This document shows, in pieces, positions 1 to 64,000 of a stretch of 64,000 nt of DNA (within the stretch, counting starts at the first letter, position 1; each line of letters opens with the position of its first letter). Position numbers and translations under genes: made by a program. The notes beneath the pieces were generated by a model, which had not been told where the DNA came from, did not search any database, and saw only the letters and a list, made by a program, of their open reading frames with translations. The stretch comes from Gemmatimonadales bacterium (GTDB lineage: Bacteria; Gemmatimonadota; Gemmatimonadetes; Gemmatimonadales; GWC2-71-9): contig JBGASX010000012.1 in the NCBI GenBank assembly GCA_044229445.1, positions 4,671-68,670 of the forward strand. The letters are read 5' to 3'.

Positions 1-366
1 CTGCAGCCGTATGCCTACACCCAGCAGGTGGTCGGGCCGGCGGGCGGCACACTGCACATCGGCAAGCATCTCCTGGTCATCCCCGCAGGCGCGCTGGCAC
101 AAGCCACGCTGATCACGGGTGAGGCGCCCTCCGACTTCGTGAGCTCGGTCCGGTTCAAGCCCGAGGGGCTGCACTTCCTCCGTGGCGCCACACTCACCCT
201 GGACTACTCCAGTTGCCCGGCGGCGAGGCTCCAGCTGCTCAAGCGGGTGGCCTACACCACCGACGGTCTCGACATCCTGAGCTACCTGCTCTCCCGCGAT
301 GACCTGCTCCACATGAGGGTCAGTGCGGACCTGCAGCACTTCTCCCGGTACGCGGTGGCCTGGTAG
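1..366 (+). CDS. hypothetical protein, C-terminal fragment (5' end outside window)
   Basis: Frame +1 is open from base 1 (LQPYAYTQQVVGPAGG...) to the stop at 364-366. No domain recognised. Confidence 0.4.
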   Translation: MQPYAYTQQVVGPAGGTLHIGKHLLVIPAGALAQATLITGEAPSDFVSSVRFKPEGLHFLRGATLTLDYSSCPAARLQLLKRVAYTTDGLDILSYLLSRDDLLHMRVSADLQHFSRYAVAW

Positions 367-368
367 TC

Positions 369-1991
369 ATGCCTGTCGTCCGGCGGGCCAGTGCACTCGG
401 CGGGGTGGGAGAGACGACGGAGACGCCGCCATCCGCGGGCGACTGCCTCGCCGAGGCCCGTGTGCACGAGCGGGCGGGACGAATGCCCGAGGCGATCGCG
501 GCCTTCGAGGCCGCGATCCACCTCGCGGACCTCGAGGAGGAGCCGCGGATTCTGGCCGAGGCGCTGCGGCGGCTCAGCGTCCTCTGTCACCTGCGGAGTG
601 AACCGGAGCGGTCCCGGTCGCTGTGCCGTCGGAGCCACGAGACGGCCCGGGCGCTTGGCGATCGAGGGCTCGCCGCCGAGGCGCTGAATACCCTCGGAGG
701 ATTTGAATTCGAGCATGGGGCGATGGGGCCGGCGCGCGAGCTGCTGCAGCAGGCGCTGCTGCTCGGTGGCGACCGGGCCGATCTGCGAAGCCGGATCGAG
801 CAGAACCTTGGCATCATCGCCACGATTCAGGGCGACCACGCTGCGGCGCTCGTGCATTACCGGTCCTCCCTCGATGCCTGTCAGGCATCCGGGGACGAGA
901 AGGGCTGCGCGATCGCCTATCACAATCTTGCGATGATCAGCGCCGATCGCCTCGAGTGGGACCAGGCGGAATGCTACTACGCAGCCAGCGAACGGATTGC
1001 CGAGCGGATCGGTGACGTGCACCTGCAGGGACTCTGCCGGCTCAACCACGCGGAGGTCCATCTGGCACGGCAGGCCTACGGTCCGGCGCGGGAGAGCGCC
1101 GAGGCGGCGCTGGCGATCTTCGATCGCCTGGGCTCCCGCATCGACAAGGCGGATGCCTACCGGGTGATCGGGATGGTATACCGCGCGACCGGACGGAACG
1201 CGCTGGCGGAGGCGAGACTCCGCTCGGCGATCGCGACCGCGGTGGAGACCGGCTCCGTCCTCAGTGAGGCCGAGGCCTGCCGGGAACTGGCCAGACTCTT
1301 CCAGACGATGGGCCGCAATCAGGAGGCGCTGGCACACCTCAACACGGCATGGCGGCTGTTCGGGCGACTCGATGCGCATCTCGACCTCGTCGACGTCGAG
1401 GCCAAGGTGTCGGATCTCGAAGGGACCTTCCTCGCCGTCGTGCGCGACTGGGGTGAGTCGATCGAATCGGCGGACAGCTACACCCACGGGCATTGCGAGC
1501 GGGTGGCCGATCTGGCCGTCGCGGTCGCCCGCGAACTCGGCCTCTCCGAGGGGGACGTCACCACCATCCGCCTTGGTGCCTACCTCCACGACGTCGGCAA
1601 GGTGAAGGTCCCGCACGAGATCCTGAACAAGCCCGGGCGGCTGACCAGTGAAGAGTTCGCGGTGATCCAGCAGCACCCCGTCTGGGGCGTCGAGCTGCTG
1701 GCGTCGATCGAGTTTCCCTGGGACATCAAGCCGATCATTCGCTGGCACCATGAGAAATACGATGGCTCGGGCTATCCGGACCGTCTGGTGGGCGACCAGA
1801 TACCGCTGGGCGCCCAGATCATCGGCATCGTCGATGTCTATGATGCCCTGACCACGACCCGGAGCTACCGCGCCGCAATGCCCCCCGAGGAGGCGATTGC
1901 CTGCATGCGCATGACCCCCGGCGCCTGGCGCAGCGAGCTCTTCGAAGCGTTCCTCCGGGCGACGGCCGTCCCGTGGGCGGCGGTGGCCTGA
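369..1991 (+). CDS. TPR-repeat / HD-GYP domain signalling protein (probable c-di-GMP phosphodiesterase family)
   Basis: 540-aa ORF. The N-terminal two-thirds are TPR-like helical repeats. The C-terminus carries HD-GYP signatures (HGHCERVADLA, YLHDVGKVKVP, WHHEKYDGSGYPDRL). Confidence 0.85.
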   Translation: MPVVRRASALGGVGETTETPPSAGDCLAEARVHERAGRMPEAIAAFEAAIHLADLEEEPRILAEALRRLSVLCHLRSEPERSRSLCRRSHETARALGDRGLAAEALNTLGGFEFEHGAMGPARELLQQALLLGGDRADLRSRIEQNLGIIATIQGDHAAALVHYRSSLDACQASGDEKGCAIAYHNLAMISADRLEWDQAECYYAASERIAERIGDVHLQGLCRLNHAEVHLARQAYGPARESAEAALAIFDRLGSRIDKADAYRVIGMVYRATGRNALAEARLRSAIATAVETGSVLSEAEACRELARLFQTMGRNQEALAHLNTAWRLFGRLDAHLDLVDVEAKVSDLEGTFLAVVRDWGESIESADSYTHGHCERVADLAVAVARELGLSEGDVTTIRLGAYLHDVGKVKVPHEILNKPGRLTSEEFAVIQQHPVWGVELLASIEFPWDIKPIIRWHHEKYDGSGYPDRLVGDQIPLGAQIIGIVDVYDALTTTRSYRAAMPPEEAIACMRMTPGAWRSELFEAFLRATAVPWAAVA

Positions 1992-2884
1992 GCCCCGCCG
2001 TGGAGCCTCCCGCGTCATCCTCGGGAGAGGCCCTCTTCGAGCTCGCCATGGCAACTGCCCGCCGTGGAGAGCTGCAGGCCGCTGACCAGCTTGCCCGTCA
2101 GCTGTACCGGGAGACCTCCGATCCAGGCCGCCTCACACGGCTGGCCAATCTCCTGGGGGGTATCGCCTTCGAGGCCGGTCGCCTCGACGAAGCGGAAGGC
2201 TGGCTGGAGGAGGTCATCCGCCGGTCCGGGCCCGGGATCGATCCGCTCATGGCGGCACGCGCGTCCAACAACCTCGCCTCCATCGCCCACCTGCGCGGCA
2301 AGCGCCATCTTGCGCTGAGCCTCTACCAGAGCGCCCTGCGCATCTGGTCCGAAGCGGGCGACCGACTCGGTGAGGCGCAGACCGCGCACAACCTCGGCAT
2401 CGTGGCCAGGGAAGAGGGGGAATTCGCCGCGGCATGGCTCCATGCCGAGCGGGCGGTGAGAGCTGCCCGGTTGGCCGGGGACCCGGGTCTGGAGGGGCTG
2501 GCGCTGATGGGGCGTGCGGAAATCGCGCTCGCGCGTGGCGATGGGACGGCGGCGCGCGCCGACCTCGCAACGGCACGTGCGCTCGTGAGGCAGGCAGGGG
2601 ATGCCGGCGGGTCAGTGGAGGCCGATCGTCTGGCGGCCCGGATCGCGCTCGCCGAAGGCAGGCCGCGGGAGGCGCTCCGCATGGCGCAGGCCGGCTACGC
2701 CGCGGCCAGTCGGCTGGGCATGAGCCAGCTGGCCGGCGAATGCGCCGAACTCTGCGCCCTCGCCTCCCGCAGGCTGCTGCCGGCCGAGCGCGTGGCCGGC
2801 TACCGTGCCGAGGCCACTCGCCGCTATGCGGCGCTCGGCGCCAGGGCGCTGCTTCGGCGCATGACCTCGGAATCCGGGCGCTGA
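1973..2884 (+). CDS. TPR-repeat protein
   Basis: 303-aa Ala/Leu/Arg-rich ORF with repeated TPR-like helix pairs (e.g. NNLASIAHLRGKRHLALSLYQSALRIW, HNLGIVAREEGEFAAAWLHAERAV). The start is uncertain; it overlaps the upstream stop. Confidence 0.6.
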   Translation: MGGGGLSPAVEPPASSSGEALFELAMATARRGELQAADQLARQLYRETSDPGRLTRLANLLGGIAFEAGRLDEAEGWLEEVIRRSGPGIDPLMAARASNNLASIAHLRGKRHLALSLYQSALRIWSEAGDRLGEAQTAHNLGIVAREEGEFAAAWLHAERAVRAARLAGDPGLEGLALMGRAEIALARGDGTAARADLATARALVRQAGDAGGSVEADRLAARIALAEGRPREALRMAQAGYAAASRLGMSQLAGECAELCALASRRLLPAERVAGYRAEATRRYAALGARALLRRMTSESGR

Positions 2885-2920
2885 CTCTCGCGGACTGGCG
2901 GGGGCAGGTATCTTCTGTCC

Positions 2921-3937
2921 ATGTCCATCACCCATATTGGCTGGGCGCCGGATGCCGGCGTACGCTTTCTCGACCAGACGCTGCTCCCGAGCGAGGAACG
3001 GTACCTCGAGGTCTACACCGTCGAGGAGATCGCCGAGGCGATCCGCATCCTGAGAGTGCGCGGGGCGCCGCTCATCGGCGTCGCGGCGGCCATGGGGGCG
3101 ACGCTCGCCGCGCGCAACCTTCCCGCGGGAGCGCCCCCCGCAGTGGCCCTCGAAACGGCCCTCGCCGCCTGTGACCTGCTCGAAGCCACCCGCCCGACGG
3201 CGGTGAACCTCGCCTGGGCCCTCGCCCGCATGCGTACGGCCGCGCGCCGGAGCGGCGGGGAGGGACTGCATGCGGCGCTTCTCGCCGAGGCCAATGCCAT
3301 CTGGGAGGAGGACCGCGCGATGTGCGAACGCATCGGCGCGGCCGGCCTGCCGCTGGTGCCGGACGGCGCGCTGGTCCTCACGCACTGCAATGCCGGGGCG
3401 CTTGCGACGGGCGGCATTGGCACCGCCCTCGCGCCGATCTATCACGCCCATGCGCTGGGACGGAAGATACGGGTCATCGCGGATGAGACCCGTCCGCTGC
3501 TGCAGGGCAGTCGGCTGACGGCGTGGGAACTCACCAATGCCGGCATTCCGACGACGGTGATCGCGGACAACATGGCCGCGAGCCGGCTCCGCCTCGGCGA
3601 CGTCACCTGCGTGATTGTCGGTGCCGACCGGATCGCCCGGAACGGTGATGTGGCCAACAAGATCGGTACGTACAGTGTGGCACTGGCTGCCCGCGAGCAC
3701 GGCGTGCCGTTCTACGTCGCCGCGCCGAGGTCGACCTTCGACCCGATGACCCCGGACGGGCCCGCGATTCCGATCGAGGAGCGCACTCCGGACGAAGTGC
3801 GCCGGGTCGGCCCCGCGGCGGCGCGCGCCACCATCTGGAATCCGGCCTTCGACGTCACTCCCGCCGCGCTGGTGCGCGGTTACATCACCGATGCCGGGCT
3901 GCTGACGAAAGAGCAACTGGGCCGCCTCGCCGACTAG
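2921..3937 (+). CDS. mtnA: S-methyl-5-thioribose-1-phosphate isomerase (eIF-2B alpha/beta/delta family)
   Basis: 338-aa ORF with family hallmarks: LDQTLLP, VRGAPLIGVAAAMG, THCNAGALATGGIGTA, GADRIARNGDVANKIGTY. Confidence 0.85.
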   Translation: MSITHIGWAPDAGVRFLDQTLLPSEERYLEVYTVEEIAEAIRILRVRGAPLIGVAAAMGATLAARNLPAGAPPAVALETALAACDLLEATRPTAVNLAWALARMRTAARRSGGEGLHAALLAEANAIWEEDRAMCERIGAAGLPLVPDGALVLTHCNAGALATGGIGTALAPIYHAHALGRKIRVIADETRPLLQGSRLTAWELTNAGIPTTVIADNMAASRLRLGDVTCVIVGADRIARNGDVANKIGTYSVALAAREHGVPFYVAAPRSTFDPMTPDGPAIPIEERTPDEVRRVGPAAARATIWNPAFDVTPAALVRGYITDAGLLTKEQLGRLAD

Positions 3938-3982
3938 GCTCGCGGCCAGAATCGCCTGACAACCAACCCGCACCGTCCGCCG

Positions 3983-5464
3983 ATGCCATCGATCCTCGCC
4001 CTCGATCAGGGCACCACCGGCAGTACCGCGCTCGTCATTCACCAGGACGGGCGCATCCTCGGCCGCGGGTATCGCGAGTTCACTCAGTTCTTTCCGCGGC
4101 CGGGCTGGGTGGAGCACGATCCGGAGGAGATTCTCCGGGTAACGGTGGAGGCCGCGCGCGAGGCAATCACTGCGGCCGGCGAGATGCCCACCGGGGTGGG
4201 GATCACCAATCAGCGGGAGACCGTCGTCCTCTGGGACCGCGCCACGCTCCGTCCCGTGGCGCCCGCGATCGTCTGGCAGGACCGCCGCACCGCGGAGCGA
4301 TGCCGCGAACTGAAGGCAGCCGGTTGTGAGGCGATGATCCGGGAACGTACCGGGCTGCTTCTCGATCCCTACTTCTCCGCGACCAAGCTGGAACTGCTGC
4401 TTCGGGATCCCGAGTCGAGGCGCCGAGCCGAACGGGGAGAACTCGCGGCGGGGACGATCGACACCTGGCTCATCGCGCGACTGACCGGTGGGCGCGTCCA
4501 CGTCACCGACCATACCAACGCCTCCCGGACCCTGCTGTACGGACTCGCGTCGCGGGACTGGGATCCCGCGCTGCTGGATCTCTTCGGCGTGCCGAGAAGT
4601 GTGCTGCCCGAGATCGTCCCGTCGGCGGGAACGGTGGGTGAATCCGACGCGGAGTTCTTCGGCGCTGCGCTCCCGATCGCAGGGATCGCCGGCGACCAGC
4701 AGGCGGCGCTCTTCGGCCAGGGCTGCGTACGGGAGGGTCTCGCGAAGAACACCTACGGGACCGGGGCGTTCCTGCTCACCTATACCGGGCAGCACCGTCC
4801 CAGTCCGGGGGAGGGCCTGCTGCTGACGGCGGCCTGCGGCCCCCGCGGCGAGCCGGCCTATGCGCTGGAAGGAAGCGTCTTCATCGCGGGCGCTGCCATC
4901 CAGTGGCTGCGCGACGGCCTGGGCCTCATCGCGCGGGCGCACGAGACCGAGGCGCTGGCGCGTTCGGTGGCTGACACGGGCGGGGTCTATTTCGTCCCGG
5001 CCTTTGTGGGGCTGGGGTCGCCGCACTGGGAGGCCGAAGCCCGTGGGACGATCGTCGGACTGACCCGCGGCACGACGCGCGCCCACCTGGTCCGCGCGGC
5101 GCTGGAGGCGATGGCATTCGCCAGCGCCGATCTGCTCCAGTCGATGGCTGCGGCCTCGCATCTCACCGTCTCGGCCCTGAGAGTCGACGGCGGCGCGACG
5201 GCAAACGACTGGATGATGCAGTTCCAGTCGGACGTCCTCGGCGTGCCGGTCGAGCGGCCGGACAACGTCGAGACGACGGCCCTCGGCGCCGGGGCGCTCG
5301 CGGGGATCGCGCTCGGGGTATGGCCGGCGATCGATGCCTTTCTCGCGGGCCGGGTGTTCACGCGGTTCGAGCCCGGGCTCGACCCGGCGGGGCGCGAGGA
5401 GGGCTGGCGTGGCTGGCGTCGGGCGGTTCACGCGACACTCGCCTGGGCGAGGCATCATCCCTGA
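3983..5464 (+). CDS. glpK: glycerol kinase
   Basis: 493-aa ORF with FGGY-kinase/GlpK motifs: ILALDQGTTGS, GWVEHDPEEI, GITNQRETVVLWD, AGDQQAALFGQGC, VDGGATANDWMMQFQSD. Confidence 0.92.
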   Translation: MPSILALDQGTTGSTALVIHQDGRILGRGYREFTQFFPRPGWVEHDPEEILRVTVEAAREAITAAGEMPTGVGITNQRETVVLWDRATLRPVAPAIVWQDRRTAERCRELKAAGCEAMIRERTGLLLDPYFSATKLELLLRDPESRRRAERGELAAGTIDTWLIARLTGGRVHVTDHTNASRTLLYGLASRDWDPALLDLFGVPRSVLPEIVPSAGTVGESDAEFFGAALPIAGIAGDQQAALFGQGCVREGLAKNTYGTGAFLLTYTGQHRPSPGEGLLLTAACGPRGEPAYALEGSVFIAGAAIQWLRDGLGLIARAHETEALARSVADTGGVYFVPAFVGLGSPHWEAEARGTIVGLTRGTTRAHLVRAALEAMAFASADLLQSMAAASHLTVSALRVDGGATANDWMMQFQSDVLGVPVERPDNVETTALGAGALAGIALGVWPAIDAFLAGRVFTRFEPGLDPAGREEGWRGWRRAVHATLAWARHHP

Positions 5465-5507
5465 CGCGCCGCGTGGAAGGCCGCGCGCCGGACAGTCCGG
5501 GAAAAGG

Positions 5508-5540
5508 AACGGGGCGACCGATGCCGGTCGCCCCGTTTCG
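5508..5540. terminator. candidate bidirectional stem-loop terminator between convergent glpK and the beta-barrel gene
   Basis: Inverted repeat AACGGGGCGACCG-atgc-CGGTCGCCCCGTT, flanked by GAAAAGG upstream (T-run on the minus strand) and TTCG downstream. Confidence 0.5.
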
Positions 5541-5558
5541 CGTGCGTGTCCGGTGGCG

Positions 5559-7181
5559 TCAGAAGCGCCAGGTCAGGCTGCTGTAGAAGAGCGTGGTCGT
5601 GAACCCGGGACTCTTCTCCCGCTGGCCGGACAGCGACAGGAACCAGCTGCGCGCCAGACTCACGTCGAGGTCGAGCCCATACCATGTGATCGTGCTGCTG
5701 GGCGGACTGTTGTGCGGGTTCCGGTCCTTGCGCAGGCCGCCCTCGAGGTCCACATGAATCGGCTGCCACGGATCCGCTCCCAGTCGCAGCACGTAGATCT
5801 CGCCGCTGTTCTTGAGCGAGAAACCGGTGCTGTCCGGGCTGGCATGGCTCTGGTACCAGGTCGCTCGGCTCGTCACACTGAGGTGCAGGGGCGTGAACCG
5901 GTCCAGTCCGAAGGTCCCGGTGTAGGACGTCGCCTTCCCCGCACCGGCGCCGTCCGAGAAGCGGACGTCGCCCGAGACACGCGTGCGATGCCCCATCAGC
6001 GAGAGTCCGCCCCAGACGCCCTGACGGTAGGCATCGTCGAAGGCGATCGCGGGATTGGTCGCGTCCCGATAGAGCCGCACGCTGCGGCGGTTGTCGTAGC
6101 CGCCGTTGAACGAGAGCCAGCTCGCCGGCCGAACGGCGCCATTCAGGTAGGTGCTGGTCGGCGAGATGGAGTTCTCACCAAGGGAAACCTTCCACGGCCG
6201 GTAGTAATCCACCTCCTGCAGGGCATACAGCGACACCACCCGGCTGCTCACGCTGGCCTGTGCGAAGGCAAACTCGCGGTTGGATTTCCCGCCCGCGTAG
6301 GAGCCGACCGCGCCCGTCGTGAAGGACCACGGGATTCCGCGCCCGGCCTTGTTATGCAGCTGGACGTATCCGCCGAAGTCCTGGATCTCCTTCGAGAATC
6401 CGAGGTTGACCTTGTCCGGCTCCACGCCACCAAACGCGCCGAAGGTCAGGTGCGACCCCCCGACCTCGACGAGGGCGCCGTCGAAAAGGCTCACCCAGGT
6501 GACGGCGGTGAGATACTGCCGTCCGGCCGCCATGCGGAACCGGTCCCCGGGCGCGTTCCAGAGCAGGGCGGCCTGATACACCCGCGTGTGCCCATCCACG
6601 GCACTCGAGCCGTCCGAGCGGGTCGCCGCGGTGCGTCGGGTCCGCAGGTCCACCGCCAGTCCGAATGGTGATCCCCCCAGTTCGCTGCCATCGAGGCGCA
6701 GGTCGAGGGACGGCTGATTGAACCCGCCGCTGTTCGGGGTGGTCTGGGAGAGGAGGTAGCGGCCACCGACGCGACCGTGAAGCCCCGGTCCGCTCAGCCG
6801 GTGGGGGCGTGATCGTGCCCTCGCGAGGGTCGCCGGATCGCCGCGCTTCGCCGACGCCGACGGGGTGAATCGCACCAGGTCGCCCACCGCGATGTCGGTA
6901 GCCCCGCGAACCACCTCGCAGGAGGACTGTCGTGAAGAGAGGTACACCACCTTGAGGGTCGCGGCGGTGGAATCGTGCCGGATCACCGACAGCTCCTGGC
7001 CCTCCACCAGGCCGTCGGTGCGCCCCGCGCTCACATAGATCGAGGTGCCGGAGATGTACGTGACACTCGCGCTCAGGACCGAACTGGTGTCCTGGGCGGC
7101 GCTCGTCGAGGTGAGGCCGATGCCGAATAGGATGGCCGCGCACGCGCCCCGAAGGGCTGTCTGCATCGGTAGTCTCCGCAT
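5559..7181 (-). CDS. outer-membrane beta-barrel protein, last gene of cytochrome cluster 1
   Basis: The track ORF 5559..8036 is trimmed to the in-frame ATG at 7181 (MRRLPMQTALRGACAAILFGIGLTSTSAAQD, a signal peptide), because its upstream part overlaps the 17-haem gene. The body shows alternating hydrophobic/polar strands rich in Y/W/G/S/R, and the C-terminus LTWRF is a typical barrel beta-signal. Confidence 0.65.
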   Translation of the reverse strand: MRRLPMQTALRGACAAILFGIGLTSTSAAQDTSSVLSASVTYISGTSIYVSAGRTDGLVEGQELSVIRHDSTAATLKVVYLSSRQSSCEVVRGATDIAVGDLVRFTPSASAKRGDPATLARARSRPHRLSGPGLHGRVGGRYLLSQTTPNSGGFNQPSLDLRLDGSELGGSPFGLAVDLRTRRTAATRSDGSSAVDGHTRVYQAALLWNAPGDRFRMAAGRQYLTAVTWVSLFDGALVEVGGSHLTFGAFGGVEPDKVNLGFSKEIQDFGGYVQLHNKAGRGIPWSFTTGAVGSYAGGKSNREFAFAQASVSSRVVSLYALQEVDYYRPWKVSLGENSISPTSTYLNGAVRPASWLSFNGGYDNRRSVRLYRDATNPAIAFDDAYRQGVWGGLSLMGHRTRVSGDVRFSDGAGAGKATSYTGTFGLDRFTPLHLSVTSRATWYQSHASPDSTGFSLKNSGEIYVLRLGADPWQPIHVDLEGGLRKDRNPHNSPPSSTITWYGLDLDVSLARSWFLSLSGQREKSPGFTTTLFYSSLTWRF

Positions 7182-7243
7182 GCGCCTCCCGGTGCGGGGC
7201 TCGCCCCGCTGCTCGCGCTGAGGTCGTTCCAGGGTGCTCGGCA

Positions 7244-8686
7244 TCAGTCGCAGGTCCCCTGGTTGAGGTAGGTGCAGGTCGGACGGTGATGGTGGGTGCT
7301 GCACGTCGACTGCTTGAGGTCGCTGGTCACATGGCAGGTGGCGCACACGTTGTTCGCACCCTGATGCCGGGCACTGAACATCGAGTGGTACTGGGTCGGC
7401 AGCGTGACGCCCGCGTCCCAGGCCACCGTATTGCTGGAGCCGGAGTGGCAGGTGATGCAGGTCTGCGGCCAGTTGTACTGCGTGTGGCTCGGGTTCGCCG
7501 CACTGGTGTAGTCCGCCAGATGGCACACCTGGCAGGTGGTAAGCGTCCCCTGGGTCCCCTTGTAGACACCATTGGTGTGGCACTTGTCGCAGGCCGTCGT
7601 GATGTGCGTGCCGGTAAGCTGGAACGCAGTGGTGCTGTGCTTGAACGTCGACGGGACCCACGCGTTCGTGTTGTGACAGTTCGTGCACGTCGTGACGAAG
7701 CTCGGCAGCGTGTGGGCCGGGTTGGGGACGGGCGCGCCGTTGGTGCCGTTGTAGTCCTTCTGGTGACAGCTGAAGCAGTCGGTCGGCTTGCCCTTGTAGA
7801 CGCCGTCCGCATGGCACTGGACGCAGTTCAGCGCCTGGTGGCCACCCGTCAGCGGGAACTGGCCCTTCGAGTGATCGAAGGCGGCATTCCAGTCCGAGGT
7901 GTTGTGGCAGAGCACGCAGTCCGTGCTGAAACCGCTCGAGCTGTGCGGCGGAGTCGCCGTCGCGTTGTACTTGTCCAGGTGACAGCTCACGCACGTTGTG
8001 CCGAGTGGCGTCTGGAAGTTCGAATTCTTGTGACACTGGTCGCAGGCCGTTCGGGCATGCACCCCCGTCAGCGGGAAGCCCGACGCGTCATGATTGAATC
8101 GCGCCGTCGTCCACGCGGTCACGCTGTGACACTGGGTGCAATCCTGCGGGAAGTTGTTCTGGAGGTGGTCGGGCGCCTTCGCGGCCAGATAGTTCGGCCG
8201 GTGGCAGCTGATGCAGTCGGCCGCCCGGGCGACGAACTGCAGATGCCCCTGTTCGGTCGGGGCGTGGCACGCCGTGCAGTCCGTCGCGAGGTGGGCACCC
8301 TCCAGCGGGAACCGGGTCAGCTGGTGGGCCCGGGTCATCCGCCCGCGGTCGATGAAGCTGCGGGTGGTATGACACTGGACGCAATCGGCGCCCAGTTCGC
8401 CCCGGTGCGCATCCTCATGGCAGGAGGCGCAGGTGCTCGGCGTGCCCTTGAAGTCGAGGGACTGGTGACAGGCGCGGCAGGCCGCGGTCGTGTGCGCGCC
8501 GATGAGGGAGAAACCGAACTTGTTGTGATCGAACGACCGGCTGATCGTCACGTGGGTCCACCCTTCCGAGCGGTGGCACGCGATGCAGTCGACCTTCAGC
8601 TCGCCATGCGGGGAGCGGGTGCGCTCCTGGGCCGCGAGGGGCCCCGCGAGGAGCAGGGCGAGGCCAACGAGGATCAGTCGCTTCAT
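7244..8686 (-). CDS. periplasmic multihaem c-type cytochrome, 17 CXXCH motifs
   Basis: 480-aa ORF with signal peptide MKRLILVGLALLLAGPLAAQ. I count 17 CXXCH, arranged in repeated modules of the form F-x-H-x(3-4)-F-x-L-x-G-x-H-x(4)-C-x-x-C-H. The start overlaps the upstream stop (ATGA at 8683-8686). Confidence 0.9.
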   Translation of the reverse strand: MKRLILVGLALLLAGPLAAQERTRSPHGELKVDCIACHRSEGWTHVTISRSFDHNKFGFSLIGAHTTAACRACHQSLDFKGTPSTCASCHEDAHRGELGADCVQCHTTRSFIDRGRMTRAHQLTRFPLEGAHLATDCTACHAPTEQGHLQFVARAADCISCHRPNYLAAKAPDHLQNNFPQDCTQCHSVTAWTTARFNHDASGFPLTGVHARTACDQCHKNSNFQTPLGTTCVSCHLDKYNATATPPHSSSGFSTDCVLCHNTSDWNAAFDHSKGQFPLTGGHQALNCVQCHADGVYKGKPTDCFSCHQKDYNGTNGAPVPNPAHTLPSFVTTCTNCHNTNAWVPSTFKHSTTAFQLTGTHITTACDKCHTNGVYKGTQGTLTTCQVCHLADYTSAANPSHTQYNWPQTCITCHSGSSNTVAWDAGVTLPTQYHSMFSARHQGANNVCATCHVTSDLKQSTCSTHHHRPTCTYLNQGTCD

Positions 8687-10716
8687 CGGTTCTCCTTGCC
8701 GCCGTGGCAGCTCTCACACTTTCCCGACAGGGGCCGGAAGATCAGCCGCTCCGAGTGCCCACCCGACACATCGTTCACATGACAGCGATTGCACGGCACG
8801 TTCTCGTGCGCGCCCTTCAGCGAGAAGGACGCATCCCGGTTGTGGTCGAATCGGCCCGCCGGCGAGAAGGCCTCGCTGGTGTGGCAGGCCTCGCACCGCC
8901 CGCCGTCCGCCCGGCTGGCGAACTGATTGCCATGCGGGTTCTCGTGGCAGTCGGCGCACGCCGTCTTTGCCGAGAACCGGAGTTCGGCGAAGCTCGCCCC
9001 ACCCGCGATGAGCGACGAGCGTTTCGGTGTGCCCGCCATCTGCTTCATGTCCGCGTGGCAGGCGATGCATGGCGTCGCCCCATGCGCTCCCTCGAGGGCC
9101 AGCCCGAAGTCCTTGTGGGTCGCGATCGTCGCCGTCGAGGGCCGGAACGCCCGCGTATCGTGGCAGGCGAGGCATCCCTGGCTCTTCATGCGTGCGCCGC
9201 CGGCCGAGAAGCGACCCTTGTGCGGATCCACATGGCAGGCGGCGCACTCGACCTGCGTGACCTTGAAGAGGATCCCGGCCTTACCCAGCACCGTGGTCGT
9301 TGTGAGTGGGGGCAGCCCCTTCCGGTCGCTGCCGTGACAGGCGCGGCATTCGATGTCGCCATGCCGGCCGTCGAGCGCCAGCTTCAGCCTGGCGTGCGCG
9401 GAACGGTCGAAGGTGCTGGGCTTCCATCCGGCCACGCCGTGACAGGCGGCACAGTCGCCGCGGTCAGCCCGTGCACGGAGCTGCCCTCCATGATCATCGG
9501 CATGGCAGTCGAGACATGTAGCCGCCGCGGGCCGCATCACCACCTTCGAACTGCCCCATTTCGGTACGGCCGCCGTGCCGGCGTCGCGTCGATGGCAGGC
9601 CGCGCACTTGACGGTCCCGTGCTTTCCTTCAAGCGGATACTTGGCCCTGGCGTGCTGCTCGACGGTGAAGGTCGAGGGCACAAAACCGGCGACCGTGTGG
9701 CAGGCATCGCATCCCACGATCTTCCCCGCCAGGGTCGCCGTTCCGTTATGCGCGTCCTTGTGGCAGGAGGCGCAACTCTGGAAGGCCGGCTTCTTCAGGG
9801 CCGCCGTGGAGAAATCGCCGTGGCAGTCGGCGCACCGCACGGTGGCATGTTCGCCCTTCAGCGGGTACTTGGTCCGGTCGTGATTGAAGCTGGACCGGTC
9901 GATCTGCTGGAAGCTCCGTGTCGAATGGCAGCTCGCGCAGTTGGCGCCGAATTGCCCCTTGTGGACGTCCTCGTGGCAGTCCGCGCAGCTCTGGTGAGGC
10001 ACCGGCTTGTAGACCGGTACCGGGCGCCCCTGCGCGTCGGTCTTCGGGGAGAGCCGCGGAGCCAGATGGCACTTCTCGCACTTCACGTCCGCATGCTTGT
10101 TGGTCAGCGGATACGCGGTGCTGTCGTGGCTGAACCCGGGAGTCACCGTCCATTTGCCGGTATCGTGACACTTCACGCAGTCAGTGCCGAGCGCGCCGCG
10201 ATGCACGTCGGCATGACAGCTGGTGCACGTCGTCTCGAGGCCGGTGTATCCCTGGCCGGTCTTCCGCGCGGACAGCTTGGCCGCATCGGAGACCTGGTAC
10301 TTCGGCTGGTGGCACTCGGTGCACTTCGTGTCGGCATGGGTCTGCGTCAGCGGCCAGCCCGCACGTCGGTGGTCGAACCGCGCGGCGCTGCCGTCCGGCC
10401 ACTTGACCATGCTGAACGTCTCACCGGCGTGATCCGGATGGCAGGAGGCGCACGGGGTGCCCTTGGCCTCCGTGCTCGCGTGGTAGCCCCGGCCACGATC
10501 GATCAGCCAGGCGAGATCCTTGTGACAGCTCTCGCAGCGGGTGGCCATGCCTTCCTTGCCGCCGCCATGGCACTTGGTGCACTTGAGCGTGCCCTCGAGC
10601 TCACGGTGCGCACGTGCCAGCGGCCCGGGGGAGACCTGTCCCCCTAGCCGACTGTTCGAGACCGCACTGAACCCGAGTGCCAGCATGATCACCAAGCCGA
10701 TCGATCGGAATTGCAT
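8683..10716 (-). CDS. periplasmic multihaem c-type cytochrome, 23 CXXCH motifs
   Basis: 677-aa ORF with signal peptide MQFRSIGLVIMLALGFSAVS. I count 23 CXXCH and 7 repeats of the (F/T)-x-H...PL-x-G-x-H...CxxCH module. The start overlaps the upstream stop by 1 nt (TAATG). Confidence 0.9.
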   Translation of the reverse strand: MQFRSIGLVIMLALGFSAVSNSRLGGQVSPGPLARAHRELEGTLKCTKCHGGGKEGMATRCESCHKDLAWLIDRGRGYHASTEAKGTPCASCHPDHAGETFSMVKWPDGSAARFDHRRAGWPLTQTHADTKCTECHQPKYQVSDAAKLSARKTGQGYTGLETTCTSCHADVHRGALGTDCVKCHDTGKWTVTPGFSHDSTAYPLTNKHADVKCEKCHLAPRLSPKTDAQGRPVPVYKPVPHQSCADCHEDVHKGQFGANCASCHSTRSFQQIDRSSFNHDRTKYPLKGEHATVRCADCHGDFSTAALKKPAFQSCASCHKDAHNGTATLAGKIVGCDACHTVAGFVPSTFTVEQHARAKYPLEGKHGTVKCAACHRRDAGTAAVPKWGSSKVVMRPAAATCLDCHADDHGGQLRARADRGDCAACHGVAGWKPSTFDRSAHARLKLALDGRHGDIECRACHGSDRKGLPPLTTTTVLGKAGILFKVTQVECAACHVDPHKGRFSAGGARMKSQGCLACHDTRAFRPSTATIATHKDFGLALEGAHGATPCIACHADMKQMAGTPKRSSLIAGGASFAELRFSAKTACADCHENPHGNQFASRADGGRCEACHTSEAFSPAGRFDHNRDASFSLKGAHENVPCNRCHVNDVSGGHSERLIFRPLSGKCESCHGGKENR

Positions 10717-11696
10717 TACCAGAACCAGGTCGCACCCATCGCGACGACGACCCCGACGTGCACCAGGACCGCCACGAGGGCGGTCAGGGCGAAGGGGCGA
10801 TGCGCCACGTGCCAGAATCGGAAGATGTCCCGCGTGGCCTCGAGCATCCGGGCCTGCTGAGTGAGCGCCATCTCCCGGCTGGCGAGTCGCACGACCTCGC
10901 GCAGGGCACGGCGGTCGAGCTGCTGGCCGCCGGGGCGATTCGCGCAGATGCGCCGGAGGGCGCGCGCCGCCCGCCGACGGGCGAGGTCGTCCTTGATCAT
11001 CAGGACGACCGTTTTCATGAAGCCCGCGCCTTCGTGAGGCGTCGGGTCTGACCGCAGGACGGACTCGACCTGGGCGACCGGCAACCCGGATGTCGCGGCG
11101 ACCGAGGCCATCAGTTCATGCCGCTCGGCGGCGATTTCTTCCGCCGTGAGTTCGAGACCGCTCGCGCTACGCGGGATATGGACGTAGAGGTAGCGGCCGG
11201 CGATCCCGCTCAGCGCGACGATGATCATCGACCAGTATCCCAGTCCGATCACGCCATCGAATCGCCAGGCGGCGTGGATGGCCGCAAGAAAGGGCAGGAC
11301 CAGCGCGGTCGCGACGTGGACGTCCATCCACTTCGACATCGCGCCCGTCCAGGCGAGCCAGCGGTGTTTCTTGCGGAAGGGGTAGAGCCACAGGAACACG
11401 AAGATCAGGACCGAGAGGATGCCCGCACTCTGGCCGATGTAGCCGGACGGTCGGAGCCAGGGATGCAGCGGGCTGCGAACCTGATCTCCAGGCGAAGCGA
11501 AGTAGTACCCGCTGCCTGCGATCGTCACGCCGAGGAGAATGGCGACCGATACGAAGACCGGGGTCAGGGTCTTGTCTCCCCGGGCCTTGGGCTTGGCGGC
11601 GGCTGGGTCGGGGCGGCCGGGCGGCTGCACTTTCAGCGACTGGGTCGCCGAGGGGGATGCGTCGGGGCGGATGCTGGCCAGGCTGGACCGGGTCAT
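10716..11696 (-). CDS. polytopic membrane protein with two H-x13-H helices (ferric-reductase-domain-like di-haem b candidate)
   Basis: 326-aa ORF with about 5 hydrophobic helices. Helix MDVHVATALVLPFLAAIHAAW and helix WHVAHRPFALTALVAVLVHVG each contain His-x13-His. It is the first gene of cluster 1. Haem b binding is inferred, not shown. Confidence 0.6.
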   Translation of the reverse strand: MTRSSLASIRPDASPSATQSLKVQPPGRPDPAAAKPKARGDKTLTPVFVSVAILLGVTIAGSGYYFASPGDQVRSPLHPWLRPSGYIGQSAGILSVLIFVFLWLYPFRKKHRWLAWTGAMSKWMDVHVATALVLPFLAAIHAAWRFDGVIGLGYWSMIIVALSGIAGRYLYVHIPRSASGLELTAEEIAAERHELMASVAATSGLPVAQVESVLRSDPTPHEGAGFMKTVVLMIKDDLARRRAARALRRICANRPGGQQLDRRALREVVRLASREMALTQQARMLEATRDIFRFWHVAHRPFALTALVAVLVHVGVVVAMGATWFW

Positions 11697-11941
11697 CGTG
11701 TGCTCGATGGTGCTCGAATTGTCTGGTTTTGATGAGCGCTGTCACGCCTTGTTACGGCACAAACCGTGCGAGACGCTAGTGGCGGAACCGCAAGCTTGGC
11801 TGGGAGTTGTGGAGCGCTAATCCGTTGGTGGGAATGGCCTGGAGGTCAGGTGTGAGACACCTCACCCCATTCACCAAGCGGTACAACGCATTCCACGTGT
11901 AATGAAATGTTGCACTTCATGAACGCCGGTGATTTTGCCAA

Positions 11942-13279
11942 ATGCTCATCTACCTTGCCTTCGCAGTATTGCTTGGCGTCGCGCTGGTCGCCCAGGTCCG
12001 CGGACTCAAGAAGCGTGAGGCAACCGCCCGGGCATCCGCGGAGCGCGCCGGCCTGACATCCTCAGGGCCGCGCGCCCAGCACCCGCACATCGATGTGAGC
12101 TGGTGCATCGGCTGCGGGGCCTGCGTGACGGCCTGCCCCGAAGGCGACGTGCTGGCGGTCATCGGGGGCAAGGCGGCACTCATCAACGGCCCCAAGTGCA
12201 TCGGGCACGGGCTCTGTGCCGATGCCTGTCCCGTCGGCGCCATCGAGATCGTGATGGCTCCCCCGAGCATGATGGCGGACATGCCCGCTCTCTCTCCCCA
12301 GTTCGAAACCAGCGTCCCGAACCTCTTCATCGTCGGGGAACTCGGCGGGCTCGCGCTCATCAAGAACGCCGTCAACCAGGGACGCGACTGCATCGACCAC
12401 ATCGCCGGACTGGTGCCGCAACTCCGCCGGCGGCGGGTGGGCGATGTCGTCGACGTCTGCGTGGTCGGCGCCGGCCCGGCAGGATTGTCGGCCTCGCTGC
12501 GCGCGGTGGAGAAGGGCCTGAGCTATGTCACGCTGGAGGCGGAGGACTTCGGGGGAACAGTTTCCAAGTATCCCCGGCAGAAGCTCGTCATGACGAGCCC
12601 CGTCGAGTTTCCGCTCTCGGGCAAATTCTCCAAGCTGGAGATTGGCAAGGAGGAACTGCTCGGCTTCTGGAAGAAGATCGCGCAGAAGGCCGGCCTGAAG
12701 ATCCGGACCCAGGAGCGGGTGGAGCACATCCAGCGCGAACCGGATGGGGCCTTCACCATCGAGACGACGAAGGGACGGTATCGGGCGCTGACGGTGGTGC
12801 TCGCCATCGGGCGGCGGGGCAGTCCCAACAAGCTCGGTGTGCCTGGGGAGGAACTCGATAAGGTGATGTACAGCCTGATCGAGGCGGAGCACTACAAGGA
12901 CAATCACATCCTCGTCGTCGGCGGGGGAGACAGCGCCATCGAGGCGGCCATGGGACTGGCCTATCAGAAGGGCAACAAGGTCACCCTGTCGTACCGGAAG
13001 GATGTGTTCAGCCGGCTCAAGGAACGCAACAACCAGCGAATCCGGGAGTGCATGCGCACCGGCAAGGTCACGGTGATCTTCAACTCCGAGCCGCTCGAGA
13101 TCCGGGAGAAGTCGGTGATCCTCAAGGTGCAGGGCGGCAAACGTGAGGTCCCGAACGACTACGTCTGGGTCTTCGCGGGAGGGACACCGCCGAACGCCTT
13201 CCTCCAGAAGATCGGGGTCCAGATCGGCCGGGTGGACCTGAGCGCCTCGGCGGCGGCCGAGGCGCGCGAAGTGGCCTGA
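11942..13279 (+). CDS. membrane-anchored 2x[4Fe-4S] ferredoxin-domain / FAD-NAD(P)-binding oxidoreductase
   Basis: 445-aa ORF with an N-terminal hydrophobic anchor (LIYLAFAVLLGVALVAQV), two ferredoxin motifs (CIGCGACVTACP, CIGHGLCADACP) and two Rossmann motifs (VCVVGAGPAGLS, ILVVGGGDSAIEAA). Confidence 0.8.
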   Translation: MLIYLAFAVLLGVALVAQVRGLKKREATARASAERAGLTSSGPRAQHPHIDVSWCIGCGACVTACPEGDVLAVIGGKAALINGPKCIGHGLCADACPVGAIEIVMAPPSMMADMPALSPQFETSVPNLFIVGELGGLALIKNAVNQGRDCIDHIAGLVPQLRRRRVGDVVDVCVVGAGPAGLSASLRAVEKGLSYVTLEAEDFGGTVSKYPRQKLVMTSPVEFPLSGKFSKLEIGKEELLGFWKKIAQKAGLKIRTQERVEHIQREPDGAFTIETTKGRYRALTVVLAIGRRGSPNKLGVPGEELDKVMYSLIEAEHYKDNHILVVGGGDSAIEAAMGLAYQKGNKVTLSYRKDVFSRLKERNNQRIRECMRTGKVTVIFNSEPLEIREKSVILKVQGGKREVPNDYVWVFAGGTPPNAFLQKIGVQIGRVDLSASAAAEAREVA

Positions 13280-13323
13280 ACTGGTATATTGGGGACGTAC
13301 GTTCAGCCCGGAGATTCAGGCAT

Positions 13324-13749
13324 ATGAAGGCTGGTCACAAGTTCATCATCGGGGCGGGAATCATCGTGGGCGCCGTCAGCGTCCTGATGGCCCAGGGTGT
13401 GAAGCAGTTCGGACAGTATTCGATGAAGCCTTCCGAACTCGCCCAGCGCGTCGAGCGGGATCCGAGCCTGTACGATACCGGGCTCAAGATGGAGGCGAAG
13501 GTCGTGCCGGGCTCGGTCACCCGGGACGCGGCCAGCCAGACGATTGATTTCAAGGTCAGCGATGGCGTGCAGACCTATGCCGTGAGCTATCGGGGGCTCG
13601 CGCCCGATACCTTCACTGACCAGAAGGACATCGAGGTCGTCGTCGAAGGCCGGCTTGGGCGCGATGGCGTCTTTCGAGCCACGACGCTCCTCGCCAAGTG
13701 CGGCTCCCGCTACGAAGCGAAGTACAACGAGCAGGGCAAGCAGGCCTAG
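13324..13749 (+). CDS. ccmE: cytochrome c maturation haem chaperone CcmE, CXXXY variant
   Basis: 141-aa ORF with an N-terminal anchor, an OB-fold-like body aligning to CcmE (KVVPGSV.RD...), and LLAKCGSRYEAKY where canonical CcmE has LAKHDENY. A GGAG motif lies upstream of the ATG. Confidence 0.85.
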   Translation: MKAGHKFIIGAGIIVGAVSVLMAQGVKQFGQYSMKPSELAQRVERDPSLYDTGLKMEAKVVPGSVTRDAASQTIDFKVSDGVQTYAVSYRGLAPDTFTDQKDIEVVVEGRLGRDGVFRATTLLAKCGSRYEAKYNEQGKQA

Positions 13750-13771
13750 CCAGAACGCTGCCATGACTGAT

Positions 13772-13815
13772 GAAGCGGGGTGGGACTCGATCCGAGTCCC
13801 ACCCCGCTTCGTTTG
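13772..13815. terminator. bidirectional rho-independent-type terminator between ccmE (+) and the 16-haem cytochrome gene (-)
   Basis: Perfect long hairpin GAAGCGGGGTGGGACTCG-atc-CGAGTCCCACCCCGCTTC followed by GTTTG. Confidence 0.65.
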
Positions 13816-13835
13816 CAGGCAACCGTGGTGCCGGG

Positions 13836-15269
13836 CTAGCGGGGGTCGGGAATACTCCGCCCATGGCACGCGGCGCACATCTGGGGGTTCCGCCGCAGCA
13901 GGCGGGCCGCATCGAACCCCGGGCCGTGCGGATCGAAGCGGCCACCTGCCTGCGCCGAGTGGCACTTGAGGCAGTCCCGCTCGCTGTGGCAGGTGACACA
14001 GGTCTCGAGTGATTGCCGCGCCGCCTGCCCATGTCCAGCGATGAACCCCGGCTTGTTTTCGTGGAAGCCGCCCTGCAGGGGGCCGCGCGGCGTCAACCCG
14101 GTTTCCTGGTGGCAGGTGCTGCAGAACTGCCCCTGATTGTGGCACTCCGAGCAGTCCGACTCGCGGTTGTACGCAGCCGCGGGGTGACTGGTGAGGAAGC
14201 CGCCGGGGTGATAGCTCCCGTTGTTGCTCGCGTTGGGCCGGTGGCACTCCAGGCACTCGGTCCGAGCATGGCAGGCGCTGCACGATCTCGAACCGCTGCT
14301 CGCCTGGAGTCCGTGGCGGTCCACGAAATCCTTGCCGTGGCTCAGCGGCATCTTGCGGACGACGTGGGCCCCCTCCGCGCGTCCCGGGCCCCCGAGGGCC
14401 ATCCCGCTCGCGACGGAGGGCTGGGCGCGGTGACAGGCGGTGCAGCTCTGCTGGGTGTGGCAGGCCGCGCAATTCTTCGGGGAGTGCCGCACCATCTCGC
14501 CGTGGCGGGACTGGAACCGATCCTCCCCATGGTTCGCCGGGGCCTTGAGTTCTTCCTTGAGCGCGAGCGACCTCGGGTCGGGCTCCAGCGCTTGAATGAG
14601 CGCAAGTTCCGGGGCATTGACGTGGCACTGTGAACAGAAATCCCGGGCATGGCAGACCGCACAACTCTGGGCCACGCTTGCCCTGGAGCCGGCCGGCGGC
14701 TTCGCCTGCACCCCGTGTCCCTTCGCCGTCATGAATCCCGGTGCGTCGTGCGAGGCGGGTTTCGCGAAGCTGGCGACGCGCTCGGTGGTCAGGCCCGGAG
14801 CCTTGGCGAGCGGTAGATGACAGGTCGCACACGCCGTATCCGGCGCCGCGACGTGCTTGGCGCGAATGCCGTGACAGGCCAGGCACGGCTCCGCCTTCGC
14901 TGGCTGCACCGACATCCAGGCTCGGCCGTCAGGCATGTGGCACTCGGCACACACCAGCACCGAATCGGCACCGAGCTTGTGCGTGGATTCCCGCGCATGC
15001 TCGACATGCGTGAAGCGGAGGTTGGAGACGCGCGGCGCGCTCGGGGCTTCCCATGTGACCCGCTTCTCCACGGTTCCGTCGTGGCAGGTGGCGCACGATT
15101 CGGCGGTCGGCCAGACCGATCGGGTGGTATCCCGGATTCCGGCATGACAGCCTTCGCAGCCCGGGAATACCTTCGCGTGCTTCACATGGTCGAACTTCTC
15201 CATCGGCTGCTGGGCGGAGGCGGATCCACTCAGCAACCCGAGGGCGAGCACGAGGAAGGCGGCTCTCAT
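13836..15269 (-). CDS. periplasmic multihaem c-type cytochrome, 16 CXXCH motifs
   Basis: The track ORF is trimmed to the ATG at 15269 (MRAAFLVLALGLLSGSASAQQ, a signal peptide), which overlaps the upstream stop as ATGA. I count 16 CXXCH. Confidence 0.9.
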   Translation of the reverse strand: MRAAFLVLALGLLSGSASAQQPMEKFDHVKHAKVFPGCEGCHAGIRDTTRSVWPTAESCATCHDGTVEKRVTWEAPSAPRVSNLRFTHVEHARESTHKLGADSVLVCAECHMPDGRAWMSVQPAKAEPCLACHGIRAKHVAAPDTACATCHLPLAKAPGLTTERVASFAKPASHDAPGFMTAKGHGVQAKPPAGSRASVAQSCAVCHARDFCSQCHVNAPELALIQALEPDPRSLALKEELKAPANHGEDRFQSRHGEMVRHSPKNCAACHTQQSCTACHRAQPSVASGMALGGPGRAEGAHVVRKMPLSHGKDFVDRHGLQASSGSRSCSACHARTECLECHRPNASNNGSYHPGGFLTSHPAAAYNRESDCSECHNQGQFCSTCHQETGLTPRGPLQGGFHENKPGFIAGHGQAARQSLETCVTCHSERDCLKCHSAQAGGRFDPHGPGFDAARLLRRNPQMCAACHGRSIPDPR

Positions 15270-16759
15270 CGTCCGATCGCCCGGCGCCGGGCCGGCGGCA
15301 GGGTCAGCATGTCGGCGGCCTTGGAGCCGAACAGCCATGAGAGGCTCATCCGGAGGCGTGTCTGGGACCAGGTGAAGGCGGAGGCGTCTGGCCGACGCCG
15401 GTCTTCATCGTAGCGGACCGCGCCGGCGGCGAGGCGAAGCCGGTCCGAAAAGTGGTAGTCGGTCGAGACACCGTACCATGTCATGCGCGGGTCGTTGTAG
15501 CGGAGTTCCAGTGGGCGCACCAGCGTGCCGCCCTCGACCGTCAGCGACAGCGCCGGGCGCGGTCGCCAGGTCAGATGGCCATCGGCCCCGGAGGATGAGG
15601 CGCCAGGGCCGAACTCGCGATGATAGACCGCGTCGAAGCTCCACCGCGGAATGAACGTGAGCGTTGTGCCGGCACTCCAGCGGAATCCCCGATCCTGGAG
15701 GCCCGCGCCGAGGGGCGCGGAGAACGCCGCGTCGGCATACCAGTAGCGCTCCCCGCTGGTGCGGAAGTCGACGCCCGCGATCGGCTGCACCCAGAACGAG
15801 CCGTTTACCGCCGAATACGGCACGGGACTGAAGGCCCCCCACAGGGTCCAGAGGTCGAAGAAGGGCCGGTAGCGGCGAATGCCTCCCGCGGCGCCCCATT
15901 TCCGCTGATTGACGCGCAGGGTCAGATCGGCCGAACCCCACCAACCGAACGCGAGGTCGTATTCACCGCCACCGCTCAGCGTCCAGCCATTGAAGGGCCG
16001 GAAGGTGGCGGTGACCGCCGCTCGCTCCGAGACAAGATTCCTCGGGTCACGATCGACCTCACGCTGATACTCGACGCGGGCATCCACTCGCGGTCCCTGC
16101 CACTCGAGCGCCGCGCCGGCGACGATCTGCCGCCGTGTAGGCTGGAACTTGTCGAGGGGGTTGATGGCATCACTGGTCACCGGGAGCGCGGTCGCTCGAG
16201 CGAGACCCAGGCCGACGAATCCGATGGCGGCCAGGCCGGCCTTCGGCAGCCGGTAGGTGAAGCGCCCGCCATCGTAACCGGTATACCCCAGACGGCCACG
16301 CTCGATCTGGCGGCCCAGACGGCCATTGATGCGGGCGCCGGCGTATTCGGCATAGCCTTCGAAGAGCTGTACCGGCGTCTGATTGCCAGGCCAGATGTCG
16401 GAGCCCCTGATGTCGACTCCGAGGCGGGCGTTGGCATGGAGGCTGACGCCGCGGATGCCGAACCCCCAGGCGGTGACGTCCGCGCTGGTCGTCAGCGGCG
16501 CCGTGTGCCGTTGAGGACCGGGGCGGTAGTAGTGACAGAAGTTGCTTCCCGCCGGACAGGTGAGGGCGATTCCGTTGGGCGTCTGCAGGCCGCCTCCCGG
16601 GGCAGGCAGGGCCTGCGACAGCGGCAGGGAGTCGTAGCTCAGTCCGCGATACGCTGCCGTCTGCATCCGGGCGTCGAGGCGCACGAGGTACTGCTGTGCG
16701 CCCGCGGCGTTGGTCCCGGCGAGCACGAGGCCGGCCGCGAGGCCGAGGGTGCGCCTCAT
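15266..16759 (-). CDS. outer-membrane beta-barrel protein of cytochrome cluster 2
   Basis: The track ORF is trimmed to the ATG at 16759 (MRRTLGLAAGLVLAGTNAAGAQQ, a signal peptide), which overlaps the upstream stop as ATGA. Composition is strand-like and rich in aromatics/Gly/Arg, with a near-terminal MSLSWLF motif and an N-terminal Cys pair (CPAGSNFC). Confidence 0.6.
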   Translation of the reverse strand: MRRTLGLAAGLVLAGTNAAGAQQYLVRLDARMQTAAYRGLSYDSLPLSQALPAPGGGLQTPNGIALTCPAGSNFCHYYRPGPQRHTAPLTTSADVTAWGFGIRGVSLHANARLGVDIRGSDIWPGNQTPVQLFEGYAEYAGARINGRLGRQIERGRLGYTGYDGGRFTYRLPKAGLAAIGFVGLGLARATALPVTSDAINPLDKFQPTRRQIVAGAALEWQGPRVDARVEYQREVDRDPRNLVSERAAVTATFRPFNGWTLSGGGEYDLAFGWWGSADLTLRVNQRKWGAAGGIRRYRPFFDLWTLWGAFSPVPYSAVNGSFWVQPIAGVDFRTSGERYWYADAAFSAPLGAGLQDRGFRWSAGTTLTFIPRWSFDAVYHREFGPGASSSGADGHLTWRPRPALSLTVEGGTLVRPLELRYNDPRMTWYGVSTDYHFSDRLRLAAGAVRYDEDRRRPDASAFTWSQTRLRMSLSWLFGSKAADMLTLPPARRRAIGR

Positions 16760-18819
16760 CGTGCCCTCCCCGAACGCAGCAACCGTGGCTGATAGTCCTG
16801 CGGATGCGACTGCAGGTGGCACTCGGTGCATTCGCGCGGGCCGTAGTGGTCGACCTTCTGGTCGTGGCAGGCGAGGCAGAACGAGCGCGTCGGTACGAGG
16901 GAGGTAATCTTGGCGGTCGCGTGGCAGGCGTCGCATGCGACGTGCGCCTGGGCCGGCAGCGCGTGGGCCTGCGTGATGGAGGTCGTCCGGTGGCAGGTGG
17001 CGCAATCACGCCCGGACTTGTGATGATCCACATGACACCCCGTGCAGGTCGCCGCCGAATCCACCGGTGGCAGCGACACGACTCCGGCATGACACGCCCG
17101 GCAGTCGAGATCCGTGTGCGCCGAGTGGCGGAAGGTGACCGTGCGCTCGCGGGAGGGCTTTCCGGCCGCGGCGATCCGGACGCTCACCGCGTTGGAGGCC
17201 GGGAGTTCCTCCCTGGCATGACAGGACTTGCAATCGCTCTGTGCCGGCGCCTGATGATGACAGATCTGGCAGCCACGCGGCGCTTCGAACGTGACCTTCT
17301 TGCCCGAAGAGGTCACGTGGCAGGTGAGGCAGGCCAGTTTCTTATGTCGGGTGTGTGAGAAGGTGTCGCTCGGCAGGGCGGTGCGGGTGCTCAAATCCCG
17401 CGTGGGAGGGTCTGCACCAGGCGGGGCATCACCTTTCACCTTGCTCGGCCGCTCGAGGCTCGGAAGCTCCTGGAGCGGCGCCATCGACTGCTTGAGGGCC
17501 TTGAGGGTATCGAAGGGTTGTGGCGGCTTCACGCGCGAGTGACTGCGTTCGCGGACCGCATTGTGGCATCCGGTGCAGTCGCTGGCGTCCACGCGCGCCG
17601 CGTGCGGCACGTGGCAGAGCGTGCACTGCTCCTGCTTGCCGCGATGCTGGGCGCCGACGTGGAAGGGGACCTTCTTGTAATCGGCGTGACACCCCTCGGA
17701 AGCGCAGGATTTCCGCGTCTCACCGACGGTCTTCTGGGCATGGGGATTGTGGCACATGCCGCAGGTGCCGTTGTGCGGATCGGCGCCCGGCGCGAAGCTG
17801 GGAATCAGCTTCTCCATGTCGTGGCACGAGAGGCACTGCTTCAGCGCCGGCCGCAGCGCCCCGGCGGCGGAGTCACGGGTGGCGAGCGCAGCCACCGGCT
17901 TGGTGAACTGATGGCAGACGATGCAGTGCAGGTCGGTCTGCCCCTGCATCTTGCCCAGCCGGATCCGGGTCTCGTCCGTGAGATGGCAGCCCTTCTGCAC
18001 GCAGGTGGTGTCCGCGGGAAGGAAACGATGGGCCGTTCTCGCGTGACAGGTCAGGCATTCGACCTTGCCCTTGAGCGCCGAGGAATCCGATTCGAGGTGC
18101 GTCCGATGCCCGGCGGTGGCCGCGATCGCCTGCCAGGTCTCCTTGGCGGCACCGCGCACATGACACCGCTCGCAGGTCGCCCGCGGCACTCGCGCGTGGG
18201 GCGGGATCCGCTCGTCCCGGACACCAGACATCCAGAAGATGAGCTTCACTCCCTCCTTGAGCGGCTTGAGCGGGTGACAGGTATGGCAGCTGATGGAATC
18301 GTGCTTGCCCTCGAGCCGGGGGACCAGGGTGTAGTCGCCCGTGTCAGGCACGACCCACTTCTGCCCGCTGGCGATGAAGATGTGGCACCCGTTGCAGAAG
18401 CGCTTGTCGGTCTCGACGAACTTGTAGCTGCCATACCCCGCGCCCGCCACGCCGGCAACGGCCAGAAAGGCGGCGGCGACGAGGCCGAACTTGACCGAGG
18501 CGCTGCGCGTCGCCAGCCACTCCAGGATGCTCCGCCGGTTGTGCCACAGCGCTCGAAGGATGACGAAGGCGATGGCGGCAGCGATGAGCGCGCCCATCCA
18601 CATCACCCAGGGCTGCTTCTGGAAGAGCCACTGGATGATGGGGGTGACCCGGTCGCCGAGCAGGGTCTTGTCGACGGTGGAGTCGGCGGGATGCATCGGC
18701 ATCTGCGACGGCAGCGCTGCGGTACTGTCGTGGATCGCCTGGAGGGAGAATACACCCGCCCCGGCAAGCGAGAGCTTGCCGGGGCGGGTGGTATTACCTG
18801 TCGGAGAAACGAGCATCAA
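16756..18819 (-). CDS. membrane-anchored NapC/NirT/CymA-like multihaem cytochrome, 18 CXXCH + 2 CX4CH
   Basis: 687-aa ORF with two N-terminal hydrophobic helices followed immediately by FCNGCH, the arrangement seen in NapC/NrfH-type quinol dehydrogenases. It then has 17 more CXXCH plus CVQKGCH and CASEGCH. Confidence 0.85.
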   Translation of the reverse strand: MMLVSPTGNTTRPGKLSLAGAGVFSLQAIHDSTAALPSQMPMHPADSTVDKTLLGDRVTPIIQWLFQKQPWVMWMGALIAAAIAFVILRALWHNRRSILEWLATRSASVKFGLVAAAFLAVAGVAGAGYGSYKFVETDKRFCNGCHIFIASGQKWVVPDTGDYTLVPRLEGKHDSISCHTCHPLKPLKEGVKLIFWMSGVRDERIPPHARVPRATCERCHVRGAAKETWQAIAATAGHRTHLESDSSALKGKVECLTCHARTAHRFLPADTTCVQKGCHLTDETRIRLGKMQGQTDLHCIVCHQFTKPVAALATRDSAAGALRPALKQCLSCHDMEKLIPSFAPGADPHNGTCGMCHNPHAQKTVGETRKSCASEGCHADYKKVPFHVGAQHRGKQEQCTLCHVPHAARVDASDCTGCHNAVRERSHSRVKPPQPFDTLKALKQSMAPLQELPSLERPSKVKGDAPPGADPPTRDLSTRTALPSDTFSHTRHKKLACLTCHVTSSGKKVTFEAPRGCQICHHQAPAQSDCKSCHAREELPASNAVSVRIAAAGKPSRERTVTFRHSAHTDLDCRACHAGVVSLPPVDSAATCTGCHVDHHKSGRDCATCHRTTSITQAHALPAQAHVACDACHATAKITSLVPTRSFCLACHDQKVDHYGPRECTECHLQSHPQDYQPRLLRSGRAR

Positions 18820-20529
18820 TCAGCGCTGGTTTGTTGACGGTGCCGTGAGGCGGACCGCAGTCCGCACCTGGTTCGGGTTCATGATAGCAGCTTCCGTCGC
18901 CGGTGCCAGCTTGAGCTGCCCGCTGCGGACCGCGCCCTGAATCTGCGCGAGGATTGGAGCGGGCGGGGCGGGCAGAATTCCCGGATACTTCGCGAGGAGA
19001 TCCGCGATGCTCGCCTGGAGCAGCGCCCGATAGAGGAAGGGGTTGTGCACGCCCTTCGAGCCGTCGGGGTGGTCGGCGTAGCCCTCGCCGGTGAGCTGGA
19101 CGTTGAACACGGCGCCCTTCGCCGCGGTCAGCGCGTTCGGCGCGGCGTAGTTGAGGTCCGCAGGGACAGCAGCCTTGATCTTGGCCAGATAACCCGAGTC
19201 CGCGGGGTAGGCGTCCACACCCTCGACGCAGTTGCCCACCGGCACGCACTTGGTGGAGTTGATCCAGAGCGTCCTGGCGTAGCCGTCGATCTCGTTCCGC
19301 AGGTTGCTGAAGAGCTGCTGCGCGACCGCTTCGCCACCCACGTGACAGCCGGACGCCGTGCAGGCGCCCCAGGAACGGCTCGGGACGTCGTAGGCGCAGT
19401 TGTTCGTGAAGGTGGTGTCCACCACCGCCGGGCTCTTCTGCTGCAGGCAGGGCAGCGGGTGGAAGCTGTGCCCGCTGAAGGTGACCGAGTTTCCGTTCAC
19501 GTCCACGCCGGTCAGCTTGTTCACATGGCAGCCCGCGCAGAGCCGCGGATTGGCCGTCGAGCCATGGCTGGCGTAGAAGATCGTGGTGTCGTAGGACGTG
19601 CCGGGCGGGAAGTAGCCGGCATCGCCGAAGACGACGGGTCCTTGCACGCCGTGAGGGCCGCGGGTGCTCGGAGCCGCACCCGGCGAGGACCGGTCGACCC
19701 GGCCATGGCACTTGGTGCAGAGGTTCTGCGTGATGTCACGAGTATCGATGGCGAAGCGGAGCTGGCCGGGCAGCGTGTTGCCCAGGCTGTCCTTCGCGGT
19801 GCCGTGCGGATCGTGGCAGACGACGCAGTTCTGCGGAAGGTACGTGGTGGCCTGGCTGACTTCCTTGAACACCTGGCCCTGCGAGCCATACCAGGCGCGG
19901 AGGGCGCCCTTGCCCTCGTGGCAGGGCTGGCAGCTCGTCTGTACCTGCTCGGCCAGCCGGGGCTGGCCATGCCGGGAGGCGAGCCATTCCTTCAGATAGT
20001 TGTGGTGCTTGGATGGGGTGTTGTCGGTGTGGCACCCGCCGCAGCTCGAGTTGGTAATCGCGGCGGCCGTATCGATATTGATGCTGGGAATCGGCCGGTT
20101 CGCGAGGACCGTCGGGTTCTGTACGTGCTGCAGGCCGGGGCCGTGGCAGCTCTCGCACTGCACATCGTGGTAGGAGGCACTCGCGACGGAGTCGTAACCG
20201 ACGTGCGCGAAGGGCTGGTTGCCACGCGAGTTCACGCTGTGACAGCCGCTGCAGAAGGGCTGGGCGAAGCCGCTCGCCTGCAGATCGCCCCAGGCCGATG
20301 CGTGCTTGGTGTTGATCCAGTCGGCCTGCTGACCAACGTGGCAGTTGCCACAGGTGGTCTGCTGGGTGGCCGCGGTGTAATAACCGAGGAACCCGCTCGC
20401 CGCGTCAGGCGGCGGATTGAACGGCGCGCGATCGCGATACACCACATCTGTACAGGCGCCAAGCCAAGCGGCGGCTGCCAGCGCGAACGCCATCGACCCG
20501 AACCGGGACCGGACACGCGAAGCAATCAT
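18820..20529 (-). CDS. lipoprotein multihaem c-type cytochrome, 8 CXXCH + 1 CX4CH
   Basis: 569-aa ORF with a lipobox (AAWLGAC). It has 8 CXXCH plus CTASGCH, and W-x-x-[ST]-x-H-type elements (WINTKHASAW, WLASRHG). It is the first gene of cluster 2, and its stop abuts the next start. Confidence 0.85.
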   Translation of the reverse strand: MIASRVRSRFGSMAFALAAAAWLGACTDVVYRDRAPFNPPPDAASGFLGYYTAATQQTTCGNCHVGQQADWINTKHASAWGDLQASGFAQPFCSGCHSVNSRGNQPFAHVGYDSVASASYHDVQCESCHGPGLQHVQNPTVLANRPIPSINIDTAAAITNSSCGGCHTDNTPSKHHNYLKEWLASRHGQPRLAEQVQTSCQPCHEGKGALRAWYGSQGQVFKEVSQATTYLPQNCVVCHDPHGTAKDSLGNTLPGQLRFAIDTRDITQNLCTKCHGRVDRSSPGAAPSTRGPHGVQGPVVFGDAGYFPPGTSYDTTIFYASHGSTANPRLCAGCHVNKLTGVDVNGNSVTFSGHSFHPLPCLQQKSPAVVDTTFTNNCAYDVPSRSWGACTASGCHVGGEAVAQQLFSNLRNEIDGYARTLWINSTKCVPVGNCVEGVDAYPADSGYLAKIKAAVPADLNYAAPNALTAAKGAVFNVQLTGEGYADHPDGSKGVHNPFLYRALLQASIADLLAKYPGILPAPPAPILAQIQGAVRSGQLKLAPATEAAIMNPNQVRTAVRLTAPSTNQR

Positions 20530-20848
20530 ACGGATTAACCGTGTGTTAAGGGTTCGGAGCTAAAGTACCCGTAATTCTACGGAAGGCAAGCAAAGATCTA
20601 GTGAAACTGTCTTCATTTGAAGCATATGATTCTCTTAGAGTTCCGGGCTCAGGTTCCGCGTCGGAAAGGGTTCGCGCTCCCGGTGCTGCGGGTCGCTGGT
20701 CGGAGCGCCGAGTATCCGCCCACACCGCAGCATTCCGGACACGACGCAATGCCGATGCGGCACCTCCCGTTCTCAACCCGTCCCTCCTACCTTCACTGAC
20801 TGCCGCGATCGGTCGCTCCGGCGGCGTCCACATCCTCGAGAGATTCCA

Positions 20849-21634
20849 GTGACATCTGTCGTCTGCCCCTCCTGCGGCAAGCCTACCGGTGGGAAGTTCT
20901 GCCGGCACTGTGGTACCACTCTGGGAGGCGAGGGCTGCGCACGCTGCGGGAGTCCGATGCCCGCGGGTGCGCGTTTCTGCGCCAATTGTGGAACGTCCTC
21001 GGCGCAGGGACGCCAGGCGATCGGCGGGAACGAACGGCTCCTCTGGTTTCTCGCGGGCGGTGGTGTGGTTGCGGTGGTCGGCGGTCTGGCCCTCTACGCC
21101 ACGCGCGGGACCTCCGTCGCACCGGTCGCGGCACCGGCAGGCGCCGAGGCGCCGTTCGCGTCGGGAGGAGGCACGGGAGCGACCCCGCCCGACATCAGCA
21201 ACATGACGCCTCGAGAGCGGTTTGACCGATTGTTCGACCGCGTCATGCGCGCCGCCGAATCGGGGGACGAGGCGACGGTCACCAGTTTCGCGCCGATGGC
21301 CGTGAGTGCGTACGGGATGCTGGATGCTGCGGATCTCGACAGTGACGCCCGGTATGACGCGGCGCTGATCAAGCTGCACACGGGCGATGTCGATGGCGCC
21401 GCCGCCCTGGCGGACACCATCCTCAAGAAGCAGCCCGGGCACCTCTTCGGTATCATCCTGCAGGGCACCATCGCGCGCTTCAAGAAGGACGACAGGGGAT
21501 TGAAGAAGAGCTACGCCGACTATCTCAGTCATTACGATGCGGAAACCAAGGCCAAGCGTCCCGAGTATGAGAAGCACGCGCGCTCGATCGAACAGTTCCT
21601 GAAGGACGCGCGCGACGCCGGCGGAAAATCCTGA
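20849..21634 (+). CDS. double zinc-ribbon / single-TM protein with helical C-terminal domain
   Basis: 261-aa ORF (GTG start) with CPSCGKPTGGKFCRHCG and CARCGSPMPAGARFCANCG, then the TM helix LLWFLAGGGVVAVVGGLALYA, then a helical-repeat-like domain. It lies immediately upstream of ccmF. Confidence 0.6.
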   Translation: MTSVVCPSCGKPTGGKFCRHCGTTLGGEGCARCGSPMPAGARFCANCGTSSAQGRQAIGGNERLLWFLAGGGVVAVVGGLALYATRGTSVAPVAAPAGAEAPFASGGGTGATPPDISNMTPRERFDRLFDRVMRAAESGDEATVTSFAPMAVSAYGMLDAADLDSDARYDAALIKLHTGDVDGAAALADTILKKQPGHLFGIILQGTIARFKKDDRGLKKSYADYLSHYDAETKAKRPEYEKHARSIEQFLKDARDAGGKS

Positions 21635-21644
21635 GGGCTGAGTC

Positions 21645-23693
21645 ATGACACTGCTAGGACAATTCGCGCTGTGGGCCGCCTTCTTCATCGGTGGCTGGGC
21701 GGCGATCATCGGATTCTCAGGGCGCTGGCACGGACGGCCGGAACTGGCCGTCAGCGTGACCCGCTCGGTCTACGCCCTCTTCGGCGTGCTCGTGGTCGCG
21801 GCGATCTGCCTCTGGCAGGGGCTGATCACCCACGACTTCAACATCGAGTACGTCGCGAGCTACACCTCGAGAAACCTGCCGGGCTATTTCATCTTCTCGG
21901 CGTTCTGGGCCGGACAGAAGGGATCGTTGCTCTTCTGGGCCATCGTCCTGAGCATGTTCGCGGCGCTGGCCCAGTGGCTGACGGCCGCGCGATACCGGGC
22001 GCTCATGCCGTACGTGGCGGCGGTGACCAGTTCGGTCGTCGTTTTCTTCGTCACCGTGATGCTGTTTGCCGCCAACCCGTTCATGCGGCTGCCCTTCACG
22101 CCGCCCGACGGAAACGGCCTCAATCCGCAGCTGCAGAACATCGGGATGGTGATCCATCCGCCGATGCTCTACCTCGGCTACATCAGCATCACGATTCCGT
22201 TCGCCTTCGCGATCGCGGCGCTGCTGTCCCGCCGGCTGGACACCGGCTGGCTGCACGCCATCCGGAAGTGGACGCTGATGAGCTGGCTCTTCCTCTCGAT
22301 CGGCATCACCCTCGGCATGTGGTGGGCCTACGTCGAGCTGGGCTGGGGCGGGTACTGGGCGTGGGATCCGGTGGAGAACGCCAGCCTGCTGCCCTGGCTG
22401 ACCATGTCGGCGTTCCTGCACTCGGTGATGATCGAGGAGAAGCGGGGCATGCTGAAGCGCTGGAACATGACCCTCATCATCGGGTCGTTCCTGCTGAGCA
22501 TCTTCGGAACCTTCATCACCCGGAGCGGGGTGATCGCGAGCGTTCACAGCTTCACCCAGTCGAACGTCGGCTACTTCTTCCTCGCCTTCCTGCTGAGCAG
22601 CGGGGTCCTGGCCTTCACTCTGCTGTATACCAGGTGGGAGCGCCTCGAGGCCGAGGTGCAGCTGGAGAGCGTGGTAAGCCGCGAGGCGGCGTTCCTCTTC
22701 AACAACCTCCTGTTCGTCGGCATCGCCTTCTCGGTGCTCTGGGGGACGCTCTTCCCGATTCTCTCGGAAGCGGTGCGGGGCACCAAGATTACGGTCGGTC
22801 CGCCGTTCTTCAACAAGGTGAACGTGCCGCTCGGGCTGCTGCTCCTGGCGCTGACGGGCATCGGGCCGCTCATCGCCTGGCGCAAGGCCTCGACCGCCAA
22901 CCTCAAGCGTCAGTTCACCTGGCCGCTGGTGGCCGGGGCGATCGTGGTGGCGCTCTGCCTGGTGGGCCGGATGGAGAACTTCTACGCCATCGTCGCGCTG
23001 GGGCTCGCCGGTTTCACCGCCGGCACGCTGGTCCAGGAATTCACCCGCGGCACCCTGGCGCGGCACCGGATGTACTCCGAGTCGTATCCGGTCGCCTTTG
23101 CGCAGCTGGTGGCGCGGAACCGCCGGCGGTACGGCGGCTATATCGTGCACACGGGCATGCTGATCTACTTCGTCGCCTTCGCCGGCTATGCCTTCAAGAC
23201 CGAGATGGAGGCGACGCTCAAGCCCGGTGATTCGGCGACCCTCAAGAGTCCTTTCGGGCATACCTACGTGTTCACCCATGTCGGTGTCTCGCAGTTCGAG
23301 CAGATGAACCGGGTGGTGACGCAGGCCTCGGTGCAGGTCACCAAGGACGGCAAGTCGATCGGGGTCATCAACTCGGAGAAGCGGCAGCACTTCTCGGAGC
23401 CGGCACCCGGCGTCAGGCAGAAGTCGTTCGAGCCGTCGACCGAGGTCGGGATCCGCAGCACGCTGCAGGAGGACCTGTACATCGTCTATGCCGGCTCGGT
23501 GGCCGGCACCGAAGAGGCCGTCTACCGCTTCACGATCAACCCGCTGGTCATCTGGGTCTGGATCGGTGGCATCGTGCTGGTCGTCGGCGGGCTGATCACC
23601 ATGTGGCCCGGCGGCACCACGAGCACCGGCTCGCTCAAGCGGGCTGAGGCCGGCTACGAGGTCCAGCTTGCGGGCTCGGGGTCGACGACGTGA
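21645..23693 (+). CDS. ccmF: cytochrome c-type biogenesis protein CcmF (haem lyase subunit)
   Basis: 682-aa polytopic ORF with the WWD-type motif WGGYWAWDPVENASLLPWL and typical CcmF length and topology. Confidence 0.92.
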   Translation: MTLLGQFALWAAFFIGGWAAIIGFSGRWHGRPELAVSVTRSVYALFGVLVVAAICLWQGLITHDFNIEYVASYTSRNLPGYFIFSAFWAGQKGSLLFWAIVLSMFAALAQWLTAARYRALMPYVAAVTSSVVVFFVTVMLFAANPFMRLPFTPPDGNGLNPQLQNIGMVIHPPMLYLGYISITIPFAFAIAALLSRRLDTGWLHAIRKWTLMSWLFLSIGITLGMWWAYVELGWGGYWAWDPVENASLLPWLTMSAFLHSVMIEEKRGMLKRWNMTLIIGSFLLSIFGTFITRSGVIASVHSFTQSNVGYFFLAFLLSSGVLAFTLLYTRWERLEAEVQLESVVSREAAFLFNNLLFVGIAFSVLWGTLFPILSEAVRGTKITVGPPFFNKVNVPLGLLLLALTGIGPLIAWRKASTANLKRQFTWPLVAGAIVVALCLVGRMENFYAIVALGLAGFTAGTLVQEFTRGTLARHRMYSESYPVAFAQLVARNRRRYGGYIVHTGMLIYFVAFAGYAFKTEMEATLKPGDSATLKSPFGHTYVFTHVGVSQFEQMNRVVTQASVQVTKDGKSIGVINSEKRQHFSEPAPGVRQKSFEPSTEVGIRSTLQEDLYIVYAGSVAGTEEAVYRFTINPLVIWVWIGGIVLVVGGLITMWPGGTTSTGSLKRAEAGYEVQLAGSGSTT

Positions 23694-24310
23694 TCCAGAA
23701 TCGTCGTGCCTTCCTGTCGGGCGCTGCCGTCGCCGTCTTCGGCGGTGCCGTCGCCGGGCGGCTGACTGGCCAGGAGCCGTCGCTGCCGCCGCAGGCCGAG
23801 ACCGGGTCGCTGCGCGATCCCGAGTCCGCGGGGCGCTCGCAGGAGCGGGCGACTCACCGGGACAACGATCCGTTCATCACCGCCATCGAGAAGCGGATCC
23901 AGTGCACCTGCGGGTGCACGCTCGACGTCTATACCTGCCGCACCACGGACTTCACCTGTACGTACTCGCCCGCGCTGCACAAGGAAGTGCTCGCGCTCCA
24001 GGATGAAGGCAAGAACGCGGAGGAGATCATCGCCGCGTTCGTGGCCAAGTACGGCGAGAAGGTGCTGATGGCGCCCAAGCCGGAGGGATTCAATGTCGCC
24101 GGGTACGTGGTGCCCGGCCTGCTGATTCTGCTGGTCGGAGGCGTCATGCTGGCGATTCTGCAACGGCGCGCGCGATTGAGCCGGCCGGCGGTGCTGCCCG
24201 GGGCACCGGCGATGCCGACCGGCGCGGCCGGGGCCGTGGTCTCGGCACCGCCCGCATCGGCCGAGGAACTCGAGCGACTCGCACGCGAATTACGGGAGAT
24301 GGACCAGTAA
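23690..24310 (+). CDS. ccmH: CcmH/NrfF-family protein with atypical cysteine motif
   Basis: 206-aa ORF with a twin-Arg-like signal (NRRAFLSGAAVAVFGG). The segment LQDEGKNAEEIIAAFVAKYGEKVLMAPKPEG plus a following TM helix match the CcmH family layout. The Cys motif is QCTCGCTLDVYTC rather than RCxxC. Confidence 0.7.
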   Translation: MIQNRRAFLSGAAVAVFGGAVAGRLTGQEPSLPPQAETGSLRDPESAGRSQERATHRDNDPFITAIEKRIQCTCGCTLDVYTCRTTDFTCTYSPALHKEVLALQDEGKNAEEIIAAFVAKYGEKVLMAPKPEGFNVAGYVVPGLLILLVGGVMLAILQRRARLSRPAVLPGAPAMPTGAAGAVVSAPPASAEELERLARELREMDQ

Positions 24311-24852
24311 TGCTCTACGAAGCAATTGCCGCGGCACTCGTTGCCCTGGCCGCCGTGGCGCTGATCATCGGTCCGCTGACGCGTCCTGGCCAGGGACCGG
24401 TGGCTGGGGCCGATGAGCCGGAGGACATCGAGGAGACGCCGAAGGGCATGGCGCTCACCGCCCTCCGAGAGATCGAGTTCGACCGCGAGACCGGCAAGCT
24501 GTCGGATGACGACTACGCCGCGCTCAAGTCGAAGTACACCGCCGAGGCGCTCGCGATTCTCCGCCTCGAGTCCAGCGACCGCGGCACCGCGGCCCCGAGC
24601 CCCGCGACTACTGCGTCGGCTTCCGCCGCTTCCGGGGGAGACGCGGTCGAGGCCATGATCGCCGACCGTGTCCGCACCATGCAGGCGGGCAGCATCCGCT
24701 GCCGAAGCTGTGGACCTCGTCCGGAGAGCGACGCGCTCTTCTGCTCGTCCTGCGGCCGCTCGCTGACGGTGGGCGGGTGCTCGAGTTGCGGTGCTCCCCT
24801 CATCCCTGGCAGCAAGTTCTGCGAAGGCTGCGGCACAGCCGTTCCACGCTGA
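24310..24852 (+). CDS. single-TM protein with C-terminal double zinc ribbon
   Basis: 180-aa ORF with an N-terminal TM helix (IAAALVALAAVALIIGPL). The C-terminus is CRSCGPRPESDALFCSSCG...CSSCGAPLIPGSKFCEGCG. The start overlaps the ccmH stop. Confidence 0.6.
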   Translation: MLYEAIAAALVALAAVALIIGPLTRPGQGPVAGADEPEDIEETPKGMALTALREIEFDRETGKLSDDDYAALKSKYTAEALAILRLESSDRGTAAPSPATTASASAASGGDAVEAMIADRVRTMQAGSIRCRSCGPRPESDALFCSSCGRSLTVGGCSSCGAPLIPGSKFCEGCGTAVPR

Positions 24853-24855
24853 GTC

Positions 24856-25467
24856 CTACAGGCCGAGTCGCAGCCCGATCCCGAGGCTCCAGGACCGGAG
24901 GCTTTCGATCTTCGCTTCCGGGGGAAGGTCCCGTCGATTGAAAGGACTCGGGCCCAGGCCAAAGACGGCCCGGTTCTCGAGTTCCACCCGACCCAGCGGT
25001 ATCCGCAGCGCCACACCGATCCGTCCTCCCAACGCCGTCCGGTCACCGAGCCCCGTCGTGGTCCAATGGTCGATGACCGGCCCCAGCTGGAGCAGCAGAC
25101 TCGCCTCCCGCAGCGCCAGCAGCCTCCGTCCCACCAGGAGCGAACCACGATAGCGCTTCATCGGGGTGGTCTTGTCGTCCAGGACCAGCCGGTCCGTCCG
25201 CGCGCGAAGGTCGCCGCTCGCATAACCCGCCGTGAGTGCGAGCTCCCAATCGCCGATCTTCCGGCCCAGGCCGATCTCCGCCGCGAGGCGCGGGGCGGGA
25301 AAGACCTCGACGGTCGTGCCCGGAACCGTCGAGGTATCGCTCGACGCCCCGCCGAAACTCTCCCGCGCCACATTGAGGAGCAGCGCCCAGCGTGATTCTG
25401 GGCGCTGGGCGACGAGGGCCGTCGGGAGGAGCAGAGCGAGAAGGATCAGCGGGATGCGGGGCTGCAT
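24856..25467 (-). CDS. small outer-membrane beta-barrel-like protein
   Basis: 203-aa ORF with signal peptide MQPRIPLILLALLLPTALVAQ and alternating strand-like segments. No named family recognised. Confidence 0.5.
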   Translation of the reverse strand: MQPRIPLILLALLLPTALVAQRPESRWALLLNVARESFGGASSDTSTVPGTTVEVFPAPRLAAEIGLGRKIGDWELALTAGYASGDLRARTDRLVLDDKTTPMKRYRGSLLVGRRLLALREASLLLQLGPVIDHWTTTGLGDRTALGGRIGVALRIPLGRVELENRAVFGLGPSPFNRRDLPPEAKIESLRSWSLGIGLRLGL

Positions 25468-25521
25468 GGCACCTCCGGAAGTGAGAGAGGGCCGGCGGGG
25501 GGCGGCCCCGCCGGCGGGTGA

Positions 25522-26736
25522 TCACTGCATCTGGAGATTGACCCAGCCGTTCGTCACGTTGTTGTCGGCCCGGAGAATCCAGTTGTACCCGGGGTGGAAC
25601 TCTGCCACCACCTTGTCCTCCATGGCGTTCCCGATCAGATCGTCGTTGCTCTTGATCCAGCTCGCCAGTTTGGAGAGGAACTTTCTCAGCCCCTGAGCCG
25701 CCGCGAGGTAGCGCTTGACGCCGCCGGTGTCGACGGCTCCGGTGATGTCATGGTACAGCGGTCCGATGGTCCCGATGAACGCCGCCCAGCGATTCGAGTC
25801 GATCCGCATCTCGCAGGAGGTGTCGTCGTCCTCCATGGCCACGATCCGGAACACTTCGCCGGGGTGCGCCGCCTTGTAGCTGGCGATCTCCGCCGAACTG
25901 AACAGCATCACGTTGCCGGTCCAGTCGGTGCCCCCGTCCCAGTAGTACGGGGCCCCCTGGTGCTCCCCCGAGCACTGGTACTTGACCAGGGAGTCGGTGC
26001 TGCCTCGCTGCCCCATGATATGGATCTCAAATTCGGGACTCCCCTTCAACCAACCCTCAAAATCGTCGACGAAGTGGGCCTTCGTCATGTAGAGACCGGG
26101 GGCGGCGATGTTCCCGCTTCCCCCGCCGCCACCGCAGACGTCGCCGGGCACGCAGGTGACCGACGCCCGGACCGGGGGGCGATCGAAGTCCGTTTCCACC
26201 GGGACCACGGCGAGCACGGGTGTCTGCGGGGGACGGGTCGGATCGAGGAGGTGACGACCACCCTTGAGGTCGAAGGCGACGGGAAGTTCCCCATCCCGTG
26301 CCTGAGTCGCAACCAGCAGCCGGTCATCGCCGCGCCACTGGCGGCGGTGTTCGGGGTAGGGGAGATAGACCTCGAGCGGGCGGGTGACGCGAAGTACCGA
26401 GTCGGTCGTGGATTCCGATTCGCCATTCAGCTTCGCCAGCGCGTGGACCTCCCCCCGGCCTCCACCCTCGAGGGTGCGCTGCAGCTGGATCTTGCCCTCG
26501 GGGTAGGGCGAGTTGAGCAGTCGCCCGTACAGCCGGGCGCGGAAGGCGGGGTCATCGAGTGCCAGGGCCAGGCGGCGGGTGATACCCTCGAGTTGCCGGG
26601 TCTCGGCGGACACGGACAGCTGGGCACTCACTGCGGCGCCTCCCGGCGCGGTCGGGGTGCGAACCGGGTCGTCGGGGCCGCACGCCGCGAGCGCCAGGCT
26701 GGCGGCCAGGGCCAGTGACGCAGGATTCCGAATCAT
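25522..26736 (-). CDS. hypothetical lipoprotein
   Basis: The track ORF is trimmed to the ATG at 26736, which is preceded by GGAGGAAACG. The lipobox is LALAAC. No recognisable domain. Confidence 0.6.
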   Translation of the reverse strand: MIRNPASLALAASLALAACGPDDPVRTPTAPGGAAVSAQLSVSAETRQLEGITRRLALALDDPAFRARLYGRLLNSPYPEGKIQLQRTLEGGGRGEVHALAKLNGESESTTDSVLRVTRPLEVYLPYPEHRRQWRGDDRLLVATQARDGELPVAFDLKGGRHLLDPTRPPQTPVLAVVPVETDFDRPPVRASVTCVPGDVCGGGGGSGNIAAPGLYMTKAHFVDDFEGWLKGSPEFEIHIMGQRGSTDSLVKYQCSGEHQGAPYYWDGGTDWTGNVMLFSSAEIASYKAAHPGEVFRIVAMEDDDTSCEMRIDSNRWAAFIGTIGPLYHDITGAVDTGGVKRYLAAAQGLRKFLSKLASWIKSNDDLIGNAMEDKVVAEFHPGYNWILRADNNVTNGWVNLQMQ

Positions 26737-26915
26737 CGTTTCCTCCATGGCTTGGGATTGCGCCTGAGAGCGGCGCGGGACTGATCGCGGGGCCAAGGTA
26801 GGAAGCGGGTCTGTCTAGGTGCGGTACGGCGAAACGCATCGCGGTGCGAAGAACAACACGCGGTTTGCGGTGAGGCCGGCGGGGTCTAGCTTCCGAGCAA
26901 CCGCTGAGGAATCCC

Positions 26916-27872
26916 ATGATCTCGCTCGCCGATCTCGACGCCACCGCCCGGTTTCTCGCTCCCGTGCTGCCGCCGACGCCGACCATCGCCTGGCCGCTGC
27001 TCGGGTCGCGCTACGGTGCGGAGGTGTGGGTGAAACACGAGAACCATCTGCCGACGGGCGCCTTCAAGGTGCGCGGCGGCCTGGTGTATCTCGATCGGCT
27101 CCGCGCGGAGCAGTCCACACTTGCCGGCGTGATTACCGCGACCAGGGGAAATCACGGCCAGAGCATCGCGTTCGCTGCGGCTCGACTGGGGATGCGCGCC
27201 GTGATCGTGGTGCCGCACGGAAACGGCCAGGAGAAGAACGCGGCGATCCGCGCCCTCGGCGGGGAACTGGTCGAGGAAGGGCACGACTTCCAGGCGGCGC
27301 GCGAGTACGCCGTGGCGCGCGCTGCGCGGGAGGGGTTGCACATGATTCCCTCCTGGCACCCGCACCTGGTCCGTGGGGTGGCGACCTACGGGCTCGAGTG
27401 GCTGCGCGCGGTGCCGGACCTCGACACCGTCTATGTACCGATCGGGATGGGCTCGGGCATCTGCGGCGTCAGTGCGGCACGGGACGCGCTCGGCGCCCGT
27501 ACCCGGATCGTGGGCGTCGTCGCCGAGGGTGCACCGGCGTATGCCCTGTCGTTCGCGAAGGGTGAGGTGGTCGCGACCGCGCGTGCGGACACGATGGCCG
27601 ACGGGATCGCGACGCGGTCACCCGATCCCGATGCGCTCGCCGTGATCCGGCGGGGGGTGGAGCGAATCGTGACCGTGACCGAGGCCGGCATCGCCGAGGC
27701 GATGCGGGCGTGCTTCAGCGACGTGCATCAGGTGGCCGAGGGAGCCGCGGCGGCGGGGTTGGCGGCGCTGGCCCAGGAGCGGGCGACGATGCGGGGTCGC
27801 AAGGTCGGAGTGGTGCTCAGCGGGGGAAATGTGGACCGGAACCTGTACGCGAGGATACTGTCAGACGGCTAG
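26916..27872 (+). CDS. PLP-dependent threonine/serine dehydratase family protein
   Basis: 318-aa ORF with the PLP-lysine motif TGAFKVRGG, plus TATRGNHGQS and GMGSGICG (fold type II PLP enzymes). Confidence 0.8.
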   Translation: MISLADLDATARFLAPVLPPTPTIAWPLLGSRYGAEVWVKHENHLPTGAFKVRGGLVYLDRLRAEQSTLAGVITATRGNHGQSIAFAAARLGMRAVIVVPHGNGQEKNAAIRALGGELVEEGHDFQAAREYAVARAAREGLHMIPSWHPHLVRGVATYGLEWLRAVPDLDTVYVPIGMGSGICGVSAARDALGARTRIVGVVAEGAPAYALSFAKGEVVATARADTMADGIATRSPDPDALAVIRRGVERIVTVTEAGIAEAMRACFSDVHQVAEGAAAAGLAALAQERATMRGRKVGVVLSGGNVDRNLYARILSDG

Positions 27873-27967
27873 TTCCGAGTACCGAGTACCGTGTGCCGAG
27901 TTCCAGGTTCCGAGAAGAAGTTCCGCGCGCTGGGAACCCGGAACTCGGAACTCGGAACTCAAAACTC
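27871..27967. repeat. inverted arrays of heptamer repeats in a convergent intergenic region
   Basis: The left arm carries CCGAGTA x2, then CCGAGTTCC and GGTTCCGAG. The right arm carries GGAACTC x3 (27940-27960) plus AAAACTC. GGAACTC is the reverse complement of GAGTTCC. The centre is GTTCC-gcgcgctg-GGAAC. Confidence 0.5.
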
Positions 27968-29714
27968 CATTCCCTCCACCTTCTTGAGGCCGAGTCTGAT
28001 CGGGACGATCGTCATGGTCAGGCAGATGACGACCACGGCGAGCAGCGACCCGATCATCCATGGCCCGGCTGTCGGCTCCTTCCCGTTCAGTTGCGCCCGC
28101 AGGTATCCCAGCACCGGTGTCGCCTCCAGCACCAGGACGATACCGAGCAGCACGATCGCTGACATCATGAAGACCATGCCGCCGAAGCTGGTGGGGATCT
28201 GCGCGGCGTTCTCGGTGTCGAACCGCGGGTAGAGGGCGCCGAAGCCGAGGGCCATCGCGCTGATCGCGAAGGTGAGCAGCACGATGGTACCGAGGCTGAT
28301 CGCCATCATGAACGGCGAGGCCTGCAGCAGCACGTTGGTGCTGAAGGTGATGGCCACCGCGAGGGGCGAGGCCTGCAGCAGCACGTTGGTGCTGAAGGTG
28401 ATGGCCACCGCGAGGATCAGCAGCGGAATCGTCCCCGTCCAGTACTTGCTCCAGAGCAGCGCCTTGAGGTCGAGCGGGCTCGAGCGGAGCAGCCACATCT
28501 GCTTGCCCTCGAGCGAGACCGCGGGAAAGACGAAGCGCGCGGCCACCGCGGCGAGCACGAAGCCCGCGAGTCCGAGATTCAGGAACACGACCAGCGTGAC
28601 GAGGAAGACGGGGACGGTCTCGCCCGAGAAGAGCGGGAGCGTCTTGATGTTGAAGACGTAAACCACGAGCAGGACCGCCAGCAGGATGAGCTGGCTCCAC
28701 TGGGTGGTGTCCCGGAAGAACACCCGGAGATCCTTGAGGATGAACTCGCGGCGGGACGGCGGCATGCGGCGGAAGACCCGGCCCAGCAGCCCCGACCAGG
28801 CGCGCCCGCGGACGAAGCGTTCCGCCCCCTCCTGTGCCTTGGAGAATCCGGCGTGGTACAGTCGTCCGTGCAGCATCGCGCCGAGGACGACGAAGGCCGC
28901 CGCGGTGGTCCAGAGCAGGACGATTGGCAGCGGATCCGCCACATGCTGCAGCCAGTTCATCACCATGCCCGTGGCCCACTCGCTGGGCAGGAAGGGGCTG
29001 GTCGGCGTGCGGAGGGCGGAGAGGTAGTCGAGCAGGTTGCGCACCCCCTCGGGGCGCGCGAGCTGCTCGGGGCGGATGAGCCGGAAGAGCAGCACCAGGC
29101 CGCCGAAGGCCCCGATCGCGATCAGGCTCAGCAGGTCGCGGGTGCGGCGAGCGGGGAAGACGTTTACCAGGATCAGCGTGATCGCCGAACCCAGGACGCA
29201 GGGGAGAATGAAGTAGGGCAGCAGGGCCGCCACGACGACCAGCGGGAACAGCACGCCACCGTTGAAGACCATCCCGTAGGCCGTGAAGATCGGCACCGCC
29301 ATCAGCACGACCATCCAGGAGGAATGCAGCAGCGTCTCGCCCAGCTTGGCGAAGTACAGCCGCAGCCAGTCGGTCGGGGAGGAGACCAGCAGGTCGAGGT
29401 CCTTCGCCAGGAAGAAGCTCGACAGGGCGGTGATCAGGTTGGACAGCAGAAGCAGCGACGCGAAGGCGAGCAGGATGATGCCGAGAAACTTTCCCGCGAG
29501 CGGCACGCCGACTTCGGTGGTCGACTGGATGTAGCGGAGAATCTTGTACGACAGCCCGAAGACCGCCGCCCAGAAGCCCAGCGCGACCAGCGCGAGGAGA
29601 TAGAACTTGCCGTTGCCGCCGGAGCGCTCCTGCTGCAGGCGGTTGAGCGCGCTCCGCCACTTCGGGACCAGGATGGTCTGGAGGCTCGGCTGGGGGATGG
29701 CGGGGGCCGTCATG

Positions 29715-29734
<20 letters not shown>
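27959..29734 (-). CDS. large polytopic membrane protein, putative permease partner of the adjacent ABC ATPase
   Basis: 591-aa ORF with many hydrophobic helices. Its start overlaps the stop of the upstream ATPase gene. Confidence 0.7.
28314..28415. repeat. perfect 51-bp x2 in-frame tandem duplication inside the permease CDS
   Basis: 28314-28364 and 28365-28415 are identical (GGCGAGGCCTGCAGCAGCACGTTGGTGCTGAAGGTGATGGCCACCGCGAGG). The protein reads LAVAITFSTNVLLQASP twice in a row. Confidence 0.9.
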
Positions 29735-30469
<735 letters not shown>

Positions 30470-30473
<4 letters not shown>

Positions 30474-31978
30474 CGCGTCTCCTCGAGGACATCCAGGTAC
30501 AGCCGCCCCGCGCGCAGGGCCAGATCGAGCTGCCGCGCATTCCCCCCGGTCCACAGCCGGATTCGTGCCGTGGACGGGCTCGCGCCGGGATCCGCCGGAT
30601 CGGCCGGAGTCCAGGTACCCGTCCAGATCTCGGCCCACTCGCGGAGCTGCCACCGGCCGTTCACCCGCACCAGGCCAGAGACCATTCTGCTCTCCATCCC
30701 TGCCGACCGGGCGAGGGCGACCAGCACTCGGATGCGCTCGCCCGGCGTGCCGCTCCGCAACTCGTAGGCGCGGACCGCACTCCATGTGCCGGATCCCACC
30801 CTTGGACGTATCGACCGCCGCACCCAATCGCTGAGTGCCTGGACGACCCGCGCGGGATCCCGTTCCCGTCCGGCGGTCAATGCCGCCGCGCGGGCCAGTC
30901 CAGGGTCATCTGCTCCCAGGAGCGGATCGGCGAGCACGGCCGCCTCCGGAGCGGAATCGGTTGCACTGCGCGCCATGATCTCGAGGGTGTCGCCCCGTCG
31001 CGATTGCCATCCCTCGTCGAGCGCCGGCAGAACTTTCGGGAGCATCCCGGGCGGCATCAGCCGGACGACCACGACCACCCGCTTTGCCGGTTCGGCGGCG
31101 CCCTCGCGGACGGAATAGTTCGGCGCCGCCGCGCTGGTGTCCCACACCGGGATGGGAAGTGCGCGGAAGTTGCTGTTCACGAGTTCGAACGCCGACCGGT
31201 CGAGCACCGCACCCAGCGGGTGCTGCAGTCGGACGGTCATCCCCGAGGCGTCGATCCACTGCAGCACGGGCAGGCCGTGTTCGAGCCGTTCAAGCCGCCA
31301 GGCCCGCACGGTATCCGAGTGGACCGCGGTCCAGCGTTTGATCGACGCATTGAATTCGGCACTGTCCGGCACGGTGAACAGCGACTCCGCCGCGACGGTG
31401 AGATGCTCCACTCGCAGTTCATGGTCGAGCGCATCATAGATCTCGACGTTGAGCCTGCTGCCGGTACGCGGCAGGCCACGCGAGGCGGCCACCAGCGGGA
31501 TCGCCGAGGGCAGCACCACGGGGCGGCGCAGCCTGACCACCAGGGTTTCGGGCGACTCGCCCTCACCGCTGTTGACGACCCGGAGGAGGGTGTCGCCACT
31601 CACCTCGCCATTCGAGGTGCTGCGCCCCAGTTCGGTGAGCAGGCGCGTGCTCCAGCGCCGGAGCTGCAGCGCGCGGGAATACAGGGCCTCGGTGCGGGCA
31701 CTGGTCCGGCGAGGGACTCCGGGCTGGCCGGGAGGGAGGTCGATCGTCGTGAGCTCGACGACCCGAAGGCCCTCGGGTACGGTGTCGATGGCGAGGGAGG
31801 CGATGCCGTATTGCCGGCCGCCAATGCGCAGTGCATGGAATGCCGATCCGGGCGGGACTGGCCAGCGAGGCGTGTCCGACTCTCGCGGCGCGCTCAGGTA
31901 GTGCCGTTGCACGAGCCAGCCTAGCGCGGAGAACCAGGCCAGCAGAATGACGGTCGCGGCAGTGCGGCGATTCATCAC
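30470..31978 (-). CDS. membrane-anchored protein with C-terminal transglutaminase-like domain lacking the catalytic Cys/His
   Basis: 502-aa ORF with an N-terminal TM helix (AATVILLAWFSALGWLV). The C-terminus SGTPGERIRVLVALARSAGMESRMVSGL...REWAEIWTGTWTPADP follows the pattern G-x-C...ARxxGIPARxVxG...HAWxE...DPT, but with Cys and His substituted. Confidence 0.5.
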
Positions 31979-32475
31979 GATGGGTTCGGCAGCAACGGCT
32001 CGATGGCCCCGCGCTGGCCGGCGTGGTCGAGCACGATCTGCAACTCGGCCGGGAAGCCCGTGGCGCCGGCGCGGTCGCGAAAGGTCTCGACCAGGGCGAC
32101 GGCTGCTTCCTCAAGCGACAGCGCGCTGCCGCCGAGGCCTGTGAGCGCGGCCGCGACGGTGGTGAGCTGCCATCCCTCGGCACGATGCCAGGCGGAGGTC
32201 AGGGCCTTGCGGATCGTGTCCCTGGACGCGGTGCGGTCCTCACCCTGCACCACGATGTGCAGCACGAATTCGGCGGCGAGTTCTCCCCCGCCGGTGATCA
32301 CGGCCGATCCGACTTCGAGCGCCGCCTGCACCCGGCGCTGCTCGGCGAAGCGATCACCGGCCGCGCGGTCCAGCGCCTCGCTGGTGCTGCCGATCGGCCG
32401 AAGATGATCGTCCGCGCTGCGCACGATTGCGTCCACCGGCAGATCGGCGAGGGCGCGTTCGACGAGGCGAATCAC
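31975..32475 (-). CDS. macro-domain-like protein
   Basis: 166-aa ORF. The order VDAIVRSADDHL...ALDRAAG...GSAVITGGGELAAEFVLHIV resembles the macro (ADP-ribose binding) domain motif order. This is a by-eye assignment. Confidence 0.5.
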   Translation of the reverse strand: MIRLVERALADLPVDAIVRSADDHLRPIGSTSEALDRAAGDRFAEQRRVQAALEVGSAVITGGGELAAEFVLHIVVQGEDRTASRDTIRKALTSAWHRAEGWQLTTVAAALTGLGGSALSLEEAAVALVETFRDRAGATGFPAELQIVLDHAGQRGAIEPLLPNPS

Positions 32476-33263
32476 GCGTCGCCGACCTCGCGCGCGCGGC
32501 GATACATCGCCTGCGCATCATCGGGCTTGCCCATCCGGTCGAGCACCCGGCCGAGCAGCCGGTAGGTGCGTCCGTGATCGGGCCCGTACTGGGCCGCCTG
32601 CTCGAGGGCCGCGCGGGCCCCGGGAAGGTCGCCCGCCTGGTTGAGCGCCTCGCCCAGATAGTAGAAGGCCGTGGCGTTCTGCGGTTCGAGCTGGAGCGCG
32701 CGCCGGAGCGCTTCCGCGGCATCCTTGGGCCGGCCCTTGCGCCAGAGGACCAGGCCGAGAGTCATGTGCCCCTGGACATGATCGGGGTCGAACCGGAGCG
32801 CCCGCCGGAGATCGGTCTCCGCCTCGCCATACTGCTTGAGGCGCCCGTGAATGGCGCCGCGGGAGACGAGCATGTTCACGTCGTCCGGCGCCACCTTGAG
32901 CGCGGCGGAGAGCTGCTCCAGTGCCTCGGCCGGATCGCCGGTGGTCTCGAGGAGGGCGGAGAGATTGTTGCGGGCGGCGACGTGGCCGGGATCGAGCGCG
33001 AGCAGCTCGCGATAGCGATGGATCGCTTCGCTCACCCGGCCGCGGCTCGCCGCTTCGACCGCACGGCGGTAGAGCCGCTCCACCGGTGACTCGTCGGTCC
33101 GTGCCTCCGTCGCGACCAGGTCGTCCTGGGGTACCTCGGCGGCAAAGGGCCGCAGCGGGTACCCCGAGTCGGGGGTATCCGGTGCCGGATCCGCCTCGAC
33201 ACCCGAGGTGCCGAAGAGGTCGTCCAGCATCGATTCGAGGCCGGTGGCTCGGTGCGGTGACAT
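32472..33263 (-). CDS. TPR-repeat protein
   Basis: 263-aa ORF with consecutive 34-residue TPR units (e.g. AEALRRALQLEPQNATAFYYLGEALNQAGDLPGA). Confidence 0.75.
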   Translation of the reverse strand: MSPHRATGLESMLDDLFGTSGVEADPAPDTPDSGYPLRPFAAEVPQDDLVATEARTDESPVERLYRRAVEAASRGRVSEAIHRYRELLALDPGHVAARNNLSALLETTGDPAEALEQLSAALKVAPDDVNMLVSRGAIHGRLKQYGEAETDLRRALRFDPDHVQGHMTLGLVLWRKGRPKDAAEALRRALQLEPQNATAFYYLGEALNQAGDLPGARAALEQAAQYGPDHGRTYRLLGRVLDRMGKPDDAQAMYRRAREVGDA

Positions 33264-33427
33264 GGGCCTCGGCCCTCAGGCAGACATGGTCTTGAACGAT
33301 CGGAACATGGGCACCCTCAATGATCACCACCCCCGGGTATTGGCGGTAGCTCTTGGCCGGGATCGGTCCCCGGGTGCTACCCGGCGGAGTTGAACCCGGT
33401 CCATCGCCGGGGTACGTTCCCCTGCTT

Positions 33428-36286
<2,859 letters not shown>

Positions 36287-36348
36287 GGCCGAAACGAATC
36301 GCCCGCCGTTCCGTCGTTACCGCGTCCCGAACCCGGAGCCTCCCAGCC

Positions 36349-38631
36349 GTGCGCCGTCCCGTTCTGCTGCTGCTCGCCGCCGCCACGCTGCTCGCCTCCG
36401 CGCCAGCCTCGGCCCAGGTTCCCGATTCCTCGCTCCTCTCGGTCGCTCGGATCTACGGGTCGGCCGAGTTCCGCTCCGAATCCTTCGGCCCGGCCCGCTG
36501 GCTGGCGAAGGGTGCGGCCTACACGACCCTCGAACCATCGGCCGAGCGGAAGGGCAGCCAGGACCTGGTGCGCTACGACACTCAGTCAGGCGCCCGGACG
36601 ATTCTGGTCGCCGCCAGGCGCCTGATCCCCGCCCGCGATACCGCGCCGCTGACCGTCGAGGACTACCGCTGGTCCGATGATGAGCGGCAGCTCCTGATCT
36701 TCACCAACTCGAAGCCGGTCTGGCGCCAGAATACCCGGGGCGACTACTGGGTCCTCGATCTCCGCACCTGGCGTCTGCGGAAGCTGGGTGGCCTCCGCGC
36801 CAAGCCGTCGACGCTGATGTTCGCCAAGTTCTCGCCTGACGGCCGGCGCGTCGGCTATGTGCGCGAGCACAACCTCTTCGTCGAGGACCTCGCCACCGGG
36901 CGGATCACGCAGCTCACCCGGGACGGCACTCGCACGGTCATCAACGGCACCTTCGACTGGGTGTACGAGGAGGAACTCGGCGATCGCGATGGCTGGCGCT
37001 GGAGTCCGGACGGGCGGACGATCGCCTTCTGGCAGCTCGACGCCGACAAGGTTCGCGACTTCATCCTGCTCAACGACACCGATTCCCTCTATCCGCAGGT
37101 CAACCGGATCCAGTACCCCAAGGCCGGCGAGGCGAACTCCGCCGCCCGGGTCGGCGTGGTGCCGGCGATCGGCGGGAAGGTGACCTGGTTCGCGATTCCG
37201 GGCGATCCCCGCAATAACTACCTCGCCCGCATGGAGTGGGCCGCCTCGAGTGATGAGGTGATCATCCAGCACCTCAACCGGCTGCAGGACACGAACACCG
37301 TCTATCTCGGCGAGCGGAAGACCGGGGCGGTGCGGCCGGTGCTCGTCGAATCGGACAGCGCCTGGGTGGATGTGGTGGATGCGACGCCGTGGGTGGCCGG
37401 CGGCACGAGCTTTATCTGGCAGAGCGAGCGCGACGGCTGGCGCCACATCTACAGCGTGTCGCGCGATGGCGCCAGGGTCCGGCTGCTGACGCCCGGTGCG
37501 TTCGACGTGGCCTCGGTGGCCGCCGTCGACGACGCGGGAGGCTGGCTCTACTACGTGGCCTCGCCTGACAATCCCGCGCAGCGCTATCTCTACCGGGTGC
37601 GACTGGACGGCACCGGCGCCGCCGAGCGGGTCACCCCGGCCGATCAGCCGGGCACCCACGGGTACAACATCGCCCCCGATGCGAAGGTGGCCTTCCATAC
37701 CTGGTCCCGCTTCGATGCCCCCCCGGTCACCGAGCTGATCCGCCTTCCGGAGCACTCCTCGGCGCGGACGCTGGTGGCGAACACGACGCTCAAGGCACGG
37801 GTCGCCGCCCTTCGCCGTGGACCCGTGGAGTTCTTCGCCGTGGATGTCGGGGATGGAGTGAAGCTCAACGGCTGGGTCATGAAGCCGGCCGACTTCAACC
37901 CCTCGCGCAAGTATCCCCTGTTCTTTACCAACTACGGAGGGCCCGGCTCGCAGACGGTGCTCGACAGCTGGGGCGGGTCAGGCTATCTCTGGAACCTGCT
38001 GCTCACCCAGAAGGGCTACCTGGTGGCGAGCGTCGACAATCGCGGGACGGGGATGCGCGGCCGAGCCTGGCGGAAGATCGTGTACCGGCGCCTAGGCGTC
38101 ATCGAGACGCAGGATCAGGCCAACGCGGCGCGGGCGATGGGGCGCTGGAGTTACGTCGACTCCACCCGAATCGGTGTCTTCGGCTGGAGCTACGGAGGCT
38201 TCATGAGTCTCAACGGCCTCTTCCAGGCGCCGGACGTCTACCGCATGGCCATCGCCGTCGCACCGGTCACCCACTGGAAGTTCTACGACAACATCTATAC
38301 CGAACGGTACAACGGGCTGCCACAGGACAACTCCGAGGGATACGACAAGGGGTCGCCGCTCAGCTACGTGGACCAGATGAAGGGCCGTCTCCTCCTGGTG
38401 CACGGGACGGGGGATGACAACGTGCACTACCAGAACACCGAGGCCCTGCAGAATGCGCTCGTGAAGGCGGGCAAGTCGTATGACTTCATGAGCTATCCGA
38501 ACCGGAACCACGGGATTTTCGGGGGCAACACCACCCTGCATCTGCGGGAGATGCTGACGCGCTTCGTCGACGAGACCCTCGGTCCGCCGCTGGTCCTGCC
38601 GCACACGGAACCCGCGCCACTCACCAACTGA
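36349..38631 (+). CDS. dipeptidyl-peptidase IV-type S9B serine peptidase
   Basis: 760-aa ORF with a signal peptide, a DPP-IV N-terminal beta-propeller-like region (FDWVYEEE) and a C-terminal hydrolase with GWSYGG plus a GTGDDNVH...NH triad context. Confidence 0.9.
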   Translation: MRRPVLLLLAAATLLASAPASAQVPDSSLLSVARIYGSAEFRSESFGPARWLAKGAAYTTLEPSAERKGSQDLVRYDTQSGARTILVAARRLIPARDTAPLTVEDYRWSDDERQLLIFTNSKPVWRQNTRGDYWVLDLRTWRLRKLGGLRAKPSTLMFAKFSPDGRRVGYVREHNLFVEDLATGRITQLTRDGTRTVINGTFDWVYEEELGDRDGWRWSPDGRTIAFWQLDADKVRDFILLNDTDSLYPQVNRIQYPKAGEANSAARVGVVPAIGGKVTWFAIPGDPRNNYLARMEWAASSDEVIIQHLNRLQDTNTVYLGERKTGAVRPVLVESDSAWVDVVDATPWVAGGTSFIWQSERDGWRHIYSVSRDGARVRLLTPGAFDVASVAAVDDAGGWLYYVASPDNPAQRYLYRVRLDGTGAAERVTPADQPGTHGYNIAPDAKVAFHTWSRFDAPPVTELIRLPEHSSARTLVANTTLKARVAALRRGPVEFFAVDVGDGVKLNGWVMKPADFNPSRKYPLFFTNYGGPGSQTVLDSWGGSGYLWNLLLTQKGYLVASVDNRGTGMRGRAWRKIVYRRLGVIETQDQANAARAMGRWSYVDSTRIGVFGWSYGGFMSLNGLFQAPDVYRMAIAVAPVTHWKFYDNIYTERYNGLPQDNSEGYDKGSPLSYVDQMKGRLLLVHGTGDDNVHYQNTEALQNALVKAGKSYDFMSYPNRNHGIFGGNTTLHLREMLTRFVDETLGPPLVLPHTEPAPLTN

Positions 38632-40484
38632 TGGCCGATCCGGTTCTCGACGCGCTTGCCCCGCTGCTGGCGGGCACCTACACGATCGAGCGGGAGCTTG
38701 GTCGTGGCGGGATGGGCGTCGTGTACCTCGCGCGCGAGATCCGGCTCGACCGGCTCGTCGCCATCAAGGTCCTGCCCCCGCACCTGGCGGGCGACGCCAC
38801 GGTGCGGGAGCGCTTCCTCCGCGAGGCGCGCACGGCGGCCCAGCTCTCTCATCCGCACATCGTTCCCATCTACCGTGCGGAGGAGGTCGGCGGCTTCGCC
38901 TACTTCGCGATGGCGTTCATCGAAGGAGAGAACCTGTCGGAGCGGGTGCGCGACCGCGGACCCCTGCCGGCCGTGGACGTCGTCCGCTGGCTCCGCGAGT
39001 CGGCGTGGGCGCTGGCCTATGCCCATGCGCGGGGCGTGGTGCATCGCGACATCAAGGCCGCCAACATCATGCTCGAGCGCGGCTCGGGCCGGGCCGTGCT
39101 CACCGATTTCGGGATCGCCCGCGACGGCAGTGCCTCCTCGCTGACCCAGGCAGGCGAAGTCGTCGGCACGGTCTACTACATGAGCCCGGAGCAGGCCAAC
39201 GGCCACACTCTCGATGGCCGGAGCGACCTCTACTCGCTCGGAGTCGTCGGCTTTCAGGCGCTGAGTGGCCGGCTCCCCTTCGAAGGGGAAAATCCCGCAT
39301 CCGTGCTGCTTGCGGTGGCGGCCCGTGAGGCTCCGTCTCTCGCGGCCGTCGCCCCCCGGGTCCCGCGCCCGCTGGTCGAGGTCATCGACCGCTGCCTCCG
39401 CAAGGATCCCTCGGACCGCTACGCCACCGGCGAGGAACTCGCCGAGGCGCTGGGGCAGGCGCTGGAACGGAGCCGCACCTCGGTCGTGGCGTCGGGGAGC
39501 GACCGGGTGATCCCCGAGGAGCAGGCCCAGGCGATCTGGCTCCGCGCGGCCCAGTTGCAGGCGGATGCCGCCACCCGCGTCGAGCAGCGCTCCCGCGAGC
39601 GGACCGGCCTCACCGGAGTCACCACCGCGCTCGCGACCGGCGGGTACCTGCTCCGCGACGTCGAAGCCGCCGCCCAGGAAGTCGGCATCAATCCGGAGTT
39701 CGTGGCGCTGGCGCTCGCCGAGCAGACGGGCCCGCGCGATCGCAGCGTCGCCCCCGTCGCCGGCGAGCGGAAGGAGCGTGCGTTCACGACGCTGCTCGGG
39801 ACCAGCGCGAGAAGTCTCTCGGTTTCCCGCGTCATCCGGGGCGCGCCCAAGGCCATTCTCGAGGCGATCGGCCGAGTGCTGCCGACGCGGCCCTACCTGC
39901 TCACGTTCAAGGACACGGTCGGCGGGCATCCGCTGGATGGCGGGGTGCTCGTCTTCAGCGTTCCCAACATGATGCGCGGGATGGGCATGGGCGCAGGCTC
40001 CGCGGAGCACTACACCACGTTCACCTACCGGATGTATCAGCTCGAGCTCTTCCAGCTCAACGTCACGCTGCGCCCTGTGCAGGGGCAGACAGGCGGCGCG
40101 TGCGAGGTGACGGTGTATGGTGATCTTCGCCCCGGCATGCACAAGAATCTCGCGGCCAACAAGTGGATTGCGTCGCTCCTCGCGACCGGCGCCGGGGCCG
40201 CGAGCGTGGCCGGGGGCGTCGCACTCGCGCAGGGCGGCTTGGCCGTGCTGCCGGCTCTGGCGGTGGCCGGATTGCTGGGTGGAGGGAGTCTGCTCTGGTA
40301 TCGCTGGCTCTACCGCCACGCACTCCAGAAGAGCACCGAGGAGCTCGAGGGGATGCTCGAGGCCCTGGAGACCCATCTCCGATCGCAGCAGCTGTTCGGT
40401 GCGCCTCCTCCACCGCCGCAGACCCCGCCGAGACGTCCGCCGGATGATGGCGGAATCGGCGGCGTGATCGCCGCCATCGGGTGA
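38631..40484 (+). CDS. serine/threonine protein kinase with C-terminal membrane segments
   Basis: 617-aa ORF with GRGGMGVVY, AIKVL, HRDIKAANIML, DFGIA and YMSPEQ, plus hydrophobic helices near the C-terminus. Confidence 0.9.
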   Translation: MADPVLDALAPLLAGTYTIERELGRGGMGVVYLAREIRLDRLVAIKVLPPHLAGDATVRERFLREARTAAQLSHPHIVPIYRAEEVGGFAYFAMAFIEGENLSERVRDRGPLPAVDVVRWLRESAWALAYAHARGVVHRDIKAANIMLERGSGRAVLTDFGIARDGSASSLTQAGEVVGTVYYMSPEQANGHTLDGRSDLYSLGVVGFQALSGRLPFEGENPASVLLAVAAREAPSLAAVAPRVPRPLVEVIDRCLRKDPSDRYATGEELAEALGQALERSRTSVVASGSDRVIPEEQAQAIWLRAAQLQADAATRVEQRSRERTGLTGVTTALATGGYLLRDVEAAAQEVGINPEFVALALAEQTGPRDRSVAPVAGERKERAFTTLLGTSARSLSVSRVIRGAPKAILEAIGRVLPTRPYLLTFKDTVGGHPLDGGVLVFSVPNMMRGMGMGAGSAEHYTTFTYRMYQLELFQLNVTLRPVQGQTGGACEVTVYGDLRPGMHKNLAANKWIASLLATGAGAASVAGGVALAQGGLAVLPALAVAGLLGGGSLLWYRWLYRHALQKSTEELEGMLEALETHLRSQQLFGAPPPPPQTPPRRPPDDGGIGGVIAAIG

Positions 40485-40577
40485 CAGATTTCGGGTCGCA
40501 CACCGACACCCTCCATCGGCCTCTTTCCGCAACAGCACAATTCCCTACATTCGCAGTATTCCCCGCACGGAGGCCCC

Positions 40578-40793
40578 ATGACCTACGAGCAGATTGTGGC
40601 CGCGCTGGGTTACGCTGCCAGCAGTGAGCGCGCGGTCCGGATCGTCACCACCGGAGGTCAGGAGGTCGTCGGTGTCCCAACGAGTGTGGACACCCACGTG
40701 ACCGCCCATGAGGTCTACCTCCAGCCGCCCGGAGACGATGAAACCGAGATCGCCCTGAGTCTCGGTACCATTCGCGAGGTCGAGCTGTTGTAG
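40578..40793 (+). CDS. small hypothetical protein
   Basis: 71-aa ORF preceded by GGAGG. No domain recognised. Confidence 0.4.
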   Translation: MTYEQIVAALGYAASSERAVRIVTTGGQEVVGVPTSVDTHVTAHEVYLQPPGDDETEIALSLGTIREVELL

Positions 40794-40801
40794 ATTCCTT
40801 C

Positions 40802-41467
40802 ATGGTCTCTCTGCTCGATATCATCGGCCCCGTCATGGTGGGCCCCTCGTCCTCACATACCGCGGGTGCCTGCCGGATCGGGCTGTTCGCCCGGAACCTG
40901 GTGGGCGGACAGCCCACCTCCGCCAAGATCGAACTGCACGGCTCATTCGCCCGAACGGGGAGCGGTCACGGCACCGACCGGGCGATCGTCGGCGGGCTCC
41001 TCGGCTTCCTGCCCGATGATGAACGGCTCCGCGAAAGCCTCGAGCTCGCGGAGAAGGCCGGCCTTGAATTCAGCTTCGTGAACAGCAAACTGCGTGGAGA
41101 GCACCACCCGAACACCACCCGGATCAGTCTGCGCCAGGGCGATCAGGAGGCCGTCGTGACCGGTTCCTCCATCGGCGCGGGCCGGATCGTGATCACCGAG
41201 ATCGACGGCTTTCCCGTCGAGGTGACCGGTGCCTTCCCCACGCTGGTCTTCGTCGCCAAGGACGTGCCCGGCATTATCTCGGCCGTCAGTACCGCACTGG
41301 CCCGCCAGGGCGACAACATCGCGACCATGAAGGTCTCCCGTCGGCAGAAGGGCGGGAGTGCCATTCACATCTACGAACTGGACCACGTGGCGAACCCCGA
41401 AGCGATGGACGAAATCCGTGCGATCTCCGCCGTGAGCATGATCCGCTCGATTCCGAGGATCGCCTGA
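40802..41467 (+). CDS. sdaAB: L-serine dehydratase, iron-sulfur-dependent, beta subunit
   Basis: 221-aa ORF with the N-terminus SLLDIIGPVMVGPSSSHTAGACRIG and an ACT-like C-terminal part. Confidence 0.9.
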   Translation: MVSLLDIIGPVMVGPSSSHTAGACRIGLFARNLVGGQPTSAKIELHGSFARTGSGHGTDRAIVGGLLGFLPDDERLRESLELAEKAGLEFSFVNSKLRGEHHPNTTRISLRQGDQEAVVTGSSIGAGRIVITEIDGFPVEVTGAFPTLVFVAKDVPGIISAVSTALARQGDNIATMKVSRRQKGGSAIHIYELDHVANPEAMDEIRAISAVSMIRSIPRIA

Positions 41468-42348
41468 TGTTCCAGTCACTGGGCGAGGCGGTCGAACAGG
41501 CGGAAGCGCAGGGGCTCAGTCTCGGCGAGCTCGCCCTGCGAACCGAGGTCGAGAGCGGACTCAAGACCCGGCCCGAGATCGAGGCCGCGCTGCAGCGGGC
41601 ACTGGATGTGATGCGGCACGCGGTGGCCCGGGGACTTCCGGGGGACCTCAAGAGCGTGAGCGGACTTGTGGGCGGCGACGCCGCGAGGATGACGAAAGGC
41701 GCGGGACCGCTCGCCGGCACGGTGTTCACGGAGGTCATCGCCTCGGCGCTGGCGGTGCAGGAGGTGAACGCAGCCATGGGTGTCATCGTTGCGGCACCGA
41801 CGGCTGGAGGGGCTGGAGTGCTCCCGGGCGTGCTGCTCGGTCTTGCCCGACATCGTCCCACGACCGATGATCAGCTGGTGCGCGCGCTGGCGACGGCGGG
41901 TCTTGTGGGCGCGGTGGTTGCCGTGCGCGCCTCGCTCTCCGGCGCCGAGGGCGGCTGTCAGGCGGAAACGGGTGCTGCAGCCGGGATGGCTGCTGCCGCG
42001 GGTGTGGAACTGCTTGGCGGCTCACCGACCGAGGCGGCGCATGCGGTCGCGCTTACGATGCAGGGGACCCTCGGGCTGGTGTGCGATCCGCTGGGTGGAC
42101 TGGTCGAGGTCCCCTGCGTCTACCGCAACGCCACAGGCGGGGCGATGGCCCTCGCCGGGATCGAGATGGCTCTGGCCGGCATCCGTTTCCCGATTCCGGT
42201 CGACGAAGTCATCGACACCATGGGAGAGATCGGGCGCTCCATGGATGTGCGTTACCGTGAGACCGCCGGCGGTGGGCTGGCGGCCACTCCGACGGGTCGG
42301 AAACTCGCCAAGGAGCGTCTGGTCCAGCTCAAGGGCAAGCGCCAGTAG
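41467..42348 (+). CDS. sdaAA: L-serine dehydratase, iron-sulfur-dependent, alpha subunit
   Basis: 293-aa ORF overlapping the sdaAB stop. Contains SLSGAEGGCQAE and LGLVCDPLGGLVEVPC. Confidence 0.9.
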   Translation: MFQSLGEAVEQAEAQGLSLGELALRTEVESGLKTRPEIEAALQRALDVMRHAVARGLPGDLKSVSGLVGGDAARMTKGAGPLAGTVFTEVIASALAVQEVNAAMGVIVAAPTAGGAGVLPGVLLGLARHRPTTDDQLVRALATAGLVGAVVAVRASLSGAEGGCQAETGAAAGMAAAAGVELLGGSPTEAAHAVALTMQGTLGLVCDPLGGLVEVPCVYRNATGGAMALAGIEMALAGIRFPIPVDEVIDTMGEIGRSMDVRYRETAGGGLAATPTGRKLAKERLVQLKGKRQ

Positions 42349-42524
42349 TTCGGGGCATCAGCCCCGGCTCCCGCGCTCAACCCCTGATTCGGTGGAAGGT
42401 TGCCGGGAACCCAGGCTTGAACGATCCACCCTGAAACATCCTGAAACATCCCCCCGTACGGCAGCAACGCCGCCCCGGGCCGGGGCGGAACATCAGGAAC
42501 ACGACGCACCATCTCGAGGGGCCA

Positions 42525-42803
42525 ATGGACGGTCCGACGATCCCGCTGTCGATCTTCTTCATCATGGGCGGTCTGGTGCTGATTGCCCGGAGTCAGATCG
42601 GCGCCGCCATCGCGCACGCGATCCGGGTGAATGCGACGGATGTGGATGAGGAAGGCTTGACGCTGCTCGGACAGGAACTCGGGGAGGTCAAGCGCGAACT
42701 GGAAGCGGTCCGCCACGAGCTTGCGGAAACCCAAGAGCGGCTCGACTTCACCGAGCGCCTGCTCGCCGCGGGCCGGGAGCCCGAACCTCGGCTGAGGCCC
42801 TGA
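42525..42803 (+). CDS. LDFTERLL-motif small membrane protein, paralog 1 of 12
   Basis: 92 aa. TM helix LSIFFIMGGLVLIA. C-terminus ETQERLDFTERLLAAG. Confidence 0.65.
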   Translation: MDGPTIPLSIFFIMGGLVLIARSQIGAAIAHAIRVNATDVDEEGLTLLGQELGEVKRELEAVRHELAETQERLDFTERLLAAGREPEPRLRP

Positions 42804-42804
42804 G

Positions 42805-43131
42805 ATGACCATGATGCAGACGGCCGCTGGTGGCGGCCCGCCGGTCGGTGTACTGATCGTTGCGATCCTGGGCTCGATTCCGATCATGGGCATCGTTGCG
42901 TGGACGGCGGTCAAGATTCTGGGGCCGGTCGGCCAGGCGTTCGCCCACCGCATCGGCGGCGGCAGCGAGAGCCATCCGCTGCTCGAGCAACGGGTGGACC
43001 AGCTGAGTGAGGAACTCGACCAGGTCCGCGCGCAGCTCGCGGAAACGCACGAGCGCCTGGAGTTCGCCGAGCGGCTCCTCGCGCAGGGGCGGACGCCGGA
43101 CCAGCTCTCGGCCGGACTGGATCATGAATAA
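42805..43131 (+). CDS. LDFTERLL-motif small membrane protein, paralog 2 of 12
   Basis: 108 aa. TM helix VGVLIVAILGSIPIMGIVAW. Juxtamembrane GPVGQAFAHRIGGG. C-terminus ETHERLEFAERLLAQG. Confidence 0.65.
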   Translation: MTMMQTAAGGGPPVGVLIVAILGSIPIMGIVAWTAVKILGPVGQAFAHRIGGGSESHPLLEQRVDQLSEELDQVRAQLAETHERLEFAERLLAQGRTPDQLSAGLDHE

Positions 43132-43396
43132 TTCGGAAGCGCTGGTCGCCATCGCGGGAATGGTGGCTGGCGTGCTGGTCACCTGGGGGCTCGCCTGGGG
43201 CATCATCCGGGGGATCCGGGAATGGCGCGCTGGCGGACTGCCGGACCGGGCGCTCGACGGTGAATTGGGGGCGCTCCGGGACCAGATGGAGCAGATGCAG
43301 CAGCAGCTGATCGAGGCGCACGAGCGGATCGACTTCACCGAACGGCTGCTCTCGCAGTCCAGGGCGCCCGAGGCCCTGTCCAAGGGCGAACCGTGA
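43124..43396 (+). CDS. LDFTERLL-motif small membrane protein, paralog 3 of 12
   Basis: Start at the ATG at 43124, inside track ORF 43007..43396, giving an 8-nt overlap with paralog 2. TM helix ALVAIAGMVAGVLVTWGLAWGII. C-terminus EAHERIDFTERLLSQS. Confidence 0.65.
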   Translation: MNNSEALVAIAGMVAGVLVTWGLAWGIIRGIREWRAGGLPDRALDGELGALRDQMEQMQQQLIEAHERIDFTERLLSQSRAPEALSKGEP

Positions 43397-43656
43397 GCGA
43401 CGCCGAGGTCATCGTCTCGCTCGGCGGGATGCTCACGACGATTGTCGGGACGATTGCCATCTCGTGGGCGGTGGTGCAGGGGATTCGGATCAGGGCGCAG
43501 GGGAAGGTGGGGCCCTCCGACACCGCCCGCGCCGTGGCGGACCTGGAAGAGCGGGTCGACCAGTTGCAGCAGCAGCTCATCGAGGCTCACGAGCGGATCG
43601 ACTTCACGGAGCGGCTGCTGACGCGCGGCCGGGACTCTAACGAGGGCGGCGCCTGA
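43393..43656 (+). CDS. LDFTERLL-motif small membrane protein, paralog 4 of 12
   Basis: 87 aa. The GTG start overlaps the previous stop (GTGA). TM helix VIVSLGGMLTTIVGTIAISWAVV. C-terminus EAHERIDFTERLLTRG. Confidence 0.65.
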   Translation: MSDAEVIVSLGGMLTTIVGTIAISWAVVQGIRIRAQGKVGPSDTARAVADLEERVDQLQQQLIEAHERIDFTERLLTRGRDSNEGGA

Positions 43657-43657
43657 C

Positions 43658-43915
43658 ATGGATATCGAAGGCATACTCGCGATCGTTCTGATCTTCGGTG
43701 GTGGCACCGCGATCGCGATCTCGTTCAGTCCGATCGGCCGGGCCATTGCGGAGCGGATTCGCGGTGCCCTGCCGGAGCCGGGTACGGACCCGGTGGTCTA
43801 CGAGGAACTGGAGCGGATGCGCGGCGAGATGGCGGAGCTGCAGGAGCGGGTCGACTTCACCGAACGGCTGCTTGCCAAGTCGCGCGACGTGGAACAGCTC
43901 CCTGGAGGCAAGTGA
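43658..43915 (+). CDS. LDFTERLL-motif small membrane protein, paralog 5 of 12
   Basis: 85 aa. TM helix ILAIVLIFGGGTAIAISF. Juxtamembrane SPIGRAIAERIRGA. C-terminus ELQERVDFTERLLAKS. Confidence 0.7.
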   Translation: MDIEGILAIVLIFGGGTAIAISFSPIGRAIAERIRGALPEPGTDPVVYEELERMRGEMAELQERVDFTERLLAKSRDVEQLPGGK

Positions 43916-44169
43916 TGGAAGGCTCACTGTTCATCATCATCGTGTTTGGCGGCGGGATGCTGTTCGCGCTGTCCAAGACGGAGCTCGGCCGCGCGCTCGC
44001 GGATCGTATTCGCGGCGGCGCCGCCCCGGCGGCACCGGATCCCGCCCTGCTGGAGGAGATCGACCGCCTGCGGGCCGACGTGGCAGAGCTGCAGGAGCGG
44101 GTGGATTTCACCGAGCGGCTGCTGGCGCGCCAGCGAGAGGCACCGGAAATCGGTGGTACCCGCGAGTGA
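43912..44169 (+). CDS. LDFTERLL-motif small membrane protein, paralog 6 of 12
   Basis: 85 aa. The start overlaps the previous stop. TM helix LFIIIVFGGGMLFAL. Juxtamembrane LGRALADRIRGG. C-terminus ELQERVDFTERLLARQ. Confidence 0.7.
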   Translation: MMEGSLFIIIVFGGGMLFALSKTELGRALADRIRGGAAPAAPDPALLEEIDRLRADVAELQERVDFTERLLARQREAPEIGGTRE

Positions 44170-44432
44170 ATGCGGACCAGCACTTCGCGTTGATCATGGT
44201 CGTCATCTTCGGCGTGGTGATGCCGGGGATGCTGGCCATCGGGATTCCGGCGGGGAAGGCGTGGGCCCGGCGTCTCGAGCGGATGGGCCACCAGGAGGAT
44301 GGTGGCGAGACGGCCGCGGAGCTCCAGGAACTCCGTGCCCGGGTCGCGGAGCTCGAGGAACGGCTCGACTTCACCGAGCGCGTCCTTGCCTCACACCGGG
44401 AATCGAATCAGCTCGGTGCCGGTGATGGATGA
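44166..44432 (+). CDS. LDFTERLL-motif small membrane protein, paralog 7 of 12
   Basis: Start at the GTG at 44166 (GTGA overlap), in the frame of track ORF 43698..44432. TM helix FALIMVVIFGVVMPGMLAIGI. Juxtamembrane AWARRLERM. C-terminus ELEERLDFTERVLASH. Confidence 0.6.
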   Translation: MNADQHFALIMVVIFGVVMPGMLAIGIPAGKAWARRLERMGHQEDGGETAAELQELRARVAELEERLDFTERVLASHRESNQLGAGDG

Positions 44433-44462
44433 CCCTCGTGCTCTCAGCGTGAGAGGCTGACC

Positions 44463-44822
44463 ATGCTGACTCAGGTCGTCGTGCAGGGACCGCCGGAGAT
44501 TCCGCCGATCCCGCAGATTCCGATCCTGCCGCCATGGATGACGCTGCCCCCATGGGTGACGGCCCTGGTCGCGCTGGGGTTCTTCGCCGGGTGCGCGATC
44601 GTGCTCTATCCGCTGATGCGCGCGATCGGGCGGAGGCTCGAGGGCCGGACCGCCAGCCCTGACCCCATGCTTCGCGAGGAGATCGAGCGACTGAACGCGC
44701 GCCTCAATGAGTTGGACGGATTGCAGCACCATGTGGCGGAGCTGGAAGAGCGACTCGACTTCGCCGAGCGTCTGCTGGCGCAGCGCCGTGAACCGGACCG
44801 GCTCGGAGGCGGACGGGTGTGA
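44463..44822 (+). CDS. LDFTERLL-motif small membrane protein, paralog 8 of 12
   Basis: 119 aa with a Pro-rich N-terminus. TM helix WVTALVALGFFAGCAIVLY. Juxtamembrane MRAIGRRLEGR. C-terminus ELEERLDFAERLLAQR. An internal ATG at 44538 is an alternative start. Confidence 0.65.
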   Translation: MLTQVVVQGPPEIPPIPQIPILPPWMTLPPWVTALVALGFFAGCAIVLYPLMRAIGRRLEGRTASPDPMLREEIERLNARLNELDGLQHHVAELEERLDFAERLLAQRREPDRLGGGRV

Positions 44823-45190
44823 ACATCAAGCGCTTTCTGGGTATCGACGGCTTCGACTTCTTCATCCAGTTCGGCATCACCTGCATGCTGATGGTGGTCG
44901 CCAGCAGCGCGGCAACTGGCGGGCGGGACGAAGTGCCGATCGCGGTGATTGTGGCGGCCTCGCTGGGGGTGCTGGCCTGGCGCCGCAACCGGGCGATGAA
45001 GCGGATGGGCTCCGACACCGGGGAAGTGCAGCTCGACCGGCTCCAGGAGCTGGAGCAGCGGGTCGCCGAGCTCGAATTCCATCAGGAGCGGGTGCTGGAG
45101 CTGGAAGAGCGCCTGGACTTCACGGAGCGGCTGCTGACCCAGCAACGAGAGGTGGTCCGCCAGCTCGGCCTGCCCCGCGAGGAGGTCTGA
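44819..45190 (+). CDS. LDFTERLL-motif small membrane protein, paralog 9 of 12 (two hydrophobic segments)
   Basis: 123 aa. The GTG start overlaps the previous stop. Hydrophobic segments FFIQFGITCMLMVVASSAA and IAVIVAASLGVLAW. C-terminus ELEERLDFTERLLTQQ. Confidence 0.6.
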   Translation: MNIKRFLGIDGFDFFIQFGITCMLMVVASSAATGGRDEVPIAVIVAASLGVLAWRRNRAMKRMGSDTGEVQLDRLQELEQRVAELEFHQERVLELEERLDFTERLLTQQREVVRQLGLPREEV

Positions 45191-45471
45191 TGGATCCGGA
45201 GCAAGTGCTGGTTGCCGGCATGATGCTCGCCGTGATGGTGCTCATCGGCAAGGTCGTGATTCCGATCGCCAATGCGTATGCGCGGCGGGTTGAAGCGAAG
45301 GGAGACGGGCTGGACGAGCGCAGGGGATTGGCAGAGCTCGAGGCCAGAGTGCATGAGCTGGAGCTCCGTGAGGCGCGGGTGGCGGAACTGGAGGAACGGC
45401 TCGACTTCACCGAACGACTGATCGCCCAGCAGCGGGATGGCGGCCGTCTGGGGGCGGGGGAGCAGCGATGA
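45190..45471 (+). CDS. LDFTERLL-motif small membrane protein, paralog 10 of 12
   Basis: Start at the ATG at 45190 (TGATG overlap), in the frame of track ORF 44707..45471. TM helix VLVAGMMLAVMVLIGKVVIPI. Juxtamembrane ANAYARRVEAKG. C-terminus ELEERLDFTERLIAQQ. Confidence 0.65.
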   Translation: MDPEQVLVAGMMLAVMVLIGKVVIPIANAYARRVEAKGDGLDERRGLAELEARVHELELREARVAELEERLDFTERLIAQQRDGGRLGAGEQR

Positions 45472-45800
45472 TCATCTATCTGGGGCTGGCTGAGGTCTCG
45501 CCTGAGCAGGTGAAGGTGCTCGGCATCGTGGCCGTGATGGTGACGGCGTTCGCGGCCGCCCTCCTCTCGCCCATCGCGCGAGCGTACGCCCGACGACTGG
45601 AGGGGCGGGCGCCGGCGGAAACCCTGCGCCAGGAACTGGCGGAGATCAACGCCCGTCTCGATGAGCTCCAGCAGGGGCAGGCGCGGATGCTCGAGCTGGA
45701 GGAACGGCTCGACTTCGCCGAACGGCTGCTGATCAGCGGGCGGCAGACGAGCGCGACCGAGGCGGACACGCCCCCGGAGCCGGTGGACGCGGCCCGGTAA
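45468..45800 (+). CDS. LDFTERLL-motif small membrane protein, paralog 11 of 12
   Basis: 110 aa. The start overlaps the previous stop. TM helix VLGIVAVMVTAFAAALL. Juxtamembrane SPIARAYARRLEGR. C-terminus ELEERLDFAERLLISG. Confidence 0.65.
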   Translation: MIIYLGLAEVSPEQVKVLGIVAVMVTAFAAALLSPIARAYARRLEGRAPAETLRQELAEINARLDELQQGQARMLELEERLDFAERLLISGRQTSATEADTPPEPVDAAR

Positions 45801-45806
45801 CGACCG

Positions 45807-46022
45807 ATGCAGACCGTCGTCATCGTGCTGCTGCTGGGGGCGGGTGCCACGGCCTCGTGGGGACTCTTCATGGGTCCGATCGGCAAGGCGGTGGCGCGAT
45901 GGATCGAGGCGAGGACGCCCCAGGCCCACGGGCAGCTCATGGCCGACCTTGCGGAGCTCGAGGGACGGGTGACCCGGATGGAGCGGTTGCTCAGGGAAAC
46001 TTCACGGCCCGGACGGCGGTAG
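45807..46022 (+). CDS. degenerate member of the small membrane protein array, paralog 12 of 12
   Basis: 71 aa. TM helix VVIVLLLGAGATASWGLFMG. The juxtamembrane PIGKAVARWIEAR is conserved. The C-terminal motif is reduced to LEGRVTRMERLLRET. Confidence 0.5.
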   Translation: MQTVVIVLLLGAGATASWGLFMGPIGKAVARWIEARTPQAHGQLMADLAELEGRVTRMERLLRETSRPGRR

Positions 46023-46107
46023 GCCTGGCAGCGTTGGCGCCGGGGACGAGCCGATTAGATTCAGCCGGTCGGCCGGAACGTCGGCCGGGACAATCCGGAG
46101 AACGACT

Positions 46108-46500
46108 ATGGTAGGCAAGGAAGATATCGAGGGCTATATCGACCGGCTCGACAGCGGCTCTGCCGAAGTCGAAGAGATCGAGGCCGGTGTCTGGATGGTG
46201 CGCACGACGGCGGGGGCCGAGGTGCTGGTGCAGTACGCGCCGCCGGTCGTGATCCTCCGGGTGGCGGTGATGCCGCTGCCCTCGGGCGCCGAGCGGCAGA
46301 CCGAGCTCTGCCGGCAGCTCCTGTCGTACAACGCGAGTGAACTGGTCCACGGCGCCTACGGACTCGAGGGCGACCGGGTGGTCCTGGTGGATACGCTGGA
46401 ACTGCAGAACCTGGATTTCAACGAGTTCGAGGCGAGCTTCGATTCCCTGACGCTCGCGCTGGCCACGCACCTCGGCGCCCTGGCGCCGTACCGGGAGTAA
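46108..46500 (+). CDS. YbjN-like / secretion-chaperone-like small acidic protein
   Basis: 130-aa acidic ORF preceded by GGAGA. The alpha/beta pattern (IEGYIDRL...GVWMV...VLVQY...VVILRV...ELCRQLLSYNASELVHGAYGLEGDRVVLVDTLE) resembles the YbjN / type III chaperone-like fold family. This is a by-eye call. Its stop lies 2 nt before pspA. Confidence 0.45.
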   Translation: MVGKEDIEGYIDRLDSGSAEVEEIEAGVWMVRTTAGAEVLVQYAPPVVILRVAVMPLPSGAERQTELCRQLLSYNASELVHGAYGLEGDRVVLVDTLELQNLDFNEFEASFDSLTLALATHLGALAPYRE

Positions 46501-46502
46501 GC

Positions 46503-47264
46503 ATGGGGATCTTTGACCGTTTCTCGACGTTGCTCCGGTCGAACATCAACGACCTCATCTCCCGGGCGGAAAATCCCGAGAAGATGCTCAATCAGCTCAT
46601 CGCGGACATGAAGGGGCAGCTGGCCAAGGCGAAGCAGCAGGTCGCCTCCGCGATCGCCGATGAGAAGAAGCTGCAGGCCGACGCCGAGGCCATGAAGAAG
46701 CAGGCCGAGGACTGGGAGCGGCGCGCGATGCTCGCGGTGCAGGAGGGCCGGGACGATCTCGCCAAGCAGGCCCTCATGCGCTTCAACGAGGCGATGCAGG
46801 GGGCCCAGCAGCTGCACGAGACCTGGGTGAAGCACAAGGCCGAGACCGAAAACCTCAAGGGCTCGCTGCGCCAGCTCAACGACAAGATCGAAGAGGCGAA
46901 GCGCAAGAAGAACATTCTCATCGCCCGGGCCCGCCGCGCGGAGGCGCAGCAGCGGATCCAGGAGACGATGTCCGGAATGTCCGACAAGTCGGCCTTCGAG
47001 TCGTTCGAGCGGATGACGGAGAAGATCGAGAACCAGGAGCGGAAGGCCATCGCCGCCGCCGAACTCCAGAACGAGTTCGAGGGCGACAACCTGCTGCAGC
47101 AGTTCCAGGCGCTCGAGTACAAGGGAGCCCCAGACCAGCAACTGCTCGAACTGAAGGCCAAGATGGGGATGCTCGGTCCCGGCGGTGGCGGGGCGAAGCA
47201 GATCGGCAAGGGCGGCGATACCGTCGATGCCGAAGTGGTCGATGATGACGACGAGAAGAAGTGA
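46503..47264 (+). CDS. pspA: PspA/IM30 family protein
   Basis: 253-aa ORF with the N-terminus MGIFDRFSTLLRSNINDLISRAENPEKMLNQLIADM, typical of PspA/Vipp1. Coiled-coil composition throughout, with an acidic tail. Confidence 0.92.
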   Translation: MGIFDRFSTLLRSNINDLISRAENPEKMLNQLIADMKGQLAKAKQQVASAIADEKKLQADAEAMKKQAEDWERRAMLAVQEGRDDLAKQALMRFNEAMQGAQQLHETWVKHKAETENLKGSLRQLNDKIEEAKRKKNILIARARRAEAQQRIQETMSGMSDKSAFESFERMTEKIENQERKAIAAAELQNEFEGDNLLQQFQALEYKGAPDQQLLELKAKMGMLGPGGGGAKQIGKGGDTVDAEVVDDDDEKK

Positions 47265-47287
47265 CCGGTAACGGTCGTACAGGGCAC

Positions 47288-47330
47288 GAGGGGGTGGGCT
47301 CCGGCAGCGGGGCTCACCCCCTCCGCTTTT
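47288..47330 (+). terminator. rho-independent-type terminator after pspA
   Basis: GAGGGGGTG...CACCCCCTC stem followed by CGCTTTTCC. Confidence 0.6.
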
Positions 47331-47425
47331 CCGCACGACTCGCTAGCTTGTCTGTCGCCCGGGAGGAGGGTCCGGGGGCCCGGACGCCGTTCACTCCCCA
47401 ACTCTGACACTTCACGCCCAAATCC

Positions 47426-48511
47426 ATGCACGGCTCGCGCTTCCTGATTCTGGCCGACGGCGAATTCAATCCGCTGACCTCCAAGACGGCGAACTCGGTC
47501 ATCCGGTACCTTCCCGAGCGCATCGTGGCGGTGGTGGATCGCGTCCACGCCGGCAAGACCGTGCAGGAGGTCCTGGGCTTTGGCGGCGCGATCCCCGTCG
47601 TCGGCAGCATGGCCGAAGGGCTCGCGCGCCGGCCGGATGCGGTGCTGATCGGCATCGCGCCGGTCGGAGGCCGGCTCCCGGAGGAGTGGCGCCAGTGGCT
47701 GCTCGCGGCGATCGATGCCGGCTGCCATCTCTGGAGCGGGCTGCACACCTTCCTCGCCGACGATCCGCTCCTCGCCGAGCGTGCCCGGCTGAAGGGCGTC
47801 GACATTCACGACCTGCGCCGCCCTCCCGCCGATCTTCCGGTATCGTCCGGGAAGGCGAAGGCGGTCGACCCCTTCGTCATCCTCACCGTGGGCACCGACT
47901 GCAACGTCGGCAAGATGACGAGTCAGCTCCAGATCACGAAGCACCTCAACGCGCGCGGCCTGCGCACCCGCTTCGTCGCCACGGGGCAGACCGGCATCAT
48001 GATCGAGGGCTGGGGCATCGCCGTCGACGCCGTCGTCGCCGACTTCATCGCGGGTGCGGCCGAGTGGCTGGTGCTGGAGGGCAGCAAGGACGCCGATATC
48101 GTGCTGGTCGAGGGACAGGGGAGTCTCAATCACCCGGGCTACTCCGGCGTGACCTGTGGACTGCTCCATGGCTCCTGTCCCGATGCGCTGATCCTCTGCC
48201 ATCAGGCGACGCGTGAGTACATCGGAGACTACCGGAAGGCCTCCTGGCTCAGGATCCCGCCGCTGAGCGAGTACGTGCGCCTGTACGAGACCGTCGCCGG
48301 TTTCGTGCATCCGACGAAGACCATCGGCATCTCCCTCAACACCTACGATCTGAGCGAGGCTGATGCGAAGGCGGCGATCGCCGCCGCCGAGAAGGAGACC
48401 GGACTCCCGTGCACCGACCCGGTGCGGTTCGATCCTGCGCCGCTCGTCGACGCCGTGGCGCGGGCCCGCGATGCCTATCGTGCCGCGCGAAGCACGCGGC
48501 CGACCGACTGA
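47426..48511 (+). CDS. DUF1611-family protein
   Basis: 361-aa ORF with ILADGEFNPLTSKTA, IGIAPVGGRLPEEW, VGTDCNVGKMT and VATGQTGIMIEG, an ordering I recognise from DUF1611 proteins. Confidence 0.65.
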   Translation: MHGSRFLILADGEFNPLTSKTANSVIRYLPERIVAVVDRVHAGKTVQEVLGFGGAIPVVGSMAEGLARRPDAVLIGIAPVGGRLPEEWRQWLLAAIDAGCHLWSGLHTFLADDPLLAERARLKGVDIHDLRRPPADLPVSSGKAKAVDPFVILTVGTDCNVGKMTSQLQITKHLNARGLRTRFVATGQTGIMIEGWGIAVDAVVADFIAGAAEWLVLEGSKDADIVLVEGQGSLNHPGYSGVTCGLLHGSCPDALILCHQATREYIGDYRKASWLRIPPLSEYVRLYETVAGFVHPTKTIGISLNTYDLSEADAKAAIAAAEKETGLPCTDPVRFDPAPLVDAVARARDAYRAARSTRPTD

Positions 48512-49472
48512 GGCCGCCCGTTCCGTGACCGGTGCGCCCGCCCTGGCGATCGAGGCGCTCACCAAGCTCTATCCCGGTCCCCCCGACATACACGCGTTGC
48601 AGGGTGTCGATCTCGCGGTCGCGCCGGGCGAGATCTTCGCCCTCCTCGGTCCGAACGGGGCGGGGAAGACCACCACCGTCGGCGTCTGTACCACCAGAGT
48701 CCGCGCCACGAGCGGCCGGGTCACGCTCGACGGCCTCGACGTGCGCGCCAGCCCGGCGGCGGTCAAGCGGCGCATCGGGGTCGTCACCCAGTACAACACG
48801 CTCGATCGCGCCTGTACCGTCCGCGAGAACCTCTACTACCACTGCCGCTATTTCGGGATGAATGGCGCGGACTCCGCCGCACGGGCCGATGCCCTGCTGG
48901 AGCAGTTCCGTCTCGCCGACCGGGCGGGGGCCATGGCGGTGACGTTGTCCGGCGGGCTCGCGCAGCGGGTGCAGATTGCCCGGGCGATCGCCCATCATCC
49001 CCGCATGCTCTTCCTCGATGAACCCACGGCCGGCCTCGATCCGCAGAGTCGCCTGGCGCTCTGGGAGCTGATCGGGGAACTCCGGGCGAGCGGCCTGACG
49101 GTGCTTCTGACGACGCACTACATGGAGGAGGCCGACCGCCTCAGCGACCGCGTCGCCATCATCGATCACGGCAAGGTGCTGGTCATCGGGACCGCCGGGG
49201 AACTGAAACGGCAGGTCGGGGCGGGGACGATCGTCGAGGTCGAACTCGCGCGCACCGATGAGGCGCTTCGCCTCGCGATCGCCGACCTGCCTTCCGTCCG
49301 GGAGGTGCAGCCCTCCGTGCGCGGACTGCGCATTCTCGCGGATTCGCGGGAGGGCCTGCTGCCACGCCTGGTGGAGGTCACGCTGCCCTACGGGCTCCGC
49401 GACGTCTCGGTCTTCGAGCCGACGCTCGAGACGGTCTTCATTCAGCTCACCGGGCGCGACCTGCGTGAATAG
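48471..49472 (+). CDS. ABC transporter ATP-binding protein (ABC-2/DrrA-like)
   Basis: Walker A GPNGAGKTT, signature LSGGLAQR, Walker B MLFLDEP. The start is either the ATG at 48471 (41-nt overlap with the upstream gene) or the GTG at 48525. Confidence 0.85.
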   Translation: MPIVPREARGRPTEAARSVTGAPALAIEALTKLYPGPPDIHALQGVDLAVAPGEIFALLGPNGAGKTTTVGVCTTRVRATSGRVTLDGLDVRASPAAVKRRIGVVTQYNTLDRACTVRENLYYHCRYFGMNGADSAARADALLEQFRLADRAGAMAVTLSGGLAQRVQIARAIAHHPRMLFLDEPTAGLDPQSRLALWELIGELRASGLTVLLTTHYMEEADRLSDRVAIIDHGKVLVIGTAGELKRQVGAGTIVEVELARTDEALRLAIADLPSVREVQPSVRGLRILADSREGLLPRLVEVTLPYGLRDVSVFEPTLETVFIQLTGRDLRE

Positions 49473-50259
49473 CTATCTCGCGCCCCTGTGGGGCATGGTG
49501 CTCCGCGATCTCCGCGTGTTGCGGCGCAACCTGCTGCCGCTGGTCGTGCGCACGGTCATGAACCCGCTGATGTTCATCTTCGTCTTCACCTTCGTGCTCC
49601 CGAGGATCGGTCAGGCGTTCCAGGGTGGCGGGGGCGGCACTAGCTACGCCACGATCGTGGTGCCGGGACTCGTCGCGGTGGGGATGGTGTTCACCGGCAT
49701 CTCCGCCGTCGCACTTCCGCTATCAATCGAACTCGGCGGCACCCGCGAGATCGAGGACCGGGTGCTGGCTCCCATTCCCGTGGAACTGGTCGCGATCGAG
49801 AAGCTGGTGATGGGCGCGGTGCAGGGCATCCTCGGTGGGCTGGTGGTGTTCCCTCTGGTCTACGTCATCCCCGCTACCCCCGTCGAGGTCCATGTCGCCA
49901 GCTGGCCCCTGCTGGTCGCGGTCGTCCTGCTGGCAAGCCTGACCGCTGGCGCCCTCGGCCTCGCCCTCGGGACCATCGTTCGTCCGCAGCAGATCGGGCT
50001 GATGTTCGCCGTGGTGGTCGTGCCGATCACCTTTCTTGGCTGCGTCTACTACCCGTGGGCGCTCCTCCGGGCCATTCCCTGGTTACAGCTCGCCGTGCTG
50101 GTGAATCCGCTCGTCTACATGAGTGAGGGGCTCCGTGCTGCACTGACGCCGGCCACTCCGCACATGTCCCCCTGGGCATTTCTCGGTGCCCTGACAACCG
50201 CCACCCTCGCACTCGGATGGGTCGGCGTGCGGGCCTTCGTTCGTCGAACGCTGAGCTAG
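49465..50259 (+). CDS. ABC-2 type transporter permease
   Basis: The in-frame GTG at 49465 overlaps the ATPase stop; the alternative is the ATG at 49495. About 6 hydrophobic helices, in a typical ABC-2 layout after its ATPase. Confidence 0.75.
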   Translation: MNSYLAPLWGMVLRDLRVLRRNLLPLVVRTVMNPLMFIFVFTFVLPRIGQAFQGGGGGTSYATIVVPGLVAVGMVFTGISAVALPLSIELGGTREIEDRVLAPIPVELVAIEKLVMGAVQGILGGLVVFPLVYVIPATPVEVHVASWPLLVAVVLLASLTAGALGLALGTIVRPQQIGLMFAVVVVPITFLGCVYYPWALLRAIPWLQLAVLVNPLVYMSEGLRAALTPATPHMSPWAFLGALTTATLALGWVGVRAFVRRTLS

Positions 50260-50309
50260 CGCGTCCCGCTGTCGTCCGCGCCGCTGCGGCGGATTCGAAT
50301 CGAGACCCG

Positions 50310-51581
50310 ATGCCCGCAGAGTCCCGCCAGGCCACGAAGCCCGAGCGCTCCCTCCTTTCCGCGATCGGCCCCGGTGTCATTGCCGGTGCCGCGGACGACG
50401 ATCCTTCCGGCATCGCGACCTACACCGTGGTCGGCGCCCAGTACGGAACCTCGCTGCTCTGGACTGCACTGCTGACGTGGCCCCTCATGATGGCGGTCCA
50501 GCTCATGTGCGCCCGGATCGGGATGGTCACCGGGATCGGCCTGATCGACCTGCTCCGCCGGCGATTCCCGAAACCGCTCATCATCCTGTTCGCACTCGCG
50601 CTGCTGCTCGCCAACACGATCAACGTGGGAGCGGACCTGTCAGGGATGGCCGATGCCGCCGAGTTGTTCACGGGCATCAATTCACATCTGTTCGTGGTGC
50701 TGTTCGGTGCCGCGACCGCCTGGGCCACGATCCGGCTCCGCTACAGCCAGATCTCCGGGATTCTCAAGTGGCTCACCCTCGTGCTCTTGGCCTATGTGGT
50801 GACCGCGTTTCTGGTCGGCCCCGACTGGGGGCAGGTGCTGCACGACACCTTCGTGCCTTCCCTGCCGACAGGAAGTGGTTACTGGGCCGCGCTGGTCGCG
50901 ATTCTCGGGACCACGATCAGTCCCTACCTCTTCTTCTGGCAGGCCTCGCAGGAGGTTGAGGAGGAGAAGGCGATGGGCCGCACCCGGCCAAGGGAGCGCG
51001 AGGGAGCGACCGAGGGCGAGCTCCGGACGCGGACGATCGATGTCGGGGCGGGTACCCTGTTCTCGAACGTGGTCATGTTCTTCATCATCCTGACGGCTTC
51101 TCTCACGCTCCATGCCCATGGTCTTACCACAGTGCAGACCTCGGGTGAGGCCGCCATGGCGCTGAAGCCGCTCGCCGGTGCCTTCGCCTCTGGCCTGTAC
51201 GCCATCGGCGTCCTTGGTGTCGGCTTTCTGGCGATCCCGACACTCACCGCCTCGGCCGGGTACGCCCTGTCGGAGACCTTCGGGTGGCGGCAGGGTCTCG
51301 ATACGGGCTGGAACGGTGCCCCGGGTTTCTATGGCGTCGTCCTGGTGGCTACCATCGGCGGGGTGGCCATGGATTTCCTGAATCTGAATCCCGTATCGGC
51401 ACTCTTCTGGTCGGCGGTCATCAACGGGGTGCTGGCTCCATTCCTCCTGCTGGCCATCCTCGTCGTCTCCACCGACCATCAGCTGATGCGGCGCCAGCCC
51501 TCGGGTCGGCTCCTTCGTGTGTCGGTTTCGGTCGCCATCGTCGTCATGTTTGGCAGCCTCGCCGGGATGCTCTTCCTGTAA
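50310..51581 (+). CDS. mntH: NRAMP-family divalent metal cation transporter
   Basis: Start at the ATG at 50310. Contains GPGVIAGAADDDPSGIATY and PLMMAVQLMCARIGMVTG. 10-11 hydrophobic helices. Confidence 0.8.
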   Translation: MPAESRQATKPERSLLSAIGPGVIAGAADDDPSGIATYTVVGAQYGTSLLWTALLTWPLMMAVQLMCARIGMVTGIGLIDLLRRRFPKPLIILFALALLLANTINVGADLSGMADAAELFTGINSHLFVVLFGAATAWATIRLRYSQISGILKWLTLVLLAYVVTAFLVGPDWGQVLHDTFVPSLPTGSGYWAALVAILGTTISPYLFFWQASQEVEEEKAMGRTRPREREGATEGELRTRTIDVGAGTLFSNVVMFFIILTASLTLHAHGLTTVQTSGEAAMALKPLAGAFASGLYAIGVLGVGFLAIPTLTASAGYALSETFGWRQGLDTGWNGAPGFYGVVLVATIGGVAMDFLNLNPVSALFWSAVINGVLAPFLLLAILVVSTDHQLMRRQPSGRLLRVSVSVAIVVMFGSLAGMLFL

Positions 51582-51683
51582 CTGCCTCCGGCGCGGCGCT
51601 CATGAACGACCAGTTGCGCAAGCGGAGCCTGGTCCACATTGTGTGGAGTGAGCCACCGCGCCCGAAGGCGCAGGGAGGACCCG

Positions 51684-52346
51684 ATGCACACACTGCCGCC
51701 ACCCCGTCCCACCTGGCAGACCGGCGCCGCCGCGATCATCAGCGGTGCGGCGCACCTGTTGGTCATTGCATTGGTGCTTGCCGGGCCCAGCACGATGCAA
51801 TTCCTCGATGACTCGAAGATCCTCCCGGCCCTCTATCTCTACGCCCACGATCGGATCCCCTCCGAGGAGCGGGAGACCCGGCTGCCGATCCCCGCGCCGC
51901 CGGGGAACGGCGAGCTGATCAGCCGTCCGCCGGGAGGACTGCAGGTCGACCACCATACGTTGCCGCGCCAGACCAGGGTCCCCGGACTGGTTCCGCCGGG
52001 CCTCGCTTCCGCCCGGTTCGATTCCGTGTTCACCGTCCTGGGTGTCGATTCTGAAGTCGTGCGAATGGATGGCAGCGCGGCTCCGGCGTATCCGAATAAC
52101 CTCCTCGATGCCGGTATCGAGGGTTTCGTCGAAGCGGAGTTTGTGGTGGATACCAGCGGCTGGGTGGATCTGAGCAGTGTCCGCATTCTCAACAGCACCC
52201 ACCAGGACTTCTCGGCTTCAGTCAGGCTTGCACTCATGGGGATGCAGTTCCGCCCGGCGTGGCGGGGTGCCCGCAAAGTCCGGCAACTCGTGAGTCAGCG
52301 CTTCAGCTTCCGAATGGAACACCCAACACCTTCCACAACGCTCTGA
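51684..52346 (+). CDS. TonB-family energy transducer-like protein
   Basis: Start at the ATG at 51684. N-terminal TM helix (AAAIISGAAHLLVIALVLAG), a Pro-rich linker, and a C-terminal TonB-type domain (APAYPNNLLDAGIEGFVEAEFVVDTSGWVD...RPAWRGARKV). Confidence 0.65.
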   Translation: MHTLPPPRPTWQTGAAAIISGAAHLLVIALVLAGPSTMQFLDDSKILPALYLYAHDRIPSEERETRLPIPAPPGNGELISRPPGGLQVDHHTLPRQTRVPGLVPPGLASARFDSVFTVLGVDSEVVRMDGSAAPAYPNNLLDAGIEGFVEAEFVVDTSGWVDLSSVRILNSTHQDFSASVRLALMGMQFRPAWRGARKVRQLVSQRFSFRMEHPTPSTTL

Positions 52347-52384
52347 CCATCACCAAAGCGCTGGCTCGGCGTTCGGAACCAAAG

Positions 52385-52415
52385 AGGGCGACCCTGGCGG
52401 TCGCCCTTCCTGTTT
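52385..52415. terminator. candidate stem-loop terminator between the convergent tonB-like gene and nosY
   Basis: AGGGCGACC-ctggc-GGTCGCCCT followed by TCCTGTTT. Confidence 0.45.
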
Positions 52416-52443
52416 GCCGCACCACGCACGACGCGGGCTTGCG

Positions 52444-53235
52444 CTAGAAATCGCGGCGCTGGAAGCCGCGCTGGCCGAGCCAGAGCGGCAGGGCGGACCA
52501 GAGGAGGAGTGCCCCAGTCGCGACGCCGAGGCCGAGTACGGTGCCAAGGAAATGCTGGAATACCGCCCCGGTGTACCCCATGAGAGCCGCAACGTCGAGG
52601 TCGAGGAGCAGCAGGACTCGGCCCAGGTCGAGCGGGTTGAGCAGCATCAGCACGAGGAGCGGGGTCTCGAGCGGGTAGTTGCCGAAGATGGCGACAATGA
52701 GCAGCACCAGACCATCGTAAACCACGGCGCATGCCAGCCAGACCACCAGGGCTGCCCCGAAGCCGCGCGCGCGATCCTCGAAGCGGAGCGCGATGACGAA
52801 TGCCAGCGCCGTGAAGGCGCTCGTGAGCAGGGCACCGGTGCCGAGGAGCATCAACAGGGACCGCACCGGGACCGCGCCGTCGCTGGTGTGAAGCAGGAAA
52901 GGCAGGCCCACACCGACCAGGAGCGCGACGATCAGCGGCAGCACGAGGCCCGCCCACAGCCCGGCGAACATCGAGCGCCGGCCCACCGGTTGCGCGAGCA
53001 GCAGTTCGATGAACTCACGCGCCGAGTAGAGATACAGCGTTCCGAAGGTGAGGGCGACGAGCGGGACGAAGATCAGCACGATGTTGAGCAGCGACAGCAC
53101 CACTCGGCCGCCGTCCCCCCCCAGGCGGAAGAGCGCCTCGGTGAGGACCAGCAGCACGAGGGTGTAGGCGATCACCCACTTGTTGCGCAGCACATCCCGC
53201 AGCTGATAGCCCAGGATCTTCCCCGCGTTTCTCAT
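52444..53235 (-). CDS. nosY: nitrous-oxide reductase accessory ABC-2 permease NosY
   Basis: 263-aa six-helix ORF immediately downstream of, and overlapping, nosF within the nos cluster. Confidence 0.8.
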   Translation of the reverse strand: MRNAGKILGYQLRDVLRNKWVIAYTLVLLVLTEALFRLGGDGGRVVLSLLNIVLIFVPLVALTFGTLYLYSAREFIELLLAQPVGRRSMFAGLWAGLVLPLIVALLVGVGLPFLLHTSDGAVPVRSLLMLLGTGALLTSAFTALAFVIALRFEDRARGFGAALVVWLACAVVYDGLVLLIVAIFGNYPLETPLLVLMLLNPLDLGRVLLLLDLDVAALMGYTGAVFQHFLGTVLGLGVATGALLLWSALPLWLGQRGFQRRDF

Positions 53236-53960
53236 CCGGTCCCCTGCTGCATGAGGGCCGCGATGGCCCGCTCGAGGTTGGCGAAGCCGGTCATCTGCAT
53301 CAGCCGGGCGACCGGGCCGTGGAAGCGGATCTGCCCATCGAGCAGGAAGACGATGTCGTCGGCGAGTTCCTCGAGTTCGCTCAGGGTGTGGGAGGCCAGC
53401 AGCACTGAGGCGCCACGCTCCCGGGTGGCGAGCAGCTTGTCCTTGAAGATGCCGCTGGCGACCGGATCCAGGCCGGCCGTCGGCTCGTCGAGGATCAGCA
53501 ACTCCGGGCTGAACAGGAATGCGACGACGGCGGAGAGTTTCTGCCGGGTGCCGCCTGAGAGCGCCCGCACCGGCTTGCCGAGTTCTCCCTCGAGGCGGAA
53601 GCGCTCGAGCAACTCCAGGTCCCGTGCCGGCCCCGGTCCGCGCAGGTCGCCGATCATCGCCAGCACCTCGGCGCCGGTGAGGTTGTCCGGGAAGCGCGCC
53701 GCCTGCGGCATGTAGCCGATGCCGTGCCGGTAGCGCTCGTCGCCATTCACGGTGTGGCCGAGCACGGTGAGCAGGCCGGTGTCCGGCCGGACCAGGCCAA
53801 GCAGAGACTTGATGAATGTCGACTTGCCCGCCGCGTTCGGCCCGACGAGACCGGTGATCCGGCCCGGCTGGATCGCCAGATCGATTCCCTTGAGCACCTC
53901 CAGGCGTCCGAAGCGCTTCGTCAGCTTCGCGGCCTCGATCACGGGGCGCCCGGCGTTCAT
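53232..53960 (-). CDS. nosF: nitrous-oxide reductase accessory ABC ATPase NosF
   Basis: Walker A GPNAAGKST, signature LSGGTRQK, Walker B LLILDEP. Positioned between nosD and nosY. Confidence 0.88.
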   Translation of the reverse strand: MNAGRPVIEAAKLTKRFGRLEVLKGIDLAIQPGRITGLVGPNAAGKSTFIKSLLGLVRPDTGLLTVLGHTVNGDERYRHGIGYMPQAARFPDNLTGAEVLAMIGDLRGPGPARDLELLERFRLEGELGKPVRALSGGTRQKLSAVVAFLFSPELLILDEPTAGLDPVASGIFKDKLLATRERGASVLLASHTLSELEELADDIVFLLDGQIRFHGPVARLMQMTGFANLERAIAALMQQGTG

Positions 53961-55243
53961 TGCGCGCTCCAGTGCATGAGGGGCCGGCGGTCGACCATCG
54001 TCTGCGGGGTCAGCACCGGCGCCACCCGCTCCGCGGCATCCAGAAGCGACACGAAGAAGCTCCGCATGAGGATCAGGGCCGGCTCGCTTTGTTGCACCAC
54101 GAGCGCGAAGAGCCGTACCGGCGGGAAGGGGATATCACCGAAGCCATCGCGGTCGAGGTCGTAGCCGGTGTACCGGTCCCAGTAGTTCCCGTCGAACCCG
54201 CTGTTCGCGCTGGCGCTGTTGGTGGTGACATCAAAAGAATTGCCCTCGAAGCGATTGCCGTGGAAGACCGTCCCCTGCGCATCGGCCATGACCTCCACAC
54301 CCCATCCGTTGGTCAGGAACTCGTTCCCGCTGACCTCAACCCGGTTGGTGCCCTCCGCATACAGGCCGACCGAGTTGCTGCGGAAGCTGTTGTGCAGGAG
54401 GTGGCTGTCGGTGATCTCCTTGAGCAGCAGCCCGTATGAGCCGCTGCCCCAGCTGTGTTCAAAGCGGTTGCGCTCCATGTCGACGCCGTGGCTGTACATC
54501 ACGGCGACGCCGGCCCGGTTCCCGGTGAAGGTATTGTCGGTGTACGTGCAGTCGTTCGAGAACATGAAGTGCAGCCCGTAGCGAAGCGCGCGCGTGCTGA
54601 GATTGCGGCGGACGACGGCCCCGGTGGTAAACTCGAAGTAGATGCCGTCGCGATGCCCGCGGACCACATTGTCCTCGATCACCAGGTGACTCGAACTCCA
54701 GGAATGGATGGCGTTGCCGGCGAGCGATTCCGTCGTGCCGGAGCCGCGGACGCGGTTGTTCCGGATGAGGCAGCCGTCCACCTTCGAGAGGTAGATGCCG
54801 AAGAACGTGTCGAGAAGGGTGTTGTCCTCGAGGTGGCATCCCCGTGCGTCGATCACCTTGATCGCGGCCCGGTCGTCCGTGGCGCTCGGTGAGACGTCGC
54901 GGAGCACCAGGCCGGTGATCGTCACACTGTCCGCCGTGATCCGGAGAATCTGGTGGTCGCCCCCGTAAAAAACCGGCCAGCCCCGGCCGACGATCGTGAC
55001 GCGTCGGCTGACGAGGAGCTCCGCTTCATGGTAGTCACCCGTCTCGACCACGATCGTGTCCCCATCGCCTGCGTGTGCCAGCGCCGCCGTCAGCGTAGGA
55101 ATGGGAGAGCCCGGGGCGACCGTCCATCGAGCTGGCACGGAGCCCGTCCCTGCCGTGCCCGACCAGACCGCCAGGAGCAGGGCGCCGATCACGGGGAAGG
55201 CGAAGGCTGGTGTTGGTGCGGCGCGGAGAGCACCTCCCGCCAC
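53957..55243 (-). CDS. nosD: periplasmic beta-helix copper-processing protein NosD
   Basis: 428-aa ORF with repeated parallel-beta-helix units (e.g. NNRVRGSG, IEDNVVRGHRDGIYFEF, YTDNTFTGNRAGVAVMYS, EVSGNEFLTNGWGVEVM). The alternative GTG start at 55192 would give a GTGA overlap with the nosL stop. Confidence 0.88.
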   Translation of the reverse strand: MAGGALRAAPTPAFAFPVIGALLLAVWSGTAGTGSVPARWTVAPGSPIPTLTAALAHAGDGDTIVVETGDYHEAELLVSRRVTIVGRGWPVFYGGDHQILRITADSVTITGLVLRDVSPSATDDRAAIKVIDARGCHLEDNTLLDTFFGIYLSKVDGCLIRNNRVRGSGTTESLAGNAIHSWSSSHLVIEDNVVRGHRDGIYFEFTTGAVVRRNLSTRALRYGLHFMFSNDCTYTDNTFTGNRAGVAVMYSHGVDMERNRFEHSWGSGSYGLLLKEITDSHLLHNSFRSNSVGLYAEGTNRVEVSGNEFLTNGWGVEVMADAQGTVFHGNRFEGNSFDVTTNSASANSGFDGNYWDRYTGYDLDRDGFGDIPFPPVRLFALVVQQSEPALILMRSFFVSLLDAAERVAPVLTPQTMVDRRPLMHWSAQ

Positions 55244-55641
55244 GAGTGCAGCGCTCCGCCCATCGCCGCCCGCACGCTGTCCGCTTCGCGGCCCGCCCGG
55301 AGGGCGATCAACCCGCTGGCCATCGGGGTGCGCAGGCTGTCGGTCTGCAAATACACGGCGGAATCCGCCGGCAACCAGGTCCGCCGGTCGACGAAACTCG
55401 TGACCCAGGACGAAGCGACCGGCGCGCTGTTCTCGTCAAGCCAGGCCGCGAGACAGCCCACGTCGTCGAAGACGGTGATCTTGCCCGTCGTGGAAATGGC
55501 CTCCGCCGTGAAGCGGGCGTCGGCGACGGTCATGTGGCAGTGAGCGCACGACTCCGTGCCGAGGGCGATCGGCCGCGGCCCGCCCGGCCCGCAGGCCACC
55601 AGCAGGATAGCGCCAAGCAGCGCGGGGAGCAGGCGGGGCAC
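55189..55641 (-). CDS. nosL: copper chaperone lipoprotein NosL
   Basis: 150-aa ORF with lipobox LLVAC. Contains CAHCHMTV and VFDDVGCLAAWL, typical of NosL. Confidence 0.85.
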   Translation of the reverse strand: MPRLLPALLGAILLVACGPGGPRPIALGTESCAHCHMTVADARFTAEAISTTGKITVFDDVGCLAAWLDENSAPVASSWVTSFVDRRTWLPADSAVYLQTDSLRTPMASGLIALRAGREADSVRAAMGGALHSWREVLSAPHQHQPSPSP

Positions 55642-55646
55642 GGCGA

Positions 55647-56240
55647 TCAGGCGGTGACGGCGGGATGCCGGGTGGCCCGATACTCCCGCAGGACCAGCAT
55701 CAGGCCCACCAGCACTGCGGCCACGAGTACCCAGCCGCCCGAGGCAGGCCAGCTGGTTGCATGGAAGTTGAGCAGCTGTTTGTCGCCGATCAGCGGAGGC
55801 TGGTAGCTCATCCCCGTGATCTTGATGATGGCCTCGGGATCGAGATTGTGACCGTAGTCGTAGCCCCAGCGGTAGAAGTCGGCGAGCCCCGCGACCGCCC
55901 CGGCCACGAAGAGGCCCACCCAGGCGTAGAGCAGGCCACGCTTTCCGCTGGCGGCCGCCAGCAGTCCGAGGCCGATCAGCCCGCCGACGAAGATGGGCAT
56001 GAAGCGGAGCTCCGGGATCGACTCCGGGATGATCCGCTTCATGCCGATGTAGTGATTCAGATTGTTGATGCTGGTGAGGTCCTGCGGCTTCTCGCCGACG
56101 ATCTTGTTGATCCCGATATAGAGGCCGAGGCCTTCCGGATACTGGGGTGCCTCCAGGCCGATGTGCCAGAGCGGAAGCAGGTACACCAGGGCCAGCGAGA
56201 GCGAGGCGGCGGCCAGGACCAGGCGAGTCGAGCGCGACAT
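55647..56240 (-). CDS. nosB: integral membrane protein in the nosB position of clade II nos clusters
   Basis: 197-aa ORF with about 4 helices, directly downstream of nosZ. That position is where the clade II-specific nosB membrane gene is described. The assignment rests on synteny only. Confidence 0.6.
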   Translation of the reverse strand: MSRSTRLVLAAASLSLALVYLLPLWHIGLEAPQYPEGLGLYIGINKIVGEKPQDLTSINNLNHYIGMKRIIPESIPELRFMPIFVGGLIGLGLLAAASGKRGLLYAWVGLFVAGAVAGLADFYRWGYDYGHNLDPEAIIKITGMSYQPPLIGDKQLLNFHATSWPASGGWVLVAAVLVGLMLVLREYRATRHPAVTA

Positions 56241-56303
56241 AGAGATACCAGGCGGAATCGGGGGAGGACGGCGGTTCGCCGGCCTCCCCCTCCGTGAGTC
56301 AGT

Positions 56304-58265
56304 TCACTTCGGGGTGTTGTAGGACACCGTCACGTTCGATCCCTTCGGGGAGACCCGGATGTATCCCTGCATCTCCTGGTGCAGCGCCGAGCAGAAGTCG
56401 GTGCAGTAGAAGGGGAAGACACCGGGGCGGTCGGGCGTCCAGACGATCGTGCGGGTCTGGCCGGGCATGACCAGCAGCTCGGAGTTGTGCATGCCGGTCA
56501 CCGCGAAGCCGTGCGGAACGTCCCAGTCCTGCTCGACGTTCGTTACATGGAGATAGACGCTGTCGCCGACCTGCACGCCCTCGATGTTGTCCGGCACGAA
56601 GTGACTGCGGATCGCGGTCATGTAGATGTGTACCACGTTCCCCTTCCGCACGACCCGGGCGTCCTTCTCGGCCTTGGTCGCGTTCGGGTCCTTGTTGTCG
56701 GCCAGGTTGAAGGTCTTGATCTGCGCATCCTTGATCTTCGAGGCGAGAATCGCCTGGGCGTAGTGCGGCTCGCCGATGGTCGGGAAGTCGAGCAGCAGCT
56801 TCATCTTGTCGCCCGAGATGTCGATCAGCTGCGCCGACTGGGTGAGTTCGGGACCCGTGGGCAGGTACCGGTCCTTCGTGATCTTGTTGAGCGCCACGAC
56901 GTACTTCCCATCCGGCTCCCGGGTGTCGCCGCCGATGACCATGAGATGCCCGATCGAATAGTAGGTCGGGATCCGGTCGAGCACCTTGCAGTCCTTCACG
57001 CTCCACTTGACGATTTCGGAGGAGAGGAACATCGACGTGTAGGCGTTGCCCTTCGCATCGAACTCGGTGTGCAAGGGGCCAAGGCCGGGCTGGGGCACTT
57101 CGCAGGCGCTGATGGCCTCGTACTTGAGGACCGGGATCCCGTCGACCATGCGGTCGATGGCCTTGTCCGCGATCGCCTTCTGGATCTTGGTGAACGAGGC
57201 GACCGGAATGACCGCGGCCAGCTTGCCGCCCGCCGCGATGAACTCGCCCGACGGATCGACGTCGACGCCGTGGGGTGACTTCGGCGTGGGGAGGAAGTAG
57301 ACCATGTCCGGACAGTCGGCCGGCTCCAGCACCTTCTCGCTGGTCAGCATCTCCGAGTGCGCGATATCGGCGTCATCCACCCAGTTGTGCGCGTACTTCG
57401 TGCTCCACGTCTTGGCCTTGCCCGCCGCCACGCACTGCTCGGCCACCTTCCAGTTCACCGCCGTGATGAAGTCCTTGTCGTTCTGCGAGGCGTTGCGCTC
57501 GAGCAGTGTGCTGGCCTGCTCCGTGTTGTAGGAGGTGAAGAAGGCCCAGCCGTGCGAGACGCCTTTGCCGGGGCGGGCGAGGTCGTAGTCGAAGCCTGGC
57601 ATATGGATCTGGAAGGCCAGCGACATCTTGCCGCTCTTCGGGTCGACCGCCACGAAGCCGATCTGCCCGCCGAAGTTTTCCTTGTAGGTCGAGATCGGCA
57701 CATCCTTCTGCGGCATCGGCACGCTGAAGCGCGTGGCCGTCACCACGTACTCGGTTCCCTGGGTCACGAACGGCGACGCATGGTTGCCAGCGGCGTTCGG
57801 GATCTCGATGATCTCCTTGGTGTTCATCTCGGCCAGGTCGATCCGGGCCACCCGCGGCGTGTTGTTGCCGTTGATGAACAGCCAGCGTCCGTCGTTCATC
57901 GCATCGGTCTTGGAGAGCGACGGGTGGTGGGCATCGTCCCAGGGGATGAAGCCGTAGCTGGTCTCCAGCATCGGCTTGCTCTGCTCGCTGTACCCGTAGG
58001 ACTTCTCCGCATCCTGGGAGAAGACCGGGATCACGCGAAAGAGGCGGCCGGACGGCAGCCCGTAGACGCTGACCTGTCCCGAGAATCCGCCTGAGGCGAA
58101 CATGTAGTACTCGTCGTACTGTCCCGGCGCGACATACACCTTCGACGCCGCATCGCCGGTGCCTCCCGCCTGGGTGTTGGTCTTGCCGCAGCCAGCCGCC
58201 AGCAGCACCGCTCCAACGGCGGCGCTTATCCGGCCGATCCGGGACAACGTACTCGCGCGCATCAT
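56304..58265 (-). CDS. nosZ: nitrous-oxide reductase, clade II (Sec/lipoprotein-type signal)
   Basis: 653-aa ORF. CuZ-region histidines (WDDAHHPS, AAGNHASP, GEPHYAQ). The C-terminal CuA motif is FYCTDFCSALHQEMQGY. The N-terminus has no twin-arginine motif and ends in LLAAGC. Confidence 0.95.
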   Translation of the reverse strand: MMRASTLSRIGRISAAVGAVLLAAGCGKTNTQAGGTGDAASKVYVAPGQYDEYYMFASGGFSGQVSVYGLPSGRLFRVIPVFSQDAEKSYGYSEQSKPMLETSYGFIPWDDAHHPSLSKTDAMNDGRWLFINGNNTPRVARIDLAEMNTKEIIEIPNAAGNHASPFVTQGTEYVVTATRFSVPMPQKDVPISTYKENFGGQIGFVAVDPKSGKMSLAFQIHMPGFDYDLARPGKGVSHGWAFFTSYNTEQASTLLERNASQNDKDFITAVNWKVAEQCVAAGKAKTWSTKYAHNWVDDADIAHSEMLTSEKVLEPADCPDMVYFLPTPKSPHGVDVDPSGEFIAAGGKLAAVIPVASFTKIQKAIADKAIDRMVDGIPVLKYEAISACEVPQPGLGPLHTEFDAKGNAYTSMFLSSEIVKWSVKDCKVLDRIPTYYSIGHLMVIGGDTREPDGKYVVALNKITKDRYLPTGPELTQSAQLIDISGDKMKLLLDFPTIGEPHYAQAILASKIKDAQIKTFNLADNKDPNATKAEKDARVVRKGNVVHIYMTAIRSHFVPDNIEGVQVGDSVYLHVTNVEQDWDVPHGFAVTGMHNSELLVMPGQTRTIVWTPDRPGVFPFYCTDFCSALHQEMQGYIRVSPKGSNVTVSYNTPK

Positions 58266-58296
58266 GTCAGCCTCTCCTGAATGGTGATCCTGCCAC

Positions 58297-58794
58297 TCAC
58301 TGGGCAGTCGTGCTGGGAGCCTGGGTACGGAGGTATTCGACGACCTGGCGGGCCTGCTCCTGCGTGAGCCCGAGATTCGGCATCTGGGTCATGTACTCGC
58401 CGAGGAGTTGCTTCACGACCGGGTGCTTCGAGTACATCCCCTCGGGGTTGAGCACCTGATTCATGATGAAGGCCGGCGTCCGGCGCACGGTGACCGCACC
58501 GAGCGGCGGGCCGACGTACTTGTCGGTCATCTTGTGGCAGGCGCCACACTTCGAGTCGAAGATCTGTTTGCCCGCGTCCGCCATGCCCTTGTCGACCGGC
58601 CCGAGTGTGATGGCCTCGGTCACGGGGCCGATCCCGTTCTCGAGCTGGAATGGCGTCAGGTCCGATCCGGGAGTCGCGGCGGATGCCGCCGCGCTGGTGG
58701 CGGGGGGGGCTGGGGTTTCGGAGCCGCCGCAGGCCGAGCAGAACAGCAGTGCCGTAACGGCCAGACTGAGGCGAGGGGCGAACGAGCGAGGCAT
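58297..58794 (-). CDS. monohaem class I c-type cytochrome lipoprotein, first gene of the nos operon
   Basis: 165-aa ORF with lipobox-like LLFCSAC, a single CGACH, and a distal Met candidate (MNQVLNPEGM). Confidence 0.85.
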   Translation of the reverse strand: MPRSFAPRLSLAVTALLFCSACGGSETPAPPATSAAASAATPGSDLTPFQLENGIGPVTEAITLGPVDKGMADAGKQIFDSKCGACHKMTDKYVGPPLGAVTVRRTPAFIMNQVLNPEGMYSKHPVVKQLLGEYMTQMPNLGLTQEQARQVVEYLRTQAPSTTAQ

Positions 58795-58953
58795 GGCAAC
58801 GGTCCTTGGCTTGAAAGTCGGGGTGGGCGGGTAATCCCCACGCTCACGCAGCGATTATAGGCTATTCACATGAAATGGTGATATATGATTTGATGAAAGG
58901 AAATTCAGAGATTTCGATGAGATTTACAGCCGATTGTCAGGTAAAATGCAGCC

Positions 58954-59364
58954 ATGCTCAACCAGACAGCCGAATACGCGCTCCGGGCCGTCGTCACGAT
59001 CGCCGAACAGCCCGATGGGCGACCGATCGGGGCGGGAAAGCTCGCCAGCAGCCTCGGAATTCCCCAGAACTACCTCTCCAAGACCCTGCACCAGCTGGCA
59101 CGGGCCGGCGTCCTCGAGTCATCGCGGGGGAAGTTCGGGGGGTTCCAGCTCGCCCGCCCCGCTGGCAAGATCCTCCTCCTCGACATCGTCACCGAGTTCG
59201 ATGAGATCGTCGGGCAGCAGACCTGTTTGATGGGGCGTACGCTGTGCAGTGACCACACACCGTGTGCCGCGCACTCCCGGTGGAAGAGTGTCGGTGAGAA
59301 GATGGCGGGGTTTTTCCGGGAAACGACGGTGGCAGACCTGATGCGGCCGAAGCGGACGAGCTGA
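58954..59364 (+). CDS. Rrf2-family transcriptional regulator (NsrR/IscR-like, three-Cys cluster ligands)
   Basis: 136-aa ORF with the N-terminus MLNQTAEYALRAVVTIA, a wHTH segment (LGIPQNYLSKTLHQLARAGVLESSRG) and the Cys triad C-x6-C-x5-C (CLMGRTLCSDHTPC). Divergent from the nos operon. Confidence 0.88.
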   Translation: MLNQTAEYALRAVVTIAEQPDGRPIGAGKLASSLGIPQNYLSKTLHQLARAGVLESSRGKFGGFQLARPAGKILLLDIVTEFDEIVGQQTCLMGRTLCSDHTPCAAHSRWKSVGEKMAGFFRETTVADLMRPKRTS

Positions 59365-59775
59365 TCAGCTCGGAGCGCCACCAAAGGGTTTCGCCCGCCC
59401 CCAGAGCAGCAGGACGAAGCCGAATGACGCGCCCGCGAGGAGCAGCATCCCCGCGGGCGCGAGTCCGTTGATGGACAGAACCAGCCCGAGGAGCGCGAGC
59501 CCGAGGCCGCCGAGGAATGCGCCGAAGGCCACCCACCCGGCCCATCCAGGACCACGGTCGGGGGCACGCGGGAAGCGCGGCAGCATCCAGTACGCCACGC
59601 CGAGCACGAACTGCACCAGCCACCCGAAGAGCAGCAGCGTGAGGTGGACCTCTCTGAGGGAGGCGCGCACCGCGTCGTAACCTGGCTCGGTGGCGAGGAG
59701 CAGTGCGCCCAGGGCCGTGCCGGCCAGCAGCGCGACGAAGGCGCTCCGCAGCATCCAGACGGTCAGCTTGGGCAT
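59365..59775 (-). CDS. small four-helix membrane protein, paralog B of a tandem pair
   Basis: The track ORF 59365..60039 is trimmed to the ATG at 59775 (MPKLTVWML), which overlaps the upstream stop (TGATG). Motif: EVHLTLLLFGWLVQFVLGVAYWMLPRF. Confidence 0.6.
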   Translation of the reverse strand: MPKLTVWMLRSAFVALLAGTALGALLLATEPGYDAVRASLREVHLTLLLFGWLVQFVLGVAYWMLPRFPRAPDRGPGWAGWVAFGAFLGGLGLALLGLVLSINGLAPAGMLLLAGASFGFVLLLWGRAKPFGGAPS

Positions 59776-60170
59776 CAGCTTCGGAGTTCGCGGATGCGGG
59801 GCCAGAGCAGCAAGACGAGGAGGGCCACCGCGACGAACTGGAGCAGTGCCGACGCCAGGAGCGGCCACGAAGGGCCACCCATCCCCAGCCGCCAGAGCTC
59901 GCCGATCAGGCGCAAGGCGAGTCCGCCATTGAGCAGCGTGAGTCCGGCCCAGCCGAGGCGCTCGTCGCCGCGGGGGGGGCGGGTCGGATGCCGGGGAAAC
60001 ATCCAGAAGGCGACCCCGCTGATGAGCTGCAGCAGCCACCCGACAGTGAGCAGGTGGATCGCGCCAAGATGCAGTGCGGTGTCGGGAAGGTCCGGGAGGA
60101 CGTCCGCCGGGCGGGCGAGCAGGGCCTCGAGGAGCAGCGCGAGCGCGAGGGAGATGAAGCCCGATTTCAC
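59775..60170 (-). CDS. small four-helix membrane protein, paralog A of a tandem pair
   Basis: 131-aa ORF. The motif LHLGAIHLLTVGWLLQLISGVAFWMFPRH aligns with paralog B along its whole length. Confidence 0.6.
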   Translation of the reverse strand: MKSGFISLALALLLEALLARPADVLPDLPDTALHLGAIHLLTVGWLLQLISGVAFWMFPRHPTRPPRGDERLGWAGLTLLNGGLALRLIGELWRLGMGGPSWPLLASALLQFVAVALLVLLLWPRIRELRS

Positions 60171-60204
60171 GAGCCAGCGGGAGAGGGGAGGCAGGGCGCG
60201 GCTC

Positions 60205-61305
60205 CTATTTGAGTAGCCCGAGGACGATCTCCAGCGCGATCAGGACGATCACGATCCACTCCAGGGCCTCCATGCGGATGGCCGCGGCCTTGTCGGAGAG
60301 CTTCTGGTAGATGCTCTCGATCGTCGACAGCTTCCGCGTGATGGTCGCTTCGAGTTCGACGAGGTGGAATCGTCCCGCTGCCAGCCGGTAGATCCGGGCC
60401 AGGTACTCTTCGCCGAACACCTTGAGGGCGTTGGACACCCGCTCCAGCATGACCGCACTTTCGAGCTGCAACTCGGCCACCTGGTGCATGTCGGCACTCA
60501 CGGCACTGGGCAGCACCATCCGCCACCCCTGCCGCCGCGCCAGGAGCAGGTACGATCGCTCGATGGCATCGTCCAGCTGCAGGTCCAGCCAGCGCATCTC
60601 GAGCAGCTGCACGTTCGCGAACTCCAGCACCGCTCGCACATCCTCCGGATCGGGGTCGAGCACGAACGCGGCGTCCCAGTCCACGATCGTCACATCGGTC
60701 GGTCCGAAGGAGATCTGGACTTCGGTCGCATTCCGGATCTCCTCGGCGGAAGGGCGTCCCGCGTCGGGCCGAAGAATGCGGGTGATCGCTTCCGCGTGCG
60801 CCTCGCAGAAGGCCGACGCACTTGCCCCGGTCGGCAGCTGGCGCATCCCGTAGATCAGATAGTCTTCGCTGAACTCCGCCACGCTCGGTTTCTGGACGGC
60901 CGTTCCAAGGGAACGGAGGAGCGCCTCGACCCGGCCGCGGGCATCGAGCTTCAGGAGGTCTGAGCCGCGGAGCGACCGGCTGGCGGCAGAGAGTTCCTCG
61001 AGACCGCCGTGGACGGGAATGTGGTATGTCACCGACGCGGCGCCGAAGTCGTACAGGACCAGCTCCACCGACGGCTCGGTCTTCCAGCTTTCAATCACGA
61101 TCGGCGTGCGTTCCTGCGAGACGCGGAGCGGAGCGGGGCGGTACTGAAAGAACAGTGTGGCTCGCCCCCGGTGCCGAAAGGTCTGCCGTTCGGATCCTCC
61201 TCCCATCGACCGCTCCGCCTGGTCGAGATCGATGGCCTGCGCGACCTCGAAGACGAAGATCGGGTGAATCTCGGGCATTTCTGTCACCGCTCCTTCACGG
61301 TTCAC
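60205..61305 (-). CDS. hypothetical protein with C-terminal membrane anchor (possibly RMD1/DUF155-like)
   Basis: 366-aa ORF. The C-terminus AAAIRMEALEWIVIVLIALEIVLGLLK resembles the terminal helix of DUF155-type proteins. Low-confidence by-eye call. The ATG at 61278 is an alternative start. Confidence 0.5.
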   Translation of the reverse strand: MNREGAVTEMPEIHPIFVFEVAQAIDLDQAERSMGGGSERQTFRHRGRATLFFQYRPAPLRVSQERTPIVIESWKTEPSVELVLYDFGAASVTYHIPVHGGLEELSAASRSLRGSDLLKLDARGRVEALLRSLGTAVQKPSVAEFSEDYLIYGMRQLPTGASASAFCEAHAEAITRILRPDAGRPSAEEIRNATEVQISFGPTDVTIVDWDAAFVLDPDPEDVRAVLEFANVQLLEMRWLDLQLDDAIERSYLLLARRQGWRMVLPSAVSADMHQVAELQLESAVMLERVSNALKVFGEEYLARIYRLAAGRFHLVELEATITRKLSTIESIYQKLSDKAAAIRMEALEWIVIVLIALEIVLGLLK

Positions 61306-61353
61306 TCATGCATCTGAAGCAACATTTATGTCGAAGGCCCCTAGGAGGACCCC

Positions 61354-62010
61354 ATGGTAACGCTGACACGAGCAGAAGCCGGGCGCCGACTTGCGATGGG
61401 CCTGAGCGCCATGATCAAGGAAGTCCCCGTCGTTCTCGCACTCTCTCCGGGCGGCGCACGGGTGGCGAGCGAGATTGCGAAGTCCTTCGAAGCCCCTCTC
61501 GATGTCAGTCCGGTGCGACGACTCGAAGTCTCGGGTCGGCCCCGCTCCACCTTCGGTGCGGTGGCCGAAGGCACCACGCTGATCCTCTCGGAGCGAGTCG
61601 CCCAGCTCGGGCTGCCGGACGACTACGTGAGCGCGATGGCCGATCTGGCGCACCGGGAGATCGATCTGCTCGCGTCGGCGTGGCGGGGCGGCGCTCCACC
61701 GGTGAACCTCAGCGGCCGCACGGCGGTGCTGGTGGACGACGGTCTCAGTGATGCCGTCGCGATCGCGGCCGCCGCACACGGGCTCCGGGAGCAGGGAGCG
61801 GCCCGCGTCCTGTATGCGGGCCCGACGGCCGGGCGGGCACTCTACGACGCCATTCGCGCGGAGTGCGACGATTGCCTCCTGCTCTTCGATGACGGCGCGC
61901 CCGCATCGGCCTTCATGTGCGATCCGGATTTCAGTCAGACCACCCGATTCGACGTGCGCTCGATGGTGCGGAAGAGCCGGCCCGATTTTGCCGCCGTGGT
62001 CGGTCCCTGA
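61354..62010 (+). CDS. phosphoribosyltransferase-family protein
   Basis: 218-aa ORF with a PRPP-binding-type motif (TAVLVDDGLSDAVAIAAA). Confidence 0.7.
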   Translation: MVTLTRAEAGRRLAMGLSAMIKEVPVVLALSPGGARVASEIAKSFEAPLDVSPVRRLEVSGRPRSTFGAVAEGTTLILSERVAQLGLPDDYVSAMADLAHREIDLLASAWRGGAPPVNLSGRTAVLVDDGLSDAVAIAAAAHGLREQGAARVLYAGPTAGRALYDAIRAECDDCLLLFDDGAPASAFMCDPDFSQTTRFDVRSMVRKSRPDFAAVVGP

Positions 62011-62049
62011 GCCTGAGAATCTACGGGCTCCGCTGGCTGCGGGCGAGGC

Positions 62050-63048
62050 GTGAGCATGACGCGGTACGGAGCAGGGCAGGACACCGAGGCGCTGGTCGAG
62101 CGATCGCTCGACGAGCGCCTCGATGCATTTCGGCGCTCGCGGGACGACTGCGCCGAGGACCCATCCCCTGAGGCGGTGCACGAGGTCCGGATTGCGACCA
62201 GGCGCCTGCGTGCCGCCCTCACCCTTTTCGATCCATTACTGATCCTCCCTGACGGCGTCGCTCCCCGGGTGCTCCGGCGGGTCGAACGACGCTTCGGCCG
62301 TGTCCGGGATCTTGACGTCGTGGGCGCTTCGCTGCGCTCGGCAGCCACGGCCGAGGTGTCCCCCGCTCGCACGGCCGGCTACGCAGATCTTGGCGCGACG
62401 GTTGACGCGGCGAGGAGCGAGGCACGGAAGCGGGCCAAGGCCGAACTTGCTCGCCAGAGGCTCCGCCGTCTGACGAGCGACCTGCGTTCCTGGCTCGAGG
62501 ATCCCGCCTTTACGCCGGTGGCGACGCTGCCCATCGCGCTCCTGGTGCCGGATCTCCTGTTGCCGTTGCTGTCGCGCACGCTGCTCGAACCGGGGTGGCA
62601 GGTGGCAGAGCCACCGGATCCTGATGCCCGCACCGCGGCTCCCCTGCATGCGATTCGGCGTCGACTCAAGCAGTTGCGCTACGCCATCGAGTGCGTCACC
62701 GACTGGTACGGAGCTCCGGTGGAATCCTGGCTCGACGAACTGCACGCGATGCAGGATGCGCTGGGGGAGTGGCACGACGCGGGTCTGCTGCTCGAGCGGC
62801 TCAAGGATCACGAAGCATCCTCATCGCTTCGTCCGGTCTTCCTCGCCCGCGCTCGGGCGGCACTGGCTCCGTGGCCGGCATGGCGGCTCCGCTATCTCGA
62901 TCCCGAGGTCCGCGCCGGATTCCGTCACCTGCTGGGCGGGTGTCCGCCGGGCAGCCTGGATGCAGTACCCGGCGAAGCGCGGCGCAGGGACACGCAGGCG
63001 CTGCGTCGCCGGCGCGCATCGACGCCAGCCCCACTCCCCGGTATCTAA
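62050..63048 (+). CDS. CHAD domain-containing protein
   Basis: 332-aa helical ORF with CHAD-type conserved His/Arg helices (VHEVRIATRRLRAALTLF, LHAIRRRLKQLRYAIE, LGEWHDAGLL). Confidence 0.8.
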   Translation: MSMTRYGAGQDTEALVERSLDERLDAFRRSRDDCAEDPSPEAVHEVRIATRRLRAALTLFDPLLILPDGVAPRVLRRVERRFGRVRDLDVVGASLRSAATAEVSPARTAGYADLGATVDAARSEARKRAKAELARQRLRRLTSDLRSWLEDPAFTPVATLPIALLVPDLLLPLLSRTLLEPGWQVAEPPDPDARTAAPLHAIRRRLKQLRYAIECVTDWYGAPVESWLDELHAMQDALGEWHDAGLLLERLKDHEASSSLRPVFLARARAALAPWPAWRLRYLDPEVRAGFRHLLGGCPPGSLDAVPGEARRRDTQALRRRRASTPAPLPGI

Positions 63049-63056
63049 CCCCGGAG

Positions 63057-63539
63057 TCAAAGTGGGAGGGTATGCGCGTGAGCCTGCAGTTCGTCCGCGA
63101 CCCGGCGGAGGCGTTCGCTGGCGCGGGTCATCAATGCGAGAATCTTCGAATCGGTCCTGAGCCCCGCGAGGTGCACCATCGAGACCGGATTGAGGATCCG
63201 CACCATGGAATGCTGCTCATCCACTCGTTCCACCGTCACATTGCACGGGAGCAGCAGTCCCACCTCCGGCCTGCTGGACAATGCTTCGTGCGCCAGCTGC
63301 GGATGGCAGGCTCCGAGAATGGTGTAAGGGCGAAAACTGATCCCGAGTTTCTCATGGAAGACGGTGTGTGCGTCGATCCGGGTGATCACACCGAATCCTT
63401 CCGCCTTGAGTCCGTCCATGACGCGGGCAAGTGCCTGATCCGTGGTCAGCGGCAGTTTCACCTCGAACGCCATCGGCTGCGGCGCGGGGGCGGGCTCCGG
63501 CAGCGCGGTGACGCGCGCTGGCGCCTTCGATTTTTTCAT
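63057..63539 (-). CDS. DUF302 domain-containing protein
   Basis: The track ORF is trimmed to the ATG at 63539, preceded by AAGGAGGA. The core is GFGVITRIDAHTVFHEKLGISFRPYTILGACHPQLAHEAL...LLPCNVTV. Confidence 0.75.
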   Translation of the reverse strand: MKKSKAPARVTALPEPAPAPQPMAFEVKLPLTTDQALARVMDGLKAEGFGVITRIDAHTVFHEKLGISFRPYTILGACHPQLAHEALSSRPEVGLLLPCNVTVERVDEQHSMVRILNPVSMVHLAGLRTDSKILALMTRASERLRRVADELQAHAHTLPL

Positions 63540-63704
63540 CAGATCCTCCTTGGTGCGGCTCCTGCGAGGAGCTACGCGAAGATGCCCGGTCTGTCCTGAA
63601 ATCGACCTGAACCCCAATTGAAGCGCTGTCACCGGTCCTTCATACCCTCTTCAGTACGTCGGACATTCTTTGCAGACCTCGTCGCTGCCGGGAAGGCGGA
63701 TCGC

Positions 63705-64000
63705 GTGCACTCGATCCAATCGCCGCAAGAGGAGTTCTTCACCCTGGTCTCCTTCGAGGGACCGGACGGTTACTCGACCTGCGGTGGTCTGGCAGAACGA
63801 GTTACTCGCCTTGCGGCGCGACTCGCGAGCCACGGATTCGAGACTCACCTCTTCTTCCTCGGCGCACCCGGGCTGCCCCCGAACGAGCGGATCCGTGCGT
63901 CCCGACTCACCCTGCACCGCTGGGCGCAGTGGCTCAGCGCCAGCCATCCCGGCGGTGTCTACGATGGCGAGTGGGCGAAAGTCCGGGAGATGGCGGATTC
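63705..64000 (+). CDS. glycosyltransferase-like protein, N-terminal fragment (3' end outside window)
   Basis: This open frame is absent from the ORF track because it runs off the window. It reads (GTG)HSIQSPQEEFFTLVSFEGPDGYSTCGGLAERVTRLAARLASHGFETHLFFLG, resembling the GT-B (GT4-like) N-terminal GGL...L...GHEV pattern. The start codon is uncertain. Confidence 0.4.
   Translation, partial: MHSIQSPQEEFFTLVSFEGPDGYSTCGGLAERVTRLAARLASHGFETHLFFLGAPGLPPNERIRASRLTLHRWAQWLSASHPGGVYDGEWAKVREMAD

Follow-up and report, generated by a model that had tools for sequence, protein, structure and literature searches.

A tandem array of small membrane proteins, candidate partners of PspA, in Gemmatimonadota

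The window, a stretch of 64,000 nucleotides from a Gemmatimonadales bacterium, contains twelve paralogous ORFs of 71-123 amino acids on the forward strand between positions 42525 and 46022, followed by genes for a CesT/Tir-like protein and for PspA (Table 1). The reading that we favour, with moderate confidence, is that the twelve are N-out/C-in membrane partners of PspA, PspB-like and probably hetero-oligomeric, encoded in an envelope-stress operon; homology to PspB is not demonstrable, and the interaction with PspA is one that we infer. The family is without a name, small membrane partners of PspA as such are already known.

Table 1. Features of the array and its flanks, in window coordinates
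Feature	Position	Strand	Length (aa)	Subfamily	dN/dS vs L001	Remarks
ECF-sigma-type promoter-like motif	42432..42458	+				TGAAACATCCTGAAACATCCCCCCGTA; -35 TGAAACA, 16-nt spacer, -10 CGTA
Copy 1	42525..42803	+	92	E	0.28	
Copy 2	42805..43131	+	108	M	0.15	
Copy 3	43124..43396	+	90	J	0.34	Length from ATG at 43124
Copy 4	43393..43656	+	87	J	0.15	GTG start in GTGA overlap
Copy 5	43658..43915	+	85	A	0.06	
Copy 6	43912..44169	+	85	A	0.16	
Copy 7	44166..44432	+	88	P	0.09	
Copy 8	44463..44822	+	119	B	0.18	
Copy 9	44819..45190	+	123	C	0.20	
Copy 10	45190..45471	+	93	L	0.15	ATG in TGATG overlap
Copy 11	45468..45800	+	110	L	0.42	
Copy 12	45807..46022	+	71	V	0.07	
CesT/Tir-like (YbjN-clan) chaperone-like gene	46108..46500	+	130			PF22550 CesT_Tir_1, E 5.4e-26
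PspA/IM30 (bacterial ESCRT-III-like) gene	46503..47264	+	253			PF04012 PspA_IM30, E 3e-49
Terminator-like element	47288..47332	+				16-bp G+C-rich hairpin (47288-47323), then CGCTTTTCC

The first-pass annotation of this DNA had described twelve consecutive same-strand paralogues with overlapping or abutting junctions, and both the coordinates and an alignment of the copies agree with it. Neighbouring copies overlap by 8 (end of copy 2 and start of copy 3), 4, 4, 4, 4, 1 and 4 nt or are separated by gaps of 1, 1, 30 and 6 nt. In the arrays of the family as a whole, 289 of 483 neighbouring pairs overlap or abut. The DNA core reported to recur eleven times was recovered as 11 occurrences of the degenerate pattern GARCGNVTNGANTTYRCNGARCGNNT, all on the forward strand and within the array, at spacings of 251-390 nt, none being expected by chance (100 shuffles). 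What is conserved in this repeat is the protein sequence and not the DNA.

Like any sequence of 68% G+C the region contains many overlapping ORFs on both strands, and the array could be read as spurious ORFs arising from a repetitive high-GC DNA element. That reading is hardly credible and is refuted by the selection and homologue data. All twelve copies are under purifying selection, with dN/dS of 0.06-0.42 against L001, and thousands of homologues keep the frame, the motif and the gene order, the genes are therefore real, as the first reading had taken them to be. The family comprises 3205 clusters at 50% identity and more than 6793 at 90% identity.

The paralogues are old and maintained. 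Orthologues occur in collinear order across genomes and share 60-92% identity, paralogues share 22-46%. Subfamily A (copies 5 and 6) is the most conserved paralogue type, present in 71 of 77 arrays, and subfamily B (copy 8) is present in 52 of the 77. The orthologue of copy 1 takes the first position in most related arrays. Copy 12 is a terminal variant with a degenerate tail, yet it shares 65-90% identity with the final copy in related arrays. Among close relatives of this PspA the copy number ranges from 2 to 14 per operon, which fits poorly with a complex of fixed stoichiometry. Conserved paralogue order, together with genomic linkage, is the basis on which the array may be regarded as a multi-subunit module.

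Each copy consists of an N-terminal transmembrane helix, usually a basic juxtamembrane helix, then a heptad helix and a conserved tail. The hydrophobic helix noted at first reading was found in all twelve as a 19-mer with a mean Kyte-Doolittle value of 1.85-2.65. The basic motif P-I-G-R-A-x-A-R-R-I-x-G had been ascribed to every copy, it is clear in copies 5, 7, 8, 10, 11 and 12 and looser in copies 1, 2 and 6, whereas copies 3, 4 and 9 have other basic sequences in its place. The tail E-E-R-[LV]-D-F-[AT]-E-R-L-L stands as described, in 11 of 12 copies, with RMERLL only in copy 12. Residues G15, E68, R72, E77 and R78 are invariant in the twelve-copy alignment, and across 566 copies of the whole family the tail positions are conserved at 95% (E66), 98% (R67), 89% (D69), 97% (F70), 97% (E72), 98% (R73) and 94% (L75). 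The AlphaFold2 model of copy 5 (pLDDT 90.5) contains helices at residues 3-23, 25-34 and 45-79. Copy 8 carries a proline-rich N-terminal extension of 33 residues that is predicted to be periplasmic, and copy 9 may have two hydrophobic segments.

Lysine and arginine are absent from the N-terminal flank in 11 of 12 copies, and one to four of them lie within 15 residues past the transmembrane helix. The predicted topology is N-out/C-in, with the conserved tail on the same, cytoplasmic side of the membrane as PspA.

Searches of Pfam, NCBIfam, PADLOC, PHROGs and PDB sequences gave no confident family match and a PDB fold search gave no match, in keeping with the earlier remark that the proteins belong to no named family. 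The best PDB sequence-profile matches are weak, they are to full-length KcsA (E 0.0076-0.03), spanning the inner helix and the C-terminal four-helix bundle, and then to bacterial Nav channels. These matches could point to an oligomeric channel or pore, built like TatA, a holin or the KcsA transmembrane helix and C-terminal bundle, whose leakiness PspA would seal or regulate. A transmembrane helix followed by an amphipathic helix resembles TatA, and the layout of TatA/TatB (PF02416) is similar: a short periplasmic N-terminus and one transmembrane helix lead through a hinge into a basic amphipathic helix, and the tail is acidic. TatA/TatB proteins assemble into oligomers of variable size, and an interaction between TatA and PspA has been published. 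However, the KcsA and Nav E-values are not significant, and no TatA/B, holin or channel family was matched in Pfam, NCBIfam or PHROGs. PF02416 gave no match at E<=1 for copies 1-10 or at E<=0.01 for copies 11-12, it is absent from the 25 most frequent weak families among 139 members, and the conserved C-terminal motif is without a Tat counterpart. We regard a pore as very improbable.

The first-pass annotation named sdaAA, a ybjN-like gene and pspA as neighbours; sdaAB/sdaAA do lie upstream, and the two downstream genes match PF22550, of the YbjN-like clan, and PF04012. The PspA of the window also matches TIGR02977 (E 3.6e-41), under the equivalog cutoff. Enough sequence is available beyond the 3' end of 53 multi-copy arrays (3-14 copies), and pspA follows in every one. 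In the reverse direction, copies of the family lie upstream in all 51 metagenomic loci of the window's PspA clade with upstream DNA, of which 50 also have the CesT/Tir-like gene. Precomputed Pfam annotation shows the same synteny on five independent contigs. Conservation of motif and pspA linkage in related genomes, a check that the first-pass annotation had proposed, is thus borne out.

The small proteins could instead be co-regulated with PspA yet independent of it, stress-induced fillers or stabilisers that act on the bilayer through their transmembrane and basic amphipathic helices under a promoter common with pspA. Five family copies occur singly, at sites without a nearby pspA, so independent function is possible for some members. 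Copy number is highly variable, and in a single AlphaFold2 run on a gene call in which two units are naturally fused, the units showed no confident docking (pTM 0.33). Comparison of the family profile with PspA or the CesT-like protein likewise found nothing. Against this, the near-invariant charged and aromatic ERxDFxER looks protein-binding rather than lipid-interacting, and the linkage to pspA is without exception in the 53 arrays and the 51 clade loci. In a lineage without the CesT-like gene an ECF-like motif immediately precedes the last family copy and pspA, a minimal module that points to pairing of the two. Independent action for the family as a whole is unlikely, without being far-fetched.

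The CesT/Tir-like gene follows 43 of the 53 arrays, and proteins of the CesT type bind partner peptides (Ravi et al. 2024, PMC11237479). The array proteins might then be clients of this chaperone, their conserved C-terminal helix being the region that it binds to keep them competent for insertion, with PspA only buffering the stress that they would put on the membrane as they insert. This is improbable; the 10 arrays without a CesT-like gene retain both the motif and pspA, and the CesT/Tir-PspA dyad is widespread without the array family (PMC11237479).

This dyad, PF22550 then PF04012, closes the operon and is of the E. coli YjfI-YjfJ type, to which PA3732-PA3731 of the P. aeruginosa bac cluster also belong. 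It is a conserved core neighbourhood (Ravi et al. 2024, PMC11237479), and the bac cluster has been linked to biofilm formation (PMC2587700, PMC10948618). The published contexts of the dyad are band-7/flotillin, AAA+ ATPase, and spermine synthase or ATP-grasp genes, none has an array of single-transmembrane coiled-coil proteins (PMC11237479). The name Gemmatimonadota does not occur in that paper (PMC11237479).

The resemblance to PspB suggested at first reading holds for architecture and context, not for homology. PspB (PF06667/TIGR02976, of the proteobacterial pspABC operon) is likewise about 75-120 amino acids long and encoded beside pspA, it has an N-terminal anchoring transmembrane helix followed by a cytoplasmic alpha-helical region, and duplicates within an operon are known (PMC11237479). 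It is distinctly unlikely, in our judgement, that the array proteins genuinely belong to the PspB family as far-diverged members, amplified in Gemmatimonadota, that bind and release PspA on membrane stress. Besides length, helix arrangement and adjacency to pspA, there is weak same-register similarity over an ER[IV]xxxExxL helix: TIGR02976 matches copies 5, 6 and 8 (E 0.026-0.92), PF06667 matches 14 of 139 members (best E 0.0034), and hhalign pairs ELExxRxRVAELEERLD with EAKRMRERIQALESILD, PspA as a coiled-coil control giving nothing. However, all scores are far under the curated cutoffs, the hhalign probability is 19.9% over 17 columns with a PspB profile that is narrow and enterobacterial only, unrelated coiled-coil families score alike, and Pfam PspB matches are no commoner. 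The locus contains no PspC, PspF or sigma-54 promoter. The array family differs further in its invariant tail, its basic juxtamembrane helix and its 2-14 diverged paralogues per operon, where PspB has one or two. PspB is mostly proteobacterial, whereas the named sources of the array family are all Gemmatimonadota among the best 80 of 404 confirmed genome matches.

LiaI of B. subtilis and PspM of M. tuberculosis are also small integral membrane proteins, encoded beside a pspA homologue and co-induced with it, with a proposed role in tethering PspA to the membrane or regulating it there (PMC11237479). The LiaI-LiaF-TM domain has four transmembrane helices and PspM two (PMC11237479), whereas the array proteins have a single helix with a long cytoplasmic coiled coil, are multi-paralogous and show no sequence relationship to either.

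The interpretation as partners of PspA is supported, and direct binding of PspA and hetero-oligomerisation of the paralogues are suggested by sequence and context. We propose that an ECF-type promoter would drive one operon of twelve small bitopic membrane proteins, the CesT/Tir-like protein and PspA, closed by a terminator. Each small protein would insert a glycine-rich transmembrane helix, lay its basic amphipathic helix along the inner leaflet and extend into the cytoplasm a heptad helix with the near-invariant surface at its end. Packing of the transmembrane helices and the cytoplasmic coiled coil may bring the paralogues together as a platform embedded in the membrane, with many conserved tails facing the cytoplasm. 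Such a platform could anchor or nucleate the PspA polymer expressed with it, or act as a sensor for it, the CesT-like protein perhaps helping assembly. This role would be that of PspB/PspC in proteobacteria, LiaI in Bacillus and PspM in mycobacteria.

In B. subtilis pspA (ydjF) is a member of the sigma-W regulon. The -35 and -10 elements of sigma-W are TGAAAC and CGTA (PMC5758882), and the motif upstream of the arrays has the same elements, 16-17 nt apart, in a different phylum. In the window this motif ends 67 nt before the start codon of copy 1. It is the sole match in the window, where 0.07 are expected, it aligns in 15 related loci and it holds a second GAAAC one helical turn past the first. 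GAAAC-N17-CGTA is found upstream of 59 of 73 arrays, with seven matches elsewhere in 1.95 Mb. No ECF sigma gene was found in the window or in the related loci examined. The operon is presumably ECF-sigma dependent and induced by stress. Its 3' end is likely to be the hairpin after pspA (region z-score -2.88); no comparable structure is found in the 85 nt that separate the array from the cesT-like gene (z -0.37). Additional GAAAC/GTTTC half-sites occur in many loci, their presence suggests an additional regulator.

The array comprises twelve open reading frames, all on the + strand and lying where the first-pass annotation had placed them, between sdaAA and a CesT/Tir-like gene. An alignment of the copies has five invariant positions (G15, E68, R72, E77 and R78). 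The tail ERLDFTERLL, described before as nearly invariant, is found in 11 of the 12 copies, and copy 12 keeps RMERLL only. At the DNA level a degenerate pattern derived from the tail has 11 matches, on the + strand and inside the array only, where chance predicts no match. The junctions are also as described before: seven of the 11 overlap by 1-8 nt and three more have gaps of 1-6 nt. The sole overstatement in the first-pass annotation is that each copy has the basic juxtamembrane motif. About half of the copies show it clearly; in the remainder it is looser or replaced.

Comparison with a syntenic array (L001) gives dN/dS values of 0.06-0.42, with synonymous changes far outnumbering non-synonymous changes in every copy, and comparison with a more distant array (L002) gives 0.06-0.57. 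The array ORFs are genuine genes. Long antisense ORFs are present in the same region and are the usual by-product of a G+C content of 68%.

Features of the array and its surroundings (window positions)
Feature	Position	Strand	Remark
Ser/Thr protein kinase gene (PF00069)	38631-40484	+	C-terminal hydrophobic Gly/Ala-rich segment and proline-rich tail
71-aa ORF	40578-40793	+	
sdaAA	41467-42348		
Promoter-like block TGAAACATCCTGAAACATCCCCCCGTA	42432-42458	+	67 nt before first start codon
Array, copies 1-12	42525-46022	+	
Copy 5	43658-43915	+	85 aa; most conserved paralog type
Copy 9	44819-45190	+	
CesT-like gene (PF22550)	46108-46500	+	E 5e-26
pspA (PF04012)	46503-47264	+	E 3e-49
Terminator-like element, 16-bp G+C-rich hairpin then CGCTTTTCC	47288-47332	+	24 nt after pspA stop
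DUF1611 / DgcN-like N-acetyltransferase gene	47426-48511	+	NF041892 E 3.6e-84, below equivalog cutoff

At 90% identity, a profile of the 12 copies matches more than 6793 protein clusters; at 50% identity it matches 3205 representatives (E<=0.001). The organism names attached to these homologs are all Gemmatimonadota or Gemmatimonadales. Source annotations call the proteins either hypothetical or PilO, and the latter label is wrongly applied. Five public gene calls (P0001, P0002, P0241, P0242 and P0262) combine two or three family units in a single chain, and some of these multi-unit calls contain stretches that look out of frame. They are probably artefacts of stop-codon readthrough or frameshifts, because in a true fusion the topology of the second unit would be reversed. 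AlphaFold2, run on P0001 as a multimer workaround to probe packing between units, gave a pTM of 0.33, with the fused A-type and B-type copies not confidently docked. One further match, P0243 (3151 aa), was rejected as a family member, it is an unrelated repetitive coiled-coil protein whose score is a sum over repeats.

The array is firmly linked to pspA. Precomputed Pfam annotation of five independent assemblies gives the same order of sdaAB, sdaAA, an array of 8 or 12 copies, CesT_Tir_1, PspA_IM30 and DUF1611. A scan of one genome per GTDB species returned 404 confirmed matches, the best 80 of which are all from Gemmatimonadota. The loci of these 80 were analysed with the family HMM and the window's own neighbour proteins, and downstream neighbours were counted for the 58 arrays with at least 2 kb of downstream sequence. 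Every multi-copy array (53 in number, with 3-14 copies and a mode of 7) is directly followed by pspA, the five exceptions being solitary copies elsewhere in the genome. In the reverse test the window PspA was searched against metagenome contigs, keeping loci in which 900 nt or more precede pspA. Each of the 51 loci has at least one family copy. The motif and its linkage to pspA are thus kept in related genomes. The complete arrays found in this way have 2-9 copies, though their PspA proteins are 75-93% identical to that of the window. The upstream neighbour is less constant, sdaAA precedes only 29 of 72 arrays and its link is therefore lineage-specific.

The CesT-like gene and pspA are on the same strand and 2 nt apart. 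This arrangement is kept in 43 of the 53 multi-copy array loci and in 50 of the 51 metagenomic PspA loci. A CesT/Tir-PspA dyad has been described in other contexts by Ravi et al. 2024 (PMC11237479), a paper which makes no mention of Gemmatimonadota or of such an array. Literature searches with the motif strings, or with PspA and Gemmatimonadetes, Gemmatimonadota or Gemmatimonas, returned nothing relevant. An unlikely rival explanation is that the small proteins are clients of the CesT-like chaperone; pspA follows every multi-copy array, including those in which the CesT-like gene is missing. An hhalign comparison of the family with the CesT-like protein gave no match.

A profile match to a characterised family would have given the copies another identity, and none of significance was found in Pfam, NCBIfam, PADLOC or PHROGs, where no family comes at or near any cutoff. 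The library matches are scattered coiled-coil noise (WD40_alt, DUF5798, PspB, MtrG, SlyX and DUF6752). In Pfam, DUF6752 weakly matches 12 of 139 family members, with a best E-value of 2.4e-05. SHOCT (PF09851) and DUF1707 give no match at E<=1 for copies 1-10 or at E<=0.01 for copies 11-12, and both fall outside the top 25 weak families of the 139 members. TatA/B/E (PF02416, MttA_Hcf106) likewise has no match at these cutoffs and is outside those 25 families.

The small proteins may alternatively be a true, divergent PspB. In PspB an N-terminal TM helix is joined to a helical region in the cytoplasm; the protein is encoded beside pspA and is sometimes duplicated (PMC11237479). The family too consists of small proteins with an N-terminal TM anchor, a predicted cytoplasmic helical C-terminus and an adjacent pspA. 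PF06667 (PspB) matches 14 of the 139 members, all below threshold (best E 0.0034), and the best match of TIGR02976 (PspB) is at E 0.026, with 14.8 bits against a cutoff of 51.7. Alignment of the family with enterobacterial PspB, a narrow alignment of near-identical sequences only, gave an hhalign probability of 19.9% over 17 columns. The weak PspB matches are in a consistent register, and PspA as a coiled-coil control gives no match. No PspC (PF04024) or PspF-type gene was found in the annotated 20-kb neighbourhoods, and no sigma-54-like -24/-12 element in window positions 42349-42524. PspB is thus the nearest known protein in architecture and context, yet we do not file the family as PspB because its scores are far below threshold and PspC, PspF and sigma-54 are missing from the locus. 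LiaI and PspM were rejected since their architecture does not match. The LiaI-LiaF-TM domain has four TM helices, whereas the copies have one hydrophobic segment (possibly two in copy 9) and no Pfam match. PspM is a 2-TM protein restricted to mycobacteria and corynebacteria (PMC11237479), unlike the single-TM family of Gemmatimonadota.

Each copy has one strong hydrophobic 19-mer near the N-terminus. In 11 of the 12 copies the N-terminal flank contains no K or R, and 1-4 are present in the 15 residues after the TM helix. This distribution and the positive-inside rule predict an N-out/C-in topology. Copy 5 was modelled by AlphaFold2 with a 139-sequence alignment (pLDDT 90.5). The model has a TM helix (residues 3-23), a short helix spanning the basic motif (25-34), a loop, and a long helix that holds the tail (45-79). 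Conservation was examined across 566 members from 83 loci. The TM helix carries a Gly-rich patch at its centre, the juxtamembrane consensus is P-[ILV]-G-[RK]-A-x-A-R-R-I-x-G and the tail consensus is E(95%)-R(98%)-[LV]-D(89%)-F(97%)-[AT]-E(97%)-R(98%)-[LM]-L(94%). On inspection of the sequences, hydrophobic residues upstream of the tail have a 3-4 heptad spacing; the invariant Phe and penultimate Leu of the tail are off the heptad stripe. As invariant charged and aromatic tail residues are common to all paralogs, we infer one common protein partner rather than generic coiled-coil packing. The small proteins may instead be co-regulated but independent membrane stabilisers, a rival against which this shared tail speaks. 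A pore is a further, unlikely rival; a sequence-profile search of the PDB gave weak matches only, to KcsA and bacterial Nav channels (TM plus C-terminal bundle region), and a Foldseek search of the PDB with the copy 5 model gave no match. The idea that the tail mimics a PspA helix (FERM-type motif) was rejected, hhalign giving no match.

Reciprocal best matches link the window to 20 other arrays in largely collinear order. Identity is 60-92% between orthologs, compared with 22-46% for paralogs within the window. Clustering of all copies into lettered subfamilies reveals recurrent ordered patterns, for example E-D-A-B-I-K-H-G and E-J-J-A-A-B-N-C-C-L. Of the 77 arrays, 71 contain subfamily A (copies 5 and 6) and 52 contain subfamily B (copy 8). 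The degenerate, terminal copy 12 belongs to a conserved subfamily and shares 65-90% identity with the final copy of related arrays. The collinear orthologs, the recurrent order of subfamilies and the conservation of copy 12 therefore indicate that the duplications are old and the paralogs individually maintained. Specialised subunits fit better than a recent amplification, and the variation in total copy number speaks against a rigid stoichiometry.

An alignment of 15 loci shows a conserved block in the DNA upstream of the first copy, which in the window reads TGAAACA-N16-CGTA. The pattern TGAAAC-N15-18-CGTA has this single match in the 64-kb window, with 0.07 expected. An ECF promoter was taken to have a -35 element GAAC/GAAAC and a -10 element CGT[AC], 16-17 nt apart and upstream of the operon, and the block has this form. 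Sigma-W promoters of B. subtilis have TGAAAC at -35 and CGTA at -10 (PMC5758882). For 59 of 73 arrays GAAAC-N17-CGTA occurs in the upstream 300 nt, compared with seven matches elsewhere in 1.95 Mb (both strands), and the T preceding and the A following GAAAC are near-invariant across arrays. The pspA gene of B. subtilis is itself a member of the sigma-W regulon. Since the elements equal those of sigma-W and its regulon includes this gene, the block is probably an ECF-sigma-type promoter. A consensus scan found no sigma-70 promoter upstream of the array in the window. A phmmer search with E. coli RpoE found no ECF sigma gene in the window and gave one weak match across 170 loci.

Of the 483 junctions in the full set of arrays, 289 overlap or abut and a further 151 leave 1-20 nt between the genes. 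The 85 nt that precede the CesT-like gene of the window have no unusual structure, and Rfam and tRNA scans of the window gave no matches. The terminator-like hairpin after pspA was missed by a simple terminator scan because its T-run is short. In a lineage without the CesT-like gene the promoter motif is not before the first copy but before the final one, with pspA next; promoter, copy and pspA are, on sequence, the minimal unit there. Six such arrays of 4-6 copies (L026, L050, L057, L072, L076 and L089) have GGAAAC-N17-CGTA inside the array, for example at 8535-8560 of L026.

Small membrane partners of PspA are a kind of system already known, and on the best-supported reading the paralogs are the partners, embedded in the membrane, that PspA has in Gemmatimonadota. 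Paralogs and PspA would be co-transcribed and translationally coupled from an envelope-stress promoter. The paralogs would be inserted with the conserved tail facing the cytoplasm and would probably co-assemble, with contacts made by the heptad helices and the Gly-rich TM helices. PspA would thereby be offered an array of identical docking helices, and assembly would be aided by the CesT-like protein. The assigned function rests on guilt by association, we infer binding, oligomerisation, topology and induction from the observed genetics and architecture. A more specific and tentative proposal, possible rather than probable, is that in Gemmatimonadota 2-14 diverged single-pass coiled-coil paralogs form a so far unrecognised multi-subunit membrane platform that nucleates or anchors PspA via the shared ERxDFxERLL docking helix, with individual paralogs setting the site at which the PspA polymer forms, or the membrane defect that triggers it.

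PspA/IM30/Vipp1 proteins are bacterial relatives of ESCRT-III, and their membrane targeting and control are understood in few model organisms (PspB/C, LiaI, PspM). The family would be a fourth, unrelated-looking family of PspA partners, and the platform, if real, a functional bacterial counterpart of the eukaryotic ESCRT-III nucleators. The tail motif would offer a mutable handle on recruitment of the PspA polymer, and the promoter motif a handle on the envelope-stress regulon of Gemmatimonadota. The PspA-associated family is real, strongly conserved and apparently undescribed, and its ordered arrays of 2-14 paralogs are unusual. It is notable for its thousands of sequence clusters, from one poorly studied phylum in the data examined, and for an ordered set of many diverged paralogs with one invariant cytoplasmic motif. 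It has no Pfam or NCBIfam model, and defining it would improve the annotation of every Gemmatimonadota genome.

Six loci (L022, L045, L047, L051, L035 at 3304-3573 and L088 at 3305-3571) have solitary family members that keep the complete ERLDFAERLL tail but are separate from any pspA. Those of L035 and L088 are just 3' of a 962-aa uvrA-like ORF, with the main array about 4 kb downstream. The 71-aa ORF of the window has no match in Pfam, NCBIfam, PADLOC or PHROGs; an equally long gene is directly upstream of sdaAB in L002, L003, L004 and L007, and it is a conserved small protein without assigned function. A kinase gene is at the same upstream position in L001 and L003. The DUF1611 gene follows pspA in most related loci and is probably a separate transcript, because it is located beyond the terminator-like hairpin. 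In the window and many of L001-L089 a second GAAAC is present 10 bp (one helical turn) downstream of the first, and many loci have an inverted GTTTC about 10 bp (one turn) upstream of the -35 element. These extra GAAAC/GTTTC sequences are possible half-sites of an additional DNA-binding regulator acting over the ECF-type promoter.
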